Shown: piece after piece, positions 1 through 64,000 of the stretch
Position numbering within the stretch: position 1 is the stretch's first letter
How the letters are laid out: the number at the start of each line of letters is the position of its first letter
NCBI GenBank assembly: GCA_963718825.1
Contig: CAVQZZ010000002.1
Coordinates: 414,813 to 478,812, forward strand
Source of the DNA: an uncultured Acidobacteriota bacterium
GTDB lineage: Bacteria; Acidobacteriota; Vicinamibacteria; Vicinamibacterales; CAVVIG01
Length of the DNA: 64,000 nucleotides
Reading direction: 5' to 3'
Notes under the pieces: model-generated
The model's input: only the letters and a program-made list of their open reading frames with translations
Told to the model about the DNA's origin: nothing
The model's database searches: none
Translations under genes and position numbers: made by a program

Positions 1-2497
1 CCGTCGTGATCGGCACCTTGAGCGGCTGCTTGGCCTCGGACCGCTGCTTGCGAACCTCGAACAGCACATCGGTCGCCCACTGATACGCGAGCTCGTCGGA
101 GACGCGGGCGGCATCGTCATCATTCGTCAGCAGGGTCGCGATTTCGTCGATCTCGGGCCAGCGCGCCTGATGGATGGAGCCATCCTGCCACCAGGACCAC
201 ACCTCTTCGGTGACGAACGGCAGGAACGGCGCGAGCAGCCTCAAGAGAACGGACAGCGCGGCGGCGAGCGCCGCGTTCGCCGAGGCGGCTCCCGCCGGCC
301 CCTGATCGCCATACCGCCGCCCCTTCACGAGCTCGAGGTAATCGTCGCAGAAGCGCCAGAAGAAGGTCTCCGTCCTCTGCAGGACGCGCGCGTAATCGTA
401 TGCGTCGAACGCATCGGTCGCTTCTTTGACCAGCGCGCTCAGATTTCTCAGCATCGCGCGGTCGACGGCCGCGGTAATCGCTCCTTGCGGCTGCGCGCCG
501 CCGAGTGCAAAGCGCGACGCGTTCAGCACTTTGATCGCGAGCCGCCGCCCGACGCGCATCTGATTCGTGTCGAACGCGGTGTCGGTGCCGGGCCGTCCGC
601 TCGCCGCCCAATATCGGACGCCGTCGGAGCCGTGCTCGTCCAGCAAGCCGACCGGTGTCACGACGTTGCCCTTCGACTTGGACATTTTCTTGCGGTCGGG
701 ATCGAGCACCCACCCCGATATCGCCGCGTGGGCCCAGGGCAACGAGTCGTGCTCGAGATGCGAGCGCAATACCGAGTCGAACAGCCAGGTCCGGATGATG
801 TCGTGGGCCTGCGGACGGAGGTCCATCGGAAACGTCCGCTGGAACAAGTCGGGGTCGTCGGGCCAGCCGCACACGATCTGCGGCGACAGTGACGAGGTCG
901 CCCACGTGTCCATCACGTCGGGATCGCCGATAAACCCCCCGGGCACGCCACGCTGATCCGCGCGATAGCCCGCGGGCACGTCGGTCGACGGATCGATCGG
1001 CAGCGCGTCTTCGGGCGGCGCGATCGGCCGATCGTATTCGACGGCCCCGAGCTCGCTGATCGGGTACCACACCGGAAACGGGACGCCGAAAAACCGCTGA
1101 CGGCTCACGCACCAGTCGCCGTTCAGGCCGTTGGTCCAGTTCTCGAATCGCGCTTCCATGTACGCCGGGTGCCACTGCAGCTCGCGGCCCCGCGCGAGCA
1201 GCGCCTCGCGGAACTCGATCGTCTTGATGAACCACTGTCGGCTCGTGACGATCTCGAGCGGGCGGTCCCCCTTTTCGTAGAACTTCACCGCATGCGTTAT
1301 CGGCCGCGGCTCCCCAACGAGATCCCCGAGTCCTTCAACTGCTCGACGATCTTCGTACGCGCCTTGGTCGCCGACAGCTTTGCCAGCTGGTTGTAGAAGC
1401 GCTCGGCTCTGGGGGCGTCCGCGGACTCCCATCCAGGCGCGCCCCAGCGGAGGTCGCGCAGTGTGCCGTCGGCCTGAATGATCGCCCGGACCGGCAGGTT
1501 CAGCTCACGCCACCAGGTGACGTCGGTGATGTCGCCAAAGGTGCAGATCATCGCGATGCCGCGTGCCCTTGTCGGGGTCGGCGAGCGGATGCGCCTTGAC
1601 GGGCACGCGCGCGCCGAAGAGCGGCGTCACGACGTGGTGATCGAACAGCGGTTGGTACCGCGGGTCGTCGGGATGCGCGACGAGCGCGACGCACGCGGGA
1701 ATCAGCTCCGGCCGCGTGGTTTCGATGTCTACCGCTCCGTTGAAATCGGTCCCCACAGCGGCCGCATCGTTGCCCGCGAGCGCGAACTTGATGCGGTGAT
1801 ACGCGCCCGGCATCTCGCGGTCTTCGAGCTCGGCCTGCGCGACCGCGGTCTTGAAATCGATGTCCCACAGCGTCGGCGCCTCGAGCTGGTATGCGAGACC
1901 GCGCCGCAGCAGGTGAACGAACGCACGCTGCGAGACGCTCTGCGCGCGTCTGGAAATCGTCGCGTAGGTCATCGACCAGTCGACCGAGAGGCCCAGGTGC
2001 TTCCAGAGGTGCTCGAATGCCTTTTCGTCTTCCGCCGTCAGCCGATTGCAGAGCTCGATGAAATTCGGGCGCGAGATGGAGACGGGTTGCTTGCCGGGAG
2101 CCGCCGGTGGTTGAAATCCCGGATCGTACGGCAGCGACGGATCGCACCGAACCCCGTAGTAGTTCTGCACGCGCCGTTCGGTCGGCAGACCGTTGTCGTC
2201 CCATCCCATCGGATAGAACACCGCCTTCCCGCGCATGCGATGAAAGCGGGCGACGAGGTCCGTGTGCGTGAACGAGAACACGTGGCCGACATGGAGCGAT
2301 CCGCTGACCGTCGGCGGCGGGGTATCGATCGAGAACACCTCGCCGCGGGGCCGGTTGCGGTCGAACCGGTACACGCCGGACTGCTCCCAGATGGGCAGCC
2401 ATTTCGCTTCGAGCCCTTCGAGCGCGGGTTTTTCAGGCAGGCGGAGACGCGCCGGATCGAGTCGCAGGAGCGCCCCGGGCGTCGACGAAAGTGACAT
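1..2497 (-). CDS. valS: Valyl-tRNA synthetase, 3' end runs off the left edge; frame disrupted twice
   Basis: Minus-strand translation gives TPPPTVSGSLHVGHVFSFTHTD (HIGH-type motif) and RKKMSKSKGNVV (KMSKS). ORFs 1505-2497 and 1297-1551 plus an unlisted frame to position 1 are colinear with ValRS. Frame changes near 1560 and 1325. Confidence 0.93.
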
Positions 2498-2507
2498 CCG
2501 ACCGATT

Positions 2508-3461
2508 TTACTTGATGGCGCTTTTCAGCCGCTCGATCTCTTCGCGGACCAGACGCTCCGCGATCGTCGACACGAGCGCGGTCACGGTTTCCCGCACGAC
2601 CCGATCGGACAGCTGATCGAGGACGCGTCGAGCCACCTGATCGACCAGTTCGTCCGTCACGATCGCGGTCGGCGGCGATGCGGGCCAAGGCGCCGCGGCA
2701 GCGGGCATCGGCGCGCGCTGTTCGGCCGCGAGCAGCGCGGCGAACGCGTCGGCGATCGACGGGACAGCTACTCCAGGCACCCTCAGTTCCTGAGACTGTC
2801 TCGGTTCTGTGGCTTCCCGAGCTTCGATGGCTTCGGCCGGTGCCGCTTCGAACGCCGACTGCGGAGAGGCGTATGAGAGCGGCACATCGGGCGGCTGCTC
2901 CTCCACCATCGGCGGCTGCTCGGCAGGCGCCGGCGGCATCGGGTCCGTCTTCAGCGTGGCGAATGCGGCGTCGAGCTGATCGAAGTACCGCTCCACATCG
3001 TCCAGGATCGGTTTCTTAGGTGCCGGCACGGCCGCGAGCGGGCGCGAAACGGGCGCCGGCGAGGCAAGCGGCGTGCTCGCCGCGTGAGCAGACCCGCGTG
3101 CGAGGAGTTCTTTCACCCGGCCGATCACGAGCTGCGGCTCAAAAGGCTTGGCCAACACCCCGTCGCACCCGGCGGCGGCAACCTTGGCATCGTCGACCGG
3201 CTCGAACGCGCCGGTGAGCAGGACGACGGGGATGTGCGCGAGGCGGGGCGTGCGCTTGATGAACTCGGCGACCTCGTAGCCGTTTTTCCCCGGCATGCCG
3301 ATATCGGCGAGCACGATATCGGGCGGCGTTCCCTCCAGGCGCGCGATCGCCTGGTCGCCGTCGCTGACCGCCACGACCTGCACGTCCTCGTCCGCGAAGG
3401 TCAGCTCGATAACGCGCTGGATTGTGACGCTGTCATCCGCTAGTAACAGGGTATGTGACAC
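2508..3461 (-). CDS. Response regulator, CheY-like receiver domain with Pro/Ala-rich linker and unassigned C-terminal helical domain
   Basis: N-terminus MSHTLLLADDSVTIQ...DIVLADIGMPGKNGYEV...VLAKPFEP has the receiver Asp/Lys positions. No recognisable DNA-binding output domain. Confidence 0.85.
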   Translation of the reverse strand: MSHTLLLADDSVTIQRVIELTFADEDVQVVAVSDGDQAIARLEGTPPDIVLADIGMPGKNGYEVAEFIKRTPRLAHIPVVLLTGAFEPVDDAKVAAAGCDGVLAKPFEPQLVIGRVKELLARGSAHAASTPLASPAPVSRPLAAVPAPKKPILDDVERYFDQLDAAFATLKTDPMPPAPAEQPPMVEEQPPDVPLSYASPQSAFEAAPAEAIEAREATEPRQSQELRVPGVAVPSIADAFAALLAAEQRAPMPAAAAPWPASPPTAIVTDELVDQVARRVLDQLSDRVVRETVTALVSTIAERLVREEIERLKSAIK

Positions 3462-3491
3462 GTTCGCTTTATCGGACGAAGGGTCGCCGCT

Positions 3492-3893
3492 CTACACGCG
3501 GACGCGGGCGTTCGTATTGATGAACTCGATGATGTCCTGCATTGGCGTGCCGGGAAGGAAGATGCCCTTTACGCCGATTTCCTTGAGCTTCGGGATGTCG
3601 AGGTCTGGAATGATCCCGCCGATGACCACCAGCACGTCGTCGAGCCCCTTTTCCTTCAGAAGCTTCATCAATTGCGGCGCGATGTGGTTGTGGGCGCCCG
3701 ACAGGATCGACAGCCCGATGACGTCGGCGTCCTCCTGAAGTGCGGCGGCTGCGACCATCTCCGGCGTCTGGCGAAGGCCGGTGTAGATCACCTCCATCCC
3801 CGCGTCCCGGAGCGCGCGCGCGATCACCTTCGCGCCGCGGTCGTGACCATCCAGCCCCGGCTTCGCGATCACCACTCGTAGTTTTCTGGCCAT
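3492..3893 (-). CDS. Acyl-CoA mutase small subunit, cobalamin-binding domain (IcmB/MCM C-terminal-domain-like)
   Basis: [39 protein letters not shown] carries the B12-binding DxHxxG motif. Start taken at the internal ATG 3893 of ORF 3492-4013. Confidence 0.9.
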
Positions 3894-3902
3894 CAGCGCC
3901 TT

Positions 3903-3937
3903 ACTTTTTCCTTTTGCCTTTTCCCTTTTACCTTCAG
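3903..3937. repeat. Tandem heptanucleotide array CCTTTTN x4-5 in the mutase intercistronic gap
   Basis: Plus strand reads acttttt ccttttg ccttttc cctttta ccttcag. On the minus strand this is AAAAGGN purine heptads just upstream of the small-subunit ATG. Confidence 0.8.
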
Positions 3938-5599
3938 ATGATCGGCACTTCCTCGTACTCGCCCCAGACCTGCCGCAGCGCGTCGCACATTTCCCCGACC
4001 GTGGCATACGCACGAACCGCGTCGAGCATCGGCGGCATCAGGTTGGCGGTTCCGCGCGCGGCATTTCCGAGCGCGTCGAGCGTGCGTTCGACGTTGCCGT
4101 TGTCTGCGCGTCTTCTTCAGCTGCTCGAGCTTCGCCAGCTGCTTCTCGGCAGCCGACTCGTCGATGTAGAGGATATGGATCGGCGGCTCGTTCTCCTGAA
4201 CGAAATCGTTGACGCCCACGATGATCTTCTCGCGCCGCTCGACAGCCTGCTGAAAGCGGTACGCGCTCTCGGCGATCTCCTTCTGCGGGAACCCGCGCTC
4301 GATCGCTTCGACCATGCCGCCCATCCGGTCGATCTGCTCGAAATAGGCGAGCGCACCGTCTTCCATGTCCTTGGTCAGCTTCTCGACGAAGTACGAACCG
4401 CCGAGCGGATCGACGACGTTCGTGACGCCGCTCTCGCTCGCGATGATCTGCTGCGTGCGCAGCGCCAGCGTGGCCGCTTCGGCCGTCGGCAGCGCCAGCG
4501 CCTCGTCGAGTGAGTTGGTGTGGAGCGAGTTGGTGCCGCCGAGCACCGCCGAGAGCGCCTGCAGCGCCGTGCGAACGACGTTGTTATACGGCTGCTGCGC
4601 GGTGAGCGAGACGCCGGCGGTCTGGCTGTGGAAACGCAGCTTCCACGATCGCTCGTTCTTCGCGCCGAAGCGGTCGCGCATCGCCTCGGCCCACAGCTTC
4701 CGCGCGGCGCGGTACTTCGCGATCTCCTCGAAGAAATCGCTGTGCGCGTTGAAGAAGAACGAAATCTGCGGCACGAACACGTCCACGTCGAGGCCGGCGT
4801 CGACGCCCCACTGCACGTACTCGAGGCCGTCGCGCAGCGTGAACGCGAGCTCCTGCAGCGCGGTCGAGCCCGCTTCGCGGATGTGATAGCCGCTCACCGA
4901 GATCGTGTTCCACTTGGGCACCTGCTCCGCGCAGAAACCGAAGATGTCGGTGATGATCCGCATCGAGGGACGCGGCGGAAAAATGTATTCCTTCTGCGCG
5001 ATGAACTCTTTGAGGATGTCGTTCTGAATCGTGCCGGAGATTTTCTTCCAGTCCGCGCCCTGCTTCTCGGCGACGACGAGATACATCGCGAAGATCATCG
5101 CGGCCGGCGAGTTGATGGTCATCGACGTCGTCACGTCGGCGAGCGTGATGCCGTCGAACAAGGTTTCCATGTCGGCGAGCGACGTCACGTTGACGCCGCA
5201 CTTCCCCACTTCGCCGAGCGACAGCTCGTGGTCCGGGTCGCGGCCCATCAGCGTCGGCAGATCGAAGGCGACGCTCAGGCCGGTGCCGCCCGCCTTCAGC
5301 AGCGTCTTGTAGCGTTCGTTCGTCTCTTCCGGCGTGCCGAACCCGGCAAACTGCCGCATCGTCCACAGCTTGCCGCGGTAGCCGGTCGGGTGGATGCCTC
5401 GCGTGTACGGAAACTCGCCCGGGTTCGCGACGTCGCGACCGTACTCGATGCCCTCGACGTCGTCCTGCGTGTAGAGCCGATCGATGGGCCGGCCGGAAAT
5501 GGTCGTGAAGCTGTGCGCGCGTTCCGGAGATTTCTTCAACGCGGGCTCGAGCGTTTCGCGCTCCCACCGCTGTTTCGCTGTTTCGGCAACGGTTTTCAT
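3934..5599 (-). CDS. Acyl-CoA mutase large (substrate-binding) subunit, methylmalonyl-CoA mutase family with isobutyryl-CoA-mutase-like signature; one frame break near 4104
   Basis: ORF 3893-5599 matches MCM-family TIM-barrel domain throughout. After KLEQLKKTR the +1 frame continues [56 protein letters not shown] and stops at 3934-3936. Contains RQFAGF and FIAQKE. Confidence 0.9.
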
Positions 5600-5608
5600 A
5601 CACCAGCA

Positions 5609-5860
5609 TTATATCGGACCGCTGCGCGCAGCCTCTGACGACATGCGACGCCACGGCGGACGCTCGGGCTTGATGCGCACCGTCGTAACGGCCATGCGCG
5701 GCATCGCCAGCGGCCCCGTCAGCTTCGACGGCGCAGCCGCCTTCGGCTGTGCGGCCGCCGCGCTCTTCGCAGCCGGCGCTTGCGCCGCGGCTACCTCCGG
5801 TATGTACGCCAGTGCGAGCGACACGAGGACCAGGGATCCGACGACGAGGCGATGATGCAT
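5609..5860 (-). CDS. Small hypothetical exported protein
   Basis: ORF with signal-like N-terminus MHHRLVVGSLVLVSLALAYIPEVAAAQA and high third-position GC. No recognisable family. Confidence 0.35.
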   Translation of the reverse strand: MHHRLVVGSLVLVSLALAYIPEVAAAQAPAAKSAAAAQPKAAAPSKLTGPLAMPRMAVTTVRIKPERPPWRRMSSEAARSGPI

Positions 5861-6002
5861 GCGGCCTTCTCAGCGACTGATGCGCGGTGTGGACGAGCGA
5901 TTGTGGGGTGGACGGACTTGCGGCCCTTGACTTGCCCGACAAGCGCACGCTACGCTCCGACGCTTGCTCCGGCGTGCCGCCGGAACGTGTCAAGGGAGCG
6001 AG

Positions 6003-7253
6003 ATGTCGACTGACGGATCGACCTTCGGTGCCATGCTCCAGGAGTTCGATGGAGCGGCCCGCATCCTCAACCTCGAGCCGGGCATCTGGAAGATCCTCAC
6101 GCACCCCAAACGGCAAATCATGGTGTCGTGTCCCGTCCAGATGGACGATGGGCAGATCGAAGTCTTCACCGGCTACCGCGTCCAATACAACATCACGCTC
6201 GGCCCGGCCAAGGGCGGCATTCGCTATCACCCGAACGTTTCCCTCGACGAAGTGACGGCGCTCGCCGCCTGGATGACGTGGAAGTGCGCCGTCGCGCACA
6301 TCCCGTTCGGCGGCGGCAAAGGCGGCGTCATCTGCGACCCGACGAAGATGTCGAAGCGCGAGCTCGAAGCGCTCACGCGCCGCTACATCGCCGAGATCGT
6401 CGACGCGATCGGTCCTGAAAAAGACGTCCCGGCGCCCGACGTGAACACGAACGATCAGATCATGGCCTGGGTCATGGACACCTACTCCATGCACGTCGGC
6501 CACACGTCGACCGCGGTCGTCACCGGCAAGCCGCTCGAGATCGGCGGATCGCTGGGCCGCCGCGAAGCCACCGGCCGCGGCGTGATGATTGCGACGCGCG
6601 AATCGGCCAAGCACGTCGGCTTCGACCTCAAGGGCGCCACGATTGCCGTCCAGGGATTCGGAAACGTCGGATCGATTTCCGCCGAGCTCCTCGCGCAGGC
6701 CGGCGCCTGCATCGTCGCGGTGACGGACTGGAAAGGAGGCGTCTACAACGCCAAGGGCCTGGACGTCCCCAAGCTGCTCGAGTTCGTCGCGAAGAACAAG
6801 ACCGTCGACGGCTTCACGGGCGGCGAGCCGTTGACGAACGCGAACCTGTTCACGCTCGACGTCGATGTGCTGATCCCGGCGGCGCTCGAAAAACAGATCA
6901 CCATGGAAAACGCGCCAGGCATCCGCGCGAAGGTAATCATCGAGGGCGCCAACGGCCCGACCGAGCCCGACGCGAACAAACACCTCCACGACCGCGGCGT
7001 CTTCATCGTGCCCGACATCCTCGCGAACAGCTCCGGCGTCACCACCTCGTACTTCGAATGGGTGCAGGACCGCTACGGCTACTTCTGGACCGAGAAGGAA
7101 GTGAACGACCGGCTCGAAGCGAAGATGTGCGAGGCGTTCAACGCCGTGCTGCAGACCTCGCTCAAATACAAGGTCGACATGCGCACCGCCGCGTACATTG
7201 TCGCTATTTCTCGGGTCGCCGCCGTCACGCGCCTGCGGGGCATGTACGCATAG
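6003..7253 (+). CDS. gdh: Glutamate dehydrogenase (Glu/Leu/Phe/Val dehydrogenase family)
   Basis: GPAKGGIRYHP and PFGGGKGGV catalytic-region motifs and GFGNVGS Rossmann motif. ATG 6003 is preceded by GGGAG. The ORF track starts earlier at TTG 5964. Confidence 0.93.
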   Translation: MSTDGSTFGAMLQEFDGAARILNLEPGIWKILTHPKRQIMVSCPVQMDDGQIEVFTGYRVQYNITLGPAKGGIRYHPNVSLDEVTALAAWMTWKCAVAHIPFGGGKGGVICDPTKMSKRELEALTRRYIAEIVDAIGPEKDVPAPDVNTNDQIMAWVMDTYSMHVGHTSTAVVTGKPLEIGGSLGRREATGRGVMIATRESAKHVGFDLKGATIAVQGFGNVGSISAELLAQAGACIVAVTDWKGGVYNAKGLDVPKLLEFVAKNKTVDGFTGGEPLTNANLFTLDVDVLIPAALEKQITMENAPGIRAKVIIEGANGPTEPDANKHLHDRGVFIVPDILANSSGVTTSYFEWVQDRYGYFWTEKEVNDRLEAKMCEAFNAVLQTSLKYKVDMRTAAYIVAISRVAAVTRLRGMYA

Positions 7254-7277
7254 CGCCATTCACCGCCCGGAGGCCTC

Positions 7278-8550
7278 ATGACACAGACGCTCGAACCGAC
7301 CCGGCCTTCCCCCAATCCGTTCGCGATCGCCCAGCAGCAATTCGACACCGCCGCACGGATTCTGAACCTCGATCCGCGGCTCCGCGCCGTGCTCCGCGAA
7401 CCGGTCCGCGAGCTGCACGTCTCGCTCCCGGTCCGGATGGACGATGGTGACGTCAAGGTGTTCAAGGGTTTTCGCGTTCAGTACAACGATGCGCGCGGGC
7501 CGTCGAAGGGCGGTATCCGGTTCCATCCCGACGAAACCGTCGATACCGTCCGCGCGCTCGCCGCATGGATGACGTGGAAGACCGCCGTGATGGATCTGCC
7601 GCTCGGCGGCGGCAAGGGCGGCATCATCTGCAACCCGAAAGTGCTCTCCGAACGGGAGCTCGAGCGGCTGTCGCGCGCGTACATCGACGCGATCGCCTGG
7701 ATCATGGGCCCGGAACGCGACATACCGGCGCCGGACGTCTACACCACGCCGCAGATCATGGGCTGGATGATGGACGAATACAGCAAGCTCCGCGGCCATT
7801 CCACGCCGGGCGCGATCACCGGCAAGCCGCTGTCGCTCTGGGGCTCGCTCGGACGCGACGATGCCACCGCGCGTGGCACGTGGTACGCGATCCGCGAGGC
7901 GGCGCGCGTGATCGGCATCGACCTGTCGAAAGCTCGCGTGGCGATTCAGGGGTTCGGCAACGCAGGCACATTCTCCGCCACACTGGGGCTGCAGCTGTTT
8001 GGCTGCAAGGTGGTCGCGGTCACCGATTCCAAAGGCGGCGTGTTCAACCCGAACGGACTGCAGTACCGACGATGTCCGCGCGCATAAAACGGCGACAGGA
8101 TCCGTGGTCGGCTTTCCGAGCGGTCAGATGATCAGCAACTCGGACATTCTCGAAGCCGACGTCGATATCTTGATCCCGGCCGCGCTGGAGAGCCAGATCA
8201 CGGCGGACAACGCCCCGCGCATCAAAGCGCGGATCGTCGCCGAAGCGGCGAACGGCCCGACGACGCCGGACGCGGACGCGCTGCTGCACGCACGCGGCGT
8301 CTTCGTGATTCCTGATTTTCTCTGCAACGCGGGCGGCGTTACCGTGTCGTATTTCGAATGGGTGCAGAACCAGCGCGGGATGCCGTGGGAGCTCGAGGAC
8401 GTGCATCGCCGCCTCGATCGCAAGATGACGCGCGCCTTCGCCGAAGTACTCGCCTCCTCGCGCACGCACAAGGTCGACATGCGAACAGGCGCGTACTGCG
8501 TCGCCATCGCGCGCGTCGCCGAGGCAACGCGTGCGCGCGGCTGGGCGTAG
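7278..8550 (+). CDS. gdh: Glutamate dehydrogenase paralog; one frame break near 8060
   Basis: ORFs 7278-8087 and 7999-8550 are colinear with GDH ([27 protein letters not shown], then [13 protein letters not shown]...VSYFEWVQN). Confidence 0.9.
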
Positions 8551-8554
8551 GGAC

Positions 8555-8609
8555 GGTGGCTCGTGGCTCTGGCTAGTGGCTGGTGGCTAGTGGCTAGTGG
8601 CTAGCCACC
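8555..8609. repeat. Tandem heptanucleotide array NGTGGCT x7 ending in palindrome GTGGCTAGCCAC
   Basis: Reads ggtggct cgtggct ctggct agtggct ggtggct agtggct agtggct agccac. It fills almost the whole 62-nt gap between convergent stops at 8550 and 8613. Confidence 0.85.
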
Positions 8610-8612
8610 GAC

Positions 8613-10440
8613 CTACGATGTGATGCGAAACGCGATCAGGTCCTTGGCTTCGCCCGAGGCGCTGGTCGCGGTGAGCTCGAGCGAATATTCCCCGACGGCA
8701 AATCCCGCCAACGGTATATCTATCTGGCTCGGACCATCGGGCCAGACGTCTCCGTCGACATGCAGGTTGCGGAGCGGCTGTCCCAATCGACTCATCACGC
8801 GCGCTGAGATCTCGGGCCGCTCGGTCCCCGGCGCGTAGCCCGACACCCGAACGAGCAGCCGTTCCGTTCGGCTGAATTCGCGGGATGCGACCGGCGCGGC
8901 GTTGCGATCCGCTTGCAGCGCATGAAACTCTCGAGCGGTCCGGGCGCGGAGGATTTCCGCCGTTCCGAGCACGACCGCCTTCCCGAGGTCGCGGACGGCG
9001 AGGTCGCGGACGTCCGAATCGATCACCTGAAACCCGCCGTCCTCGATCGACATCCGCAGCCGTAACCGGCCCGGCGGGACTTCGAACACCGCTCGCGAGC
9101 GATCCGCTTCCGCTCCATCCGACAGACCGGCGCCGGTCGGCAGCACCGTCCCCTGAAATACCGGCGCATCGTCGGTGCCGAGCGCGGTGAGCTCGACGCG
9201 CGCCGCCGTGTGCCGGCCGCGATCGCCGGGGACGCGCACGGGTTCCCACACGAACGTGATGCGGGTCTTCCCCTCTTGACCGCGTTCGCTGCCGAACCAG
9301 GGCCGTATGAGAAGACTGGTGTGTCGCATCGGTTCGAGCACGACCGGTTTTTTGGGCAGCGCTTCACGCGCGAGCCATTCGGCGCGCAGGAGATCATCGG
9401 CCGACGCTGCCCAGTAGCCTTTCCGCAACCGCAGCTGCACCCCACGCCGCTTCGTGCGGAGGTCGATTTGATGAAAGTGGCCGTCGAGTTTCCGGGGCGA
9501 CCGGAACGAGATCAGGTAGTAGACGGTCGAATCCGCGACGATTCGCCGGAACGCGGGATCGAGATCGGCGTCGGAAAACACGGCCTGCCCATCGGTCTCT
9601 GTGGCCAGCGTTCGAAGGGCATCGGCCTGAGCGGAGTCGGCGTCCGAGGGCAGACCGCTCGGATCGATCGGGTAGATCGACACGTTGAATCGATCGGCGG
9701 ATTGGATCACCGAATCGAGGGTCGGCAGGTTGAGCCCCCGGCGGCGGCCGGCTTTCCCCAAGCCTTCCGATACGACGATCAGCGTCTTGCGCGCATCGCT
9801 CGACACCCAACCGAGATGGACCGCGAGCGCGTTCAGCGCCGACAACGTCACCTGCGCGCGCGTTTGGTCGATGGCGGCCGGCGTGCTCGCCATGTAGTTC
9901 TGCTCGTACTCGTTCCGTGGCTCGTAATCGCCCTTGCAGCCCTCGAACGTCGCGATCGCCGCCTTCGCTGCGTCGCGATCATGCGTCAGCCGGATGGCGA
10001 GAACCGAGTCGAGCGGCTTCATCACGACGAGCAGGTCCCGAGGGCCGAGATCGCGATCGACAAAACGCGTCAACGCGTCGCGCACGCGTGCCGTCGCATC
10101 GCCGGCCGACACGTGATACTCGTCGAGATAGATGGCGAAGAGACGCGCGCCCGGCTGCAGCGCTTCGGCTTGTTCTTCACCAGAAGAGCCAGACGAATTT
10201 TCGGCGGGGGCCTTCTGAGCCGAGGCGGTGCCTCGAACGAGCCGCGCGCTTTCGATCGCCTGCGGCGCGCCGTCTTCGCGAAGCTCGAAATCGGCGGCGG
10301 TCAGCGTTTCGACGAATCGACCGCGCGCGTCGAACGCGGCCGCATCGATTCGCACGAGCGTGTCAGGTGTGAAAGCGCGGTGCCGGCGCCTGCTGGCTGC
10401 CGACAGCGGCGGCGATGAGGGCGGCGCAGAGTGCGCGCAT
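8613..10440 (-). CDS. VWFA-related acidobacterial-type exported protein; frame break near 10370
   Basis: Signal peptide MRALCAALIAAAVGSQQAPAP from ATG 10440, then ORF 8613-10898 frame: DTLVRIDAAAFDARGRFVETLTAADFELREDGAPQ...LFAIYLDEYH...TLIVVSEG...VSIYPIDPSGL. Confidence 0.8.
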
Positions 10441-10446
10441 GGCGTG

Positions 10447-12596
10447 TCAGCCGATGATGCGGAAGCCGACGAGCTCCGGCGAATCCTTCGGCACACCCTC
10501 GCCTGCCGCTTTGATCTCCAAGATGTACTCGCCGGGCGGCAAGGCAGACAGCGGAAGATCGAACTGCGGCTCGCCACCCGACGTGGCGGGCGGCGCGACC
10601 TGCAGCTCGTTGATCGGATCGCCGGCTCGGTTGAGCACGCGCGCGGTGATCTGCGGCGTCGTTCCGCCTGCCGCATACGCCGGCACGCGCACGAACAGCC
10701 GGTCGGTTCGGCTGAAGTCGCGCATCGCCACCGGCGCGGCGTCCTGATCCGCCTTGAGCTGCTGGAATTCGCGTACCGTGCGAGCGCGATAGATCGCGGG
10801 CGTGCCGAGGACCGTGGTCGGCGCGGTGAGATCGGGAACGGTGATCTCACGCATCTCGGTGTCGAGCACCTGGGACGACGTCCCTTCCACCGAGACACGA
10901 AGCTCCATCTTGCCCGGCGGCACTTCGAAGACCACGCGTGACGGTGTTCGCGGCGCTGCGGCCGGCGTCGCGCCGCTTCCCGACGGTCCCGCTCGTGCCG
11001 GCGGCTGGCGATGCTGCGCTCGCGACGACGCCTTCGGGAATCTTGCCGCGGAAATACGGCGCGCCATCGGCACCGACGGCCATCAACGACACGCGCGCGG
11101 GCTGATCGCGCTGCGCGTCAGCCGCCGGCGCGCGCCACGGGCTCCCACACGAACGTCACCTTCGTCTTGCCATTTTCCCCGCGCGACGTTCCGATCCACG
11201 TGCGGATGACCTGCGTGCGGCTCGGCCGGCTGACGGACGCGAGCGCATCGGTGACCGCTTTGGGCGGCCCGGGCTTCGGCTTGGCGGTCGCCCGCGCGGT
11301 TTCCGCCGCGGTCAGCGCCCAGTAGCCTTTTCGCGCGCGCACCTGGGTGCCGGACCGCTTTACGCGAACCTTGATCTCGTGGAACTTCCCGTCGGTCGGC
11401 GTCTGCGACGAGTTGTAGCCGATCAGATAGTACGCGCTGGTGTCGCGGACGATCTGCTTCATGGCCGTCGCAAGGTCGTTCCGGTTCACGATAGCGCGGC
11501 CGTCGCTCTGGTCTGAGAGCACACGCAGCGAATCCATGGTCGCGTTCAGGTACTGCCGATCGATCTGCGAGCTGACGTTCTGCTCGATGTCGAATTCACT
11601 GACCGCCAGCCCGCGCGGATCGACTGCGTAGATCGCGACGTTGTTCTTGTTCGCCGTGTCGTAGATCTGGCGCAGGTCGCTGTCGAGATCGAGCCCCGCC
11701 AGCCAGGACGCGCGGTCTTCGTTCGGATCGCCGATGCCCGCCATCGGATTGCCGGCACTTGGGTTCCCGTAGCCGGGCATCGTCGCGACCGGATTCCGCA
11801 GCTGCGGCGGCAGCATGTTGCTGAAGCCCTCGCTGACGAGAATCAGCGCCTTGCGTCCTTCCTTGAGCGAACCGAGGTGCGTGATCAACCCGCGAATGGC
11901 CGTCATCGAGACCTGATTGCGCACCTGCTCGACGGTCTCGGCCGGATAGTTCGCGTACTGCTCCTCGAATTGATTCTTCGGCGTGTATTCGAACTTGCGC
12001 CCGGTGAACTGCTGGATCGCTTTCACGATCGCGGCATGATTGCGGGTCATCCGTATCGAGGCGAGCGATTCGAGCGGGTACATGATGCCGACCATGTCGG
12101 TCGGCCCGAGCTGCGTGTCGACGAACTTCGCGATCGGCTCGCGGACGGCCATGCTCGCGCCGCGCCGGACGTGGTAGTCGTCCAGGAAGATCGCGAACAG
12201 CCGTACGTCTTCTTTCGCGGCCTCCGCCTCTTCGTCGTAATCGGTGCGGATTTCCTTCGGCGGTTCCTGCAGTGCGGCAGCGGTGCCGCCATCGAGCTTG
12301 ACCAGCTTGAAGGTTTCGATCTTCTGCGGCTTGCCGTCTTCGGTGACTTCGAAATCGCCCGGCTGCAGGTCGGAGACCGTGTTCCCGTTCTTGTCGGTGA
12401 TGATCACGTCGACGCGAACGAAGTTGATGCCGGCTTTGAATGTCGGCGGCTGCTGCGGCTGATCGCCGCTCGCCGGCGGAGGCTGCTGCTGCTGCTGTTG
12501 CGGCGGCTCGGCCGCCTGCTGGGCATCACCTCGCGCGGCCAGCACGACGACCGCGATGAGAGCGGTGATGACGACGGCTCGAAGAGCGCGAACCAT
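10447..12596 (-). CDS. VWFA-related acidobacterial-type exported protein, paralog of 8613-10440; about two frame breaks near 11100 and 10975
   Basis: ORF 11118-12596 has signal peptide, Q-rich linker, INFVRVDVIITDKNGNTVSDLQPGDFEVTEDGKPQ, LFAIFLDDYH, ALILVSEG, VAIYAVDPRGL. ORFs 10847-11092 and 10447-11073 supply a C-terminal domain colinear with the paralog. Confidence 0.8.
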
Positions 12597-12726
12597 ATTC
12601 CTATTTTAGACGCTCTTCCACGGCCGCGGGTCGTCGGTCCACAAGTTTCACAACACGGCTGACGCTCATTTCAGCAGCTCAACCAGTTTTATGGACGGCG
12701 TCGAGTCCGAGGGGAAACGGGCCGAA

Positions 12727-13915
12727 ATGATAGTATCCATGAGCATGGTGACGCACCATTCCGAAATGACTCAGGCGCCGCTCACCGCACTGTCCGAAGA
12801 CGAACGTCTGTTTCGGGACAGCGTGTACGAGTTCGCGGGTCGTGAAATCCGCCCGCACGTGCGTGAAATGGACGAGCACGCGAAGATCGGCCGGCCGCTG
12901 ATCGACAAACTGTTCGATCTCGGCGTCATGGGCATCGATATCCCGGAGAGCCACGGCGGCGCCGGCGCGAGCTTCTTCCATTCGGTGCTGGCCGTCGAGG
13001 CGCTCTCCCGCGTCGATCCGTCGATCGGCGTCCTCGTCGACGTGCAGAACACGCTGGTGATCAACGCGCTGATCCGCTGGGGCAGCGACGACATCAAGCG
13101 CCGGTACTTACCGCGGCTCGCGTCGAACACCATCGGCGCTTATGCCTTGTCGGAAGCAGGGTCGGGAAGCGACGCCTTCGCCATGGCCGCCCGCGCCACA
13201 CGCGCGGGCGACGACTTCGTGATCACCGGCCGGAAGCTCTGGATCACGAACGGCAACGAGGCCGACGTCTTCATCGTATTTGCGAACGTCAATCCTGAGG
13301 CGGGCTATCGCGGCATCACGGCGTTCATCGTGGAGCGCGGGTTCGGCGGCTTCAGTGTCGGGAAAAAGGAAGACAAGCTCGGGATCCGCGCCAGCAGCAC
13401 CTGCGAGCTCCTCTTCGAGGAGTGCCGCGTGCCTGTCGCGAACGTGCTCGGTGAAGTGGGCAAAGGCTACAAGACCGCGATCGAAACGCTGAACGAAGGA
13501 CGCATCGGAATCGGCGCGCAGATGATCGGCCTCGCGCAGGGCGCGCTCGATCACGCGATCGCGTACACGAAGGAACGCAAGCAATTCGGCAAGGCGATCG
13601 CCGAGTTCCAGGCCGTGCGCCATCAGCTCGCCAGGGCCGCCACGGAGCTCGAAGCGGCGCGGCTGCTCGTCTACAACGCGGCGCGGCTGCGCGATGCGCG
13701 GCAGCCGTTTCTCGCCGAAGCCGCGATGTGCAAGATCTTCTCGTCGGAAGTGGCCGAGCGCGTGACGTCGCTCGCCGTGAACCTCTTCGGCGGCAACGGC
13801 TTCGTCAAGGAATACCCGGTCGAGAAGCTGTTCCGCGACGCGAAGATCGGCCAGATACTACGAGGGCACGTCGAACCTGCAGCTCGACACGATCGCAAAG
13901 CAGATCGTCGGGTGA
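12727..13915 (+). CDS. Acyl-CoA dehydrogenase; frame break near 13857, start uncertain (12691/12727/12766)
   Basis: ORF 12691-13953 matches ACAD throughout. After RDAKIGQI the +1 frame gives YEGTSNLQLDTIAKQIVG then TGA 13913-13915, the canonical ACAD C-terminus. Confidence 0.9.
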
Positions 13916-13949
13916 ACAGAGGCGCCGGCCCGTCGGCCGCGCTCACGTC

Positions 13950-15086
13950 CTAGTCGGTCGCGTTCCCTGCATACAACGGCTCGGTGTCGAGCGTCTGCGG
14001 ACCGTGGTCGGTGCACACCGCGTATTTCGACGCGTACATCGAAACGCCCGCGTACTCGCCTTTGACGTTCAGGATATAGAAATTCAACCCGAAGTTCGGC
14101 TGCTTACGGTCGTTCAGCAGCCGCTTCTCGATCGTGTTCGACGCAACCCGCTTGAGCGCGCTCAAGCCGGCGTCTTTCGGGTGCGCACCGCGTCGCATCT
14201 CCTCGACGATGAAGAAGGAGCAGAGGTTGTAGAGATTCGCCTCGCCGCGGCCGGTCGATCCCGCGGCGCCGACGTCGCCGTCGACGTAGAGGCCGGCGCC
14301 CAGGATCGGCGAGTCGCCCGCCCGGCCCGGAATCTTCCACGCGAGACCGCTCGTCGTCGTCACACCGCAGATTTCGCCCTTGGCGTTGACGCCGTCGCAG
14401 TTGATCGTGCCGTAATAGTGCTCAGGGTCGACCAATCCTTCCGCAATCATGTCCATCGCGACCTGACGGTAGGCGATCTGGCGATCCTTCGGCGAGAGAT
14501 AGTGCAGCGGATCCGTGCGGCGCTTCCACTCGAGCCATTTCGCGCGCGAGTTCTCGGTGTTCAGATCGTCTTCAATCTTGAAGCCCATGCTGCGCGCGAA
14601 TTCCTGCGCGCCCTTGCCGACGAGCAGATGATGATCGGTCGAGTCCATGACGAGCTGTGCGATCTTCGACGGCGTCCGTACGCCTTCGATTTCCGCCACG
14701 CCGCCGGCGCGCTTTTTCGGCCCGTGCATGCAGCAGGAGTCGAGCTGCACGACGCCCTCGGCGTTCGGCAGGCCGCCGTATCCGACGCTGTCGTCCAGCG
14801 GATCGAGCTCGACGATGTTCACGCCGGCGATGAGCGCGTCGAGCACGTCAGAGCCGCCGACGATCATTTCGTGGGCGGTTTCCACGCACGTCTTCGAGCC
14901 GCCGTTCTTCGCTTTATTCCCGTTGGCCGCCGACACGACGACCGGCTTCACACTCTTCGGCGCCATCATCGTCGGTGCTTGCCCGAACGAGGTTTTCGGG
15001 ACCGCGGCAGCCGCCACAGCAGCGGTTGTCGTTTGAACGAATTCGCGGCGATTCAGTTTTTTCATGATGGTGCTGTCTTTCTTCAA
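13950..15086 (-). CDS. Exported Ntn-hydrolase of the asparaginase-2 / glycosylasparaginase family
   Basis: Tat-like signal KKLNRREFVQTTTAAVAAAAV. Autoprocessing-type site HYYG-TINCDG. GAAGSTGRGEA motif. Confidence 0.85.
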   Translation of the reverse strand: MKKDSTIMKKLNRREFVQTTTAAVAAAAVPKTSFGQAPTMMAPKSVKPVVVSAANGNKAKNGGSKTCVETAHEMIVGGSDVLDALIAGVNIVELDPLDDSVGYGGLPNAEGVVQLDSCCMHGPKKRAGGVAEIEGVRTPSKIAQLVMDSTDHHLLVGKGAQEFARSMGFKIEDDLNTENSRAKWLEWKRRTDPLHYLSPKDRQIAYRQVAMDMIAEGLVDPEHYYGTINCDGVNAKGEICGVTTTSGLAWKIPGRAGDSPILGAGLYVDGDVGAAGSTGRGEANLYNLCSFFIVEEMRRGAHPKDAGLSALKRVASNTIEKRLLNDRKQPNFGLNFYILNVKGEYAGVSMYASKYAVCTDHGPQTLDTEPLYAGNATD

Positions 15087-15228
15087 TGGCGGCGGGGCCC
15101 CACCCCCGCCGCGAACTGACGCCGATGCCTTCGCTCGGGCCTTCGCCCGCCCTCGCTCGGCATGGCCGCAGGCGCGTTTCTCTGCCCGAGCACTTGCCCA
15201 CCTGCCCCACCTGCCCCCGGAGCGCCGT
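15087..15228. repeat. Dispersed hairpin-repeat element, type A
   Basis: Starts TGGCGGCGGGGCCCCACCCCCGCCGCGAACTGACGCCGA (9-bp stem GCGGCGGGG/CCCCGCCGC, loop CCCCAC). The same 39 nt recur at 25213. It fills the whole gap between two genes. Confidence 0.85.
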
Positions 15229-16371
15229 TCAGGCGCTCGCTAGGATATTCGCCGAGATGATCATCCGCTGCGCTTCCGACGTGCCTTGATAAATTTCCGT
15301 CGCGCGCACGTCGCGAAACAGGCGCTCGACGACCGACCCGCGACGATACCCTGCCGACGCGAGAATCTGCATCGCCTTGTCCGCAGCCTTGTGCGCCGCT
15401 TCCGAGGCGGCGAGCTTGGCCATCGACGCTTCGAACCGGCACTGCTCCTGTCGATCTTTGGCGGCCGCCGCCTTCAGCGTGAGAAGACGAGCCGCGTCGA
15501 GCTCGGTCGCCATGTCGGCCAGCATCCACTGAATCGCCTGGTAGTTCGCGATCGGCTGCCCGAACTGCTCGCGCGCCTTCGCGTGGCGGATCGCTTCCGA
15601 GAGCGCCGCCTCGCCGATGCCGAGTGCCTGTGCCGCGATCGCGACGCGGCCGCCCTGGAGCGCCCACATGGCGAGCCGAAAGCCCTGGTCCACCGAGCCG
15701 AGCACCTGGCTGTCGTCGACGTCGAGATCGAGTTCGAGGTCCATGCAGCCGAGGCCGCGGACGCCGAGCGAATCGGCGCGCGCGGTCTTCGTGATGCCGG
15801 CGGCATTCATCGGCAGCAGGAATGCCGTGACCCCCTGCCCGCGGAGGTTCGGGCGCGTCGACGCAAACACGACCGCGACCGCTGCCGCGTCCGCGTTCGC
15901 TACCCACACCTTTCGGCCCGTGATGTGATAGCCGCGGCTCGTTTTCACCGCTTTCGTCTGCTGATTGGCGGCATCGGTTCCCGCGTCCGCCTCCGACAAT
16001 GCAAAGGCGCCGAGCGCCTCACCGCTCGCGAGCCGGCGCAGCCACTCTTCTTTCTGGGGTGCCTTCCCGGCGTGCGCGAGCAGCTCCGCGACGAGCGAGT
16101 TCGTCACCGACAGCGACACGGCGACCGTAGCGCTGGCGTTGGCAATCGCCTCGATCGCGAGCGCGTAGGAAATGTAGTCGCGGCCAAGGCCGCCCCAGGC
16201 AGTTGGAATGGCGACGCCGTAGAGGCCATGCGAAGCCGCCGCCTTCATCACGTCCGCGGGGTAATCGCCCGAGTCGTCTATCGCGGCGGCGCGCGGCGCG
16301 ACCACTTCGCGCGCGAACGCCTCGATCTTGGTTTTGAATGCCTGCTGTTCGGCCGTCAGCTCGAGAATCAT
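15229..16371 (-). CDS. Acyl-CoA dehydrogenase
   Basis: Intact 380-aa ORF with ACAD architecture (MILELTAEQQAF..., YQGTSEAQRMIIS C-terminal motif). Confidence 0.92.
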   Translation of the reverse strand: MILELTAEQQAFKTKIEAFAREVVAPRAAAIDDSGDYPADVMKAAASHGLYGVAIPTAWGGLGRDYISYALAIEAIANASATVAVSLSVTNSLVAELLAHAGKAPQKEEWLRRLASGEALGAFALSEADAGTDAANQQTKAVKTSRGYHITGRKVWVANADAAAVAVVFASTRPNLRGQGVTAFLLPMNAAGITKTARADSLGVRGLGCMDLELDLDVDDSQVLGSVDQGFRLAMWALQGGRVAIAAQALGIGEAALSEAIRHAKAREQFGQPIANYQAIQWMLADMATELDAARLLTLKAAAAKDRQEQCRFEASMAKLAASEAAHKAADKAMQILASAGYRRGSVVERLFRDVRATEIYQGTSEAQRMIISANILASA

Positions 16372-16530
16372 TTCTTACTGCTCGCGGGGCCCCACCCCCG
16401 CTCGATGACGCCTTCGCGCCGTCGCGCTCGGCGTTTCTAGAACAGAACGTCGCAGACGGAGCCGCGCCATTCTTCATGGCGCCTTCGCGCTGCGGCGCTC
16501 GGCATTTCCAGAACAGAACGTCGCAGCAGG
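16372..16530. repeat. Dispersed hairpin-repeat element, type B: head plus two tandem modules
   Basis: Head TTCTTACTGCTCGCGGGGCCCCACCCCCGCTCGATGAC, then two ~70-nt modules each containing CGCCTTCGCGC...GCGCTCGGC and CCAGAACAGAACGTCGCAG. Related copies at 32141 and 36619. Confidence 0.85.
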
Positions 16531-16588
16531 GACCCCTGGGCCGAGAGAATCATAGTTGATTTCTTTGTGTGCTTTGCGCTCTCTGCGG

Positions 16589-17095
16589 TTACATCTCGGT
16601 TGACGCGAGGCGTGCGAAGAGCGGCTGTAGCCGCTTCTTCGTGGCCGCGAGGTCTTCCGGCAGCACGCGGACGTTGCCGAGCACAGACATGAAATTGGTG
16701 TCGCCGTTCCATCGCGGCACCACATGGACGTGCAGGTGGTCGGCGACGCCGGCGCCGGCGGACCGGCCGAGGTTCATGCCGACGTTCAGTCCCTGGGGCG
16801 CGTACCCTTCCGTCAGCGCCATCTCGGCGACACGGGTCAGCCGCATCATTTCCGAACGCTCATCTTCCGTCGTGACCGCCAGCGACGCGATGTGACGGTA
16901 CGGCACCACCATCAGATGGCCATTGTTGTAGGGGTAGAGATTCAGAACGACGAACGAGAGGCGACCGCGAAAGAGGATCAGCTCTTCACGGCCGGGCTCG
17001 TCGATTCCGCAGAAGATACAGGACGGTTTGTCGCCGCCCGCGCCGCCCGTTCCCGTGATGTACGCGAGGCGCCAGGGTGACCAGAGGTGTTCCAC
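16589..17095 (-). CDS. HIT-family (histidine triad) nucleotide hydrolase/transferase
   Basis: Histidine triad ADHLHVHVVPR. N-terminal WSPWRLAYI and CIFC elements typical of the GalT-like/Ap4A-phosphorylase HIT branch. Confidence 0.85.
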   Translation of the reverse strand: MEHLWSPWRLAYITGTGGAGGDKPSCIFCGIDEPGREELILFRGRLSFVVLNLYPYNNGHLMVVPYRHIASLAVTTEDERSEMMRLTRVAEMALTEGYAPQGLNVGMNLGRSAGAGVADHLHVHVVPRWNGDTNFMSVLGNVRVLPEDLAATKKRLQPLFARLASTEM

Positions 17096-17433
17096 TACAC
17101 GGCGAGCGCGTCCGGCGGGACCGACGCGTCGCCGGCCGGCGCCGTGGTGGGCGCCGGTTCTTTGTTAATCAGCTCTTTCAGTTCTTTACCCGGCTTGAAG
17201 TACGGCACCTTCTTCGGCGGAACGTCCACCTTGTCGCCCGTCTTCGGATTGCGACCCTTGCGCGGCTCCCGCTTGCGCAGCCGGAAGCTGCCGAATCCGC
17301 GCAGCTCGATCTTCTCGCCGCGATGGAGCGCGTCGATGATGCTCTTGAACACGGTGTCGACGATGACCTCCGAGTGTTTCTTCGTGAGGTCGGAAACCCG
17401 CGAGACTTCCTCGACGAGTTCCGCTTTCGTCAT
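17095..17433 (-). CDS. ihfB: Integration host factor / HU family DNA-binding protein (IHF-beta-like)
   Basis: MTKAELVEEVS...IELRGFGSFRLRKREPRKGRNPKTGDKVDVPPKKVPYFKPGKELK. Sits downstream of rpsA, as in the cmk-rpsA-ihfB arrangement of E. coli. Confidence 0.8.
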   Translation of the reverse strand: MTKAELVEEVSRVSDLTKKHSEVIVDTVFKSIIDALHRGEKIELRGFGSFRLRKREPRKGRNPKTGDKVDVPPKKVPYFKPGKELKELINKEPAPTTAPAGDASVPPDALAV

Positions 17434-17476
17434 GCTGCCGCCGGTCATGATGACTCCCTAGGTGGCTGGTGACTGT

Positions 17477-19360
17477 TCACCGATTCCGGAAATGATCCCC
17501 GAGCGTCGCCGTGCCGTCGCCCGCCGACTCCTGATAGCTTTCCCAGTCGGCGCGGAACTCGTCGGACTTCAACGCGCGAATCGACAGGCCAATCTTCCGC
17601 TCCGCCGGCGCGAGCTTGATGATCTTCATCGGGTACGTCTCGCCCACCGTCAGCTCGATCTTGCCGTCCTTGCCGACGTGCTGCGAGTCGTCGAATTCCG
17701 ACACGTGAATCAATCCTTCGATGCCTTCGTCGAGCTCCACGAACGCGCCGAAGTTCGTCATGCGGACGACCTTGCCTTCGATGGTGTCGCCGACGTGATG
17801 CCGTGAAAAGAAGTCGTCCCAGATATCGGTGGCCAGCTGCTTGAGGCCGAGCGACAGACGCTGGTTCTCGGCGTCGATGTTGAGCACCATCGCCTCGACG
17901 ACGTCGCCTTTCTTGAGCACTTCGGACGGATGCTTGATCCGCTTGCTCCACGACATGTCGGAGATGTGAATGAGGCCGTCGATTTCCTCTTCGACTTCGA
18001 CAAACGCGCCGAACTCGGTCAGGTTCCGGACCTTGCCGTGAATCTTCGAGCCGACGGGATACTTGTCTGCGAGGTCGTGCCAGGGATTGCTCTCGACCTG
18101 CTTGAGGCCAAGCGAGATGCGACGCGCGGTCGGATCAACGCCGAGCACCATCGCGTCGACGGTGTCGCCGACGTTCAGGATCTTCGACGGGTGCTTGACG
18201 CGCTTGCTCCACGACATCTCGCTGACGTGAATCAGGCCTTCGACACCCGCCTCGAGCTCCACGAACGCGCCGTAATCGGTGAGGCTCACGACTTTGCCGG
18301 CCATGCGGGCGCCGACCGGATACCGATCCATGACGTTGGCCCACGGGTCGGTGATGAGCTGCTTGTGGCCGAGTGACACGCGCTCGGTCGCCGGGTCGTA
18401 CTTCAGCACGATCACGTCGATCTCGTCGTTGACCTTGAACAGCTCGGACGGATGCCCGACGCGTCCCCACGACATATCCGTGATGTGCAGCAAGCCGTCG
18501 ATCCCGCCGAGATCGATGAACGCGCCGTAGTCGGTGATGTTCTTGACGACGCCTTTGAGGACCTTGCCCTCCGCGAGCGTCTCCAGCGTGTGCTTCTTCT
18601 TTTCGGCGTTCTCTTCCTCGAGCAGCGCCTTCCGCGACAGCACGATGTTGCCGCGCTTCTTGTTCACCTTGATGACGCGCATACGGAGCTCTTGTCCGCG
18701 CAGCGCGTCGAGGTTGCGAACCGGGCGGACGTCGATCTGCGAGCCGGGGAGAAATGCGCGGACGCCGATGTCCACCGCGAGCCCGCCCTTGATCCGCTCG
18801 ATGACGCGGCCAATGACGACCTTGCGTTCCGCATAGGCCTTCTCGACCTCGTCCCAGATCTTCATCTTCTCGGCTTTTTCGCGCGAGAGGACGACGTAGC
18901 CTTCGCGATCTTCGGTCCGCTCGAGCAGCACGTCGACGATGTCGCCCGCCTGAACGGTGACTTCGCCGTTTTCGTCGAGGAACTCGCTGACCTGGATAAT
19001 GCCTTCGGACTTGTAGCCGACGTCGACGACAACTTCGGAGGGTGTGACTTTGAGAACCGTTCCCTTGACGACCTCTCCTTCCGCGATATTGCGGAAGCTG
19101 CTATCGTAGGAATCGAGCAGCCGCGCGTAGTCGGCCGGATCCATCTGCTCGTCGTCGTCGCGCGGAAGGGCCTTGAGGCCGCCGCGCTCTCCGCGGGGTT
19201 CGCGGTCGATCGTCCCGGTGCCGCTCGTGCCTCGGGCCGATCCGGGGGTGTTCTCCTCTTCTACGTTCGCCATGCCGTGCGCGTCCTCCTGTGTCGATCG
19301 ATTACTCATCCGATTACTCTTCGGCGATTGCCGGTTTGGGTTTTCTGGACCGGCGGCCAT
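17477..19360 (-). CDS. rpsA: 30S ribosomal protein S1; start uncertain (19360, 19309 or 19273)
   Basis: Six S1-domain repeats of the pattern G.VV.G.V..IT.FGAFV(E/D)L..G..GL(I/L)H.S(E/D)(M/I)SW. Confidence 0.95.
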   Translation of the reverse strand: MAAGPENPNRQSPKSNRMSNRSTQEDAHGMANVEEENTPGSARGTSGTGTIDREPRGERGGLKALPRDDDEQMDPADYARLLDSYDSSFRNIAEGEVVKGTVLKVTPSEVVVDVGYKSEGIIQVSEFLDENGEVTVQAGDIVDVLLERTEDREGYVVLSREKAEKMKIWDEVEKAYAERKVVIGRVIERIKGGLAVDIGVRAFLPGSQIDVRPVRNLDALRGQELRMRVIKVNKKRGNIVLSRKALLEEENAEKKKHTLETLAEGKVLKGVVKNITDYGAFIDLGGIDGLLHITDMSWGRVGHPSELFKVNDEIDVIVLKYDPATERVSLGHKQLITDPWANVMDRYPVGARMAGKVVSLTDYGAFVELEAGVEGLIHVSEMSWSKRVKHPSKILNVGDTVDAMVLGVDPTARRISLGLKQVESNPWHDLADKYPVGSKIHGKVRNLTEFGAFVEVEEEIDGLIHISDMSWSKRIKHPSEVLKKGDVVEAMVLNIDAENQRLSLGLKQLATDIWDDFFSRHHVGDTIEGKVVRMTNFGAFVELDEGIEGLIHVSEFDDSQHVGKDGKIELTVGETYPMKIIKLAPAERKIGLSIRALKSDEFRADWESYQESAGDGTATLGDHFRNR

Positions 19361-19442
19361 GCAGGTAATGCTGAATTCCGATAAGCAATAGAGCGTACGC
19401 CACTTATCGTCAAACTGTCAAGGTTCGAAAGGACTGCTCCTC

Positions 19443-20075
19443 ATGGCAAAACGCCCGGCCGCCCGACGCGCAAAACCCAGCAGATTGGCCCGAAAGCGGA
19501 CCTCGGCGCGTCGTTCGGCAAAGCGCCCCGCGACGAAAGCCAGGCCGAAGAAAAAGGCGCCGAATCGCAAGAAACCGGCCGCAAAACGCGGCGCGGCTCG
19601 CGCCAAGGCGCCGACGCCGAGGCGGACGAAAACGGCCTCGGCCCGCTCGGCCCGCAAAGCCGCGACGGTCGCCCGGCCGAAGCCAGAGCGGCTCGATCGC
19701 GTTCGACGGACGCTCGATGAGACCGTGCAAAGCCCGCCGTCTTCGCTAAATCTGGATCGGCACGGGTCGGCCGCACGGACGGGCCGCGCCGAGCTCGCCG
19801 AAAGCCGCCAGGAACACCGCGGCATGTCGCCGGCGATCACCGGCGGTGATGTCGACGTCGATCTCGAGAACGCCTATTTCACTGGCGACGAAGCGCCAGG
19901 CGGCGACAACCCGACGCCGGATCAGGAAGTGGTGGACGACATCGGGAAAGCGCTCGGCGTCGAATACCAGGACGATGAGGAATTGAAGGCGAGCGACAAA
20001 GTCACCGAGCGCGATCGCCACCGCTGGGAGCTCGATCCGGCCTCGTCGGAGGATTACAAAGAAAGGAAAAAGTAA
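19443..20075 (+). CDS. Hypothetical protein with Lys/Arg/Ala/Pro-rich histone-H1-like N-terminal half and conserved acidic C-terminal domain
   Basis: Residues 1-90 are KRPAA/KKAP-type basic low complexity. The C-terminus SPAITGGDVDVDLENAYFTGDEAPGGDNPTPDQEVVDDIGKALGV...RDRHRWELDPASSEDY resembles a widespread uncharacterised domain family (assigned from memory). Confidence 0.6.
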   Translation: MAKRPAARRAKPSRLARKRTSARRSAKRPATKARPKKKAPNRKKPAAKRGAARAKAPTPRRTKTASARSARKAATVARPKPERLDRVRRTLDETVQSPPSSLNLDRHGSAARTGRAELAESRQEHRGMSPAITGGDVDVDLENAYFTGDEAPGGDNPTPDQEVVDDIGKALGVEYQDDEELKASDKVTERDRHRWELDPASSEDYKERKK

Positions 20076-20144
20076 AAAGGCAGAAGGAAAAAGGAAAAGG
20101 AAAAGGAAAGTGATTAACTTTTGCCTTTTGCCTTTTGCCTTTTA
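20074..20144. repeat. Inverted pair of heptad arrays (AAAAGGN units facing CTTTTGC x3), terminator-like hairpin between convergent genes
   Basis: aaaaagg cagaagg aaaaagg aaaagg aaaagg aaag - tgattaa - cttttgc cttttgc cttttgc ctttta. Same CCTTTTG heptad as at 3903-3937. Confidence 0.8.
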
Positions 20145-20786
20145 GACTTCCTCCATCACATCGCCAACGACTTCCTCCACCGACTTTCCGGTCGTGTCGA
20201 CGACGATCGCGTCGGCGGCCGCGTACAGAGGTGACGCGGTTCGCGTCCGATCCTGTTGGTCGCGCTCGGTCAGGAGCGTGGCGACGTCCGACACGGCGGC
20301 GGGAACGCCGCTGTGGGCCGGATCGATCGCACGGCGTCGGGCGCGCTCCTCTGGCGACGCGTCGAGATAGATTTTGACGTCGGCGCGCGGAAACACGACG
20401 GTGCCGATGTCGCGCCCTTCCATCACGACCCCTCCGTCGCTCCCCAGCTCCCGCTGACGCTCGACGAGCACCGCGCGCACCTTCGGCAGCCGCGCGACCG
20501 CTGCCGCCGCCCTGTCGATTTCAGGCGTCCGTATCGCGCGCGTCACGTCCACGCTGTCGATCGCGACGCTCGTGTCCTGGATATTGATTCGCGAGTCGCG
20601 CGCGAGTTCGGCGACGGCATCCTGGTCGTCGAGCGGGACGCCGTGTCGAAGGGCCTTCCAGCCCACCGCGCGATACATCGCCCCGCTGTCGATGTGCCGG
20701 TACCCGAGCGCTCCCGCGATCGCGCGCGCAACGGTGCCTTTGCCGGCCCCCGATGGACCATCAATCGCGATGATGAGGCGCTTCAT
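20142..20786 (-). CDS. cmk: Cytidylate kinase
   Basis: MKRLIIAIDGPSGAGKGTVARAIA (P-loop), HIDSGAMYRA, GRDIGTVVFP. Start taken at the internal ATG of ORF 20142-21008. Confidence 0.93.
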   Translation of the reverse strand: MKRLIIAIDGPSGAGKGTVARAIAGALGYRHIDSGAMYRAVGWKALRHGVPLDDQDAVAELARDSRINIQDTSVAIDSVDVTRAIRTPEIDRAAAAVARLPKVRAVLVERQRELGSDGGVVMEGRDIGTVVFPRADVKIYLDASPEERARRRAIDPAHSGVPAAVSDVATLLTERDQQDRTRTASPLYAAADAIVVDTTGKSVEEVVGDVMEEV

Positions 20787-20810
20787 GCCGCACTGGCCCA
20801 AAAGAGTAAC

Positions 20811-21533
20811 ATGCGGTCGAGCATGGAACGCCTGCAGAAAATCCTGTCCCAGGCGGGCATCGCGTCGCGGCGCGCGAGCGAAGCGCTGATGCTGCAAGGG
20901 CGCGTCAGCGTCAACGGGATCACGGTCCGTGAGCTTGGGACGAAGGCCGACGCCGCGCGCGACGACATCCGTGTGGACGGCCGTCGCGTGAAGATCGCGG
21001 AGCATCATCGCTACCTGCTCCTGAACAAACCCCGCGGTTACGTCACCACACGGTCCGATCCGGAGCGGCGGCCGACCGTCATCGATCTGCTGAGAGGCGT
21101 CCGGGAATACGTGTATCCGGTCGGGCGGCTCGACTTCGACTCCGAAGGGTTACTGATTCTCACCAACGACGGCGACCTCGCGGCGCGTCTCACGCATCCG
21201 AGCCACGAAATTCCCCGCGTCTATGAGGTCCAGGTTCTCGGCGTGCCCGACGATCGCGACCTCGAGCGCCTTCGGCGCGGCATCGTGCTCGAAGGGCGGC
21301 GCACGCAGCCGGCCGACATCCGCGTGGTGAAGCCGGGCTTGCTCCTCATCACGATCCGCGAAGGACGCAACCGACAGGTGCGGAAGATGTGCGAGGCGAT
21401 CGGCCACCCGGTCGATCACCTGAAACGGATCGCGATCGGCCCGCTGAAGGATGCGCGCCTGAAGCCGGGATTCTGGCGAGACCTCACGCCCGAGGAAGTC
21501 AGAAAGCTGCAACGGGCTGCGGAGGAGAAATGA
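20811..21533 (+). CDS. rluB: Pseudouridine synthase, RsuA/RluB family with S4 domain
   Basis: S4 domain LQKILSQAGIASRRASEALMLQGRVSVNG. Catalytic motif YPVGRLDFDSEGLLILTNDG. Only the C-terminal 240 aa of ORF 20256-21533 is used. Confidence 0.9.
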   Translation: MRSSMERLQKILSQAGIASRRASEALMLQGRVSVNGITVRELGTKADAARDDIRVDGRRVKIAEHHRYLLLNKPRGYVTTRSDPERRPTVIDLLRGVREYVYPVGRLDFDSEGLLILTNDGDLAARLTHPSHEIPRVYEVQVLGVPDDRDLERLRRGIVLEGRRTQPADIRVVKPGLLLITIREGRNRQVRKMCEAIGHPVDHLKRIAIGPLKDARLKPGFWRDLTPEEVRKLQRAAEEK

Positions 21534-21543
21534 AGAAGTTAGA

Positions 21544-22239
21544 TTAGTGCACCGAAGTGTTCCCTGAAGAATCGGGCTCCTCGAGCGGCAGCATCTCCTC
21601 CGGCGGGTTCCGCTCGACGAGGAGCGGCGCTTCGAGGCCGAGCGCCTCGCTCATGTCCTCCACTTTCGGCAGGTCGTTCAAATCGTTCAACCCGAACCGA
21701 ATCAGGAATTCCTTGGTCGTCGCGTACATGAACGGCCGGCCGACGACCTGTTTCCGGCCGACAATCTTCACGAGGTGCCGCTCGAGAAGCGTGTTGAGCA
21801 CGCCTGACGTGTTCACGCCGCGGATTTCGGTGATCTCGAGCGCCGTCACCGGCTGCCGGTAGGCGATCACCGCCAAGGTTTCGAGCGCCGCCACCGACAG
21901 CTTCTGCGTGGTTCGCTCGTTGAACAGCCGGCGCACCCACTCGTGCAGATCGGGACGCGTCACGATTTGATAGCCGCCGGCCACCTCGACGAGCTGCAGC
22001 CCGCCGGGCCGCTCGTAGTCCTGCGCGAGCTCGCGGAGCGCCGCCTGGATGTCTTCCTTGGTCTCGCCGTCGAGCAGTTTGTAGATCGCTTTCGGCGTGA
22101 GCGGTTCGGGCGAGGCAAAGATCAGCGCTTCGAGAATCGCCTTCAGCTCCGCCGCCGGACGCTTCGGCATTTCCTCGGCCGCTTCGATCGCCTTCGAGGC
22201 TTCCATCGCTTCGTCGTTTACGAGATCGTCGTCATTCAT
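21544..22239 (-). CDS. scpB: Segregation and condensation protein B
   Basis: ILEALIFASPEPLTPKAI...GGYQIVTRP...SVAALETLAVIAYRQPVTALEITEIRGV. Overlaps the scpA stop by 8 nt. Confidence 0.9.
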   Translation of the reverse strand: MNDDDLVNDEAMEASKAIEAAEEMPKRPAAELKAILEALIFASPEPLTPKAIYKLLDGETKEDIQAALRELAQDYERPGGLQLVEVAGGYQIVTRPDLHEWVRRLFNERTTQKLSVAALETLAVIAYRQPVTALEITEIRGVNTSGVLNTLLERHLVKIVGRKQVVGRPFMYATTKEFLIRFGLNDLNDLPKVEDMSEALGLEAPLLVERNPPEEMLPLEEPDSSGNTSVH

Positions 22240-23035
22240 GATGCGTTTGCGGATCGCCGATGGGGTGAGGAGCGTCCGCGGGCCGTGCGCGCTTGTACAC
22301 GCGGATCGGCCCGAATGAACCGGACTGGAATACCCGCACGAGCTTCAGTCGAATCATTTCGAGGAGCGCGAGAAACGTGACGATCAATCCGCCGCGATCG
22401 CCGGCGTCCGCAAAGAGGTCCTCGAATCCACACGCTTCCGTTTCCGACAGCCGCGCGAGCAACTGGTCGATGCGGACTTCGACCGGCATCTGCTCCGGCG
22501 GCAGCAGCACTTTTGGCCGCTGCTTGAACCGCTGCAGCACCGATTGGAAGGCGTTCATCAGGCTGAACAGATCGACCTCGAGTTCCGGCTCGTAGTCATC
22601 GCCCGCCATCTCGGCTACGCGTTCGTCGGGCCGCTGCCACTGGGCCGACCGCACCTGCTCGCGCTCGTGCAGCAGTTCGGCCGCGGCTTTGAATTTCTGG
22701 TGCTCCAGCAACCGGCGCACGAGCGCGTCGCGCGGATCTTCCTCGTCGCCTTCGACGCCGGCCGCCGTTTCCGGCCGGGGCAGAAGCATCTTGGACTTGA
22801 TGTGAATCAGCGTCGCGGCCATCACGATGAATTCGCCGGCGACGTCTAGATTGAGCTCCTGCATGAGCTCGATCGCGGCCAGGTACTGCTGGGTGATTAA
22901 CGCGATAGGAATGTCGTGGACGTTGACCTCATTCGTCTTGATGAGGTGCAGCAATAGATCCAGTGGACCCTCGAAGTTCGTGAGCCTCACCGGGAACGCG
23001 TCGACGGCGGATTCGAAGTCGGATTGGTGTTCCAA
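22232..23035 (-). CDS. scpA: Segregation and condensation protein A
   Basis: FEGPLDLLLHLIKTNEVNVHDIPIALITQQYL...LIVTFLALLEMIRLKLVRVFQ. Confidence 0.9.
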   Translation of the reverse strand: MEHQSDFESAVDAFPVRLTNFEGPLDLLLHLIKTNEVNVHDIPIALITQQYLAAIELMQELNLDVAGEFIVMAATLIHIKSKMLLPRPETAAGVEGDEEDPRDALVRRLLEHQKFKAAAELLHEREQVRSAQWQRPDERVAEMAGDDYEPELEVDLFSLMNAFQSVLQRFKQRPKVLLPPEQMPVEVRIDQLLARLSETEACGFEDLFADAGDRGGLIVTFLALLEMIRLKLVRVFQSGSFGPIRVYKRARPADAPHPIGDPQTHHE

Positions 23036-23050
23036 CGATTACAACCTAGT

Positions 23051-24052
23051 CTACTTGTAAGAAATCCGCATCGCGTCCCGCACTCGCGTCATCGTCTCGC
23101 TCGCCTCGCGGCGCGCCCGCCGCGATCCATCGAACAGAATCTCCTTCAGCCGGTCGGGCTCGGCGAGGACCGCCGCGCGCCGCTCGCGAATCGGATCGAG
23201 CCGGGCATTCAGCGCGTTCGCGAGCTTCGTCTTTACCTCGACGTCGCCAACCTTCCCAGCTCGGTAGCGGCTTTTCAGGTCCTCGACTTCTGCGACGTTG
23301 TCGTTGAAGGCGTCGTGATAGATGAACACCGGGTTGCCTTCGACGGTGCCCGGGATGTCGGCACGGACGCGCTTGGGATCCGTGTACATCCGCATGACTT
23401 TCTTTTTGACGTCGTCCGCGGAATCTGACAGGTGAATCGTGTTCCCGAGGCTCTTGCTCATTTTCTTGTCGCCGTCGAGCCCGGGCAGCCGCCCAAACGG
23501 GGTCAGCAGCGGCTGCGGCTCGACGAGCACGTCCCCGAAGAACTTATTGAAGCGCCGCACGACCTCGCGAGCCAGCTCGAGATGCGCGACTTGATCCTCG
23601 CCGACCGGCACGAAGCGCGCGCCATACATCGCCACGTCGGCGGTTTGCAGCAATGGATATCCGAGAAAGCCGATCGCCGAGAGATCTTTGTCTTTCAGGT
23701 TGTCCTGCTGCTCTTTGTAGGTCGGCACCCGCTCGAGCCAGGGTACCGGAACGACCATCGATAGCAGCAGGTACAACTCCGCGTGCTCGGGGACGAGCGA
23801 CTGGACGAACAGGGTGCTCTTCTCCGGATCGAGCCCCGCGGCAATCCAATCGGCGACGTTGTCGTAGACGTACGAGGTGAGCTGACTCGTGTCGGCAAAA
23901 TCGCTCGTGAGCGCGTGCCAGTCAGCGACGAAGTAGAAGCAGTCGTACTGCGATTGAAGCGCCACCCAGTTGCCGAGCGCGCCGACCAGATGTCCGAGAT
24001 GCAGGCGGCCCGTCGGCCGCATGCCCGAGACGACGCGGGCTCTAGCCGTCAC
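23051..24052 (-). CDS. trpS: Tryptophanyl-tRNA synthetase; GTG start overlapping the upstream stop
   Basis: SGMRPTGRLHLGHLVGAL (HIGH-type), KKMSKSLGN (KMSKS). It is the in-frame C-terminal third of ORF 23051-24697. GTG at 24052 overlaps TGA of the M50 gene (GTGA). Confidence 0.92.
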   Translation of the reverse strand: MTARARVVSGMRPTGRLHLGHLVGALGNWVALQSQYDCFYFVADWHALTSDFADTSQLTSYVYDNVADWIAAGLDPEKSTLFVQSLVPEHAELYLLLSMVVPVPWLERVPTYKEQQDNLKDKDLSAIGFLGYPLLQTADVAMYGARFVPVGEDQVAHLELAREVVRRFNKFFGDVLVEPQPLLTPFGRLPGLDGDKKMSKSLGNTIHLSDSADDVKKKVMRMYTDPKRVRADIPGTVEGNPVFIYHDAFNDNVAEVEDLKSRYRAGKVGDVEVKTKLANALNARLDPIRERRAAVLAEPDRLKEILFDGSRRARREASETMTRVRDAMRISYK

Positions 24053-24697
24053 TTCGCCGGCAGCCAGGAGACGAGCAGGTTGTACGGCGGCAGAATCAGG
24101 TACTCGAGCTTGCCGGTGAACATGAGGACGTAGAGCAGCAGGAAGCCATACGGCCGCACCAGATCGAATTGCCGCGCGATGCCGCGCGGCAGCAGGCCCG
24201 CGAGCACGTTGCCGCCATCGAGCGGCGGAATGGGAACCATGTTGAAGACGGCCAACAGCACGTTGATCCGCATCGCGAGGCTCAGAGTCGAGGCGAGCGG
24301 CGCGGACACGTTCGGCTCGCCGATCGTCACCGGCGACACCGGCATGATCATCAACGCGAGCGCCGAAACAACCGCGAGCGCCAGATTGCTCGTCGGACCC
24401 GCCGCCGCGACGAGCACGTAGTCGCGCCGCGGATGCCGCAGCTGCCGCACGTTCACGGGCACCGGCTTCGCCCATCCGATGAGCGGGATGTTGCTGACCG
24501 CGGCAATCAGCGGGAAACACGATCGTGCCGATGAGATCGGCGTGCACGAGCGGGTTGAGCGAGACCCGGCCGAGCAGGCGCGCGGTCGGATCGCCGAGCT
24601 GATCGGCCGTCCACGCGTGCGCCATCTCGTGGATCGTCAGCGAGAACAGCAGCACGGTAAATGCGATGAAAACCTGAGCGAAGTTGATATCCGGCAA
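24049..24697 (-). CDS. Site-2 protease family (peptidase M50) membrane metalloprotease; frame break near 24513
   Basis: N-terminus FSLTIHEMAHAWTA (HExxH) in ORF 23051-24697. Continuation PLIAAVSNIPLIGWAKPVPVNVRQL...NMVPIPPLDGG in ORF 24049-24462. Extra C in a CCC run. Confidence 0.85.
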
Positions 24698-24708
24698 GGA
24701 GTAAGAGG

Positions 24709-26620
24709 TTAAGGCCGGCTCGCGAAAAACGCAAGAACGGCATCGGCCGTTTTTGCGCCGACGGCGGCCGCAAGCTCTTCGCGCGTCGCGCGGCGCACGC
24801 CGGCCAGACTGCCGAACGTCGTGAGCAGCGTGCGGCGCCGGCGCGGACCAATGCCAGGCACGTGATCCAACTCCGAGCGAAGATCGCGGATCGTCCGCGC
24901 CTTGCGGTGAAACGTGACCGCGAAGCGGTGTGCTTCGTCGCGAATGCGCTGAATGAGGAGGAGCGCCGGATCGGTCGCGCTGAGCGCGATCGGATCCATG
25001 TTGTCGCGCGTGAAGATCAGCTCTTCCTTCTTCGCGATTCCGATCGCCATGAGGTTGGCGAGTCCGAGTTCCTCGAGCGCGGCGTACGCAGCCGAGAGCT
25101 GTCCCTTGCCGCCGTCGATCAACACGAGATCGGGAAACGGACCGCCCTGCTCGAGCAATTTGCGATAGCGCCGCAACACGACCTCATGCATGGCGGCGAA
25201 GTCGTTATTCACTGGCGGCGGGGCCCCACCCCCGCCGCGAACTGACGCCGACGCGTCGTCTCGGATGGCCATGTCCTCGACGCCGCGTGGCCGCAGGCGC
25301 TGAGTATCGGTTCCAGTTCCGCCTCTAATCCGGAATTTTCGGTACTCGCTGCGGCGCATGCGGCCGTCTTCGCACACCACCATCGACGCGACGGTCTCGC
25401 TGCCCTGGATCGTCGAGATGTCGAAGCATTCGATCCGTCGCGGGATCGCGGAGAGAGCCAAGACCGCCTGCAGCGTCTCGAGCGCGTCGTACTGCGCAGC
25501 GGTCGTCTGGTTGAAGCGCGTCTGATACGCGAGCGCCGCGTTGCGGTTGGCCAGCTCCACCATCGATCGCTTGTCGCCGCGCTGCGGCACGAGGATTCTG
25601 ACCTTGCGGCCGGCGCGCTCCGATAGCCAGCTTTCCAGCGCATCGCGGTCGACCGGCTCCGAAGGCACGTGTATCTCTGGCGGCGCGACTCGAAGCTCGT
25701 AGAACTGCTGCAGCGCGGCTTCGAGCACCTCGCCCTCGCTGGACCCGACGATGGCGTCCTCTGTCCCGAGCTCGACGCGCTCGACGACGCGGCCGCTCCG
25801 GACCTCGAAGATCTGGATGACGACGCCGCCGGGGCCGAGCTTGAGGCCGAAGACATCGCGATGGCCGAGCGCCGCCGTCGCCATCTTCTGCTGACGATCG
25901 TGCAGCGCCTGGACGGTCCGCATCGCGTCGCGCGCCTGCGCGGCTTCTTCGAATCGCTCGCCGGCGGCGGCATCCAGCATCCGGCCGCGCAGCGTCTTGA
26001 TCAGCTCGTCGTTCTTCCCTTCGAGAAACAGCTGCGTCGTTTTCACCGCGCGCCCGTAGTCCTCGGGCGAGCACATCGCTTTCAACGCACGGCGCGATGC
26101 AGCGTTTGATGTCGTACTCGAGGCACGGCCGCCCGCGTTTTCCCGTGATGACCTCGTTGCACGATCGCATGCCGAACAGCCGATGCGTCAGCGCCATCGT
26201 CCGGCGCGCGAAGTGCGCCGGGAGGAACGGGCCGGCGTAGAAGCTGCCGTCGCGTTCGACGCCTCTTGCCACGAGCACGCGCGGAAACGGCTCGTTGGTG
26301 GTGAGCTGCAGATACGGGTAGTTCTTGTCGTCGCGCAGCAGGATGTTGTACTTCGGCGTGCGCTGCTTGATGAGATTGTTTTCGAGCGCGAGCGCTTCGA
26401 CCACCGAATCGGTGACGATCACCTCGACCCGTGCGACCTCCTCGAGGAGCGCATCCGTCTTCGCGTCGCCGCCGTAGGCGCCAAGGTAATTGCGCACGCG
26501 GTCGCGGAGCGAGCGGGCTTTGCCTACGTAGATCGTCTCCCCACGCGCGTTCGAGTACAGATACACCCCGGGCTGCTCCGGCAGTCGTGCAATCTGCTCC
26601 TTGAGTTCGTGGATGGCCAT
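24709..26620 (-). CDS. uvrC: Excinuclease ABC subunit C; frame break near 26090 and an in-frame ~39-codon repeat-element insertion
   Basis: GIY-YIG N-terminus PGVYLYSNARGETIYVGKARSLRDRV (ORF 25325-26620). UVR domain, RNase-H-like and HhH C-terminus (ORF 24709-26085). Confidence 0.93.
25207..25325. repeat. Dispersed hairpin-repeat element, type A, lying inside the uvrC reading frame
   Basis: 25213-25251 TGGCGGCGGGGCCCCACCCCCGCCGCGAACTGACGCCGA is identical to 15087-15125. GGCCGCAGGCGC is also shared. Corresponds to the extra UvrC peptide GTGTDTQRLRPRGVEDMAIRDDASASVRGGGGAPPPV. Confidence 0.75.
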
Positions 26621-26646
26621 ACGCTACTATGTCGCGTCTTTAGTCG

Positions 26647-27558
26647 GTGCCTGAACCCTCCATTATACGTCACGTCGTGCCCACACACGCGCGCGCCGCG
26701 GCCTCCGCACCCAACACCAGCAACGGCGCCACCAATGGTGCACCGCACGATGCCGGAGCGCCGCGTCCGAAGCTGACGGTCACGGGCGCCATCGGGGCGG
26801 TGTGCATGTACCCGCTGCGCGCCATCATCAACGTATGCGTCGCGCTGCGGATTCATCCGAACACGTTGACGCTGATCGGCGTGCTCGTCAACGTCGCCGC
26901 CGCCTGGGCGCTCGGGTACGGACACTTCGTCCTGGCGGGCGTCATCATGATCGTCGCGAACATCTTCGATTTCATCGATGGGAAGGTCGCGCATATTCTT
27001 CAGCTGCAATCGCGCTTCGGCGCCTTCTGGGACTCCACGCTCGACCGCTTCTCCGATCTCGCGCTGCTCACCGGCCTCATTTTTCTGTACTCGCGCCTCG
27101 GGCGCAGCGACTACGTGCTGATCGCCGCGCTGACCCTCATTTTTTCGATCATGACGAGCTACGCGCGTGCGCGCGCCGAGTCCCTCGTCGAGCGCTGCAA
27201 GGTCGGCTTCATGGAGCGGCCGGAGCGGATCGTGCTCTTCATGATCGGGGCGTTCACGAACAGAATGGCCGGCGTGCTCTGGGTGATTCTCGCGCTGTCC
27301 ATCCTGGCGGTCGCCGACAGGATCTATTACACGTACCTCGCGCTGAACGCGTTGCCGATGCCCTCGAGGCAGGGTTGGAGAGGCACCCTCAACCGCGCGT
27401 TCTTCTGGACCGACGAACGCGCGACGCTGCCCTACGATCTGTGGGTGATTGCCATTCTGGCGTTCGTCTGGCTGACGCCGCCCGCCTGGCTGGGCGATCC
27501 GATGGCCCACGATGCCGGAGTGGTCGCCTGGCTCGCGCGGCTCGCCGCCGGGAGCTAG
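26647..27558 (+). CDS. CDP-alcohol phosphatidyltransferase family protein; start uncertain
   Basis: Motif DFIDGKVAHILQLQSRFGAFWDSTLDRFSD (D-x2-D-G ... D-x3-D) in a multi-pass membrane protein. Confidence 0.85.
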   Translation: MPEPSIIRHVVPTHARAAASAPNTSNGATNGAPHDAGAPRPKLTVTGAIGAVCMYPLRAIINVCVALRIHPNTLTLIGVLVNVAAAWALGYGHFVLAGVIMIVANIFDFIDGKVAHILQLQSRFGAFWDSTLDRFSDLALLTGLIFLYSRLGRSDYVLIAALTLIFSIMTSYARARAESLVERCKVGFMERPERIVLFMIGAFTNRMAGVLWVILALSILAVADRIYYTYLALNALPMPSRQGWRGTLNRAFFWTDERATLPYDLWVIAILAFVWLTPPAWLGDPMAHDAGVVAWLARLAAGS

Positions 27559-27561
27559 CGT

Positions 27562-28422
27562 CTAAGCGCGTTTCCGCTTTGCGGCGGAGGGCTTCGCGGC
27601 CGCAGCCGGCTTTGTCGCCGCAGCTTTCGCGGCCTTCTTCTTCCCGGTGCTCACGGCGTCGAGGCTCTTCTTGAGCGCGTCCATGAGGTTCACGACCCGC
27701 GGCGGCGCCTCCACGCTCGGCGCGACGATTTCTTCGCCCGCGATCTTGGATTCGATGATCCGCTGCAGGCCTTCCTGGTATTCGTCCCGGTAAGTCGACA
27801 AGTCCAGCGGCCCTTCGAAGGTTTCGATCACCTGCTTCGCCAGCTTGATTTCCTCAGGCCGGACCGTCGACGCGACGGCCCGCAGTTCCTCGACGGCATC
27901 CATGCTGCGGATCTCCGCCGCATGGTGAAGCGTGTACATGACGATGCCGCGGTCCTGCGGTTTCACCGCCACGAGATACTCGCGGCCGTACAGCGCAAGC
28001 TTGCCGATGCCGACCTTTCCCTTCATGCCGTCGCGCATCACCGCGAACGCATCCGCCGCCATCGTACCGTCCGGCGCCAGGTAATACGCGCGGTCCACAT
28101 AGATCGGGTCAACTGAAGATTCGTCCGCGAACTGCACGAGATCGATCACGCGGGTCGACTCAGGACGCACCTTGTCGAAGTCGTCCTCCGACACGACGAC
28201 GTAGCGTCCCTTTTCGAATTCGTAGCCTTTGACGATCTCGGAATTCGGCACCTCACGGTTGCAGTGCTCGCACCAGCGCTTCTGACGGATGCGCGTCTGG
28301 CACTCCGCATGGAGCTGATTGAACGAGATCGTGCCGCTCGATTCAGTCGCCGGGAACACCTTGACCGGGATGTTCACCAGGCTGATCTTCAGAAACCCTT
28401 TCCACGTCGCGCGTGCAACCAT
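27562..28422 (-). CDS. ku: Ku protein (bacterial non-homologous end joining)
   Basis: RATWKGFLKISLVNIPVKVFPATE...KGYEFEKGRYVVVSEDDF...IYVDRAYYLAPDG, plus Lys/Ala-rich C-terminal tail. Confidence 0.93.
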   Translation of the reverse strand: MVARATWKGFLKISLVNIPVKVFPATESSGTISFNQLHAECQTRIRQKRWCEHCNREVPNSEIVKGYEFEKGRYVVVSEDDFDKVRPESTRVIDLVQFADESSVDPIYVDRAYYLAPDGTMAADAFAVMRDGMKGKVGIGKLALYGREYLVAVKPQDRGIVMYTLHHAAEIRSMDAVEELRAVASTVRPEEIKLAKQVIETFEGPLDLSTYRDEYQEGLQRIIESKIAGEEIVAPSVEAPPRVVNLMDALKKSLDAVSTGKKKAAKAAATKPAAAAKPSAAKRKRA

Positions 28423-28423
28423 A

Positions 28424-28470
28424 GTAGTCCTCAGTGCTCAGTCGTCGGTCTTCGTCAGAGTCGTTCGTCC
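28424..28470. repeat. Heptad array (AGTNNTC-type), proximal arm in the Ku leader
   Basis: agtcctc agtgctc agtcgtc ggtcttc gtcagag. On the minus strand this is GAGGACT-type units ending GAGGACTACT-ATG(ku). Confidence 0.7.
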
Positions 28471-28527
28471 GGCGCCTGTGAGCCGGCTCGCGGTCAGTCG
28501 ATCCATATCGGCACTCGGGGGCTGTTC

Positions 28528-28585
28528 AGTCGAGAAATGAGAACTGAGAACTGAGACCGAGGACTGCAGACTGACGGCGACTGTC
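28528..28585. repeat. Heptad array (NACTGAG-type), distal arm, inverted relative to 28424-28470
   Basis: aaatgag aactgag aactgag accgagg actgcag actgacg gcgactg. Reverse complement gives AGTTCTC/AGTCCTC units matching the proximal arm. Confidence 0.7.
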
Positions 28586-29137
28586 ACGCTTCGTCCCGCT
28601 CATCATGCTCGCCTAGGTCCAGGCCCGTTCCGGTGAAATGAATCGCGCGCTCGCCGATTTTGTCGCGCAGCAGCGCGGCGCGCCGCGCCGTATTTGTCCC
28701 CGGGCACTGTGAGACGACGTGCAATATTGCGCAGCCGCGAGATGACGACGAGCGTGACGTCGTGCTCGCTCTCCCGCCAACTGATGCCGCCGACCTCGTT
28801 GTACGGGATGAACGCCGTATCGGCCCAGACGCCGTCGTCGTAAAAGCCGCGCTGGATACGCCAGCTGAGCGGCAGCGCCAGCGCGTAGGTACACGAACAT
28901 CATCGTCTCGCCGAATGCCTGCTGGTGTGAGTACAGCACCTTGAAGAGCACCAGCAACCCGAGCGCCGCGCCGATGGCCAGCATCATGACGTGATTGGCC
29001 GGTTTGCGGCTCGCCCACGTGAGGAGCGCCGTGTTGCGGCGCCGCATGAAACGCACGTACTCGATCAGCACTTTCATGGTGGCGCCCAGAAAGCAAACGC
29101 CGAGGAGGACGAGAAATGTCGTGAGCGCGTTGAACAC
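28584..29137 (-). CDS. Hypothetical small membrane protein; about two frame breaks, boundaries tentative
   Basis: GTG 29137 then FNALTTFLVLLGVCFLGATMKVLIEYVRFMRRRN...MMLAIGAALGLLVLF (two TM helices). Continues in other frames as YALALPLSWRIQRGFYDDGVWADTAFIPYNEVGGISWRESEHDVTLVVISRL. Confidence 0.45.
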
Positions 29138-29148
29138 GGGGACGCCCG

Positions 29149-29733
29149 CTACGTCTGTTCGACGGCGGCCAGCATCGGATCGAAGCAGTGCCGGCAGCGC
29201 GCCTCGTACAGGCCGCTCGCTCCTACGAGAACGCGATCGCTGTTCGCGACGAGCCGCTGCGTGTGGTTCGCCGGCTCGCCGCAGATCACGCAGATTGCGA
29301 GCGTCTTCGTGATGTATTCGGCGATCGCGAGCAGCTGCGGCATCGGCTCGAACGGCCGGCCGAGATAGTCCTGATCGAGTCCGGCGACAATCACCCGCCG
29401 ACCCGAATCCGCCAGCGTGTTGCACGCCGCCGGCAGGTGGAGATCGAAAAACTGCCCCTCGTCGATGCCGACCACTTCCGTGTCGTCCGCGACCTGCAGA
29501 ATCAGCTGGTCGGAATTGCGGACGTTCTGCGATGCGATGCGCATGTCGCTGTGCGACACGATGTGGTCGTCGCTGTAGCGATCATCGAGAACGGGCTTGA
29601 AGATCTGAACCTTCTGGCGGGCAATCTGCGCGCGGCGAAGACGGCGGATCAGCTCCTCGCTTTTTCCGCTGAACATGCTGCCGGTGATGACTTCGATCCA
29701 GCCGTGGTGCGGTTGGCTGCGAATGACGTCCAT
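29149..29733 (-). CDS. tdk: Thymidine kinase
   Basis: P-loop [19 protein letters not shown], zinc-ribbon cysteines CVICGEPA...CRHC. Confidence 0.95.
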
Positions 29734-29778
29734 CGGTCTACCGTTTGAAACCTCGGCGAGCCGTCGAGCCCGCGATCG

Positions 29779-30345
29779 TCATGCGCGCGACTGGTATTCC
29801 CCGGTTTCCGTGTTCACGCGGACCTTGTCGCCTTCGTTCACGAACGGCGGCACCTGCACGACGAGCCCGGTCTCGAGCGTGGCCGGCTTGACCTGCGCGC
29901 TTGCCGTCGCACCCTTGATTCCCGGCGCTGTTTCCTTGACGAGGAGATCGACCGTTGGCGGCAGCTCGATCCCGACCGGTTCCACGTCGTAGAACTCGAC
30001 ACGGATCGTCATGTCGGGAATCAGATAATCCTTCGAATCGCCCAGCGCTTCCGCGGAGATGTGTATCTGCTCGAAATTCGACGTGTCCATGAAGTAGTAG
30101 TGGTCGCCGTCGTTGTACAGATAGTGCATCTCGCGCTCATCGAGGGTCGCGCGCTCCACGTCTTCTTCCGCTCGAAACTTGTGGTCGTTGAGCGTCGTCG
30201 TCCGAATGTTGCGCATCCGGACCTGGATGTGCGCGCGCTTGTTGCCGGGCGTGAGGTGATGCAGATCGAGGATGCGGAACAGGTCGTTCCCGACCTTGAT
30301 GAGCATGCCTTTTCGGAGCCGCGTTGCCTGTATCGATGACGCCAT
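29779..30345 (-). CDS. efp: Elongation factor P
   Basis: MASSIQATRLRKGMLIKVGNDLFRILDLHHLTPGNKRAHIQVRMRN...KPATLETGLVVQVPPFVNEGDKVRVNTETGEY. Start at the internal ATG of ORF 29779-30552. Confidence 0.95.
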   Translation of the reverse strand: MASSIQATRLRKGMLIKVGNDLFRILDLHHLTPGNKRAHIQVRMRNIRTTTLNDHKFRAEEDVERATLDEREMHYLYNDGDHYYFMDTSNFEQIHISAEALGDSKDYLIPDMTIRVEFYDVEPVGIELPPTVDLLVKETAPGIKGATASAQVKPATLETGLVVQVPPFVNEGDKVRVNTETGEYQSRA

Positions 30346-30379
30346 TTTTGTCTGTATATCCTTGCAATCGTAGCACATA

Positions 30380-30395
30380 TGGTTGGGCCCAACCA
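30380..30395. promoter_or_regulatory. Perfect 16-bp palindrome TGGTTGGGCCCAACCA in the efp/hsp20 divergent region
   Basis: The sequence equals its own reverse complement. It lies 11-20 nt upstream of the candidate hsp20 starts (ATG 30407 / GTG 30416). Confidence 0.5.
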
Positions 30396-30406
30396 AACAT
30401 GCTAGG

Positions 30407-30844
30407 ATGCGAAACGTGGCTTTCACGCGGTGGGATCCGTTGCGTGATCTGCTCGCATTGCACGAGCAGCTTGGCCAGCTTGTCGGCTCAGATGCTCCCG
30501 GCTGGATTCCGCCGGTCGACCTGTACGAAACCGCCGGCGAGTTCGTTCTCACCGCGGAACTTCCAGGCCTCTCACGCGATCAAATCGAAATCCACGCGGA
30601 GGACACACGCGTGACGATCCGCGGCGGCCGCGGCGAAGCGGCCTCGGGCGGCGAACGCAGCGCCGAGAGAATAAGCGAACAGTACCACCGCGTCGAGCGT
30701 GGCCACGGCCGCTTTTCGCGCGCCTTTCAACTGCCTGAGCCGATCGAAGTGACTGCGATCGCCGCCGACCTCAAAGACGGCGTGCTGACGGTGACGATCC
30801 CCAAGGCCGCAGGGCACGCGGCGCGACGCATCGACGTGAAATAA
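30407..30844 (+). CDS. Small heat-shock protein, Hsp20/alpha-crystallin family; start 30407 ATG or 30416 GTG
   Basis: WDPLRDLLALHEQL...PPVDLYETAGEFVLTAELPGLSRDQIEI...FSRAFQLPEPI...DGVLTVTIPK. Confidence 0.92.
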   Translation: MRNVAFTRWDPLRDLLALHEQLGQLVGSDAPGWIPPVDLYETAGEFVLTAELPGLSRDQIEIHAEDTRVTIRGGRGEAASGGERSAERISEQYHRVERGHGRFSRAFQLPEPIEVTAIAADLKDGVLTVTIPKAAGHAARRIDVK

Positions 30845-30856
30845 CGCACTGACCTC

Positions 30857-32066
30857 ATGATCCGCAGATTTTTTCTATCGTGTGCGCTCGTCGTCGCAGG
30901 ATTTGCCGGCGGCCTCGTGCTGACCGGCCGCATGCATACAGCCAGCGATTCGCGGGCGGCCGATTTCTCGCCCGCCTCGTCGGCGACCACCGGCGTGACC
31001 TCGCTCGGCGCCGCGTCGCAGACGCCGCGGCCCGGAAGCGCCGCGCCGAATGCCGTCGGTGGACCGGATTTCACTCACATCGCCGGCCAGGCCGTCAAAG
31101 GCGTCGCGAACATCTCGTCGCTGCAGGTGGTCCGCTCCGCGAACTCGCCGATGGCGCGCGACCCGTTCTTCCGCTACTTTTTTGGCGACGACGACATGTT
31201 CGGCGCGCGCGATCGGCGGTCGATGTCGCTCGGCTCGGGCGTCATCATCTCCGCCGATGGCTACGTCGTGACGAACAACCACGTCGTCGGCGAGAACATG
31301 CGCGAGATCACGGTTTCGCTGCCCGACAAGCGCGAGATCCAAGGCAAGGTCGTCGGCACCGATCCGGCGACCGACATCGCGCTCCTGAAGATCGACGTGA
31401 ACGGTCTGCCGGTCGTCGCCGTGGGGCGATTCGAGCAAGCTGCAGGTCGGCGAGTGGGTGCTGGCGATCGGCAGCCCGTTTCAACTGAGCCAGACGGTCA
31501 CGGCCGGCATCGTCAGCGCCATCGGCCGCGCGAGCCTGGGCTTCGCCGACTACGAAGATTTCATCCAGACCGACGCGGCGATCAATCCCGGAAATTCGGG
31601 CGGCGCGCTGATCAACACGCGCGGCGAGCTCGTCGGCATCAACACCGGCATCTACAGCGAGAGCGGCGGCTATCAGGGAATCGGATTCGCGGTGCCGAGC
31701 AATCTCGCGCGCCACGTCGTCGACGAGCTGCATGAAGTACGGCTCGGTGCAGCGCGGCACGGTCGATTTCATCATCGAGCGGCTCACGCCGGGCCTCGCG
31801 CAGGAAATCGGCGCGACCTCACCGCGGCGCGCGTCGTCACGCGGATGTACCGCGACTCGCCGTCCTACGACGCGGGGCTGCGGCCCGGCGACGTCGTCGT
31901 GGCTTTCAATGGTCAGCCGGTCGAGGATGCGTCGCATCTGAACAAATTGATCTTCGACTCCAAGATCGGGAGCAGCGCCACGTTCAAGGTCGTGCGCAAC
32001 GGCCGCACGCTCGAAATGAAAATTCCGATCGTCGCGGCGTCCAGCTCGCGCCGGCGCAGTCGCTGA
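30857..32066 (+). CDS. htrA: HtrA/DegP-family periplasmic serine protease with PDZ domain; three frame breaks near 31428, 31735 and 31810
   Basis: Catalytic triad contexts [31 protein letters not shown] segment [31 protein letters not shown]. Pieces lie in ORFs 30857-31735, 31458-32066 and 31732-31941. Confidence 0.9.
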
Positions 32067-32140
32067 TATCTCGGCCGATCAGTTCGATCGCTTCGCGGTT
32101 CGCGCTCGCTCGGATCCGGTCGCGCAGCGCGTCGCCGCCT

Positions 32141-32222
32141 TTTCTTACTGCTCGCGGGCCCCACCCCCGCTCGATAACACCTTCGCGCCGTTGCGCTCGG
32201 TGTATCAAGAACAGACGTCGCC
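32141..32222. repeat. Dispersed hairpin-repeat element, type B: head plus one module
   Basis: TTTCTTACTGCTCGCGGGCCCCACCCCCGCTCGATAACACCTTCGCGCCGTTGCGCTCGGTGTATCAAGAACAGACGTCGCC, between the convergent htrA and thrC stops. Confidence 0.85.
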
Positions 32223-32223
32223 G

Positions 32224-33477
32224 TTATGGACTATGCGCTCGCGACAGGGCCGCCGTTCTTGCGGCCCACCAGGCCTCGAATTCCTTAAGCGCGCGGCCGA
32301 GCCTGACCGGCGCGGTCAGACGATCACGAACAACCTCCGACGTCTTGTAACCGTTGCCCGTGATGCAGACGACGATCGATTCGTCCCGCGGAATGACGCC
32401 GCGCGCGATGAGATCGATGGTCGCGGCGAGCGTCGTCCCGCCCGCGGGCTCGGTAAAGATGCCTTCGGTCTCGGCGAGAATCTGAATGGCGTCCACGATT
32501 TGCTCGTCCGATACGGCCGCGGCGCTCCCGCATGTGCTTCTGATGCTTTCGAGCACCTGATAGCCGTCCGCCGGGTTGCCGATCGCGATCGATTTCGCAA
32601 TGGTGTTCGGCCGCACGGGTTCGGGATGCTCGAGTCCCGCCTCCAGTGCATGCACGACCGGCGCGCAGCCTGCGGCCTGGGCAGCATACATTCGCGGCAG
32701 CTCGCCTTCGGCGAGACCGACTTCGCGCAGCTCGCGGAACGCACGAAGGATGCGCGGCAGCAGCGTTCCCCCGGCGACAGGTGAAATCACGTGGCCGGGA
32801 TAGCGCCAGCCAAGCTGCTCGACGATCTCGAAGCCGAGCGTTTTCGCACCCTCGGCGTAGTACGAGCGCAAATTGATGTTGACGAATCCCCACCCGTAGC
32901 GATCCGCCACCTGCGTACAGAGCCGGTTCACATCGTCGTAGTTGCCGGCGACCGCGAGCACTGTCGGCCGGAAGATCGCGGATCCGAGAATCTTGGCGGG
33001 TTCGAGACTATCGGGAATGAACACGCAACATTCGACGCCAAGCCTCGCCGCGTGCGCGGCGACGCTGTTCGCGAGATTGCCGGTCGATGCGCAGGCGAGC
33101 ACGTCGAACCCGAGTTCAACGGCGCGCGTCGCGGCGACCGACACCACGCGATCCTTGTACGACAGCGTCGGATGATTCACCGAGTCGTCCTTGATGTACA
33201 GCTCGCTGACGCCGAGCCGCTGCGCGAGTCGGTCGCACCGGACGAGCGGAGTAAACCCGGAGTTGAAACCAGTGCGCGGCTCTCCGGCGATCGGCAGCAA
33301 CTCGCGATAGCGCCAGAGGTTCTTCGGGCGGGCGCCGATCTCGGCTCGCGTAACGTTCACGGCGCTGTAGTCATACGCCGGCTCCAGCGGGCCGAGGCAG
33401 CGGTCGCAGACATAGAGCGCTTCCGCGGGGAACATCGTCTTGCATAGATGACATTGCAGTCCAATCAACGCGCTCAT
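32224..33477 (-). CDS. thrC: Threonine synthase
   Basis: Intact 417-aa ORF. N-terminal Cys cluster CHLC...CDRC. PLP-lysine context NHPTLSYKDRVVS. Confidence 0.93.
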   Translation of the reverse strand: MSALIGLQCHLCKTMFPAEALYVCDRCLGPLEPAYDYSAVNVTRAEIGARPKNLWRYRELLPIAGEPRTGFNSGFTPLVRCDRLAQRLGVSELYIKDDSVNHPTLSYKDRVVSVAATRAVELGFDVLACASTGNLANSVAAHAARLGVECCVFIPDSLEPAKILGSAIFRPTVLAVAGNYDDVNRLCTQVADRYGWGFVNINLRSYYAEGAKTLGFEIVEQLGWRYPGHVISPVAGGTLLPRILRAFRELREVGLAEGELPRMYAAQAAGCAPVVHALEAGLEHPEPVRPNTIAKSIAIGNPADGYQVLESIRSTCGSAAAVSDEQIVDAIQILAETEGIFTEPAGGTTLAATIDLIARGVIPRDESIVVCITGNGYKTSEVVRDRLTAPVRLGRALKEFEAWWAARTAALSRAHSP

Positions 33478-34603
33478 AACACCTCCGCGGCCAGATCGCG
33501 ACCGACGACAACACCATTGAAACCACCCAGACGTTCGGGGCTCCCGTCGAGAGCAGCGCCACGCTCGTCCATGCGTCGGACACCAACAACATGGCGCGGC
33601 GTCGACAGCGAGGGCGCCGGAACGATGGCCGCCCGATCTCGCGCGAGCGTCTGCAGGTCGCCGATGATCGCGACCGCCGTCGCATCGCCGCCTGCGCCCA
33701 GGCCGGATATCTGCACGTCGCCGCCAAACTCACCGGTCACGACAGCCGCGTTTGTTGCGAAGGTGGTTCGGCCGAAGAACGAATCGCGACGGACGTGCGC
33801 GGGAGCCACCCACGCGGTGAGCTCGCCGCCGCCGCGCTCGAAGGCCGCGAACGCCAGCTGACGGATCGTCGCACCCCGACGATGCGCGTCGGCGAAATCG
33901 ATGCTGGTGAGGTGCGCGACCGACCGCGTCTCGATCGCCGATGGAGCGACGCGCAGGCCGAAGGCGAGCGTGCATAGAATCGGCGAGCTTCGCGGCCGCG
34001 TCGCTGCCGTCGATATCGGCGCTCGGATCGGCCTCCGCGAAGCCCTGCGAGCGCGCCTCCTCCAACGCACTTCCCACCGAGCACCCGGCCGCGTCGATCC
34101 GCGAGAGGACGACATTGGTGGTGCCGTTCAGGATGCCGATGATGCGCTGAATGCGGTCGCCAGCGAGGCCTTCCGAGAATCGCTCGGACGATCGGCATCG
34201 CGCCGCCGACCGCGGCTTCGAACCGCAGCTGCCGGCCCTGGCGCGCCGCGAGCGCCTGAAGCGAGGGCCCGTGATGGGCCACCGCCTGTTTGTTGGAGGT
34301 GACGACCGACTTCCCCGCGAGCAAGCCGCGCCGGATCCAGTCCGCGGCGGGGTCGACACCGCCGACCGCCTCGACAATCACGTCGACGTTCGACGTCAGC
34401 ACGTCGTCGATCCGGTCGGTCCAGACGAGGTCGGGGTTCCCGGGGTGCTCGGCTTCGAAGATGCGCCGCTTGTACGGCGCGCGACGGTCGAAGATGTGTG
34501 TGAGCGCGAGGTTGGGGATGCGATGGTGAACGAGGCGGCGCGCGACGGCCGAGCCGACCGTGCCGAAACCGACGAGACCAATACGACAGGACGCGGGACT
34601 CAT
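33474..34603 (-). CDS. hom: Homoserine dehydrogenase; two frame breaks near 34195 and 33975
   Basis: IGLVGFGTVGSAV (NAD-binding), VVTSNKQAVAHHG, FEAAVGGAMPIV, then ILNGTTNVVLS...ARSQGFAEADPSADIDGSDAAAKLA, then an ACT-like C-terminus. Pieces in ORFs 33737-34651, 33730-34377 and 33474-34115. Confidence 0.9.
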
Positions 34604-34739
34604 GTGCTCCTCATCTCTCCCCGAACCGCGGTCCGGGGCAGGATTTGGCACCTGGACGCGGGCAATGCGCCCGCCGGTTGCCGTGGCGTCTTCGGGCCTG
34701 TCCCTCAGCCACTCTGGATGAAAAGTTCAGCTACTGATA

Positions 34740-34769
34740 TCTATACATCTACATAAGGTGATACGTCAA
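34740..34769 (-). promoter_or_regulatory. Sigma-70-like promoter candidate for hom-thrC (TTGACG-N18-TATAGA)
   Basis: Minus strand reads cTTGACGtatcaccttatgtagatgTATAGAtatc in an AT-rich patch about 135 nt upstream of the hom ATG. The -35 overlaps the sir stop codon. Confidence 0.3.
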
Positions 34770-36602
34770 GCCGAGCACTCTCCTTCCATGACCTCCGGCG
34801 CGAACGCCGCGTCCTCCGCGAGATCGATGAAGTCCTCCGCCTGCGGACCGCTGTCGGCAAACTGCTCCAGATCCACCAGCGCGCTCCTGACGACGGCGAG
34901 ATCGATACGGCCGAAAAATGTCGTCGCCGACTCCCCAGGTCCACGCTCGCGCGCATAGAGCGCGATCAGCCGCTCGACCGACGTCGGGAATCCGGCGCGC
35001 CGGAATTTTCGCGGCGAGCCGCGCAAAAGCGGCGCCGCCATCGACCATGCCGCCGCCGACCATGACGAAATACTGCGGGACCGCGCGGCCATGGACGCGC
35101 CGCACGCTGCCCTGAAACCCGAACGTGGCGATGTGATGCTGACCGCACCCATTCGGGCAGCCGCTGATCTTGATGCGGGCGCCGTCGGCGGCGGCAATGA
35201 GGTCCGGCCGCGAACGCAGGTGGTCTTCGAGCAGCCTGCCGAGCCCGCGTGACTGCGTGACCGCAAGGCGGCAGGTCTCGGCGCCCGGGCAGCTCGCGAC
35301 GTCGGCAACCGTCGCCGCCTCGGCAAGCCCGAGCCCCGCCGCCGCGAGCCGACGATAGAGCTGCCGCACGTCGGAGGCGTTGACCCATCGAAACAAGAGG
35401 TCCTGATCGAGCGTGACACGCACCGTCCCGTCGCCGTACGCGCACGCAAGCTCGCCGAGAACCCGGAGCTGCTCGCTCGAGAGATCGCCGAGCGGGACCG
35501 TGGCGACCGCGATCGAAAATCCAAATTGCTTTTGCGGCCGCACGTTCGTCGTTCGCCACCGCGAGTACATCTCGTCGCTCGAATTGAACACCGGCACGAT
35601 CACCGGCGTGAGGCCGGGCCCCGCGACTCGCCCCGCCCCCACGCGTGCGGCGACATAGCCGACCGAGGGCGACGATTCCGGCTCCCAGTCGGGCCGACTC
35701 TCGGCTGCCGGCGGCGCGATGTCGAGCGTCGGCACGGCACCGCGCAAACGGCACGCCGCGAGCGCGAGATCGTATTCCTCCCGCCACCGCGCCCAGCCGA
35801 GCGAGCGGATCATGAACTTCATGCGGTTCCGCTGCTTGTGCTGGTAATCGCCGAATCGCGCGAACACGGTGAGCACCGCTTCGGCCACCCGCAAGATCTC
35901 GGACGCCGGCAGGAATTCGTGCAGCACGCTCGCCGACGTCGGCATGATGGACGTGCCACCGCCGGCAATCACTCGGAACCCTCGGCTCTCGTCGCGGCCG
36001 AGCACCGCGTGAAACGCGAGATCGTTGATCGCGGCGGCGACGTGATCCTCGGGGCATCCCTCGAACGCAATCTTGAACTTGCGCGGCAACGTGGAACTGA
36101 GCGGGTGGCGCAGCAGGTACCGGGTCAGCGCTTCCGCGTACGGGGTCACGTCGAAGCGCTCGTCATGCGCGACGCCAGCATAAGGGCACGCGGTGATGTT
36201 GCGCACCGAGTTGCCGCACGCTTCTCGCGTCGTGAGGCCTGCGTCGGCAAGCCGCTGCATCGCCCGCTCGACATCGTGAAGCTTTACGAAATGGAATTGC
36301 AGATTCTGCCGCGTGGTGATGTGGCCGAACCCGCGCGAATAACGCTCGGCCACGTCTGCGAGCGCGCGGAGCTGATCGCCGGTCAGGATGCCCTGCGGGA
36401 TCTTGACGCGAAGCATCTGCGCGTCAGCAGCCTGCCGCTGTCCGTATGTGCCGCGGACGAGCCGGAATTGCCGCCACTGTTCCGCCGTCAACTCACCGCG
36501 CTCATACCGCTCGAGGGTGGTGACGAACTCGTCGATGTCCGCTTCGCTCGCGAACGATAGTCGTGCGCGGCCGAACGTCCGGGACTCGCTTGTTACCGTC
36601 AT
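34766..36602 (-). CDS. Assimilatory sulfite (or nitrite) reductase, ferredoxin-dependent siroheme/4Fe-4S type; frame break near 34990
   Basis: Two NIR_SIR halves (TTRQNLQFHF..., REACGNSVRNITACP) and cluster-binding CPGAETC ... GCPNGCGQH. The C-terminus continues in ORF 34766-35524 (FPTSVERLIALYARERGPGESATTFFGRI). Confidence 0.9.
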
Positions 36603-36618
36603 CTGATTGACCTCATCA

Positions 36619-36812
36619 ATCCTCGCGGGGCCCCACCCCCGCTCGATAACACCTCGCGCCGTCGCGCTCGGTGTATCCAGAACAGAACGTCACCGCAGCC
36701 CGCCGGCCGATACCGCTTTCGCGGTGCAGCGCTCGGTGTATCCAGAACAGAACCTCACAGCGCGCCCCCTCCCGATACCGCCTTCGCACCGTTGCGCTCG
36801 CCGTAATCAGGA
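36619..36812. repeat. Dispersed hairpin-repeat element, type B: head plus three tandem modules
   Basis: ATCCTCGCGGGGCCCCACCCCCGCTCGATAAC, then modules GATA(A)C.CC..CGC....GCGCTCGGTGTATCCAGAACAGAAC(G/C)TCAC x2 plus a degenerate third. Lies between the sir start and the cobA end. Confidence 0.85.
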
Positions 36813-36864
36813 CGGGACATCTCCGAAGGCATGCCCACCAAGTCCAGCGCGGCTACGTCGCCAA

Positions 36865-37560
36865 TCACAATCGTGCCGGGTCCACCGATGGCGACGTCCG
36901 TGCGATTGACGCGAGGTCGTCAAGCGTGCCGCGCCATACCTGTTGGTCCGCACGCGACGCGTCGACGACGACGGCCGCGGGCGTCCTGCGGCGCCAGCCG
37001 CATTCGATGAGCGCCCATGCGATCGGCTCGAGCCGGCGAAGGCCCATCAGGACGACGACCGTGACGGCATTCGGTTTCAACCCCTGAACCGCTGCTGAGA
37101 ACGCGGCGTCGTCGTGTCCACTCACGACGAGAAACGCGGACGACATGCCGCGGTGCGTCACAGGAATGCCCGCGAGCGCCGGAGCAGCGACGGCATTCGA
37201 CACACCCGGCACGACATCGAACGGAATGCCCGCCGCGCGCAGCGCGAGCGCTTCTTCCCCGCCTCGGCCGAATACGAACGGATCGCCGCCCTTCAACCGC
37301 ACGACGCGACGGCCGCGGCGCGCCGCGCGGACCAGCAGCGTGTTGATCTCCGGCTGGGTGAGCGCATGCCGGCCGGCGCGCTTGCCAACAAAAAACTTCT
37401 GCGCGCGACGCGCAAGTTTGAGGATGTGCGGATCCACGAGCGCGTCGTACAGAACGAGGTCGGCCGCCCGCAGCCGCGCGACCGCTCTGCGTGTAAGGAG
37501 CCCGGGATCGCCCGGTCCCGCGCCGACGAGTGAGACATGTCCTGGCATCGTTTTCACCAC
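36865..37560 (-). CDS. cobA: Uroporphyrinogen-III C-methyltransferase (SUMT); probable frame break near 36900 so true stop may be near 36757
   Basis: VSLVGAGPGDPGLLT, VVRLKGGDPFVFGRGGEE, GIPVTHRG. After GTLDDLA the +1 frame gives the expected GPGTIVIGDVAALDLVG. Confidence 0.9.
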   Translation of the reverse strand: MVKTMPGHVSLVGAGPGDPGLLTRRAVARLRAADLVLYDALVDPHILKLARRAQKFFVGKRAGRHALTQPEINTLLVRAARRGRRVVRLKGGDPFVFGRGGEEALALRAAGIPFDVVPGVSNAVAAPALAGIPVTHRGMSSAFLVVSGHDDAAFSAAVQGLKPNAVTVVVLMGLRRLEPIAWALIECGWRRRTPAAVVVDASRADQQVWRGTLDDLASIARTSPSVDPARL

Positions 37561-37563
37561 GGC

Positions 37564-38139
37564 TCACGCGCCTCCGCTCGATACCGGTTTCGCGTCCTCG
37601 CACCCGGCCGCGGGCTGTTCGTGGCGCCCGTCGTCGGATCTGGCGTACAGCCGGTTCAGCGCGTCGAGCAGCAATGGACGACGCGACTCGAATGGCACGC
37701 CGTCGCGCCGCCAGATCGCGCGCTGACCCTTGGCCTCTTCAACCCACTTCCCGACTTCGCTCGGCAGCACATCGTCGAGCGCTTCGCGCAGCAATCCCGT
37801 GAGCCCCGGCGCGGACCCTTCAGTGGATATCGCGATGGTGACGCCCTCACGACGGACGACGCCGCTCAGGTACGCCGTGGCGTGCGGCGGGTCGTCCGCG
37901 GCGTTCACAAAAACACGCCGCGTCTCGGCGGCACGCGCGACCGCCTCGTTTACCGCCGCATCAGCCGCGGTCACGACGAGCCATGCATCGTCGAGCTGGA
38001 TCGCGTCGAAGCGCGACGACGGCACGTCGAGGACGTCCGCGCCCGCTGCGACGAGCAACTCGCGTTTCGCCGCGGCGACCGCGCCGTCGCCGACGAGCAC
38101 GACGCGGCGTCCGGTGAGATTCAGAAAGAGAGGCAACAT
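37564..38139 (-). CDS. sirC: Precorrin-2 dehydrogenase / sirohydrochlorin ferrochelatase (siroheme synthase N-terminal-domain type)
   Basis: MLPLFLNLTGRRVVLVGDGAVAAAKRELLVAAGADV (Rossmann), VNAADDP, ISTEGSAPGL. The ORF track starts at TTG 38151. Confidence 0.85.
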   Translation of the reverse strand: MLPLFLNLTGRRVVLVGDGAVAAAKRELLVAAGADVLDVPSSRFDAIQLDDAWLVVTAADAAVNEAVARAAETRRVFVNAADDPPHATAYLSGVVRREGVTIAISTEGSAPGLTGLLREALDDVLPSEVGKWVEEAKGQRAIWRRDGVPFESRRPLLLDALNRLYARSDDGRHEQPAAGCEDAKPVSSGGA

Positions 38140-38157
38140 AAGCACGACCAACGACGG

Positions 38158-38195
38158 TACAAAGAAAAAGCCCGGGAAGCGCGAACCTCCCGGGC
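38158..38195 (-). terminator. Intrinsic terminator/attenuator hairpin in the leader of sirC-cobA-sir
   Basis: Minus strand: GCCCGGGAGG-TTCGCG-CTTCCCGGGC (10 bp including one G-U pair) followed by TTTTTCTTTGT. It ends ~10-20 nt before the sirC start, and no upstream gene on this strand needs terminating. Confidence 0.65.
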
Positions 38196-38225
38196 CTTGG
38201 TCTTAAGCGAGTGTGGTGAAAGACG

Positions 38226-38306
38226 TTACATGGTCGATCGCACGCACGCAGCTAGACGGTTGGCGCAGGGGCTCGCGGAGCCCTCGCAACAACAGCAGCT
38301 ACACAT
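38226..38306 (-). CDS. Putative Cys-rich leader peptide MCSCCCCEGSASPCANRLAACVRSTM
   Basis: ATG TGT AGC TGC TGT TGT TGC ... ATG TAA read directly from the reverse complement of 38226-38306. 7 Cys in 26 aa. The stop lies ~30 nt before the terminator stem. Confidence 0.5.
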   Translation of the reverse strand: MCSCCCCEGSASPCANRLAACVRSTM

Positions 38307-38359
38307 GCACGCGCTCTGACCCTTCACGATGTCACTACTTCTACTCTAAACTTGCCCTC

Positions 38360-40967
38360 ATGGTCAAACGCGCGCTCTCGACAGCCCTGCTTCTGTGCGT
38401 CTTCTGCGTGCCGTCGGCGCTCGCCGCGCGCCTCCCGACGACGGTCACGCCCGAGCACTACGATTTGAAGTTCGTGGTCGATGTGGCCAACGCGCGCTTC
38501 GACGGCAACGAAACGATCCGCGTTCAGGTCACGACGCCAACCAGCCAGGTCGTCATGAACGCGGCGGAGATCACGTTCGGCGACGTGACCATCGGCAACG
38601 GGTCGGCCGCGCAGAAGGCGACCGTGGCGCTGAACGCAGACGACCAGACCGCCACGCTTTCCGTCCCGAAGCCGCTCGCCGCCGGCCTCCATGAGATTCA
38701 CATCGCGTATCGCGGCGTGTTGAACGATCAGCTGCGCGGTTTCTATCTGAGCAAGAGCAAGACGCGCAACTACGCGGTCACGCAATTCGAAGCGACGGAC
38801 GCGCGGCGGGCGTTCCCTTGCTTCGACGAGCCAGCTTTCAAGGCGACGTTCGCGGTCACGCTCGTGATCGACAAGCGCGACATCGCGATTTCGAACGGTA
38901 AGGTGACGTCCGACACACCCGGTCCGGGGGCGGAGCAACACACGGTCGTGTTCGCGCCCTCCCCCAAGATGTCGTCGTATCTCGTCGCAATGGCCGTCGG
39001 CGATTTCGAATGCCTCAGCGGCAGTGCCGACAACGTGCCGATTCGGATATGCACGACGCCGGACAAGAAGAATATGGCCGAGCTCGCGCTGCAATCGGCG
39101 GAGCAGATCCTGAAGTTCTACAACAGCTATTACGCCATCAAATATCCGTTCGGAAAGCTCGACGTGCTCGCCGTGCCTGATTTCGCGGCCGGCGCGATGG
39201 AGAACACCGCCGCCATCTTTTACCGCGAGACCGATCTGCTCGCCGAAACGAACGGCGCGTCGGTGCGGACGCGAAAGACCATCGCGTCGGTCCTGGCCCA
39301 CGAAATGGCGCACCAATGGTTCGGCGATCTCGTCACGATGCGATGGTGGGACGACATCTGGTTGAACGAAGGGTTCGCGACGTGGATGGCGAACAAGCCG
39401 CTCGCCGCCGCCCATCCCGAGTGGAACGTCGCCGTCGACGAGGCGCTCGAGAACCAGACCGCGCTCGCGCTCGACTCGCTGAAGGCCACGCGCCCCATTC
39501 ACGCCGCCGCGAATACGCCGGCCGAGATCGACGAGGCATTCGACGCAATCGCCTATCAGAAAGGCGCCGCCGTGCTGCGCATGATCGAGAGCTACGTCGG
39601 CGAAGAATCATTTCGCAAAGGCGTCAACGGCTACCTGCAGGCGCACGCGTACGGGAACGCCGCAGCGCCCGACTTCTGGACGGCAATCGCGGCGGCGGCC
39701 GGCAAACCCGTGGACAAGATCATGCCGACGTTCGTGAATCAGCCCGGCGTTCCGCTCGTGACGGTATCGGTGAGCTGTGACGCGGCAAAGACCACGACCC
39801 GCGGCGCGTTGACGCAAAATCGCTTTACGCTCGGCGCGCGCGTCGAACGAGCGCTGGGACATTCCCGTGTGCCCGAAAGGCGAGGGATCGGATAAACCGG
39901 GCACGTGCGCGATCGTCGACAAGGCCGAACAGGTCGTGCCGCTCGCCCACGGCTGTCCATCCTGGGTGTTCATCAACGGCGGGGGTCGCGGGTACTTCCG
40001 GACCGCGTATCCGCCGGAGATGCTGCGGGCGCTCGCGCCGAACATCGAAAGCGGGCTCACGGCGCCCGAGCGGATTGTGTTGATGGACGACGAGTGGGCG
40101 CTCGTTCGCGCCGGACGGCACACGGTCGGCGACTATCTGACGCTCGCAAGCGGCTTCAGCGCCGAGACCTCCGCGGGCGCGCTCGGCGTCGTGACCGATC
40201 GGCTCGGAATGATGCACGCGTATCTGACGACCGACGCCGATCGGCCGAAGCTCGAAGCGTTCATGCAACGCCTGCTGCAGCCGATCATGCAGCGCGTGGG
40301 TTTCGCGGCGAGCCCGTCGGATTCGGACGACCGTCGCGAGCTCCGCGCCGTCGTCGTCGGCAGCCTCGGACGCAGCGGCAACGATCCTACGGTCGTCGAG
40401 CAGGCGCGGAGCACGTTGACGGCAGCTTTGAACGGCGGCCCTCCGCTCGACCCGACGATGGCGACGACGATCACGCGGGTTGCGGCTGCGCACGGCGACG
40501 CGACGCTGTTCGACGCGCTGGCGGCCGCGGCCGAGCGCGCGAAGTCTCCTGAAGACCATTACCGCTATCTGAACGCCCTCAGCGAGTTCACCGAACCGGG
40601 GCTAATGGATCGCGCGTTGAAGATGTCGCTGTCGCCGGAAATGCGCAATCAGGATACCGCGCTGTACCTGGCACAATTTCTCGGGAACCCCGCCGTCAAC
40701 GCGCGCGCGTGGGCATTCGTCAAGCAGAACTGGACGGTGCTCGCGCCGAAGATCACGATTTTCGGCGGCGATACGAACATGGTCGGCGCGCTCGGATCGT
40801 TCTGCGATGCGGCGTCACGCGACGACATCGTGGCTTTTTTCGCGGCGCACAAGCTGCCGAGCGCCGCGCGCGGAATTCAGCAGACCATCGAGACGATCAA
40901 TAACTGCATCGCGCTCAAACAGCAGCAGCAGCCCGCGCTGGCGGCGTGGCTCGACCGCGCACGGTAG
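38360..40967 (+). CDS. Exported M1-family aminopeptidase (aminopeptidase N-like); frame break near 39840
   Basis: Signal peptide MVKRALSTALLLCVFCVPSALA. GAMEN exopeptidase motif. HEMAHQWFGDLVTMRWWDDIWLNEGFA (HExxH-x18-E). The ERAP1-like C-terminal domain continues in ORF 39867-40967. Confidence 0.9.
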
Positions 40968-40981
40968 GCAACAATAAACGG

Positions 40982-41632
40982 TCAACGAAACGTGCGTTTC
41001 GCGCGAACCGCGTCGCGCGCCGACACGGCCGGGTGACCGGCAGCGCATGCGCGCCACGGCCGATCGACCCCGACGTTGATGCCGATGCGAGGGCCCCAGA
41101 CGACGGCGCCCGGATCGATCCCGCGATCCTCGACGAACAACCGGTCCCCGACGAGATCCACTCTGTTTTCCGACAACGTGATCCCCATCGCCATCGTCAG
41201 ATTGCCGGGACCACGACAGAGATCGTGAAGACGCAGGCCATCAGCCGCGCCGGAGCGCCGGCCTTTCGCCGTGCGAGCGCGGCGGCGGCGCATGACGACG
41301 ATGCCCTCGAGCGGCTCCAACGCACGGAGGAGCACGGCCGCGGGCGAGCCCGCCCGCTCGGTTACGACGTTGACGAGGCAGTGGATCCCGTAATTGAGGT
41401 ACACGTACGCGTAGCCAGGCGGACCGTAGAGCGGCTCGTTGCGGCGCGTCGGGCCAGGCGCCGCGTGGCAGGCGGGATCCGATTCGCCGATGTACGCTTC
41501 GACTTCGACGATGACGCCGCTCGTCATCGTGCCGCGTCGATGGTGCACGAGAACTTTGCCGAGGAGATCGCGTGCCACGTCGAGCGTGGGGCGATCGTAA
41601 AAGCTGCGAGGCAGCTTTCTGGCTCCACGCAC
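40982..41632 (-). CDS. mpg: DNA-3-methyladenine glycosylase (MPG/AAG family); GTG start
   Basis: LPRSFYDRPTLDVARDLLGKVLVH...GVIVEVEAYIGESDPACHA...GPPGYAYVYLNYGIHCLVNVV...LCRGPGNLT. It is the C-terminal part of ORF 40982-42265. Confidence 0.88.
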   Translation of the reverse strand: MRGARKLPRSFYDRPTLDVARDLLGKVLVHHRRGTMTSGVIVEVEAYIGESDPACHAAPGPTRRNEPLYGPPGYAYVYLNYGIHCLVNVVTERAGSPAAVLLRALEPLEGIVVMRRRRARTAKGRRSGAADGLRLHDLCRGPGNLTMAMGITLSENRVDLVGDRLFVEDRGIDPGAVVWGPRIGINVGVDRPWRACAAGHPAVSARDAVRAKRTFR

Positions 41633-41639
41633 CGCGCTG

Positions 41640-44628
41640 CTACCGTCCCGTGGCGTACGCGTGTGAGCGGCCTTCCGCGAGAACCGGCCGCAAATAGCAG
41701 CCAGTAAACGACCCGTCGACCTGCGCCACCTGCTCGGGGGTGCCGGTAGCGACGACCTCGCCGCCTGCGTGTCCACCTTCAGGGCCGAGGTCGATGATGT
41801 AGTCGGCCGTTTTGATGACGTCGAGGTTGTGCTCGATGACGAGCAGCGTGTGTCCCGCCTCGAGCAGCTTCTTGAACGCGGTGAGCAGCTTGGCGATGTC
41901 GTCGAAGTGGAGACCCGTGGTCGGCTCGTCGAGGATATAGAGCAGTCGCTCGCCGCCGTGCGACGAGAGATGCGCGGCAATCTTGATCCGCTGCGCCTCG
42001 CCACCCGACAGCGTCGTCGCAGGCTGACCGAGACGAAGATAGCCGAGGCCGATCTCATCGAGCACCTGTAGACGACGCAGAACCTTGGGCGAGCTGCTGA
42101 AGAACGTGAGTGCTTCGCGAACAGTGAGATCGAGAACCTGGTGAATCGACCGCCCGCGATAGCGGACCTCGAGCACCTGCGGCTTGAACCGTTTGCCGTC
42201 GCACTGATCGCACGGGACGAACACATCCGCGAGAAACTGCATCTCCACGCGGACTTCGCCTTCACCCTGGCATGCCTCGCAACGGCCGCCGGGGACGTTG
42301 AACGAGAAATGGCTCGCGGTGAGGCCGCGCGAGCGCGCGTCCTTGGTGGCCGCGAACAGCTCGCGGATCGGATCGAACGCCTTCAGATAGGTCACCGGGT
42401 TCGATCGCGGCGTGCGGCCGATCGGCGCCTGGTCGACGAGCACCGTATCCGTGATGTACTCGACGCCTTCGAGCTTCTTGAACGTGCCGACGCGCTTGTC
42501 CCAGCCGCCTTTCGCGCGCTTGATCGCCGCGTACAACACGTCGTGCACGATCGTCGACTTGCCGGACCCGCTGACGCCGGTCACGCACGTGAGCGCGTTC
42601 AGCGGGATGCTGATGTCGACGTTCTTCAGGTTGTGCTCGCTGGCGCCGATCAGCCGGATCTTCTGCCCGGATCCCTGCGCCGGGTCGTCGGCACCGGGAT
42701 CGCGAGCTCCTGACGCAGGTACTTCGACGTCAGCGAGCGCGGCTCCCGCATCAGCCCATCGAGTGTCCCTGAAAAGACGACGCGTCCACCCTGCTCGCCC
42801 GCTCCGAGCCCGAGATCGACAATGTGATCGGCGACCTTGATCATGTCGGCGTCGTGCTCGACCACGAGCACGGTATTTCCCTGATCGCGCAGCTGACGCA
42901 GGATCGCAATCAGGCGGAGGTTGTCGCGCGAGTGCAGTCCGATGGACGGCTCGTCGAGAACATAGAGGGTGCCGACGAGCGCCGACCCGAGCGACGTCGC
43001 GAGATTGATGCGCTGCGCTTCGCCGCCGGAGAGCGTCGAGGACAACCGATCGAGCGTCAGATAATCCAGGCCCACGTCGCTCAGAAACGACAGACGTTTG
43101 CGAATTTCCGTCAGCACCTTGTCGGCGACGGCGGCTTCCTTCTCGGTCAACCCGAGCTCCCCGAGAAACTGTTGTGCTTCGCTCACCGTCAGCGCCGAGA
43201 CGCGGTCGATCGTCTGGCCCGCGACACGGACATCGCGCGCTTCGCGGCGCAGCCGCGCGCCGCCGCAGTCCGGACATGTGAGGTACCCACGGTACCGGCT
43301 CAGGAACACGCGGACGTGCACCTTGTATTTCTTGCGCTCGAGCCATCGGAAGAAGCCGCGTATGCCCTCGTAATCGTCGCCACCCCTCGACGACGAATCG
43401 CTTCTCCTCGTCGGTGAGATCGGACCACGGGACGTCCAGGCGAATCTTCGCTTTCCTGGCTGCCCGCTTCAGATCGGCGAACTCGCTCCGATAGTGCGGC
43501 TTGCTCCACGGTTCAATGGCGCCCTGGAGAATCGACTTCGAGCGATCCGGCACGACGAGATCCATATCGAGCTCGATGATGTTTCCGAACCCGTGGCACG
43601 TCGGACAGGCTCCGAACGGGTTGTTGAACGAAAACAGCCGCGGCTGCGGATCTTCGTACGGGATCCCGCACGCGCGGCATTCGAACCGCTCGGAGAATCG
43701 ATGCACGACTGAGGACTGATCGCCGGCGGCGGACGACTGCTCAATCGCCCACGCCGCGCCGCCGCCTTCGAGATACGCCGTCTCGATCGAATCGGTCAGC
43801 CGATGGCGGAGATCGTCTTCGTTGAGCGGCGAGCCGATCGACGACGACCTGCAACATCGATCGATTGGTCAGCGCAGCCATCGCCGCCGGATCGAGGTCG
43901 TCGAGCGTCACCGCCCGGCCATCCACGAGGAGACGTCTGAAGCCTTTGCGGCGCAGCGTCGCGATCGCCGCCGCTGCGGCGCCCGTGGTCCGCTCGCCGT
44001 TCTGCGAGCCGGCGGTTCCAGCGTCGCGGTCCGGCGCGCGCCCACCATCGGCGGCCGATAATGCCGCTTCGTCGCCCTGCTCGCCCGCGACTTCGTGCAG
44101 CTCGTCGACCTCCTGCGCGTTCGCGGACGTCTCGATCACCGGCAGATCGAAGCCGATCAGCAGCCGGGTGCCGGCGGGAAGCTCGGCGAGCTGCCGCGCG
44201 ACGACTTCGGCGGTTTCCCGAACGACTTCCCGCCCGCAGGAGCGGCAGAACGTGCGTCCAATCCGCGCGAACAGCAGCCGCATGTAATCGTGAATTTCCG
44301 TCGTGGTGCCGACGGTCGACCGGGGATTGCGGATGCTGTTCTTCTGCCGGATGGCGATCGCGGGCGAGATTCCGTCGATCCGGTCGACGTCGGGCTTCTC
44401 CATCCGCTCGAGGAATTGCCGCGCGTACGCCGACAATGATTCGACATACCGCCGCTGGCCTTCGGCGTAGATCGTGTCGAAGGCGAGCGACGATTTTCCG
44501 GATCCGCTGACGCCGGTAACGATGATCAGCTTCCCGACGGGGAGAGTGACATCGATATTCTTGAGGTTGTGCGTCCGTGCGCCGCGAACGACAAGGTCAG
44601 CGGCCGCGGGTGCAGCGCTATTCGGCAT
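41640..44628 (-). CDS. uvrA: Excinuclease ABC subunit A family protein; three frame breaks near 43825, 43380 and 42690
   Basis: Two ABC modules: Walker [14 protein letters not shown] and [13 protein letters not shown], signatures [12 protein letters not shown] and [12 protein letters not shown]. Zinc modules CRACG...CPTCHGFG and CEACQGEG...CDQCDG. Pieces in ORFs 43741-44628, 41640-43706 and 42650-43321. Confidence 0.93.
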
Positions 44629-44737
44629 GGTTGGTTGATGACCTGCCCGGGTGCGATTTTTCCGAGTGGTTTAACCACCCATCGTAGCGCAGGCCCATGG
44701 CCGAGGCAACCGCCGACGTGACTCGATCAGTATCGCG

Positions 44738-45136
44738 TCAATCCTTTCGAAGCGTCTTCACGTACTCGACGACGGTCCAGGCATCGTCCTTCGTCATCTC
44801 GGATTTGAAGGCGGGCATCTTCGGCTTCGAGCGGCCGTTCCAGACCTTGTAGAAGAGCACGCCGTCGGGGTTCACCGATGCGCGGGCGGTGTCCGTCAAA
44901 TCGGCGGCCGGACCGTCGGGATCTGACTCGGGACCGTCGCCTTTGCCATCTTTGCCGTGGCAGCGTTGGCACTTCGATTTGAAAACGGATGCGCCCTTCT
45001 TCAATACGTCGGTCGTCGGCTGAACCGGACTCTTTTCCTCGCGGCCGGCAGCGGGAATCGTCCACCCGCTTTGCGCAAACGCGACGACCGTCGCACAGAA
45101 CACCGCGATGAGGACGAGCGAGGCTGATTTCCGCAT
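44738..45136 (-). CDS. Exported mono-haem c-type cytochrome
   Basis: Signal peptide MRKSASLVLIAVFCATVVAFA. Haem motif CQRCH. Distal Met context SKPKMPAF. Confidence 0.85.
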   Translation of the reverse strand: MRKSASLVLIAVFCATVVAFAQSGWTIPAAGREEKSPVQPTTDVLKKGASVFKSKCQRCHGKDGKGDGPESDPDGPAADLTDTARASVNPDGVLFYKVWNGRSKPKMPAFKSEMTKDDAWTVVEYVKTLRKD

Positions 45137-45162
45137 ATGCCCGTATTATAGTTCGCACATCT

Positions 45163-46369
45163 ATGCGCGAGTCCCGTTCGCGTCGCTGGTTCCTCGGCGC
45201 CGGCGGCGCCATTGCCGCGGCCATCGCGGCCTGCAAGTCGAAACCGGTGCCCGCAGAACCGCGCGCGCTCGGTGCCGGCATCAGCCCGTACGGCAGCCGG
45301 TCGAGATTCGACAAGGCGACGCGCTTCTTCCGTCCGACGACCATTCCCGAGGAGGCGTCGAGCCGCACGCCGCTCCAGGACACGTTCGGCATCATCACAC
45401 CGTCGTCGCTCCACTTCGAACGTCACCACGGCGGCGTACCCGAGATCGATCCCGCGCTCCATACGCTGACGATTCATGGTCTGGTCGATCGGCCGACGGT
45501 GTTCACGGTCGCCGAGCTCAAGCGGATGCCGTCGCTGTCCAGAATTGTTTTCCTGGAGTGCTCGGGCAACAGCGCGAGCGAATGGCGCGGCGCCGGCGAG
45601 AGCGATGTACAGCGCGCGCACGGTCTCACGAGCTGCAGCGAGTGGACGGGCGTACAGGCTTTCGACGCTGCTGAACGAGTGCGGCGCACAGCCGGGCGGA
45701 AGCTGGATTCTCGCGGAAGGCGCGGACGCCTGCAAACTGGCGCGCAGCGTGCCGATCGCAAAAGCGATGGACGATGCGCTCGTGGTTTACGCACAGAACG
45801 GCGAGCCGCTTCGCCCTGAGCAGGGCTACCCCCTGCGGCTGCTGCTGCCCGGATGGGAAGGCAACACGAACGTGAAATGGCTGCGCCGGCTCAAGGTGAT
45901 GAACCAGCCTGCGATGACCCGTTGGGAGACGTCAAAGTACACGGATCTGCTGGCGGACGGCACCGCACGACAATTCACGTTCGACATGGACGCGAAGTCC
46001 GTGATCACGCGGCCGTCGGGAGGCATGGCGCTCGACGGTGCCGGCGTATACGAATTGACGGGGATCGCATGGTCCGGCCGAGGGACGATCGCGCGCGTCG
46101 ACGTCACGACCGATGGCGGCGTCACGTGGGTGAAGGCCGACCTGCAGAATCCCGTGCTGCCTCGCGCGCATACGCGCTTCCGCTGGACATGGAAATGGGA
46201 CGGCGGGCCGGCGACGCTCGCGTCGCGCGCAATCGACGACACTGGGTACGAGCAGCCGCCGCTGACGACGCTCGTCGGCGTACGCGGCTTCAACTCCAAT
46301 TACCACAACAACGCGATTCAGCTCTGGAAGGTCGCCGCCGACGGGAAGATCACCAATGGCAACGGCTAG
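45163..46369 (+). CDS. soxC: Molybdopterin sulfite/sulfane dehydrogenase catalytic subunit (SoxC/SorA-like); frame break near 45655
   Basis: Tat signal SRRWFLGAGG. HFERHHGGVP. Moco-Cys context FLECSGNS. C-terminal dimerisation domain in ORF 45476-46369 (GYPLRLLLPGWEGNTNVKWLRRL). Confidence 0.85.
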
Positions 46370-46940
46370 GAAGATTTTCGTTGCGGCGCTGCTCTGCGGC
46401 GCCACTGCCGCAGGCGCGCGAACGGTCGCGCAATCGCCGACATACGGCCTTGGACGACCAGCGACGTCCGCCGATATCTCGCCGATCGACATCGACGTCG
46501 AGCCCGACGGACATGGTCTTCTGCCTGGGAGCGGTACGGCGGCGCGAGGCAAGGTCGTGTATGCCGCGCGCTGTGTCACCTGCCACGGCGCGACCGGTAA
46601 AGAAGGTCCGCAAGACATTCTCGTCGGTGGGCGCGACACGCTGAAGACTCCGAAACCGCTGAAGACCGTCGGCAGCTACTGGCCGTACGCGACGACCGTG
46701 TGGGATTACGTGCACCGCGCGATGCCCTTCGATCATCCGGGCACGCTCACGCCGGATGACGTGTACGCCGCCACCGCCTACGTGCTCTTCCTCAACGGCA
46801 TCGTCGGCGAGAACGACCTAATCGATCAGACGACGCTGCCGAAGGTGAAGATGCCGAACCGCGATGGGTTCGTCGGCGATCCGCGGCCCGACACGGGATC
46901 CAAAATGCCGGCGGCGCCGACTCGAAAGAAGCCGTCGTGA
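46356..46940 (+). CDS. soxD: SoxD-like cytochrome c subunit of sulfite dehydrogenase
   Basis: ISPIDIDVEPDGHGLLPGSGTAARGKVVYAARCVTCHG (CxxCH), GSYWPYATTVWDYVHRAMP. Overlaps the soxC end by 14 nt. Confidence 0.8.
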   Translation: MATARKIFVAALLCGATAAGARTVAQSPTYGLGRPATSADISPIDIDVEPDGHGLLPGSGTAARGKVVYAARCVTCHGATGKEGPQDILVGGRDTLKTPKPLKTVGSYWPYATTVWDYVHRAMPFDHPGTLTPDDVYAATAYVLFLNGIVGENDLIDQTTLPKVKMPNRDGFVGDPRPDTGSKMPAAPTRKKPS

Positions 46941-47326
46941 AATTGTTCCGTTCGGACGCGGTGCCGCGTGAGATCGCCGATCCGAAAAGCTTCGTCGGCC
47001 CCGCCCATACGCAACGGCTCGCGTCGGACAGAGTCGGCACGCCGGTCGGCATCTATCGCGTCGATTTCGAGGATGGCGGGCGGACGAACTGGCACACGCA
47101 TTCTGGTCCGCAGTGGCTCCTGATTGTCGAGGGGCACGTACGCGTGCAGAAGGCGGGTGAGCCGTGCCGCGATGTCGCCGCGGGCGACGCCATCGTCATC
47201 GAACCCGGCGAGAAGCACTGGCACGGAGCCGTGCCAGGCAGCCGCGGCACGCATCTGGCGGTCAACGTGGACGTCTCGACCGACTGGCTCGAACCCGTAT
47301 CCGACGATCAATACAACCCGCGCTGA
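46937..47326 (+). CDS. Cupin-domain protein
   Basis: GGRTNWHTHSGPQWLLIVEGHVRV...GDAIVIEPGEKHWHGA (cupin motifs). GTGA start/stop overlap with soxD. Confidence 0.8.
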   Translation: MKLFRSDAVPREIADPKSFVGPAHTQRLASDRVGTPVGIYRVDFEDGGRTNWHTHSGPQWLLIVEGHVRVQKAGEPCRDVAAGDAIVIEPGEKHWHGAVPGSRGTHLAVNVDVSTDWLEPVSDDQYNPR

Positions 47327-47347
47327 TTTTCATCAAGGAGAACCGAC

Positions 47348-47717
47348 GTGCCGTCATCATCAACTGCCGTTGTTCATCACCGTTGGACCGATATCGCAGC
47401 CGAACAGATCACGCCCGCGATCTCGCGCCAGTTCATCTCCGGCGATCGCGTCACCATCGCGCGGTTCGAGTTGAAGCGCGGCGGCATCGTGCCGATGCAT
47501 TCGCATGAGAACGAGCAAGTGACGTTCGTCGTCACGGGCGCGCTCAAGTTCAAGATCGAAGGTCGCGAGGTCATCGTGCGCGGCGGGCGAGGTGCTTCAG
47601 ATTCCGGGTGCGGTTCCTCACGAGGTCGAAGTCGTCGACGATGCGCTGGTCGTCGACGTGTTCAGCCCGGTTCGGCAGGACTGGATTGACAAGACGGATT
47701 CATACTTCGGGCGATAG
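47348..47717 (+). CDS. Cupin-domain protein; frame break near 47585
   Basis: GGIVPMHSHENEQVTFVVTGALKF...; the +1 frame continues AGEVLQIPGAVPHEVEVVDDALVVDVFSPVRQDW to TAG 47715-47717. Confidence 0.7.
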
Positions 47718-47761
47718 CGCCGTGGCTGGTCGTTGGTGGTAGAATCACAAACTCCTGCCGT

Positions 47762-47837
47762 GCCGGCGTAGCTCAGTTGGTAGAGCAGCTGATTCGTAAT
47801 CAGCAGGTCACCAGTTCAAGTCTGGTCGCCGGCTCCA
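47762..47837 (+). tRNA. tRNA-Thr, anticodon CGT, encoded CCA
   Basis: Cloverleaf by hand: acceptor GCCGGCG/CGCCGGC, D arm GCTC-AGTTGGTA-GAGC, anticodon arm GCTGA-TTCGTAA-TCAGC, variable AGGTC, T arm ACCAG-TTCAAGT-CTGGT, discriminator T, CCA. Confidence 0.95.
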
Positions 47838-47993
47838 GTTTTCCTCGAAAATCTTCGATTCGGATTTCGCACTCATCGCGCGTCGATCTTCAGGGTCACA
47901 CCGGGGTCACACGAACGCGCGGCGAAATCCCGTCCGGTGGGGTTCGGGCTAACGCATCGCCATCACGACCAATTCGGCACCGCTTGATGTGCC

Positions 47994-48446
47994 TCAGTGG
48001 CGGTGCGCGTCAGGCAGACCAAGCTTGCTGACGGTGTCGCCCTCGAAGTCGAATTCGATTAACACCACCTGCTCCTTCCCCACGACCCAGCCGTCATGTC
48101 CGGGTTCAATGACGACAATCTGCGGCGCCTTGTGCTTGACGACGCACCCGTCGGCGTATTCGATGTGGATTTCGCCACGCGCCAGGAACCCGACATGCGC
48201 ATGCATGCAGAGGTCGGTGCCGGTGACCGGCTTCATGTCCTTCGCCCAGTGGAAGCCGGGCGGATAGATCATCCGTTTCACGCGAGCAGCGCCGGCGCGG
48301 CCGACGTCGAGGCGCACGTGCCCGATATAGCGATGCGTCGCGCCGCGGACCGTCGCGAGCAACGCATCACTACCCTTCTTGGCTGCGCGCGCGCGTTTTG
48401 CTGGCTTGACCGACGCCGTTTTCTTGGCAGCTTTCCTCTTTGGCAT
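47994..48446 (-). CDS. Hypothetical cupin-like protein with Lys/Ala-rich N-terminal tail
   Basis: MPKRKAAKKTASVKPAKRARAAKKG tail, then a beta-rich segment MHAHVGFLARGEIHIEYADG...VVIEPGHDGWVVG resembling a cupin barrel. Confidence 0.5.
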   Translation of the reverse strand: MPKRKAAKKTASVKPAKRARAAKKGSDALLATVRGATHRYIGHVRLDVGRAGAARVKRMIYPPGFHWAKDMKPVTGTDLCMHAHVGFLARGEIHIEYADGCVVKHKAPQIVVIEPGHDGWVVGKEQVVLIEFDFEGDTVSKLGLPDAHRH

Positions 48447-48608
48447 AGAACCTCACGGACCGCACAAATGCCGGTCAGGGAGTCGGCTCAGCGAATGTGT
48501 CTTGAACAAGTGTATCGGGAAAAAGGATAGGTGCGGGGGCGCGCAACCACCATTATCTGCAGCTCTGGCGCTTTGCCGCCTAACGAAAACGGCCCGAAAT
48601 TCGAGGTC

Positions 48609-49607
48609 TTACGGACGGCCTGGCCTGGACTCCGTCTCTGTACCAGGGGGCGCGTCGTGTCGGGGGCGAGTGATGGACAAGACCTGCTGGCGTACATGGT
48701 CGACCTGCAACGTTGTGTGATCAATCTTGAAACGCTGGTGCAGCATCTGTTCGAGCGCGCGTCTGACGCCGTGACAGTCGGCGTCAGACGCGACGAGCAC
48801 ATGCGCCGTCAGCACGGGGTGGCCAGGCGCGAGTTCCCACAGGTGCAGGTCATGCACCTGGCTGACGTGCTCAGCGTGGGCCATCGCCACGCCGACATCA
48901 GCCGGCACCAGGTCCTCCGGCGCGCACTCGAGTAACACGCGCAGGGCCTTGCGCTGCAGGCCGAATCCGGACCGGATCATGAGACCGGCCACGAAGAGCG
49001 ACGCGATCGCGTCGGCTCGATTGAAGCCCGTCACGATGATCACGATCCCCGCGATGAGCGTGCCGATGAACGCATAGAGATCCGTCAGAATGTGCTGAAA
49101 GCTGCCTTCGACGTTCAGGCTCTGACGGTTGGCCTTCGCCAGCACCCATGCCGCCGCGATGTTCACGACGACACCCACCGCCGCGACCGTCGTAACAAAT
49201 ACCCCCGCCACATCCGGCGGACGAATCAGCCGCCAGATCGCCTCGTAAATGACCAGGACGCCGAGCACCAGCAGCACCGCCCCGTTGGCTTGCCCACTGA
49301 GCACCTCGGCCCGGCGCATGCCATACGTCAGATGACCTCCAGCGGGACGCTGGACAAGCCGGATAACGACGAGGGACAGGACGAGTGCGCCCGCGTCCGT
49401 CAGCATGTGTCCCGCATCCGACAGCAGCGCCAGGGAGTGCGCCATGATCCCGACGACCACTTCGAAGGCCATGAAGCCAACGATCAGCAGCAGCGCGATC
49501 GTCAGGTAGCGCCGATCCGCATCGGCCGCGAGATCGTGCGAATGGCCATGACCATGATGGTGGTCGTGAGCATGCTGGTGATCCGCCTCGCTGTGTTGCC
49601 GGCTCAT
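48609..49607 (-). CDS. czcD: Cation diffusion facilitator family metal efflux transporter (CzcD/ZitB-like)
   Basis: His-rich N-terminus HQHAHDHHHGHGHSH. TM2 motif HSLALLSDAGHMLTD. FQHILTDLY. Cytoplasmic domain VHDLHLWEL. Start at the internal ATG of ORF 48609-49793. Confidence 0.9.
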   Translation of the reverse strand: MSRQHSEADHQHAHDHHHGHGHSHDLAADADRRYLTIALLLIVGFMAFEVVVGIMAHSLALLSDAGHMLTDAGALVLSLVVIRLVQRPAGGHLTYGMRRAEVLSGQANGAVLLVLGVLVIYEAIWRLIRPPDVAGVFVTTVAAVGVVVNIAAAWVLAKANRQSLNVEGSFQHILTDLYAFIGTLIAGIVIIVTGFNRADAIASLFVAGLMIRSGFGLQRKALRVLLECAPEDLVPADVGVAMAHAEHVSQVHDLHLWELAPGHPVLTAHVLVASDADCHGVRRALEQMLHQRFKIDHTTLQVDHVRQQVLSITRPRHDAPPGTETESRPGRP

Positions 49608-49618
49608 AACCGCCTCGC

Positions 49619-49793
49619 CTATTTCAGATAGGACCGGACAATCTTCACCAGGTCCGCCGCCACCTCGCGCTCGTCCGACTTGGCGCGGGCCCCGCGAAAC
49701 ACGTGGTCGCGAATGTGCTTCGCGCAGCAGATCGGCGTCGAGTTTCAAGGTCACATTAGTTTCAATTTTGCGTGCTGGCGCCGCCAGAGGCAA
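49619..49793 (-). CDS. Possible small ribbon-helix-helix / VapB-like protein; needs one frame correction
   Basis: KIETNVTLKLDADLLREA (in the czcD frame), then the +1 frame KHIRDHVFRGARAKSDEREVAADLVKIVRSYLK with TAG 49619-49621, 11 nt before the czcD ATG. Confidence 0.3.
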
Positions 49794-49884
49794 CTGCCGA
49801 GTTTAGGCCGACACGACTCTCGGGCCAATCTACGGCCACAATGCACCATGAACCCGCGATCTGAACGGCGCGGGGCCGGGCATA

Positions 49885-52321
49885 ATGGTCCTCCCTCTCA
49901 ACGGAGCGCGTGATGAGACTGAGCTTCGCTACGCCATCCGGCAACTGCTCAAGTCGCCCGGCTTTTCGCTCGTCGCGATTCTGGGCCTCGCGCTCGGGAT
50001 CGGCGCGAACGTCGCGTCGTTCAGCGTCGTCGATGCCGTCTTCCTGCGCCCGCTGCCGTACCGGAACGCGGATCGCCTGGTTCGATTGAGCTCGACGAGC
50101 GAGCCCCAGCGGCTTCGGCGCGTCGGCTTCTCTTACACGCGCTACGGGGCCGTGCAGGAACGCCAGCAGGTGTTCAGCGATCTCGCGATGTCGATCGGCA
50201 ACGCATTTACGCTGACGGGCACCGGTGATCCCGAGCAGCTCATCGGCCTGCAGGTATCCGCAACGCTGCTGCCCACGCTCGGATTGGTGCCAGTGATAGG
50301 CCGCAATTTTTCTGACAGTGAGGATCGCCGCGGCGCCGAACATGTCGTCCTGATCAGCTACGCCTTCTGGCAGCAGCGGTACAACCGCGCGCCGTCGGTG
50401 CTGGGACAGCCGCTGACGCTCGACGGCGCGCCGTACACGATCATCGGCGTGCTGCCAGAAACGGCGACGGCGTTTCCGTTGAATCAATTTACGATCTGGC
50501 TGCCGCGTCCGGCCGAAGTGCCCTTTCTGGCCCAATCGCAGTTGAACGGCGGCGGCTACTTCTTTCAAGCAATCGCGCGCCTGCGGCCGGGCGTGTCGCT
50601 GGCGCAGGCGCGTGACGCGATGAACGTCATCGCCGCGAGCTACCGTGCCGAGCATCCCGCCAACGTCGACGCGCCGTCACAGATCGAGGTCGTACCGATC
50701 CTCGAGGACGCGGTGGGCGAGCAGCGGCGTAGCTATCTGTTGCTGTTCGGCGCGGTCGCCGGCGTCCTGCTGATCGCCTGCGCGAACATCGCGAATCTCG
50801 TGCTGGCGCGTTTCGCCGGCCGCCGACGGGAGATCGCCGCGCGGTTCGCGCTCGGGGCCACGCGGTTCGACGTCGTCCGTCAGCTCGTCACCGAGAGCAT
50901 GCTCGTCGCCGTCCTCGGCGGCCTCGCTGGCCTGCTCGTGGCGCGGTGGGCGCTCGAGGCGCTCGTCGTGTTTGGAGCCGATGTCATTCCTCGCGCCGTC
51001 GAAATCCGGATCGATCCGCTCGCGCTCACCTTCGCGCTCGTCGTGTCGTTGCTGACCGGACTCGCGATCGGCCTGCTGCCCGCATGGCAGGCGGCCGGCG
51101 TCAACGTGCAGGAGGCCTTGAAGGAAGCGGGGCGCGGATCGATTGGATCGGGACGCCGCCTGCGGGCGGGACTGCTCGTCGCCGAAGTCTCGCTATCGCT
51201 CGTCCTGTTGATCGTCGTCGGCTTGCTCTTGACGAGTTCGCGAGGCTGCAGCGGGTGCAGCCAGGCTTCGAGCCAAACGGCGTATTTACCGCTCAACTCG
51301 CGCTGCCGCCGCAGCGGTACACCCGCGACAAGCTCGTGTCGTTCTACGAACAGCTCTTCAACGGCTTTCGGCGCTGCCGGGCGCGTCGGCGGTGGCGTTG
51401 ACCGATCGCGTGCCGCTGACCGGCGGTCAGGCGCCTGCGCCGGTTGCCGTGATGGGCAAGTCGTTGCCGCCGCTCAGCGAGCGTCCGCAGGCGAACCGCC
51501 ACCTCATTTCGCCTCGGTACTTCGCGACGCTGGGAATTCCGATCCGGGCCGGGCGGGACTTCGACGAGCGCGACAACGCGCGCGTGCCGCATGTCGTGAT
51601 CGTCAACGAAACGTTCGCGCGACGGTTCTTCCCCGGCGAAAATCCGATCGGTCACACGCTGGTGACCGGCATGGCGCAGCTGCCCTCGCAAGTCGTGGGC
51701 GTCGTCGCCGACGTGCGCAGCACCACGCTGAACGAGCCGCCGGACCCCGACTATTTCCTGCCCGCGTTGCAGCGGCCCGAGGCGTTCACGAACATCCTGG
51801 TCCGGACAAGCGTCGCCCCGGCGGCGATGACACCGGTCGTGCGCGAAGCGTTGCGCGCCGTCGACTCGGAGTTGCCGCTGCTGCAGCCCCAGGCATTGAC
51901 GACGCGCATCGCGCAGACCGTCGCCGACCGGAAGCTCGCGCTCATGCTGCTTGCCGCCTTCGGCGCGCTGGCGCTGGTGCTCGCGAGCCTGGGTGTCTAC
52001 AGCGTGATGGCGCATCTCGTCACCTTCCGCACGAGCGAGATTGGATTGCGGATGGCGCTCGGCGCGTCGCCCTCGGCGGTGATGCGGATGGTGCTCGGCC
52101 ATGGCCGGCGGCTCACGCTCGCCGGCATCGTGCTCGGCGTCGCCGGCGCGCTCGTCGCGTCGCGATTGATGCAGCAGGCGCTCTTCGAGGTCGACGCCGC
52201 CGACCCGCGTGTCTACATCGCGGTGTCGGTGCTCTTGCTACTCGTCACCGAGTGCGCGTCCTGGCTGCCGGCGCGGCGCGCGACGCGGATTGATCCGGTG
52301 ATCGCGTTGCGGGCCGAGTAG
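49885..52321 (+). CDS. ADOP-type duplicated FtsX/MacB-like permease; two frame breaks near 51235 and 51365
   Basis: N-terminus LRYAIRQLLKSPGFSLVAILGLALGIGANVASFSVVDAVFLRPLPY. First FtsX module ends about aa 450. Second MacB-PCD plus FtsX module in ORF 51392-52321 (LPARRATRIDPVIALRAE). Confidence 0.88.
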
Positions 52322-52385
52322 GCGCCACGCGGCGGCGTCGGAGAGATTCTTTTTCGACAGAGGAGGAGGCCATACCCCACAGCTA

Positions 52386-52832
52386 TCACTTCGTGGTGAG
52401 CGGTCCGAAGCGCCGCGCGATGATGTCGAGAAGGTCCGGCAGCTCGCCCGGTTTCCCTGGCCGTGCCACGTCGGCGCGCACGACGGCTTTCTGCTCGGGC
52501 GTGAGGACCCGAAAGGCCGCCCACATCGCCTCTCCCTTGAGCTGCAGCGCCTGCCATACCAACTCTTTCATCTGCGCGTCGAGCGTCGCGCGCACGTCTG
52601 CGCTCGGTGTGTCTGACAGGTTGTTCTCATACAGCTTCGCGACCACCGCGCCCAGTTGAATCGCAACGGGCGCCGCCTTCGCGGCGGTGGCGCTTTGGAT
52701 GGATCGGATCGCCTCCTTCTGCACGTCCGTGAGCGGTGGGACCTGTTGAACGGCGTCGATCGACGGCGGCTGCGCGAATGCCTGGCCGGCGGCAAGCATT
52801 GCTGCCAACGTGATCAGTCCGATTGCGCGCAT
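52386..52832 (-). CDS. Periplasmic Spy/CpxP-family (LTxxQ) protein
   Basis: Signal peptide MRAIGLITLAAMLAAGQAFA. LTDVQ and LTPEQ motifs. All-helical composition. Confidence 0.7.
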   Translation of the reverse strand: MRAIGLITLAAMLAAGQAFAQPPSIDAVQQVPPLTDVQKEAIRSIQSATAAKAAPVAIQLGAVVAKLYENNLSDTPSADVRATLDAQMKELVWQALQLKGEAMWAAFRVLTPEQKAVVRADVARPGKPGELPDLLDIIARRFGPLTTK

Positions 52833-52840
52833 GTGTATTC

Positions 52841-53992
52841 CTACGATGGGCAACGAGCGCTGCGAATTTCCCCGCGCTTTTCGTTGAACGTGTTCACCCA
52901 ACTATCGATCGTGGAAGGGCCGGGGCCGCCGCTGTTGGCGCGATCGGTAAACCGCGCGACGGTGAACAGATCGCGTATCTGCGCCTCGTTGAGACGATCG
53001 AGAAGACCTGAAAGGAACGAACGGCCCGCCTCCGAAATGCGCGGGTAAAACAGGGTACCGGTTTCTGACTGCGCCAGATTGCCGATGCACTGCCCCGCGT
53101 TCTTCCAGATCGGCGTGTGCGACCAGCGATCCAGGTTCACGCTCCCGACGCTGTCGCGGTTGAACAGGTTCGAGGAGCCGAAGGTCTGGCCGACATCGTG
53201 GACCATCATGAACGGGTCGGCACAGGCTGCCCGCGGCTGCTCGGACTTCTTGTCGCTGAGACAGACCAGCCGTTGCTGATCCGCTTTGCTGTCGGTGTGC
53301 TGCAGAAAGACGGCGAGCAGCTTGAGACCATCCCGCTGGTCGAGGGGCGCGCCGCCTTCGTGTTCGTCGACGAGGTCGAGTTCGGGCCACGTCCATCCCT
53401 GATCGGCCTCCGATCCTATGTCGGTGCCGCGGAACTTCCGCTCGATCGCCGCCTCGTCCAACATAGTGGCTCCGCCCGATGACGGCCGATCGCCGCGGAT
53501 GCGATTCGGACAGCCATGGCAGACGACATGAACCGGGTACACCGCATCGGCGCCGTACCCGAGCGCCCACAACAATCGAGTCGCGGCAACGCCGGCGTAC
53601 ACTTCGCCGTTATCCCGACCGTAGCGCACTTTCAGCCGGTCACCGTCCTGGGCTTTACACGCGAATTTCGGCGTGCGGCCACCGAGCTGTTCGTCGACGT
53701 AGTCGCAGTCCACCGTCGCGCCTGGAGCGAACGCGTCCGGACGACGGGGCCCGGCCGTGAGATCCATCGACGCGACGTCGGTCGGCATCCAGACCTGCGC
53801 CCGGCGAAGGGCCTGCATCCGTTGCGCCGCCGTGACAAATTTCTCGGCGTCGTGCGGCCGAGCGTGGGTGCACGACAGCGTGAGCAAGGACGTGGCGACG
53901 ATGGCGCTCGTTCTAATCACATGAGAATCGAGTGCAAAAGACTCTCCAGTTCGGCTAACTGCCGCCCTGATTACAAGATTGGGCGAAGCCAC
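52841..53992 (-). CDS. Hypothetical exported (possibly lipo-) protein with protein-kinase-like motif set
   Basis: SLLTLSC lipobox-like signal, LGGRTPKFACK...RLKVRYG, EVYAGVAATRLLWALGY, LLAVFLQHTDSKADQ, MMVHDVGQTFG. No family recognised with certainty. Confidence 0.6.
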   Translation of the reverse strand: MASPNLVIRAAVSRTGESFALDSHVIRTSAIVATSLLTLSCTHARPHDAEKFVTAAQRMQALRRAQVWMPTDVASMDLTAGPRRPDAFAPGATVDCDYVDEQLGGRTPKFACKAQDGDRLKVRYGRDNGEVYAGVAATRLLWALGYGADAVYPVHVVCHGCPNRIRGDRPSSGGATMLDEAAIERKFRGTDIGSEADQGWTWPELDLVDEHEGGAPLDQRDGLKLLAVFLQHTDSKADQQRLVCLSDKKSEQPRAACADPFMMVHDVGQTFGSSNLFNRDSVGSVNLDRWSHTPIWKNAGQCIGNLAQSETGTLFYPRISEAGRSFLSGLLDRLNEAQIRDLFTVARFTDRANSGGPGPSTIDSWVNTFNEKRGEIRSARCPS

Positions 53993-53998
53993 ATCCCG

Positions 53999-56900
53999 TC
54001 ACTTGATGATTTCCGTCTGGATGAACGGCATCCCGCGCATCACCTCGTTGATTCGCGTGATCTGGTCGCTCTGTATGCGATTCAGCTTCGTCACGTCCCC
54101 CTCGAGTTCCTGCTGCAACTCCTTCAGCCGCAGCGCTTCGGGATCGGTCGGCCGCGTGGGTGCGCGCGTGACCGATCCGGCGAGCGACTGAATTTCCTCG
54201 CGAAGCCGCGGGAACTGCCGATAACCCATGCTCGGGAACGGGCGTGCGAGATCTTCTTCGAGCAGCTTCCTGGTTGCGTCGAGCGCCGCGTTCACTTGGA
54301 GCGTCAGATCGTTCTGGATGCCGGCCGCTTTCAGCCGGTTCTGCAGCTGCGTCAGCTGCTGAACGAGCGTATTGGCGCGATCGACCGCCGTGTTCGCGCG
54401 GGACATCATCTCGCGCAGCGTCAGACTTGCGTCGAGCTGCGACTGCAGATCGGCCGTCGAAGCCGGCACCCGCGGATCCATGTCGACCTTCACCGGCTTC
54501 GTCAGCTCCCGCTCTCCAACGTGGAGCTTGACGATGTACTCGCCGGGCATCACCTGCGGCGCGCCGCCGCCGCCGAAGCGGCCGCCGCCTGGCGCTTCCT
54601 CGCCCGCCGGCGCGTCCCCGCCCGGCCCACCTGCCCGGCCGGCCCCGCCGCCGCGTCCGCCGAACACCGGTCCCGGCTTTGCTGGATCGTAGCGAAGATC
54701 CCACACGTAGCGGTTCACGCCCGCCGCCTTCGGCACCGACGCGATATGACGAATGGTCTTTCCTGCTTTGTCGGTCACGGTGATTGACGCCTCGGGCTGA
54801 TCGGCCTTCAGGTAGTAGTTGATCACGGCGCCGTTCGGCGGGTTCGGCGCGCGCCACACGCTGTCGCCGAGATTTCCGTCCTTGTTCCACATCGTCCAGC
54901 GGGTGGCCGGCGGAATGTCGAACAGCTCCGCATCGGTCTTCATCGCTTCCGCGATGTGCTGCAGCGGCGCGATGTCGTCGAGGATATACAGACCGCGGCC
55001 ATGCGTCGCGACGATCAAATCGTTATCGCGCGGATGCACCTGGATGTCGCGCACCGGCACAGGCGGCATGTTCTGCCGCAGCGAGGTCCATCGCGCGCCG
55101 CCATCGAACGATACCCACAACCCGAGCTCGGTGCCCGCGTACAGGATCGATCGGTTCTTCGGGTCCTCGCGGATTACGTGCGCCCATCCGGTCTGCTTCG
55201 CCGGCCCGAGGTTCAACCGCGTCCACGTTTTTCCGTAGTCAGTGGTCTTGAAGAAGTACGCGGTGTAGTCGTCGTCCTGATGATGATCGGCCGGCACGTA
55301 TGCGGTGCCGGCGTCGACGCGCGACGCCTCGAGATTGGGAATCCAGGCGTTCGGCGCGAGCCCGGGAATGTTCTTCACGGTGTTCGTCCACGTCTTGCCG
55401 CCGTCGCGCGTCACCTGCACGTTGCCATCATCGGTGCCGACCCAGATGACGTTCGGATCGATCATCGACGGCGCAATCGCGATGATGGTGCAGTGGAACT
55501 CCGCCGCCGTGTTATCGACGACGATGGCGCCGCCGGACGACTTCTGCTTGCTCTTGTCGTTGGTCGTCAGATCCGGACTGATCACCTCCCACGACTGGCC
55601 ATGGTTCACCGACTTGAAAAGGACATTGCCGCCGAAATACACGGTCGTCCCATCGGCGCCGAGCACGATCGGTGCGTTCCAGTTGTAGCGGTACTTGTGG
55701 TTTTCCATCGCGTCGCCGACCGATCCGATCCGGTTCGGATACGGCGAGATTGCGCGCTCCGATCCGCTCCGTGTGTCGGTGACGCTGATCACGCCGCCCT
55801 GCAGGTCCGTGTACACCCGCCACGGTTCTTTCAGGTCCGGCACGGCGAAAAAGCCATCGCCGCCGCCGACCGTGAACCAGTCGTTCTTCCGAATGCCTTC
55901 GCTCAGCAGCGAGTTGCTCGGACCGCACCACGTGCCGTTGTCCTGGAGACCGCCGCAGAGCATGTAAGGCTTCTGCATGTCGTAATTGATGTGGTAGAAC
56001 TGCGTGAACGCGATGTTGTTGATGACGTAGAAGGTGCGCCCGCCGTCGTTCGAGAGCTGGAAGCCGCCGTCGCTGCCGCTCAAAATTCGCTTCGAATCAC
56101 GAGGATCGATCCACAACGCCTGGTGATCGCCATGCACGTCGCGGCCGATCGTCACGAACGTCCGGCCGCCGTCATCCGACATGTAGAGCGAACCCGATAG
56201 CGAGAACACACGGTTCGAGTCGTTGGGATCGACGCGGATGTCGGAGTAGTAGAACGGCCGGAAATCGATGTTCGCATCGCGGCTGACCACACGCCACGAC
56301 TCGCCCGCGTTGTCGCTTCTCCAGAGGTTCCCGTCATAGTTGGTCGTCTCGCTCACCATGTAGACGATGTCCGGGTTGCTCGCCGAGACGGCGACGCCGA
56401 TCCGGTCGAGCATCTTCGGAATGCCGTTCGTGAGCTTCTTCCAGTTCTTGCCGCCGTCGGTGGACTTGTAGAGCGCGGTTTCCTTGCCGCCGGAGTCGAG
56501 ATACCACGCATACCGGCGATAGCTCCACATGCCGGCGTAGACGATGTCGGAATTGGCCGGATCGACGTCGATGTCCGAACAGCCGGTCTGCTCGTTGATG
56601 AACAACTGGCGCGTCCACGTCTTGCCGCCGTCGGCCGTCTTGTACACGCCGCGCTCCTGGCTCGGGCCCCACTCGTGTCCCATCGAGCACGCATACGCGA
56701 CGTCGGGATTGCGGCTGTCGATGCGAATGCGCGCGATGCGATCCGAATCCTCGAGGCCCACGTGCGTCCATGTTTCGCCGCCGTCGTTGCTGCGGTAGAC
56801 GCCGTCGCCGAACGAGGCGTTGTTGCGCGGGTTCTCCTCGCCGGTGCCGACGTAGATGATGTTCGGGTTCGATGGTGCAACGGCGATCTCGCCGATCGAG

Positions 56901-57181
56901 AGGACGTTCTGGTGGTCGAAGAGCGCCTTCCATGTCGTGCCGCCGTTCACCGTCTTGAACACTCCTCCGTTCGCGCCCGCGACGTAGAAGGTGTCGGCGT
57001 TCCCCGGCACGCCGACGATCACGGACACGCGGCCGGCCTGATTGGCCGGTCCGATGTTACGGAACGAGAGCCGCCGAATCGCGTCGATTTCCGGCGGAAC
57101 AGAGGGTCGCGCGTCTTGCGCGGCAAACGTCAGCTGCACGATCGCGGCAGCAGCGAACAGAGCGAACAGCAGTCTTTTCAT
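53999..57181 (-). CDS. Large exported BNR/Asp-box repeat protein (sortilin/VPS10-like beta-propeller family)
   Basis: Signal peptide MKRLLFALFAAAAIVQLTFA. Repeated Asp-boxes SNDGGETW, TADGGKTW, STDGGKNW, TRDGGKTW, TTDYGKTW, SFDGGARW. Coiled-coil-like C-terminus. Confidence 0.85.
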   Translation of the reverse strand: MKRLLFALFAAAAIVQLTFAAQDARPSVPPEIDAIRRLSFRNIGPANQAGRVSVIVGVPGNADTFYVAGANGGVFKTVNGGTTWKALFDHQNVLSIGEIAVAPSNPNIIYVGTGEENPRNNASFGDGVYRSNDGGETWTHVGLEDSDRIARIRIDSRNPDVAYACSMGHEWGPSQERGVYKTADGGKTWTRQLFINEQTGCSDIDVDPANSDIVYAGMWSYRRYAWYLDSGGKETALYKSTDGGKNWKKLTNGIPKMLDRIGVAVSASNPDIVYMVSETTNYDGNLWRSDNAGESWRVVSRDANIDFRPFYYSDIRVDPNDSNRVFSLSGSLYMSDDGGRTFVTIGRDVHGDHQALWIDPRDSKRILSGSDGGFQLSNDGGRTFYVINNIAFTQFYHINYDMQKPYMLCGGLQDNGTWCGPSNSLLSEGIRKNDWFTVGGGDGFFAVPDLKEPWRVYTDLQGGVISVTDTRSGSERAISPYPNRIGSVGDAMENHKYRYNWNAPIVLGADGTTVYFGGNVLFKSVNHGQSWEVISPDLTTNDKSKQKSSGGAIVVDNTAAEFHCTIIAIAPSMIDPNVIWVGTDDGNVQVTRDGGKTWTNTVKNIPGLAPNAWIPNLEASRVDAGTAYVPADHHQDDDYTAYFFKTTDYGKTWTRLNLGPAKQTGWAHVIREDPKNRSILYAGTELGLWVSFDGGARWTSLRQNMPPVPVRDIQVHPRDNDLIVATHGRGLYILDDIAPLQHIAEAMKTDAELFDIPPATRWTMWNKDGNLGDSVWRAPNPPNGAVINYYLKADQPEASITVTDKAGKTIRHIASVPKAAGVNRYVWDLRYDPAKPGPVFGGRGGGAGRAGGPGGDAPAGEEAPGGGRFGGGGAPQVMPGEYIVKLHVGERELTKPVKVDMDPRVPASTADLQSQLDASLTLREMMSRANTAVDRANTLVQQLTQLQNRLKAAGIQNDLTLQVNAALDATRKLLEEDLARPFPSMGYRQFPRLREEIQSLAGSVTRAPTRPTDPEALRLKELQQELEGDVTKLNRIQSDQITRINEVMRGMPFIQTEIIK

Positions 57182-57892
57182 CAGAAAGGGCCTTTGTCTG
57201 ACAAGTAGTAAAGAGGGCGGAGCACGGCCAGATCGCGGGATCGCGTGCAACCCTGATTGAGCTGGGTGTCTCTGGTCGGCTTACCCATGTATTTATCGCG
57301 TTTCGCGCGTTCAGGCAATCACTTTGATCGCTCGTCGACACCGGAGCCGGCGTCCATACGTTTGCGCAGTGGTTCGTCACGGCGTCGCAGTTTCGCACCA
57401 AAGCCACGGACCGAACCGTCATCGGATCGACCGGACGCGAGAGCCGCGTCGACATCGTGACGCAGGTGACGAGCACACTCGAACACCTGTTGATCGACAC
57501 GGGCGCCTCGCGGGCGCACCTTGCAGCCGACTCGGCCGTGGCGCAGAAGCTTGCGTCGCGGAGTGCGGTCCGGACGGACTTCTCGGCATGGATGCGCTGG
57601 TTCGGTGCGTCCTCGTGCTGAATCGAAGCGACTCTAAATTGATGTGTCCGGCGAGTTGACACTCCGATACCACTTTTTGGATGCCGGGGGAACTCAGCGG
57701 GCCGCGGAACAGTCGAGCGATCAGCTGATGCATTTCGTGCTGTCAGCGGCCGTTCGGGGCCTCATAATTTCCCGTCATACGCGCCGCGCCTGCGCGCGAG
57801 AAACGCGCGTGCGTGTCTTGCCGCATCCGAGACTGAACCCGGACTTTCGCCCGTGCACACCGTCACGTTTCGAAGGCATTTGTTTTTTGCCC

Positions 57893-57937
57893 TAACTGTT
57901 AGCATGTACTAACCTAATAGTTAGTACCAAACAGTTA
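57893..57937. promoter_or_regulatory. AT-rich nested inverted repeats (operator/promoter-like) upstream of 58022-60199
   Basis: TAACTGTT-agcat-GTACTAAC-ctaata-GTTAGTAC-ca-AACAGTTA: the outer 8-mers and the inner 8-mers are each exact reverse complements. Confidence 0.5.
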
Positions 57938-58021
57938 TTTGAAGAGTCACGGCTCGGCTTTTTTTCGCATGAACGGTTCTGCTCCACACGAAATGGCATC
58001 GGTCTGGCACTACACCATCGC

Positions 58022-60199
58022 GTGTTGCTGGGGTCAAACAAACAAAACGCACGTCACCGCTGGTCAACGATCAACGCGACCGTTTCGCAGCTCGCAGTCG
58101 CGGCGTTGCTCGCTGCCAGTATCGTTCTTCCAGTACGAGCTCAGACGCTCGGACCACAAACGATCGTTTTGTGGTCCGCAAATGTTCCACCGGCCAATGT
58201 GCACGGCACGTGGACGCAGATTCCGGATGCGACCGCCGCAAGCCATGCCGCATTGATAAATCCCGACACTGGTGGCAATCGCTGGAACAAAAGAACGACT
58301 CCGGCATCCGCCACGCCGACCAATTACTTCGAAATCGCATTCAACGCGGACGCCGGCGTCGCCTACCATTTGTGGATCCGACTCCGCGCGTGGAACAACA
58401 GCACGGGAAACGACTCGATCCACGTACAGTTCAGCGACGCGGTGGATTCCTCCGGCGCTCCGGTTGCGCGCATCGGCACGACGGGAGCGGCCGACGTGAT
58501 TCTTCAGGATTGGCGGAGCCGGGCCGCGCCCAATAACTGGGGCTGGGCCGACAACGGGTGGGGCGCGCCGGGCACGCCGGTGACGTTCGCCGCCAGCGGC
58601 TCGCATGTGATCCGGATTCAGCAGCGGGAAGACGGCGCCATCGTCGATCAGATCGTCCTGAGCGCCGATACCTTCGTCACCTCGCCTCCCGGTCCCTATA
58701 CGAACGACAGCACGATCCTCACGAGCACCGACGGCACGCCGGTGGCCGCGCCTTCGGCTGGCGGCACGACAGTGGTTTGGACGGCCGACATTCCGGCATC
58801 GAACACGTTCGGCGCCTGGACTCCTCTTGCGGACGCAACCGCCGCGGGTGGTAATGCGCTCGTCGATCCCGATCATGGCGCGTCGAAGATCGAGCCGGCG
58901 CTCGCATCGCCCGTCAACTATTTCGAAACGACGTTCAACGCCGCCGCCGGAGTGCCGTATCACGTCTGGCTCCGCATGCGCGCGCAGTCGGATTCGCTCG
59001 GGAACGATTCCGTCCACGTGCAGTTCAGTGATTCCCTGAGTTCGAACGGCTCGGCATTCGCACGGATCGGCACGACCTCGTCTGCGGAGTTCATCCTTCA
59101 AGACGGCCCAAACGGGGCCTCTCCGCACGGTTGGGGCTGGACCGAGAACGGCTGGACATCGTTCGGTTCCCACATCATGTTCGCCTCGACGGGCATCCAC
59201 ACGCTTCGTGTGCAGGAGCGCGAGGACGGCGCCATCGTCGATCAGATCGTGATCAGTCCTGACGCGTACCTGACGAGCCCACCGGGTTGGCGTCAAGCCG
59301 ATGCGACGATTCTTCCGGAGACGAGCGGCAGTGGCGGCGGATCGACCAACCAGCCGCCCAGCGCGTCGCTCACGTCGCCATCGGACGGCGCCACGTTCAC
59401 CGCCCCGGCGAACATCACGCTGGCCGCGACGGCGGCCGACGCGGATGGCACCGTCGACAAGGTCGAGTTCTATGCCGGGACGACCCTGCTCGGCACGTCG
59501 ACCTCGGCGCCGTACTCATTGACCTGGGATAACGTGGCGGCGGGAAGCTACTCGCTGAAGGCAGTGGCGTACGACAACGCCGGCGCGCAGGCCTCCTCGT
59601 CGACCGTCGGCATCACGGTCGGGGCGGTAAACACGCCGCCGACCGTTTCGCTCACCTCGCCCTCGGCGGGGGCGACGTTCACGGCGCCGGCGACGGTCGC
59701 CTTGTCGGCGAGCGCGACCGACAGCGATGGCACGATTCAGAAAGTCGAGTTCTATTCGGGAACGGCATTGCTCGGAACGGCGACGGCCGCGCCCTACTCG
59801 TTTACATGGAACGGGGTGGCAGCGGGCACTTACACGCTGAAGGCGATCGCCTACGACAACCTCGGCGCGCAGGCGACGTCGGGGACGGCGACGATTACGG
59901 TCAACGCCGCGCCGCCGCCGCCGCCGAGCTACACCGTCGCATTCACAGCGTCCACCGACCACGACACCGACGTGACGAGTTACCTGCTGGAAGTGTTTGC
60001 CGCCGGCGCCGACCCGAACAGCGCGCAGCCACTCGCGTCGGTCAACATGGGCAAGCCGACGCCGGACGCGAATCGTGAGATCGACGTGAACGAAACGCCC
60101 TTCCTCAGCGGCCTCGCGTCCGGCACATACGTCGTCACTGTCTCGGCGATTGGTCCCGGCGGCCAAACTCGCAGCGCGCCGTACACCTTCCACCGGTGA
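58022..60199 (+). CDS. Secreted multidomain protein: two tandem ~190-aa lectin/CBM-like domains, two Ig-like domains, FN3-like C-terminus
   Basis: Signal-like LAVAALLAASIVLPVRAQT. D1 and D2 share WT..DATAA...NYFE..FNA.AGV.YH.W.R.RA...GNDS.HVQFSD...RIGTT...GWGW..NGW...REDGAIVDQIV.S. Ig repeats share SLTSPS.GATFTAPA...DGT..KVEFY.GT.LLGT..APYS.TW. GTG start. Confidence 0.8.
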   Translation: MLLGSNKQNARHRWSTINATVSQLAVAALLAASIVLPVRAQTLGPQTIVLWSANVPPANVHGTWTQIPDATAASHAALINPDTGGNRWNKRTTPASATPTNYFEIAFNADAGVAYHLWIRLRAWNNSTGNDSIHVQFSDAVDSSGAPVARIGTTGAADVILQDWRSRAAPNNWGWADNGWGAPGTPVTFAASGSHVIRIQQREDGAIVDQIVLSADTFVTSPPGPYTNDSTILTSTDGTPVAAPSAGGTTVVWTADIPASNTFGAWTPLADATAAGGNALVDPDHGASKIEPALASPVNYFETTFNAAAGVPYHVWLRMRAQSDSLGNDSVHVQFSDSLSSNGSAFARIGTTSSAEFILQDGPNGASPHGWGWTENGWTSFGSHIMFASTGIHTLRVQEREDGAIVDQIVISPDAYLTSPPGWRQADATILPETSGSGGGSTNQPPSASLTSPSDGATFTAPANITLAATAADADGTVDKVEFYAGTTLLGTSTSAPYSLTWDNVAAGSYSLKAVAYDNAGAQASSSTVGITVGAVNTPPTVSLTSPSAGATFTAPATVALSASATDSDGTIQKVEFYSGTALLGTATAAPYSFTWNGVAAGTYTLKAIAYDNLGAQATSGTATITVNAAPPPPPSYTVAFTASTDHDTDVTSYLLEVFAAGADPNSAQPLASVNMGKPTPDANREIDVNETPFLSGLASGTYVVTVSAIGPGGQTRSAPYTFHR

Positions 60200-60214
60200 C
60201 GCCCGCGTCACCGG
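60193..60214. terminator. 10-bp perfect inverted repeat between convergent genes (hairpin, no U-tract)
   Basis: CCGGTGACGC-cc-GCGTCACCGG. It includes the TGA stop of 58022-60199. Confidence 0.4.
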
Positions 60215-60227
60215 CGAGCTCGTGCGG

Positions 60228-61601
60228 TCAGAGCGACTTCAGATACTCGACCAAGTCGTTCATCTGAGCATCGGTCAGATGTAAACCGAATACCTGGTTG
60301 TAGTGCGCGACGACAGCCCGCAAATCAGGGAAGCGTCCGTCGTGATAGAACCCGCCTTTCTGGTGTGACCACAAGCCTTTGAGCGGCGTCGTCCGATAGC
60401 GATGATCGGGCGCGCGATCCGCCTGGAAGTCATCGATCCCGATTTCAGCGCCGGTGTGCATCGCCCAGCCGGGCTCGCTGTACAGCGGCGGCACATGGCA
60501 TGTCGAGCACCGCGCGCTTCCGGTAAACAGCGCCTTACCTCGATCAGCAGCCGCTCCATTGAATGTGCCGCGCGGCGCCGCCGGCGCCGGGATCGCGAGC
60601 TGATAAAACTGGAGCGCCGCGAGCTTCCCTGTGATGTGATCCGTCGTTCCCGGCGCGGGCCGTGTGTCGCCGAACCCTTCTCGCGCGGCAACGGGAAACT
60701 GGGCGGCATTAGCGAGTCGCGGATCGAAGAACGTGCCCGACCCGTGCATCTCGAGGTTGGCGACGAAGGCGTTCCAGTACGGCACGCCGCCCCATCCGGT
60801 AAACGTATGTTGATTCATCCCCGCTAGTCCGAATGCGGGTGGAATCAGCGTGGCGGCCGACTTGCCGTCCGGACGGAAGGCCTTGCCGTCCATGAACAGC
60901 TCCGCATCGAATTTGCCGGGCCCCCAGTTCGCGAGCACCTGGCGCACCGTCGCTTGATCGACCTGGAGCAGCGCGGCCACGGCGCTGAGATCGGGGGCGA
61001 GCGAGATGATCGCGCCCACGTTCAGATCGCGGTTGGCCCACCCGTCGAGGCGATGGCCGATGCCCGGCGCAAACGAGTTGTCCACCGTCGAATGACAGAG
61101 CGAACACTGCACGCCCATCGACGTCACACGTCCGTCGGCAGCGCGCACAGTCGTCACGCCGACGACCGCCTTTGCGTCGAGGAGCGCGAGGGTGTTCGCC
61201 GGATCGTTGAGATTCACCGTGTGCGCTGCCAGCCCGCTGAGGATTGCGGGCGGCACCCGGTCGACGTCGACTTTCAAACCGACCGACAGCGCGGTGGCCG
61301 GGCTCACTCCGGGTCCGACGCCTCCGAAGCGGGCTCCGGCGATCGCCTGGTGCAGCTTGAGCGTGCCGCCCCAGAACGGCTCGTCGCCGAACGTGTCGTC
61401 GCGGAAAATTTCCCTGCCGCGACGAAACAGTGCTTCGGCATTGTCGCTGATCGTTCGATCGAACGTACCGCGAGCGCGAACGTCATCGGATGGGCCGCGA
61501 GGATCGTCGCGCGCGGCGCGAACGTCGGTCGTGAGGACGGATGCCGCCATCACGGTGAGGAACGGAACAATCAAGATGGCTGCAGCGAATTTTGCTTTCA
61601 T
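60228..61601 (-). CDS. Exported di-haem c-type cytochrome / peroxidase-like protein
   Basis: Signal peptide MKAKFAAAILIVPFLTVMAA. Two haem motifs CSLCH and CSTCH about 215 aa apart. Confidence 0.75.
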   Translation of the reverse strand: MKAKFAAAILIVPFLTVMAASVLTTDVRAARDDPRGPSDDVRARGTFDRTISDNAEALFRRGREIFRDDTFGDEPFWGGTLKLHQAIAGARFGGVGPGVSPATALSVGLKVDVDRVPPAILSGLAAHTVNLNDPANTLALLDAKAVVGVTTVRAADGRVTSMGVQCSLCHSTVDNSFAPGIGHRLDGWANRDLNVGAIISLAPDLSAVAALLQVDQATVRQVLANWGPGKFDAELFMDGKAFRPDGKSAATLIPPAFGLAGMNQHTFTGWGGVPYWNAFVANLEMHGSGTFFDPRLANAAQFPVAAREGFGDTRPAPGTTDHITGKLAALQFYQLAIPAPAAPRGTFNGAAADRGKALFTGSARCSTCHVPPLYSEPGWAMHTGAEIGIDDFQADRAPDHRYRTTPLKGLWSHQKGGFYHDGRFPDLRAVVAHYNQVFGLHLTDAQMNDLVEYLKSL

Positions 61602-61610
61602 GGCAGCTCT

Positions 61611-62036
61611 CTATGCGACCGCGCGATGGCGCGCGGAGACGGGATCGCTGGCACTCGCGTGGCCGACGCCGGACTCGGTGAGACGGGCGAGCGTGAAGGC
61701 GGCGATCGCCATCTCGACGTCGCGGACGGCGATGTCGAAAAATCTGCCGGTGGTCACGAGATTCACCGCGATGCCAATCAGCCAGGCCGCGGCGATGTAA
61801 CCACCGATCTGCGTCATGCCCGCAAGAATCACCGCGCCGACGATCATCTCGATGACACCCACGATGTGCATGAACGTCGTGGCGCTGAACGGCAGCACCG
61901 CGGCAGCCATTGGACTGAGGTACGCCGGCCAGTTCGCGAGCAGATTGAAGAATTTGTCGAGTCCGGCCAGAAACGCGGCGCCGCCAAGGCCCAGCCGGAG
62001 CGCCCAGAACGCCGAGGTCAATCGATCGGTTCTCAT
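61611..62036 (-). CDS. DoxX-family membrane protein
   Basis: MRTDRLTSAFWALRLGLGGAAFLAGLDKFFNLL... Four predicted TM helices. Start at the internal ATG of ORF 61611-62087. Confidence 0.7.
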   Translation of the reverse strand: MRTDRLTSAFWALRLGLGGAAFLAGLDKFFNLLANWPAYLSPMAAAVLPFSATTFMHIVGVIEMIVGAVILAGMTQIGGYIAAAWLIGIAVNLVTTGRFFDIAVRDVEMAIAAFTLARLTESGVGHASASDPVSARHRAVA

Positions 62037-62133
62037 GAAACTGCCTCCTGCGACAGATAGAGTCGAAGAGGCCGAGGAAGGTGACAATCGCCGAGCTTGT
62101 AACCAATCGCGCGCATGGGCACTCTAATCGGGT

Positions 62134-62812
62134 GTGAACACTCTCATCGCTGTTGCCAGCCTGCCGGATGCCGAAATCGTCGCCCGCGTCTGCCAGGGCG
62201 AGACGTCACTATTCGAAATCCTCATGCGCCGCCACAACGAGCGCGTCTACCGCGCGGCGCGTTCGATCGTCAAAGACGAGTTCGAGGCCGAGGACGTGAT
62301 GCAGCAGGCCTACATCAACGCATTCGTCCACCTGCGGCAGTTCGAGGAGCGATCGCAATTTTCGACGTGGCTCACCCGCATCACCATTCACGAGGCGCTC
62401 TCGCGCCGTCGCAAGCAGAAGCCGGGCGTCGTCGACGCTCCGGGGATTGAGGGACCAGACATGGACCGCTTTCCGAGCCGAGCAGCCCGATCCCGAGCAC
62501 CAGGCCTACTCGAGCGAGCTCGGGCGCGCGCTCGAAGCCGCCGTCGATGCGCTGCCGGAAGGCTACCGCGCGGTATTCATGCTGCGCGACATCGAAGGTC
62601 TGAGCACGAGCGCGACGGCCGACGCGCTCGATTTGCGGGAGGAAGCTGTAAAGACGCGCCTTCATCGCGCGCGGGCGATGGTGCGGCGGGAGATCACCAA
62701 CAGGATCGGCGTTGCCGCGGCGCGCGCCTTTCCGTTTCACGCCGTGCGTTGCGACCGCGTCGTCAACGCGGTGTTCGCGGAAATACGGACGCGTGAATTG
62801 ATCATCGCATGA
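62134..62812 (+). CDS. ECF-type RNA polymerase sigma-70 factor with ~40-aa C-terminal extension; frame break near 62465
   Basis: Region 2 EDVMQQAYINAFVHLRQF...FSTWLTRITIHEAL (ORF 62134-62796). Region 4 YRAVFMLRDIEGLSTSATADALDLREEAVKTRLHRARAMV (ORF 62447-62812). Confidence 0.88.
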
Positions 62813-62856
62813 CGGGCGACGCTGCCCCGTCGCACGTCGCGATCGCTCGGTCGCGA

Positions 62857-64000
62857 TTACACCGATGCGCAGACGGGAGCTGGCGTGTCGGGGACAACGG
62901 CCGCGGCCGGAAGCGTCAGGCGGAAGCTGCAGCCGATCTTCGTCTTCGCCAGCGCGAGCGATCCGCCGTGCGCCTCGGCAATGCCGAGCGCGATTGACAA
63001 CCCGAGGCCAGTCCCCTGGCCGACTTCCTTCGTCGAGAAGAACGGCTCGAATATCTGGCCGGCGATCGCCGGCGAGATCCCCGGACCGTCGTCCTCGACC
63101 TCGATCGTAATGCGTCTGCGCCGATCCGGTCGTTCTAAGGCGCATGCGGCCCCGTCCATTCGCCGTGTGCATCGCCTGCTCGGCGTTCAGGATCAGATTC
63201 AGCAGCACTTGCTGGATCTCGCCGCGGTTCACCGCGACGGGCGCGAGGTCCTCGGCGTAGGACTCTTCCACGTCGATGTTGTTCATCTTCAGCTCGTAGG
63301 CGCGCAGCGCGAGCGTCGAGCGGGCCAGCTCGTTGACATCGGACGGTTGCCGCTGAACCGGAGCGCGCCGCACGAACGTGAGCAGGTTTCTGACGATCTT
63401 CGCCGCGCGTTCCGCTTGCGATCGCACGTGCTGCAGGTCGGCGCGGACGTGCTCGCGGCGCTCCTCGGTCATCAGCAGCTCGGTGAAGCCGATGATCGAC
63501 TGCAGCGGGTTGTTCAGCTCGTGCGCCACGCCGGAGACGAGCTGGCCCGTGGCCGCGAGCCGCTCGGCATGAATCAGTTGATCGCGGAGCTGCATATCCG
63601 GCGTGATGTCGCGCTCGACGCCGACAAAGTGGGTAATGCGATCGTCGAGCGAGAGCGGCACGACGGCCGCGGCCGCCACGAATTCCGTCGTGTCGTGACG
63701 ACGGTGCACGAGCGTGCCTCGCCAGACCTCGCCGGCGCCAACCGCGGCCGCCATCGTGCGCAGGTCGCCGACCGACTCCCTCGCCACGAATTCGCTGACG
63801 CGCATCTTCGCGACATCGCGACGCGCCGTAGCCGAGCGCGCGGCAGAACGCGCCGTTCGCATGCTGAACGCGTCCGTTCGGATCGGTGATGAGAATCAGA
63901 TCGTCGGCGTGCTCGACCGCGGCCGAGAGCAGCCGACGCTTCTCATCCGCCGTGCGCGCGCCGCCGCGCTCTACAGCCAGCCTCGCCATCAGGAGAGGCA
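62857..64000 (-). CDS. PAS-domain sensor histidine kinase, probably continuing beyond the right edge; frame breaks near 63850 and 63135
   Basis: PAS LILITDPNGRVQHANGAFCRALGY. H-box LVSGVAHELNNPLQSI. N-box LLNLILNAEQA. G1 VEDDGPGI. G2 GQGTGLGLSIA. Pieces in ORFs 63135-63989, 62381-63862 and 62857-63159. Confidence 0.88.

Follow-up and report, generated by a model that had tools for sequence, protein, structure and literature searches.

We report here that the uvrC gene of an uncultured member of the Vicinamibacterales very likely holds an intact, in-frame copy of a dispersed repeat, which is ancient and has been inherited with the gene. The family to which this segment belongs is, with high probability, a two-hairpin, high-copy dispersed repeat of the order, and the segment is an intact copy of it. 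The work describes a structurally constrained repeat family, uncatalogued before, in an abundant but little-studied soil lineage. It also provides a natural experiment, in which a copy has been carried in an essential-type repair gene over a deep divergence, evolving as a hairpin and not as a protein. The window analysed is a 64,000-nt stretch taken from one 3.24-Mb contig.

The repeat within uvrC

The features on which the argument turns are as follows.

24709..26620, minus strand: uvrC, 1912 nt (1 mod 3), split in two frames by one extra base
25205..25300, plus strand: full-length copy of the two-hairpin repeat in uvrC, antisense to the gene and "forward" on the plus strand
25215..25238, plus strand: hairpin 1 of this copy, a 9-bp G+C stem (GCGGCGGGG/CCCCGCCGC) with the loop CCCCAC
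25242..25296, plus strand: hairpin 2 of this copy, an imperfect stem-loop of about 55 nt, with coordinates from the family alignment
25301..25323, minus strand: filler codons, GGTGTDT plus the Q codon boundary, that separate the repeat from canonical ...RIRG
15078..15175, plus strand: intergenic full copy of the two-hairpin repeat, 85.9% identical to the consensus, 95.1 bits

A first-pass annotation of the window had proposed that a dispersed palindromic repeat resides in uvrC without breaking its frame. This was borne out, and the repeat proper occupies 25205-25300. The proposal drew on a 39-mer, TGGCGGCGGGGCCCCACCCCCGCCGCGAACTGACGCCGA, shared with an intergenic element; the string is found exactly at 15087-15125 and at 25213-25251 (plus strand), and nowhere else in the window with three or fewer mismatches. 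Its start in uvrC, given as 25207, is actually 25213. Shuffles put the chance expectation at 0. The 9-bp stem around CCCCAC is likewise present at both sites (15089-15112 and 25215-25238), and the further block that they were said to share is TGGCCGCAGGCGC, at 25288-25300 and 15162-15174. Exact alignment showed the similarity between the sites to be longer than first seen, extending end to end with a 97-nt consensus. The uvrC copy is 88.5% identical to that consensus over 96 nt, ungapped (blastn), and scores 111.8 bits over positions 1-100 of the family covariance model; its hairpin 2 has compensatory pairs relative to the consensus. The intergenic copy has an acyl-CoA dehydrogenase gene (15229-16371, minus strand) on one side, with the stop facing it, and an asparaginase-2 gene (13950-15065, minus strand) on the other, with the start facing it.

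Read in frame on the minus strand, 25205-25300 gives QRLRPRGVEDMAIRDDASASVRGGGGAPPPVNN, in which the hairpin 1 region appears as GGGGAPPP. The complete extra peptide, GGTGTDTQRLRPRGVEDMAIRDDASASVRGGGGAPPPVNN, has 40 residues (25204-25323, minus strand); it is open and is flanked by YRKFRIR and DFAAMHEVV, and GGGGAPPPVNNDFAAMHEVVLR would be the tryptic peptide at its junction. The estimate of about 39 extra codons without a stop holds as to the open frame, but the canonical loop is exceeded by about 34-35 residues. An open frame alone is weak evidence, given that four of the six consensus frames are without a stop in our own reading of the consensus.

The repeat family and its genomic habit

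Searches of genome contigs with a 25-nt hairpin head returned matches in at least 119 stretches, nearly all of them from Vicinamibacterales/Acidobacteriota MAGs. The loci examined, drawn from the matches listed, yielded 143 near-full copies, from which the consensus and the boundaries of about 97 nt were taken. The unit consists of a 24-nt hairpin, a second hairpin of about 55 nt, and conserved linkers. The two hairpins are conserved as structure, with strong covariation in both stems. Across 96 copies, 94.2% of the cells in both hairpins are paired, versus 42-50% in slid controls, and 89 cells show double changes versus 16.6 in shuffles, a number that none of 500 shuffles reached. Hairpin 1, for example, covaries across the family between GGCGCTGGGG/CCCCAGCGC and GGCGCCGGGG/CCCCGGCGC.

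The element had been thought undescribed for this lineage. This stands for the family, in that no Rfam match was obtained (for the window at gathering thresholds and for four repeat-rich loci at E <= 1) and we found no paper on the family or the lineage; it does not stand for the location, REPs in uvr genes having been catalogued in 2013 (PMC3733652). The 40-aa peptide had 14 matches among 1.84 billion protein representatives (phmmer). Of these, the five inspected were repeat proteins of no relation or spurious ORFs that span repeat arrays; the remaining nine are 60-166 aa long. An X-padded form of the insert peptide returned only 2 candidates from an index of 5.8 billion proteins.

Copies fill short spacers between co-directional genes and are single or stand in head-to-tail arrays; among the matches listed, 17 of 114 loci hold tandem arrays, the longest with 5 units. 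The family is overwhelmingly extragenic, 140 of the 143 near-full copies in the loci examined lying outside genes. For 82 loci the layout of the neighbouring genes could be assigned as co-directional (66), convergent (10) or divergent (6). In 61 of these 82 the repeat lies between co-directional genes and antisense to its forward orientation, the opposite orientation occurring in 5, and the distance from the copy to the downstream start codon is mostly 0-40 nt; these orientation and spacing figures come from our own GC3-based gene calls, and the caller is crude. At the usual orientation, the order in the mRNA is hairpin 2', hairpin 1', and then CAGUGAAAAAA directly before the next start codon.

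The three copies within coding sequences are those in uvrC, in the gene of an ABC-F ATPase (L027; between ABC_tran and ABC_tran_CTD) and in that of a wHTH/PD40 protein (L072; likewise between domains). All three share one orientation, which is the transcribed orientation of the intergenic copies. Four other candidates from an ORF screen (L006, L053, L058 and L108) turned out to be shadows of genes on the opposite strand or N-terminal extensions called in error.

An intrinsic terminator was also considered for the element and rejected: no U-run follows either hairpin on the transcribed strand, and a terminator scan made no call. On the forward strand a T-run stands before hairpin 1, while the transcribed strand has an A-run after it. 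The dispersed distribution by itself suggests that the family is mobile. The consensus ends, TTTTTTCACTGGCGGC and (as reverse complement) GCGCCTGCGGCC, have only CTG(G)CGGC in common and do not form the terminal inverted repeats of 15-30 bp expected of MITEs. In four comparisons of filled with empty orthologous sites, whole spacers were replaced and no clean target-site duplication was seen. Within the 8-kb loci, neither a RAYT (Y1 HUH transposase) nor another transposase was seen to accompany the repeats, and the two inverted pairs of copies examined flank dapA and prmC/HIT.

The site in the UvrC protein

The uvrC product has GIY-YIG, UVR, RNase H-like, endonuclease and HhH domains (Pfam). 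In an AF2 model, the insert lies between a strand (residues 242-253) and a helix (294-313), and residues 256-292 have pLDDT values of 24-29 and no secondary structure. As modelled, the insert is thus a disordered strand-to-helix loop on the surface of the C-terminal RNase H-like endonuclease domain, a surface loop being the location for which a structural check had been suggested. The solved UvrC structures 2nrt and 3c65 align in two blocks that are split at the insert, and D222, D295, D324 and H386 are invariant in the UvrC alignment.

The alignment with orthologs upheld the view that the insert is specific to the lineage: in distant UvrCs (at most 48% identity), 46 of 51 loci have a canonical loop of 5 residues at this place. 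In Vicinamibacterales-like UvrCs the same loop comprises 4-74 residues and contains several unrelated palindromic repeats, which represent at least three dispersed families, the 97-nt family included. In L136 and L141 it is occupied by a sister family with the stem GCGTGGGG/CCCCACGC, and in L120, L130, L131 and L133 by GGGATTC-heptamer hairpins; both of these families also occur between genes.

Age of the insert and constraint on it

The uvrC insert is old and common to relatives at 78-95% protein identity; it is neither recent nor private to this genome. It is present at the same junction in seven syntenic orthologs from independent JGI, ENA and NCBI assemblies, which excludes the assembly chimera that had been raised as a possible source of artefact. 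The right junction, CCAGTGAAyAAC/GACTTC (the slash marking the boundary), is identical in all eight genes, whereas the filler at 25301-25323 is variable among lineages (2-7 codons of differing sequence at the eight left junctions). The orthologous inserts are full-length family members that score 76-114 bits with the covariance model. All are open, and their differences in length are multiples of 3.

The insert evolves under nucleotide-level, not protein-level, constraint. Its third codon positions are 86-92% identical among orthologs. At fourfold third positions, identity is 92% in the insert versus 56% in 300 flanking codons, and for three independent pairs the counts are 87/99 in the insert versus 292/478 in the flank (Fisher p = 9e-8). 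The variable columns of the insert are distributed 7/11/10 over codon positions 1/2/3, without a third-position excess, and the stems exhibit compensatory changes between uvrC orthologs.

It is possible, and we put it forward tentatively, that the insert has a dual use, in which host selection keeps the hairpins acting in cis on uvrC and the peptide is a tolerated by-product. The hairpins may serve to stabilise or process the mRNA, may act in pausing or attenuation, or may offer a DNA site to which a protein or gyrase binds. The conservation of third positions far above that of neutral sites in the flank and the retention of both stems through compensatory changes speak for such a use. Further, the insert retains rare codons that end in A/T (TCA GTT, GGT, CCA) in a genome with a coding GC3 of about 0.8-0.9, orthologous intergenic copies are themselves 77-90% conserved, with a compensatory change in hairpin 1, and the in-gene copies are oriented like the transcribed intergenic ones. 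On the other hand, conversion or templated repair could imitate constraint of this kind; in DNA palindromes, compensatory changes can come about without selection, via templated quasi-palindrome correction. Some relatives have also lost most of the insert (L122, where NAPPPVNN remains, P0006 and P0093), and others have different palindromes in its place. No particular sequence is therefore indispensable.

Whether the insert was acquired once or repeatedly is pertinent to its age. Each uvrC copy is 85-91% identical to the consensus and 83-93% to its orthologs, and the distances for insert and flank are weakly correlated (r = 0.52). These star-like identities and the weak correlation make repeated replacement or conversion possible. 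We nevertheless regard as rather doubtful the notion that concerted evolution or recurrent re-insertion has made the loop a landing pad in which each lineage's uvrC copy is young and owes its likeness to the consensus to replacement, not to constraint. The presence of at least three repeat families in the one loop accords with it, as do a second palindrome nested in the hairpin 1 loop of L200 and L206 and a hairpin 2 variant in L202 that is a common intergenic subtype. However, the present copy, L203 and L204 have a private variant of hairpin 2 in common, which is absent from the 96 aligned intergenic copies, and they are 92-93% alike versus 88-89% identical to the consensus, which indicates vertical descent. 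The invariant right junction also weighs against re-insertion, as does the absence of further copies from the 10 kb to each side of uvrC in L200-L202.

We judge it unlikely that the UvrC loop of the Vicinamibacteria is an active landing pad whose embedded element is selected as a nucleic-acid structure and is dual-coding, with hairpins controlling the fate of the uvrC mRNA or the topology of the DNA. Should that reading be true, it would suggest, taken with the REP insertions known from uvr genes in other phyla, that REP-type hairpins and the genes of nucleotide excision repair are functionally linked in general.

State of the gene

The first-pass annotation described uvrC as colinear with canonical UvrC outside the insert. 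This is not so, a one-base frameshift near 26076 having been overlooked.

26073..26080, minus strand: frameshift site, AGCGATGTGC, where orthologs have (A/C)(G/C)CGTGTGC or an equivalent

The extra base (AGCG[A]TGTGC) puts the GIY-YIG part and the remainder of the protein in different frames; removal of one base at the site restores ...CVESVCSPEDY.... Translation of the insert in this genome is not assured, uvrC being frameshifted. The two frames, together with a public annotation that calls only a 455-aa product, could mean that uvrC is a pseudogene here and the open frame across the repeat a leftover. We find this improbable, because both parts are free of stops, the C-terminal 458 residues match P0002 at 95%, the N-terminal reading agrees with orthologs by eye, and all seven orthologs examined are intact with the insert present. 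A single-base indel error is plausible if the assembly was made from long reads.

That the segment is a native UvrC linker, to which the intergenic copies are related by derivation from uvrC or by G+C-rich, low-complexity chance, can be dismissed as extremely improbable: the loop is indeed of low complexity and variable across the whole order, but the census contradicts it, with 143 near-full copies whose intergenic contexts are unrelated, whose ends are defined and whose stems covary. The chance expectation for the 39-mer is nil, and the peptide parts conserved among orthologs (RLRP and SASVRGGGGAPPP) coincide exactly with the blocks of DNA that the family conserves. Nothing pointed to an intein or intron, the segment being of 96-120 nt, open in all orthologs, devoid of an Rfam match and unstructured in the model.

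A proposed history

We favour the explanation that an intact copy of the dispersed repeat entered uvrC in the distant past. From its behaviour, the family would be a non-autonomous element of the REP/MITE type. Its intercistronic copies are most likely transcribed as RNA hairpins that may protect mRNA ends or serve in processing or coupling, roles that have been proposed for REPs. One copy would have entered uvrC in the usual orientation, within the loop that joins the third beta strand to the first helix. If insertion is random, about 22% of events would be expected to keep the gene open, because four of the six frames are without a stop and the length has to be a multiple of 3. When translated, the insert would form a disordered loop of about 35 residues, rich in Gly, Pro, Arg and Ala, that leaves the catalytic residues intact. 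The insertion would be older than the split of lineages whose UvrC proteins are 78-95% identical, and would have been inherited with the gene thereafter. The nucleotide-level constraint may come from a function that the hairpins still have in uvrC mRNA or DNA, or from homogenisation by gene conversion or quasi-palindrome correction.

Relation to known repeats

Repeats within uvr genes are already known from other bacteria; what is new, as judged from Rfam and the searchable literature, is the family and its Vicinamibacterales host. Di Nocera, De Gregorio & Rocco (2013) documented many intragenic REPs in genes of replication and repair (UvrABCD, RecBCD, Pol I). Two uvrC genes are in their table: RC0864 of R. 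conorii, where the REP covers residues 438-446 of 639, and Xaut_2344 of X. autotrophicus, where it covers residues 550-585 of 779 (PMC3733652). The REP peptide of the latter had no match in the index of 5.8 billion proteins. The present case adds an independent phylum to the unexplained preference of in-gene REP-type repeats for uvr and other repair genes, and it raises the question of whether such repeats are passengers or regulators.

Like REPs, the family is high in copy number, dispersed, mainly extragenic and made of G+C-rich stem-loops. Its copies are found mostly between unidirectional or convergent ORFs and rarely between divergent ones (6/82), and are plausibly transcribed; several families occur together in one genome, in tandem or grouped arrangement, with a minority in frame in genes. 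It differs in its unit, a two-hairpin composite of about 97 nt with conserved single-stranded linkers where a REP is a palindrome of 20-40 bp, and in that copies lie nearer to the downstream start codon than to the upstream stop. Further, the terminal GTAG tag of REPs is absent from both consensus ends. The motif CGTC, which might correspond to the published REP tag, does occur within GCGTCAGTTC; on the transcribed strand it lies 7 nt ahead of hairpin 1'. The in-gene copy is conserved among orthologs at the nucleotide level, for which we found no counterpart reported for REPs.

A resemblance to the Rickettsia palindromic elements (RPEs) had also been noted. In the summary that PMC10969869 gives of Ogata et al. 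(2000, 2002), RPEs are presented as palindromic repeats of about 100-150 bp that can insert in frame in housekeeping genes and place their peptide at positions judged compatible with the fold, nearly half of the R. conorii copies being inside ORFs. The resemblance is sound as regards an in-frame insert at a surface position that the host fold can accommodate (the AF2 model and the split PDB homologues), but it does not extend to habit, only about 2% of the present copies (3/143) being in genes. A relationship in sequence would not be expected. The hosts, moreover, are free-living soil bacteria of another phylum with large genomes, and the copy keeps its nucleic-acid structure over a long divergence. 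With MITEs (ERIC, Correia/NEMIS, RUP, BOX) the family shares a similar size (70-300 bp), an intergenic location, co-transcription and stable folds, as well as a capacity to affect neighbouring genes and some in-frame fusions; it differs in having no convincing terminal inverted repeats and no related insertion sequence that we could identify.

The family also has consequences for annotation, in that it yields spurious ORFs and N-terminal extensions, while the frameshift splits uvrC in the public record. Two copies of a shorter sister family complete the inventory of the window.

16369..16445, plus strand: copy of the shorter sister family, 26.2 bits, E about 0.003, with the hairpin core GGGGCCCCACCCC as in the 97-nt family
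36610..36685, plus strand: second copy of the shorter sister family, 25.3 bits

The first of these fills the spacer that precedes the start codon of the acyl-CoA dehydrogenase gene.

A two-hairpin repeat within uvrC

The reading best supported by our analysis is that a REP/MITE-like, two-hairpin repeat was anciently inserted, in frame, into a permissive, disordered loop of uvrC and has been inherited with that gene. The first-pass annotation had noted a 39-nt hairpin string in uvrC and at an intergenic site. Exact matches were found at 15087-15125 and 25213-25251 (not from 25207, where the latter had been thought to start), with no further match in the window at three or fewer mismatches; chance expectation is none. 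That annotation's description of a 9-bp stem around a 6-nt loop is confirmed, and the second shared block, TGGCCGCAGGCGC, is present in both copies. Far from being shorter than it appears by eye, the similarity extends across near-full copies of a ~97-nt unit.

25205-25300, within uvrC: consensus positions 2-97, 88.5%, ungapped (blastn); 111.8 bits (family covariance model)
15078-15175, intergenic: 85.9% to the consensus (blastn); 95.1 bits

With one genome scanned per species, exact matches to the 25-nt hairpin head were found in at least 119 stretches. Nearly all of the matches listed come from Vicinamibacterales/Acidobacteriota MAGs; a contig often has several, in some cases ~96-104 nt apart. 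The head also matched at loci L002 and L043, on contigs assigned to MAGs of Bifidobacteriaceae and Betaproteobacteria; these are likely mis-binned Acidobacteriota contigs. Stacking 130 instances yielded a ~97-nt consensus with sharp boundaries, TTTTTTCACTGGCGGCGGGGCCCCACCCCCGCCGCGAACTGACGCTGATGCCTCGCCTCGGATTCCCATGTCCTCGGCTCGGCATGGCCGCAGGCGC, and blastn recovered 143 near-full copies from the fetched loci. The unit is predicted to fold into two hairpins, the first with a 9-bp G+C stem and the second imperfect and ~55 nt long. Pairing holds in 94.2% of cells over an alignment of 96 copies, versus 42-50% with slid partners; double-change cells number 89, versus 16.6 in shuffles (observed value reached in 0 of 500), and compensatory changes occur in 11 pairs. 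Rfam has no family matching the repeat, and neither there nor in the literature did we find anything on this family or on the repeats of this lineage, in keeping with the earlier statement that such an element had not been described for it.

Genomic habit of the repeat

The 143 copies fall into 114 loci, with head-to-tail arrays of 2-5 units at 17 of them. According to a simple GC3-based gene caller, a caveat on these figures, 61 of the 82 loci with both neighbours assigned have co-directional neighbours to which the repeat's forward orientation is antisense; the remainder are co-directional with the other orientation (5), convergent (10) or divergent (6). Thus, the mRNA usually carries hairpin 2', hairpin 1', then CAGUGAAAAAA. 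The next start codon is typically 0-40 nt further on; upstream, the preceding stop codon is 0-100 nt away. The intergenic copy in the window conforms, being 54 nt past the acyl-CoA dehydrogenase stop and ~13 nt ahead of the asparaginase-2 start, both genes on the minus strand. Since no U-run follows a hairpin on either strand, the repeats are not intrinsic terminators. The loci examined revealed neither a transposase nor convincing terminal inverted repeats, and four comparisons of filled with empty sites, in which whole spacers differ, gave no clean target-site duplication.

At many loci, among them L074:3788-3791, L024 and L004, the first start codon in frame with the downstream gene is often the GTG within the CAGTGAAAAAA end of the repeat or an ATG that directly abuts this end. 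As a consequence, gene prediction extends N-termini and calls short, spurious ORFs over repeat arrays (e.g. proteins P0121 and P0129). A short tandem CACCTGCCC motif (gcccacctgccccacctgccccc) lies directly beside the intergenic copy, at 15190-15222, and a longer tandem repeat, translating as LPYLTH x4, adjoins a copy at locus L108.

Convincing in-frame copies inside genes number only three, all in the usual transcribed orientation: that in uvrC and the following.

L027:6024-6116: ABC-F ATPase, between ABC_tran and ABC_tran_CTD; same orientation and reading frame as in uvrC
L072:644-737: winged-helix/PD40 protein, between its domains; same orientation as in uvrC

A phmmer search with the 40-aa insert (full scan, 1.84 billion cluster representatives) returned 14 matches; the five inspected proved to be either unrelated repeat proteins or spurious ORFs spanning repeat arrays, and the remaining nine have lengths of 60-166 aa. 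Given this outcome and the three in-gene copies among 143, the family is not like the Rickettsia palindromic elements (RPEs) in habit. Four of the six frames of the consensus are open, so the lack of a stop in an insert is by itself no surprise.

RPEs are the classic case of in-frame repeats within genes, which are also known for several MITEs (PMC10969869). Di Nocera et al. 2013 (PMC3733652) reported a preference of intragenic repetitive extragenic palindromes (REPs) for genes of replication and repair, among them UvrABCD, RecBCD and Pol I; two of the cases that they list are in uvrC, at residues 438-446 of 639 in R. conorii and at 550-585 of 779 in X. autotrophicus. Repeats inside uvr genes being already known, what is added here is an order-wide loop hotspot and a nucleotide-level constraint on the in-gene copy.

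The UvrC loop as an insertion site

The extra codons in uvrC (minus strand) are open and in frame, as had been reported; they number 40, at 25204-25323, and are flanked by YRKFRIR and DFAAMHEVV. The claim that the gene is otherwise colinear with canonical UvrC fails; the GIY-YIG part (frame ending 26620) is in a different frame from the remaining 458 codons (24709-26085). Comparison with seven orthologs locates an extra base.

26073-26080, minus strand: extra base in uvrC near 26076, AGCG[A]TGTGC

The gene is 1912 nt in the window (1 mod 3), and its public annotation is a 455-aa product only. A sequencing error may account for the extra base, or the gene may have been inactivated very recently.

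The insert breaks in two both the Pfam endonuclease-domain match and the alignments to solved C-terminal structures from T. maritima (2nrt) and Geobacillus (3c65). Whether it maps to a surface loop had been posed as a check; in an AlphaFold model from 22 sequences, it forms a disordered loop (residues 256-292, pLDDT 24-29, without secondary structure) between strand 242-253 (...EYRKFRIRG) and helix 294-313 (DFAAMHEVV...). The catalytic-type residues D222, D324 and H386, as well as D295, are invariant in the alignment.

That the insert is lineage-specific was confirmed: in UvrC from 51 metagenome loci sharing no more than 48% identity with the query, the loop has 5 residues in 46 and 4-6 in 50. 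In 23 Vicinamibacterales-like loci (59-92% identity), it spans 4-74 residues, and its DNA is usually palindromic. In addition to the 97-nt family, this loop accommodates the following repeats.

L136:2606-2692 and L141:679-765: sister family with covarying stem GCGTGGGG/CCCCACGC; same right junction; orthologs of 59-62% identity
L120, L130, L131 and L133: GGGATTC-heptamer hairpins, arms reading GIRDS / IPNPES
L121, L123 and L132: other palindromes

The GCGTGGGG/CCCCACGC family is also intergenic (L080:6885-6911, L061:7486-7607, L202:15355-15442), often beside main-family copies, as are the heptamer hairpins (L012:569-838). Since GGGATTC resembles the host codons CGG ATT CGn GG (RIRG) immediately upstream, microhomology may have aided entry of the heptamer hairpins. 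In L122 (NAPPPVNN) and in proteins P0006 and P0093, the loop resembles what a deletion in the 97-nt insert would leave behind. In two uvrC orthologs (L200:11303-11441, L206:3318-3456), a second, perfect palindrome (e.g. CCCCAACGCGGC/GCCGCGTTGGGG) is nested in the hairpin 1 loop of the embedded repeat, and the peptide is 13-14 residues longer. The several repeat families in one loop and these nested palindromes suggest that existing hairpins attract further ones.

Age and maintenance of the uvrC copy

The seven orthologs (78-95% protein identity) come from independent JGI/ENA/NCBI assemblies, and all carry the element at the same right junction, CCAGTGAAyAAC|GACTTC, which disposes of an assembly chimera; the left filler is 2-7 codons. 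In all seven, uvrC is intact (632-649 aa), the element is a full-length family member (76-114 bits, covariance model), and gene order is kept: CDP-alcohol phosphatidyltransferase, uvrC, M50 peptidase, TrpRS, ScpA/B.

Inside the element, 92% of fourfold third positions are identical, versus 56% on average in 300 flanking codons; for all third positions in the element, the value is 86%. Three phylogenetically independent pairs give 87/99 versus 292/478 (Fisher p = 9e-8). Variable columns at codon positions 1/2/3 number 7/11/10, and the third-position excess of a coding signature is therefore absent. Stems show compensatory changes between orthologs, with hairpin 2 separating a group of the window copy, L203 and L204 from an L202-type group. 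Thus, this segment is conserved as nucleic acid, not as peptide. Orthologous intergenic copies are alike (77-90% identical, with a hairpin 1 compensatory change between L028 and L034).

Host-level hairpin function, gene conversion from the many intergenic copies and templated quasi-palindrome correction are candidate means by which the nucleotide sequence of the uvrC copy is kept. Private variants common to the window copy, L203 and L204 argue for vertical descent of the insert in this clade. Room is left for replacement or conversion, in that each uvrC copy is about as near to the consensus as to its orthologs and the correlation between insert and flank distances is weak (r = 0.52).

Other features of the window

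Elsewhere in the window, only two copies are picked up by the covariance model; both belong to a shorter sister family (~65-75 nt) that shares the GGGGCCCCACCCC hairpin core. One, at 16369-16445, occupies the spacer between minus-strand genes from stop codon to next start codon. After each copy comes the same TC(T/C)AGAACAGAACGTC, which may represent 3' ends of paralogous genes. The only gathering-level Rfam matches are a riboswitch and a tRNA gene.

16369-16445: shorter sister repeat
36610-36685: shorter sister repeat
34608-34724, minus strand: SAM riboswitch (Rfam, 84 bits)
47762-47834, plus strand: tRNA gene (Rfam)

Follow-up and report, generated by a model that had tools for sequence, protein, structure and literature searches.

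Leader open reading frames built around cysteine codons are already known; what is new in the locus described here is the phylum and the target operon. Mycobacteria carry leaderless short ORFs (sORFs) with polycysteine runs, the "Cys ribulon", which act as cysteine-responsive translational attenuators in M. smegmatis (Canestrari et al. 2020, 10.1101/834739; Mol Microbiol 114:93). Pausing on the Cys codons remodels the RNA pairing downstream and raises operon expression at low cysteine (10.1101/834739). In Actinobacteria, Cys-run sORFs upstream of cysteine-synthesis operons were predicted in 2005 by comparative genomics; they lack a terminator hairpin, and Rho dependence was proposed (PMC1262725). 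Two predictions concern cysS: uORFC-8-2 of Rhodobacterales, a Cys-codon transcription attenuator with an intrinsic terminator (Brewer et al. 2021, PMC8632094), and a two-Cys leader peptide on a leaderless transcript in Deinococcus deserti (de Groot et al. 2014, PMC4007540). The original prediction for the present locus knew of no curated Cys-leader family, and no Rfam family matches the leader, but these precedents from mycobacteria, Actinobacteria and the cysS leaders are published. No description for Acidobacteria or for sirC/sir operons was found in the literature searched, a coverage that has most subscription journals outside it.

The leader analysed here, from an uncultured member of the Vicinamibacterales (Acidobacteriota), is a real, conserved and very probably functional element, judging from comparison with about 160 related loci. 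It is quite likely a transcription attenuator of the ribosome-mediated, leader-peptide kind, with charged tRNA-Cys as its signal and read-through into the operon sirC-cobA-sir as its output. The original prediction had likewise proposed an attenuator in the style of trp, his and leu, keyed to Cys-tRNA; conservation, mutually exclusive folds and co-variation, all in silico, speak in its favor.

Genomic context of the leader

The window is the whole stretch of DNA analysed, 64,000 nucleotides long, and all positions refer to it. The downstream genes, all on the minus strand, had been predicted as sirC-cobA-sir, and Pfam and NCBIfam searches agree: sirC (precorrin-2 dehydrogenase / siroheme synthase N-terminal domain, 37564..38139), which would be the first regulated gene; cobA (uroporphyrinogen-III C-methyltransferase, 36865..37560), which scores 258 bits against TIGR01469, above its cutoff; and a siroheme reductase of the NirA/Sir family (34749..36602). 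Translation of sirC from the ATG at 38139 gives an N-terminus, MLPLFLNLTGRR, that agrees with relatives. Across the gap, the divergent peptidase gene that had also been proposed is identified by Pfam and NCBIfam as an M1 peptidase; its signal peptide begins at ATG 38360, so that the spacer before sirC is truly intergenic.

Against the NCBIfam equivalog models, every score of the NirA-like reductase falls below its cutoff, and the label "sulfite reductase" is therefore taken from context, in which we read the protein as the assimilatory enzyme. That reading is supported by two related loci (L040 and L042) in which cysH and cysC share the operon. The output of the operon, siroheme synthesis plus sulfite reduction, would then amount to a supply of sulfide for cysteine. 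Rfam places a SAM-I riboswitch directly downstream of sir, and the operon that adjoins the leader's own uses a true riboswitch.

Distribution in relatives

Homologs of the reductase at 80-91% identity number in the hundreds, from soil metagenomes and Acidobacteria MAGs. A set restricted to one genome per species comprises 80 loci, nearly all from Vicinamibacterales / Acidobacteriota subdivision 6. In most of these, sir is preceded, at the distance seen in the window, by a short ORF in which 4 or more codons out of 7 encode Cys, and about 45 of the 80 combine a Cys-run sORF, a strong terminator and a sirC gene within 5-40 nt. Metagenomes were searched with a pattern drawn from the leader itself (GAGCCCCTGCGCC, then 50-80 nt, then GGCCCGGGAGG), which retrieved 118 stretches. 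The whole architecture is present in about 100 of them: the terminator 3' arm and T tract in 102, the sirC N-terminal motif LLPLFLNL downstream in 102 of 115. In-frame runs of 4-9 Cys codons occur at about 45 genome loci and at 103 of 111 metagenome loci, where they comprise 5-9 codons in one frame just upstream. The Cys run and hairpins are thus kept in relatives from both sources, the conservation that the original prediction called for.

Where the operon is longer, the leader moves with it. In L040 and L042, similar leaders (MHARCMCCCSQ... and MSCCCCCCARAH...), each with a terminator, head the order cysH-cysC-sirC-cobA-sir, which ties the element to sulfate assimilation rather than to sirC alone. 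Exceptions are also seen: a Luteitalea MAG (L017) keeps the promoter and terminator without the Cys run, and in L029 and L034 the leader is missing altogether.

The leader ORF and its cysteine codons

A 27-codon, Cys-rich ORF on the minus strand, from ATG 38306 to TAA 38226, formed the core of the original prediction, and its sequence and coordinates are correct: the frame encodes MCSCCCCEGSASPCANRLAACVRSTM, with 7 Cys; codons 2-7 include 5 of these, and TGT is used for 3 of the 7. Its start codon, however, is replaced by another on alignment with relatives. In the close family the ORF begins GTG-ATY-GGT, and in the four members that have lost the GTG (L002, L005, L012, L013) the following codon is ATG (ATG-GGT). 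The ATG at 38306 is an internal Met codon, at which relatives have GCA, GCG, TTG or GTG (Ala, Leu or Val; L001, L003, L004, L006, L008); not being conserved as a start, it is retained only as a possible secondary in-frame start. The leader ORF in the window probably begins instead at the conserved GTG 38327, and then comprises 33 codons from GTG to TAA (38226..38327, minus strand; VKGQSACMCSCCCCEGSASPCANRLAACVRSTM), 8 of them Cys. It lies between conserved -35 and -10 boxes and sirC, on the same strand as sirC, and no Shine-Dalgarno sequence precedes it.

The putative sensor is a cluster of six Cys codons within eight, TGC atg TGT agc TGC TGT TGT TGC (38286..38309), starting at codon 7 of the GTG-start ORF. 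Several properties indicate that the run behaves as codons. Its frame is kept, insertions and deletions at the run are multiples of 3 nt, and TGT and TGC interchange in the alignment. The run also persists while the flanking peptides become unrelated, as in MANICCCCCQCCQGS, MSCCCCCCARAH, MCCCCICICCRTR and VSALTICCCCCPGP. Finally, TGT is strongly enriched. TGT had been expected to be the minor Cys codon, and it is: it accounts for 4 of 31 Cys codons in the genes of the window and 47 of 528 in sir orthologs (0.09-0.13, or 9-13%), against 147 of 281 (0.52) and 382 of 684 (0.56) in two sets of leaders (52-56%). This use of a rare codon would probably sharpen a ribosome stall.

Could such a run arise by chance? 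In the 64-kb window, with all six frames counted, the criterion of at least 4 Cys codons in 7 picks out six runs, of which the leader run alone is intergenic. The other five, for example a (GCT)n stretch at 12484, all lie in other frames inside long ORFs, and were for that reason rejected as further members of a regulon. They do illustrate that Cys-codon runs can come about by accident, as would be required if the leader were a chance ORF in a GC-rich spacer beside an ordinary terminator. That explanation is hardly credible, since conservation refutes it: no chance run in the window stands outside a long ORF, and the enrichment is position-specific over about 150 loci. In a set of 81 sequences (the 80 genome loci plus the window), Cys runs, counted on both strands, reach a 72-fold higher density within 300 nt upstream of sirC (44 runs in 16.4 kb) than in the remaining sequence (37 in 998 kb). 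Among the 55 sequences with a recognizable sirC N-terminus, 42 have the run.

A quite different possibility is that the leader is an untranslated structured RNA, a riboswitch or a protein-binding element, in which the UGY repeats are structural and not coding. The Cys-run strand does belong to a long hairpin, P1 (described below), where it pairs with CAAUGG/CAACCG and GCGUGC, and the neighboring operon does have a true riboswitch. We nevertheless consider an untranslated leader very improbable. Start, stop, reading frame and 3-nt indels are maintained, and subfamilies that have diverged in nucleotide sequence (L047, L059, L075) all keep the Cys codons specifically. The conserved structure consists of hairpins only, with no complex core resembling an aptamer, and no Rfam family matches. 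Scans at gathering thresholds of the window and six related loci reported only the SAM riboswitch and a tRNA, and a permissive scan of 37800-38700 with Rfam 15, allowing E up to 10, gave only sub-threshold miRNA and Mcr7 noise (E at least 0.2, 14.6-16.3 bits).

Promoter-like boxes and the terminator

Upstream of the GTG, a -35-like box, TTGACC (38362..38367, minus strand), overlaps the divergent M1 peptidase gene at its start codon and is followed after 18 nt by a -10-like box, TAGAAG (38338..38343), which aligns with TAAAAA/TACAA of relatives. Close relatives share CTTGAC, a spacer of 17-18 nt and TAAAAA/TACAA, and CTTGAC is invariant across a 16-sequence alignment. Among 42 leaders scanned, 41 have a TTGAC-like box at the matching position, and about 35 fit promoter geometry. 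A strict sigma-70 promoter scan found no match at the leader; the conserved -10 boxes (TAAAAA, TAGAAG) are without the final T. The distance from the -10-like box to GTG 38327 is 10 nt in the window, and that to the start codon is about 6-14 nt at most loci. Such spacing would leave the ORF a 5' leader of at most a few nucleotides, and with the transcription start presumed from these boxes the leader ORF is probably leaderless or nearly so.

At the other end of the leader, an intrinsic terminator had been predicted before sirC, and a terminator scanner found the same hairpin independently. It occupies 38167..38198 on the minus strand and has a 14-bp stem with 8 G-C pairs (5' arm 38198-38185, loop 38184-38181, 3' arm 38180-38167), after which the scanner reports TTCTTTGT; the U tract, UUUUUCUUU, is at 38161..38169. 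Read along the minus strand, the GC-rich hairpin is GCCCGGGAGG/CTTCCCGGGC, followed by TTTTTCTTTGT. Its energy is -24.8 kcal/mol, in a range of -18 to -33 in relatives, and a stem of 11-14 bp with a U tract is found in essentially every member. In the alignment, 99% of terminator cells are paired, with zero double changes. The possibility that the hairpin is a dispersed repeat or mobile terminator was rejected, as the sequence has a single copy in the window, and the 9 of 80 loci in which the exact stem pattern was matched have one copy each, always upstream of sirC.

The sirC start codon lies 21 nt past the U tract in the window and 5-40 nt past the hairpin across members. This leaves sirC no space for a promoter of its own, and the operon must therefore be transcribed through the terminator.

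These features also bear on whether the Cys sORF might act mainly on translation, with the hairpin governing ribosome access to sirC or mRNA stability. The only experimentally dissected polycysteine sORF, Ms5788A, is a case of translational attenuation, and the sirC start here follows 5-25 nt after the hairpin without a Shine-Dalgarno sequence, so that initiation could be affected by whether the 3' arm and U tract are free or paired. We regard a mainly translational role as unlikely all the same. The hairpin is a textbook intrinsic terminator (GC-rich stem plus U tract) in essentially every member; the sirC start codon is outside it, with nothing sequestered; and canonical terminators are otherwise rare in the region, with no further example in 5.2 kb where shuffled sequences lead one to expect 3.2. 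Translational and transcriptional modes can coexist.

Alternative pairings in the leader

For the preferred reading, transcription attenuation, the leader should contain segments with a choice of partners. The terminator arms supply regions 3 and 4. Region 1, GGGCUC (38278..38283, minus strand), is the 5' arm of a small hairpin just after the Cys run, GGGCTC-CGC-GAGCCC, which was originally described and lies at 38283-38269. A GC-rich hairpin in this place recurs, with differing sequences, in diverged subfamilies. On the modeled placement, a ribosome halted at the last few Cys codons would enclose region 1. Region 2, CGCGAGCCCCUGCGCCA (38261..38277), has two alternative partners: region 1 with the Cys-run strand, forming the long hairpin P1, or the 5' arm of the terminator.

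Relative to dinucleotide shuffles, the leader has the more stable fold (z -2.5). Left unconstrained, it forms the terminator plus P1, a hairpin between the Cys-run half of the ORF and the remaining half, with a fold energy of -76.6 kcal/mol. When a ribosome mask is placed on the Cys run and the RNA ends short of the terminator 3' arm, 38276-38262 (CGCGAGCCCCUGCGCC) pairs instead with 38196-38181 (GGCCCGGGAGGUUCGC). The folding check suggested with the original prediction therefore does return mutually exclusive structures, which depend on the modeled position of the ribosome. The duplex of region 2 with the terminator 5' arm has an energy of -24.8 kcal/mol, against -17.4 +/- 2.4 for shuffles, and across the 16-sequence alignment 97.9% of cells are paired, compared with 18-55% when the segments are slid against each other. 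Pair counts of 97.9% and 90.6% support regions 1, 2 and 3.

The antiterminator first put forward was a different one, based on complementarity at 8 of 9 positions between GCGCCAACC and GGTTCGCGC (38266-38258 with 38186-38178). This complementarity exists in the window but is not conserved. It pairs in 56.9% of cells, no better than some slid controls, and was rejected.

Covariation had been named as a further check. Within the close family most pairs never vary, and formal covariation there is therefore weak, the observed antiterminator score being attained by 31 of 500 shuffles. The 16-sequence alignment has one instance of compensatory change within the antiterminator pairing, in L009, where regions 1, 2 and 3 change together and two changes score as compensatory pairs. 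Across subfamilies the antiterminator does co-vary, and the case rests on these diverged subfamilies and on a swap control. Each subfamily with a quite different stem has a matching strand (L047, L053, L059, L064, L073-75), together with a GC-rich hairpin immediately behind its Cys run. In 48 sORF-terminator pairs the best duplex starts about 10 nt past the last Cys codon, with a mean z of -1.7 relative to shuffles. In the swap control, leaders paired with their own terminator have a residual of -2.46, versus +0.46 with dissimilar foreign ones, and 40 of 47 fall below the median.

The core of region 2, GAGCCCCUGCGCC, is read as SPCA in most members, EPLR in L001, L125 and L177, and RAPAP in L008 and L121. 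Use of one nucleotide segment in three frames indicates constraint at the level of RNA. This is relevant to the suggestion that the sORF stands beside sirC by coincidence, as a separate gene that has its own terminator and encodes a functional Cys-rich micropeptide for metal or redox binding. The peptide is kept within the close family, and leader peptides with functions in trans are known, peTrpL for example. Between subfamilies, however, nothing of the peptide is conserved beyond the Cys run, and it is the post-run nucleotides that survive the changes of frame. Moreover, sirC without promoter space depends on read-through, the element stands at the head of cysH-cysC-sirC where the operon is longer, and rare-codon enrichment is the opposite of what an expressed protein gene should show. 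An independent micropeptide gene is accordingly a most doubtful reading.

Proposed mechanism

It would appear that the leader works as follows, provided that transcription starts, the ORF is translated, the ribosome stalls and the operon responds to cysteine as we infer from sequence. Transcription from the putative promoter (TTGACC, 18 nt, TAGAAG) would give a 5' end at, or a few nucleotides before, the GTG of the 33-codon ORF. With ample Cys-tRNA, the ribosome would run through the cluster of six Cys codons, and region 1 (GGGCUC plus the Cys-run strand) would re-pair with region 2 (GAGCCCCUGCGCC) behind it. Region 3 would then be free to pair with region 4, the 14-bp terminator and U tract would form, and transcription would stop 21 nt before sirC. 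With scarce Cys-tRNA, the ribosome would stall at the Cys codons and enclose region 1; region 2, left free, would capture the emerging 5' arm of the terminator, no terminator would form, and the polymerase would read into the operon.

Two features qualify this scheme. In full-length RNA with the ribosome masked, structures with the terminator (-40 to -50 kcal/mol) are thermodynamically better than those with the antiterminator (-36 to -38 kcal/mol), so the switch must be kinetic; the E. coli trp terminator likewise outweighs its antiterminator. In addition, about 35 nt lie between region 2 and the leader stop codon, so that a ribosome there leaves region 2 uncovered, and one constrained fold of the nascent RNA then still prefers the antiterminator. 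Termination under Cys sufficiency would hence require regions 1 and 2 to re-pair quickly, a step that is hypothetical.

Significance

Acidobacteriota are among the most abundant soil bacteria, and to our knowledge regulation in this phylum is almost uncharted. If the proposed mechanism is true, no earlier attenuator of this type would be known for sulfur assimilation genes, and none of the leader-peptide class would have been described before in Acidobacteriota. The leader and the SAM-I riboswitch would jointly make up a two-tier control by RNA only, with Cys-tRNA sensed for sulfide supply and SAM for the homoserine branch. The leader is a concrete and testable candidate regulator of sulfate assimilation in Vicinamibacterales, and it lends support to the NirA-like reductase being a sulfite reductase. 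Attenuator tuning could be studied on some 150 natural variants, which vary in how many Cys codons they have, in codon choice and in the sequence of the stem. The family is absent from RNA and short-ORF annotation resources, to which it could be added. No concept is overturned, and a specialist aware of the mycobacterial and cysS precedents should find the result unsurprising.

Comparison with known attenuators

In the classical attenuators (trpL, hisL, leuL, thrL, ilvL and pheL of Proteobacteria, trp and ilvB leaders of Actinobacteria), the sORF contains codons for the product of the regulated pathway, as does the leader described here. The 1:2, 2:3 and 3:4 segments and expression of the operon by read-through only are also common to both, and all the sequence-level features that define the class are found, in silico, in this leader. 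Even the rare codons have a counterpart: leuL uses the rare synonymous codon CUA in its leader, which the rare TGT codons here recall. The differences lie in the amino acid sensed (cysteine), the target (siroheme and sulfite reductase genes), the phylum (Acidobacteriota), the lack of a Shine-Dalgarno sequence, and a probably leaderless ORF; the leader shows no sequence similarity to the classical examples and no Rfam match. Unlike in trp, where the terminating ribosome covers region 2, here it does not.

The mycobacterial system resembles the present one in that the mRNA of a cysteine-related operon opens, here presumably, with an unannotated sORF in which Cys codons are consecutive, and the leader here does have at least 2 such codons in a row upstream of its operon. 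It is set apart by a canonical intrinsic terminator, an unmasked sirC start, a different phylum and different sequences. Because a terminator is present and no ribosome-binding site is masked, the leader does not belong with the translational type of mycobacteria. That type has been proven by experiment, the present leader being a predicted one; were it to act as proposed, Cys-codon sensing would extend from mycobacterial translational control to a textbook transcription-termination switch.

The uORFC-8-2 and Deinococcus leaders are alike in being predicted ribosome-mediated transcription attenuators keyed to Cys codons. They have two Cys codons, cysS as target, and hosts in other phyla, whereas the leaders here have 6-9 Cys codons and precede sulfate-assimilation genes. 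Membership in uORFC-8-2 was rejected, since that family has two tandem Cys codons near positions 14-15 upstream of cysS, as opposed to a run from codon 7 upstream of sirC or cysH. As for the Actinobacterial Cys sORFs, the terminator and antiterminator that they lack are explicit here. It is also probable, if with somewhat less assurance than the mechanism itself, that the Vicinamibacterales independently evolved a probably leaderless, rare-codon-tuned terminator/antiterminator sensor of Cys-tRNA for a sulfate-assimilation operon.

Leaders at the head of sulfate-assimilation operons

The Cys-run leader goes with the head of the sulfate-assimilation operon. At two of the related loci compared with the window, both from more distant Vicinamibacteria (L040, positions 1070-1147, and L042, positions 915-1007), a short ORF with a run of Cys codons and a terminator lie ahead of cysH (PAPS reductase) and cysC (APS kinase), after which sirC-cobA-sir follows. 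The locus from a Luteitalea sp. MAG (L017, approximately 2330-2480) retains the promoter (TTGACC/TACTTG) and the GGCCCGGGAGG terminator before sirC, and examination of its leader for Cys codons found none. This locus represents either a decayed member or one under different regulation, and it would be useful as a natural control.

Another related locus, L047, carries a second Cys-containing short ORF (positions 63-131; MCSGRCACPCCRGEVGATWQMK) with a terminator of -19 kcal/mol. Downstream of it come a homoserine kinase gene (thrB) and a thrC-like gene, both immediately upstream of the sirC leader of that locus. This short ORF could be another Cys-responsive leader or a product of chance.

Translation start of sirC

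The sirC start lies 5-25 nt 3' of the terminator U tract, both in the window (38139-38170) and at the equivalent positions in L001-L015. No Shine-Dalgarno sequence precedes sirC in any of these, and the divergent M1 peptidase gene likewise lacks one; hom (homoserine dehydrogenase), by contrast, has GAGGAG. The U-rich tract may serve as a ribosome landing site once antitermination releases the 3' arm of the terminator.

Other candidate elements in the window

A second terminator-like hairpin falls within the sirC coding region (37913-37936, minus strand; 9 bp followed by TTTTGTG) and is probably due to chance. On the plus strand, a (GCT/CTG)n repeat at 12484 gives six Cys codons in one frame. 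It was rejected as a leader because long ORFs of both strands enclose it, close to where a minus-strand gene with a signal-peptide-like N-terminus begins. The sole tRNA in the window is tRNA-Thr (CGT), at 47762-47837 on the plus strand.

A SAM-I riboswitch downstream of sir

A SAM-I riboswitch (RF00162; 84 bits, E = 2e-18) occupies 34608-34724 on the minus strand, after the stop codon of sir and ahead of the homoserine dehydrogenase and threonine-synthase-like genes, and L004, L012 and L022 share this layout 3' of sir. Since the riboswitch follows sir, and a search of the interval between them found no terminator, the sir cluster has a tandem pair of RNA sensors for sulfur amino acids.

The hom gene of the window (33474-34651, minus strand) is split between two overlapping frames, ORF 34651-33737 encoding the N-terminal domain and ORF 34115-33474 the C-terminal domain, which reflects either a frameshift (a pseudogene) or an assembly error. 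Because the riboswitch takes up the sequence as far as 34608, the true start is probably the ATG at 34603, which the GAGGAG precedes. SAM control of the hom/thrC-like pair suggests that its role is in making methionine, not threonine; in Streptomyces lividans, too, a SAM riboswitch has been reported ahead of "threonine biosynthesis" genes (PMC8079986).
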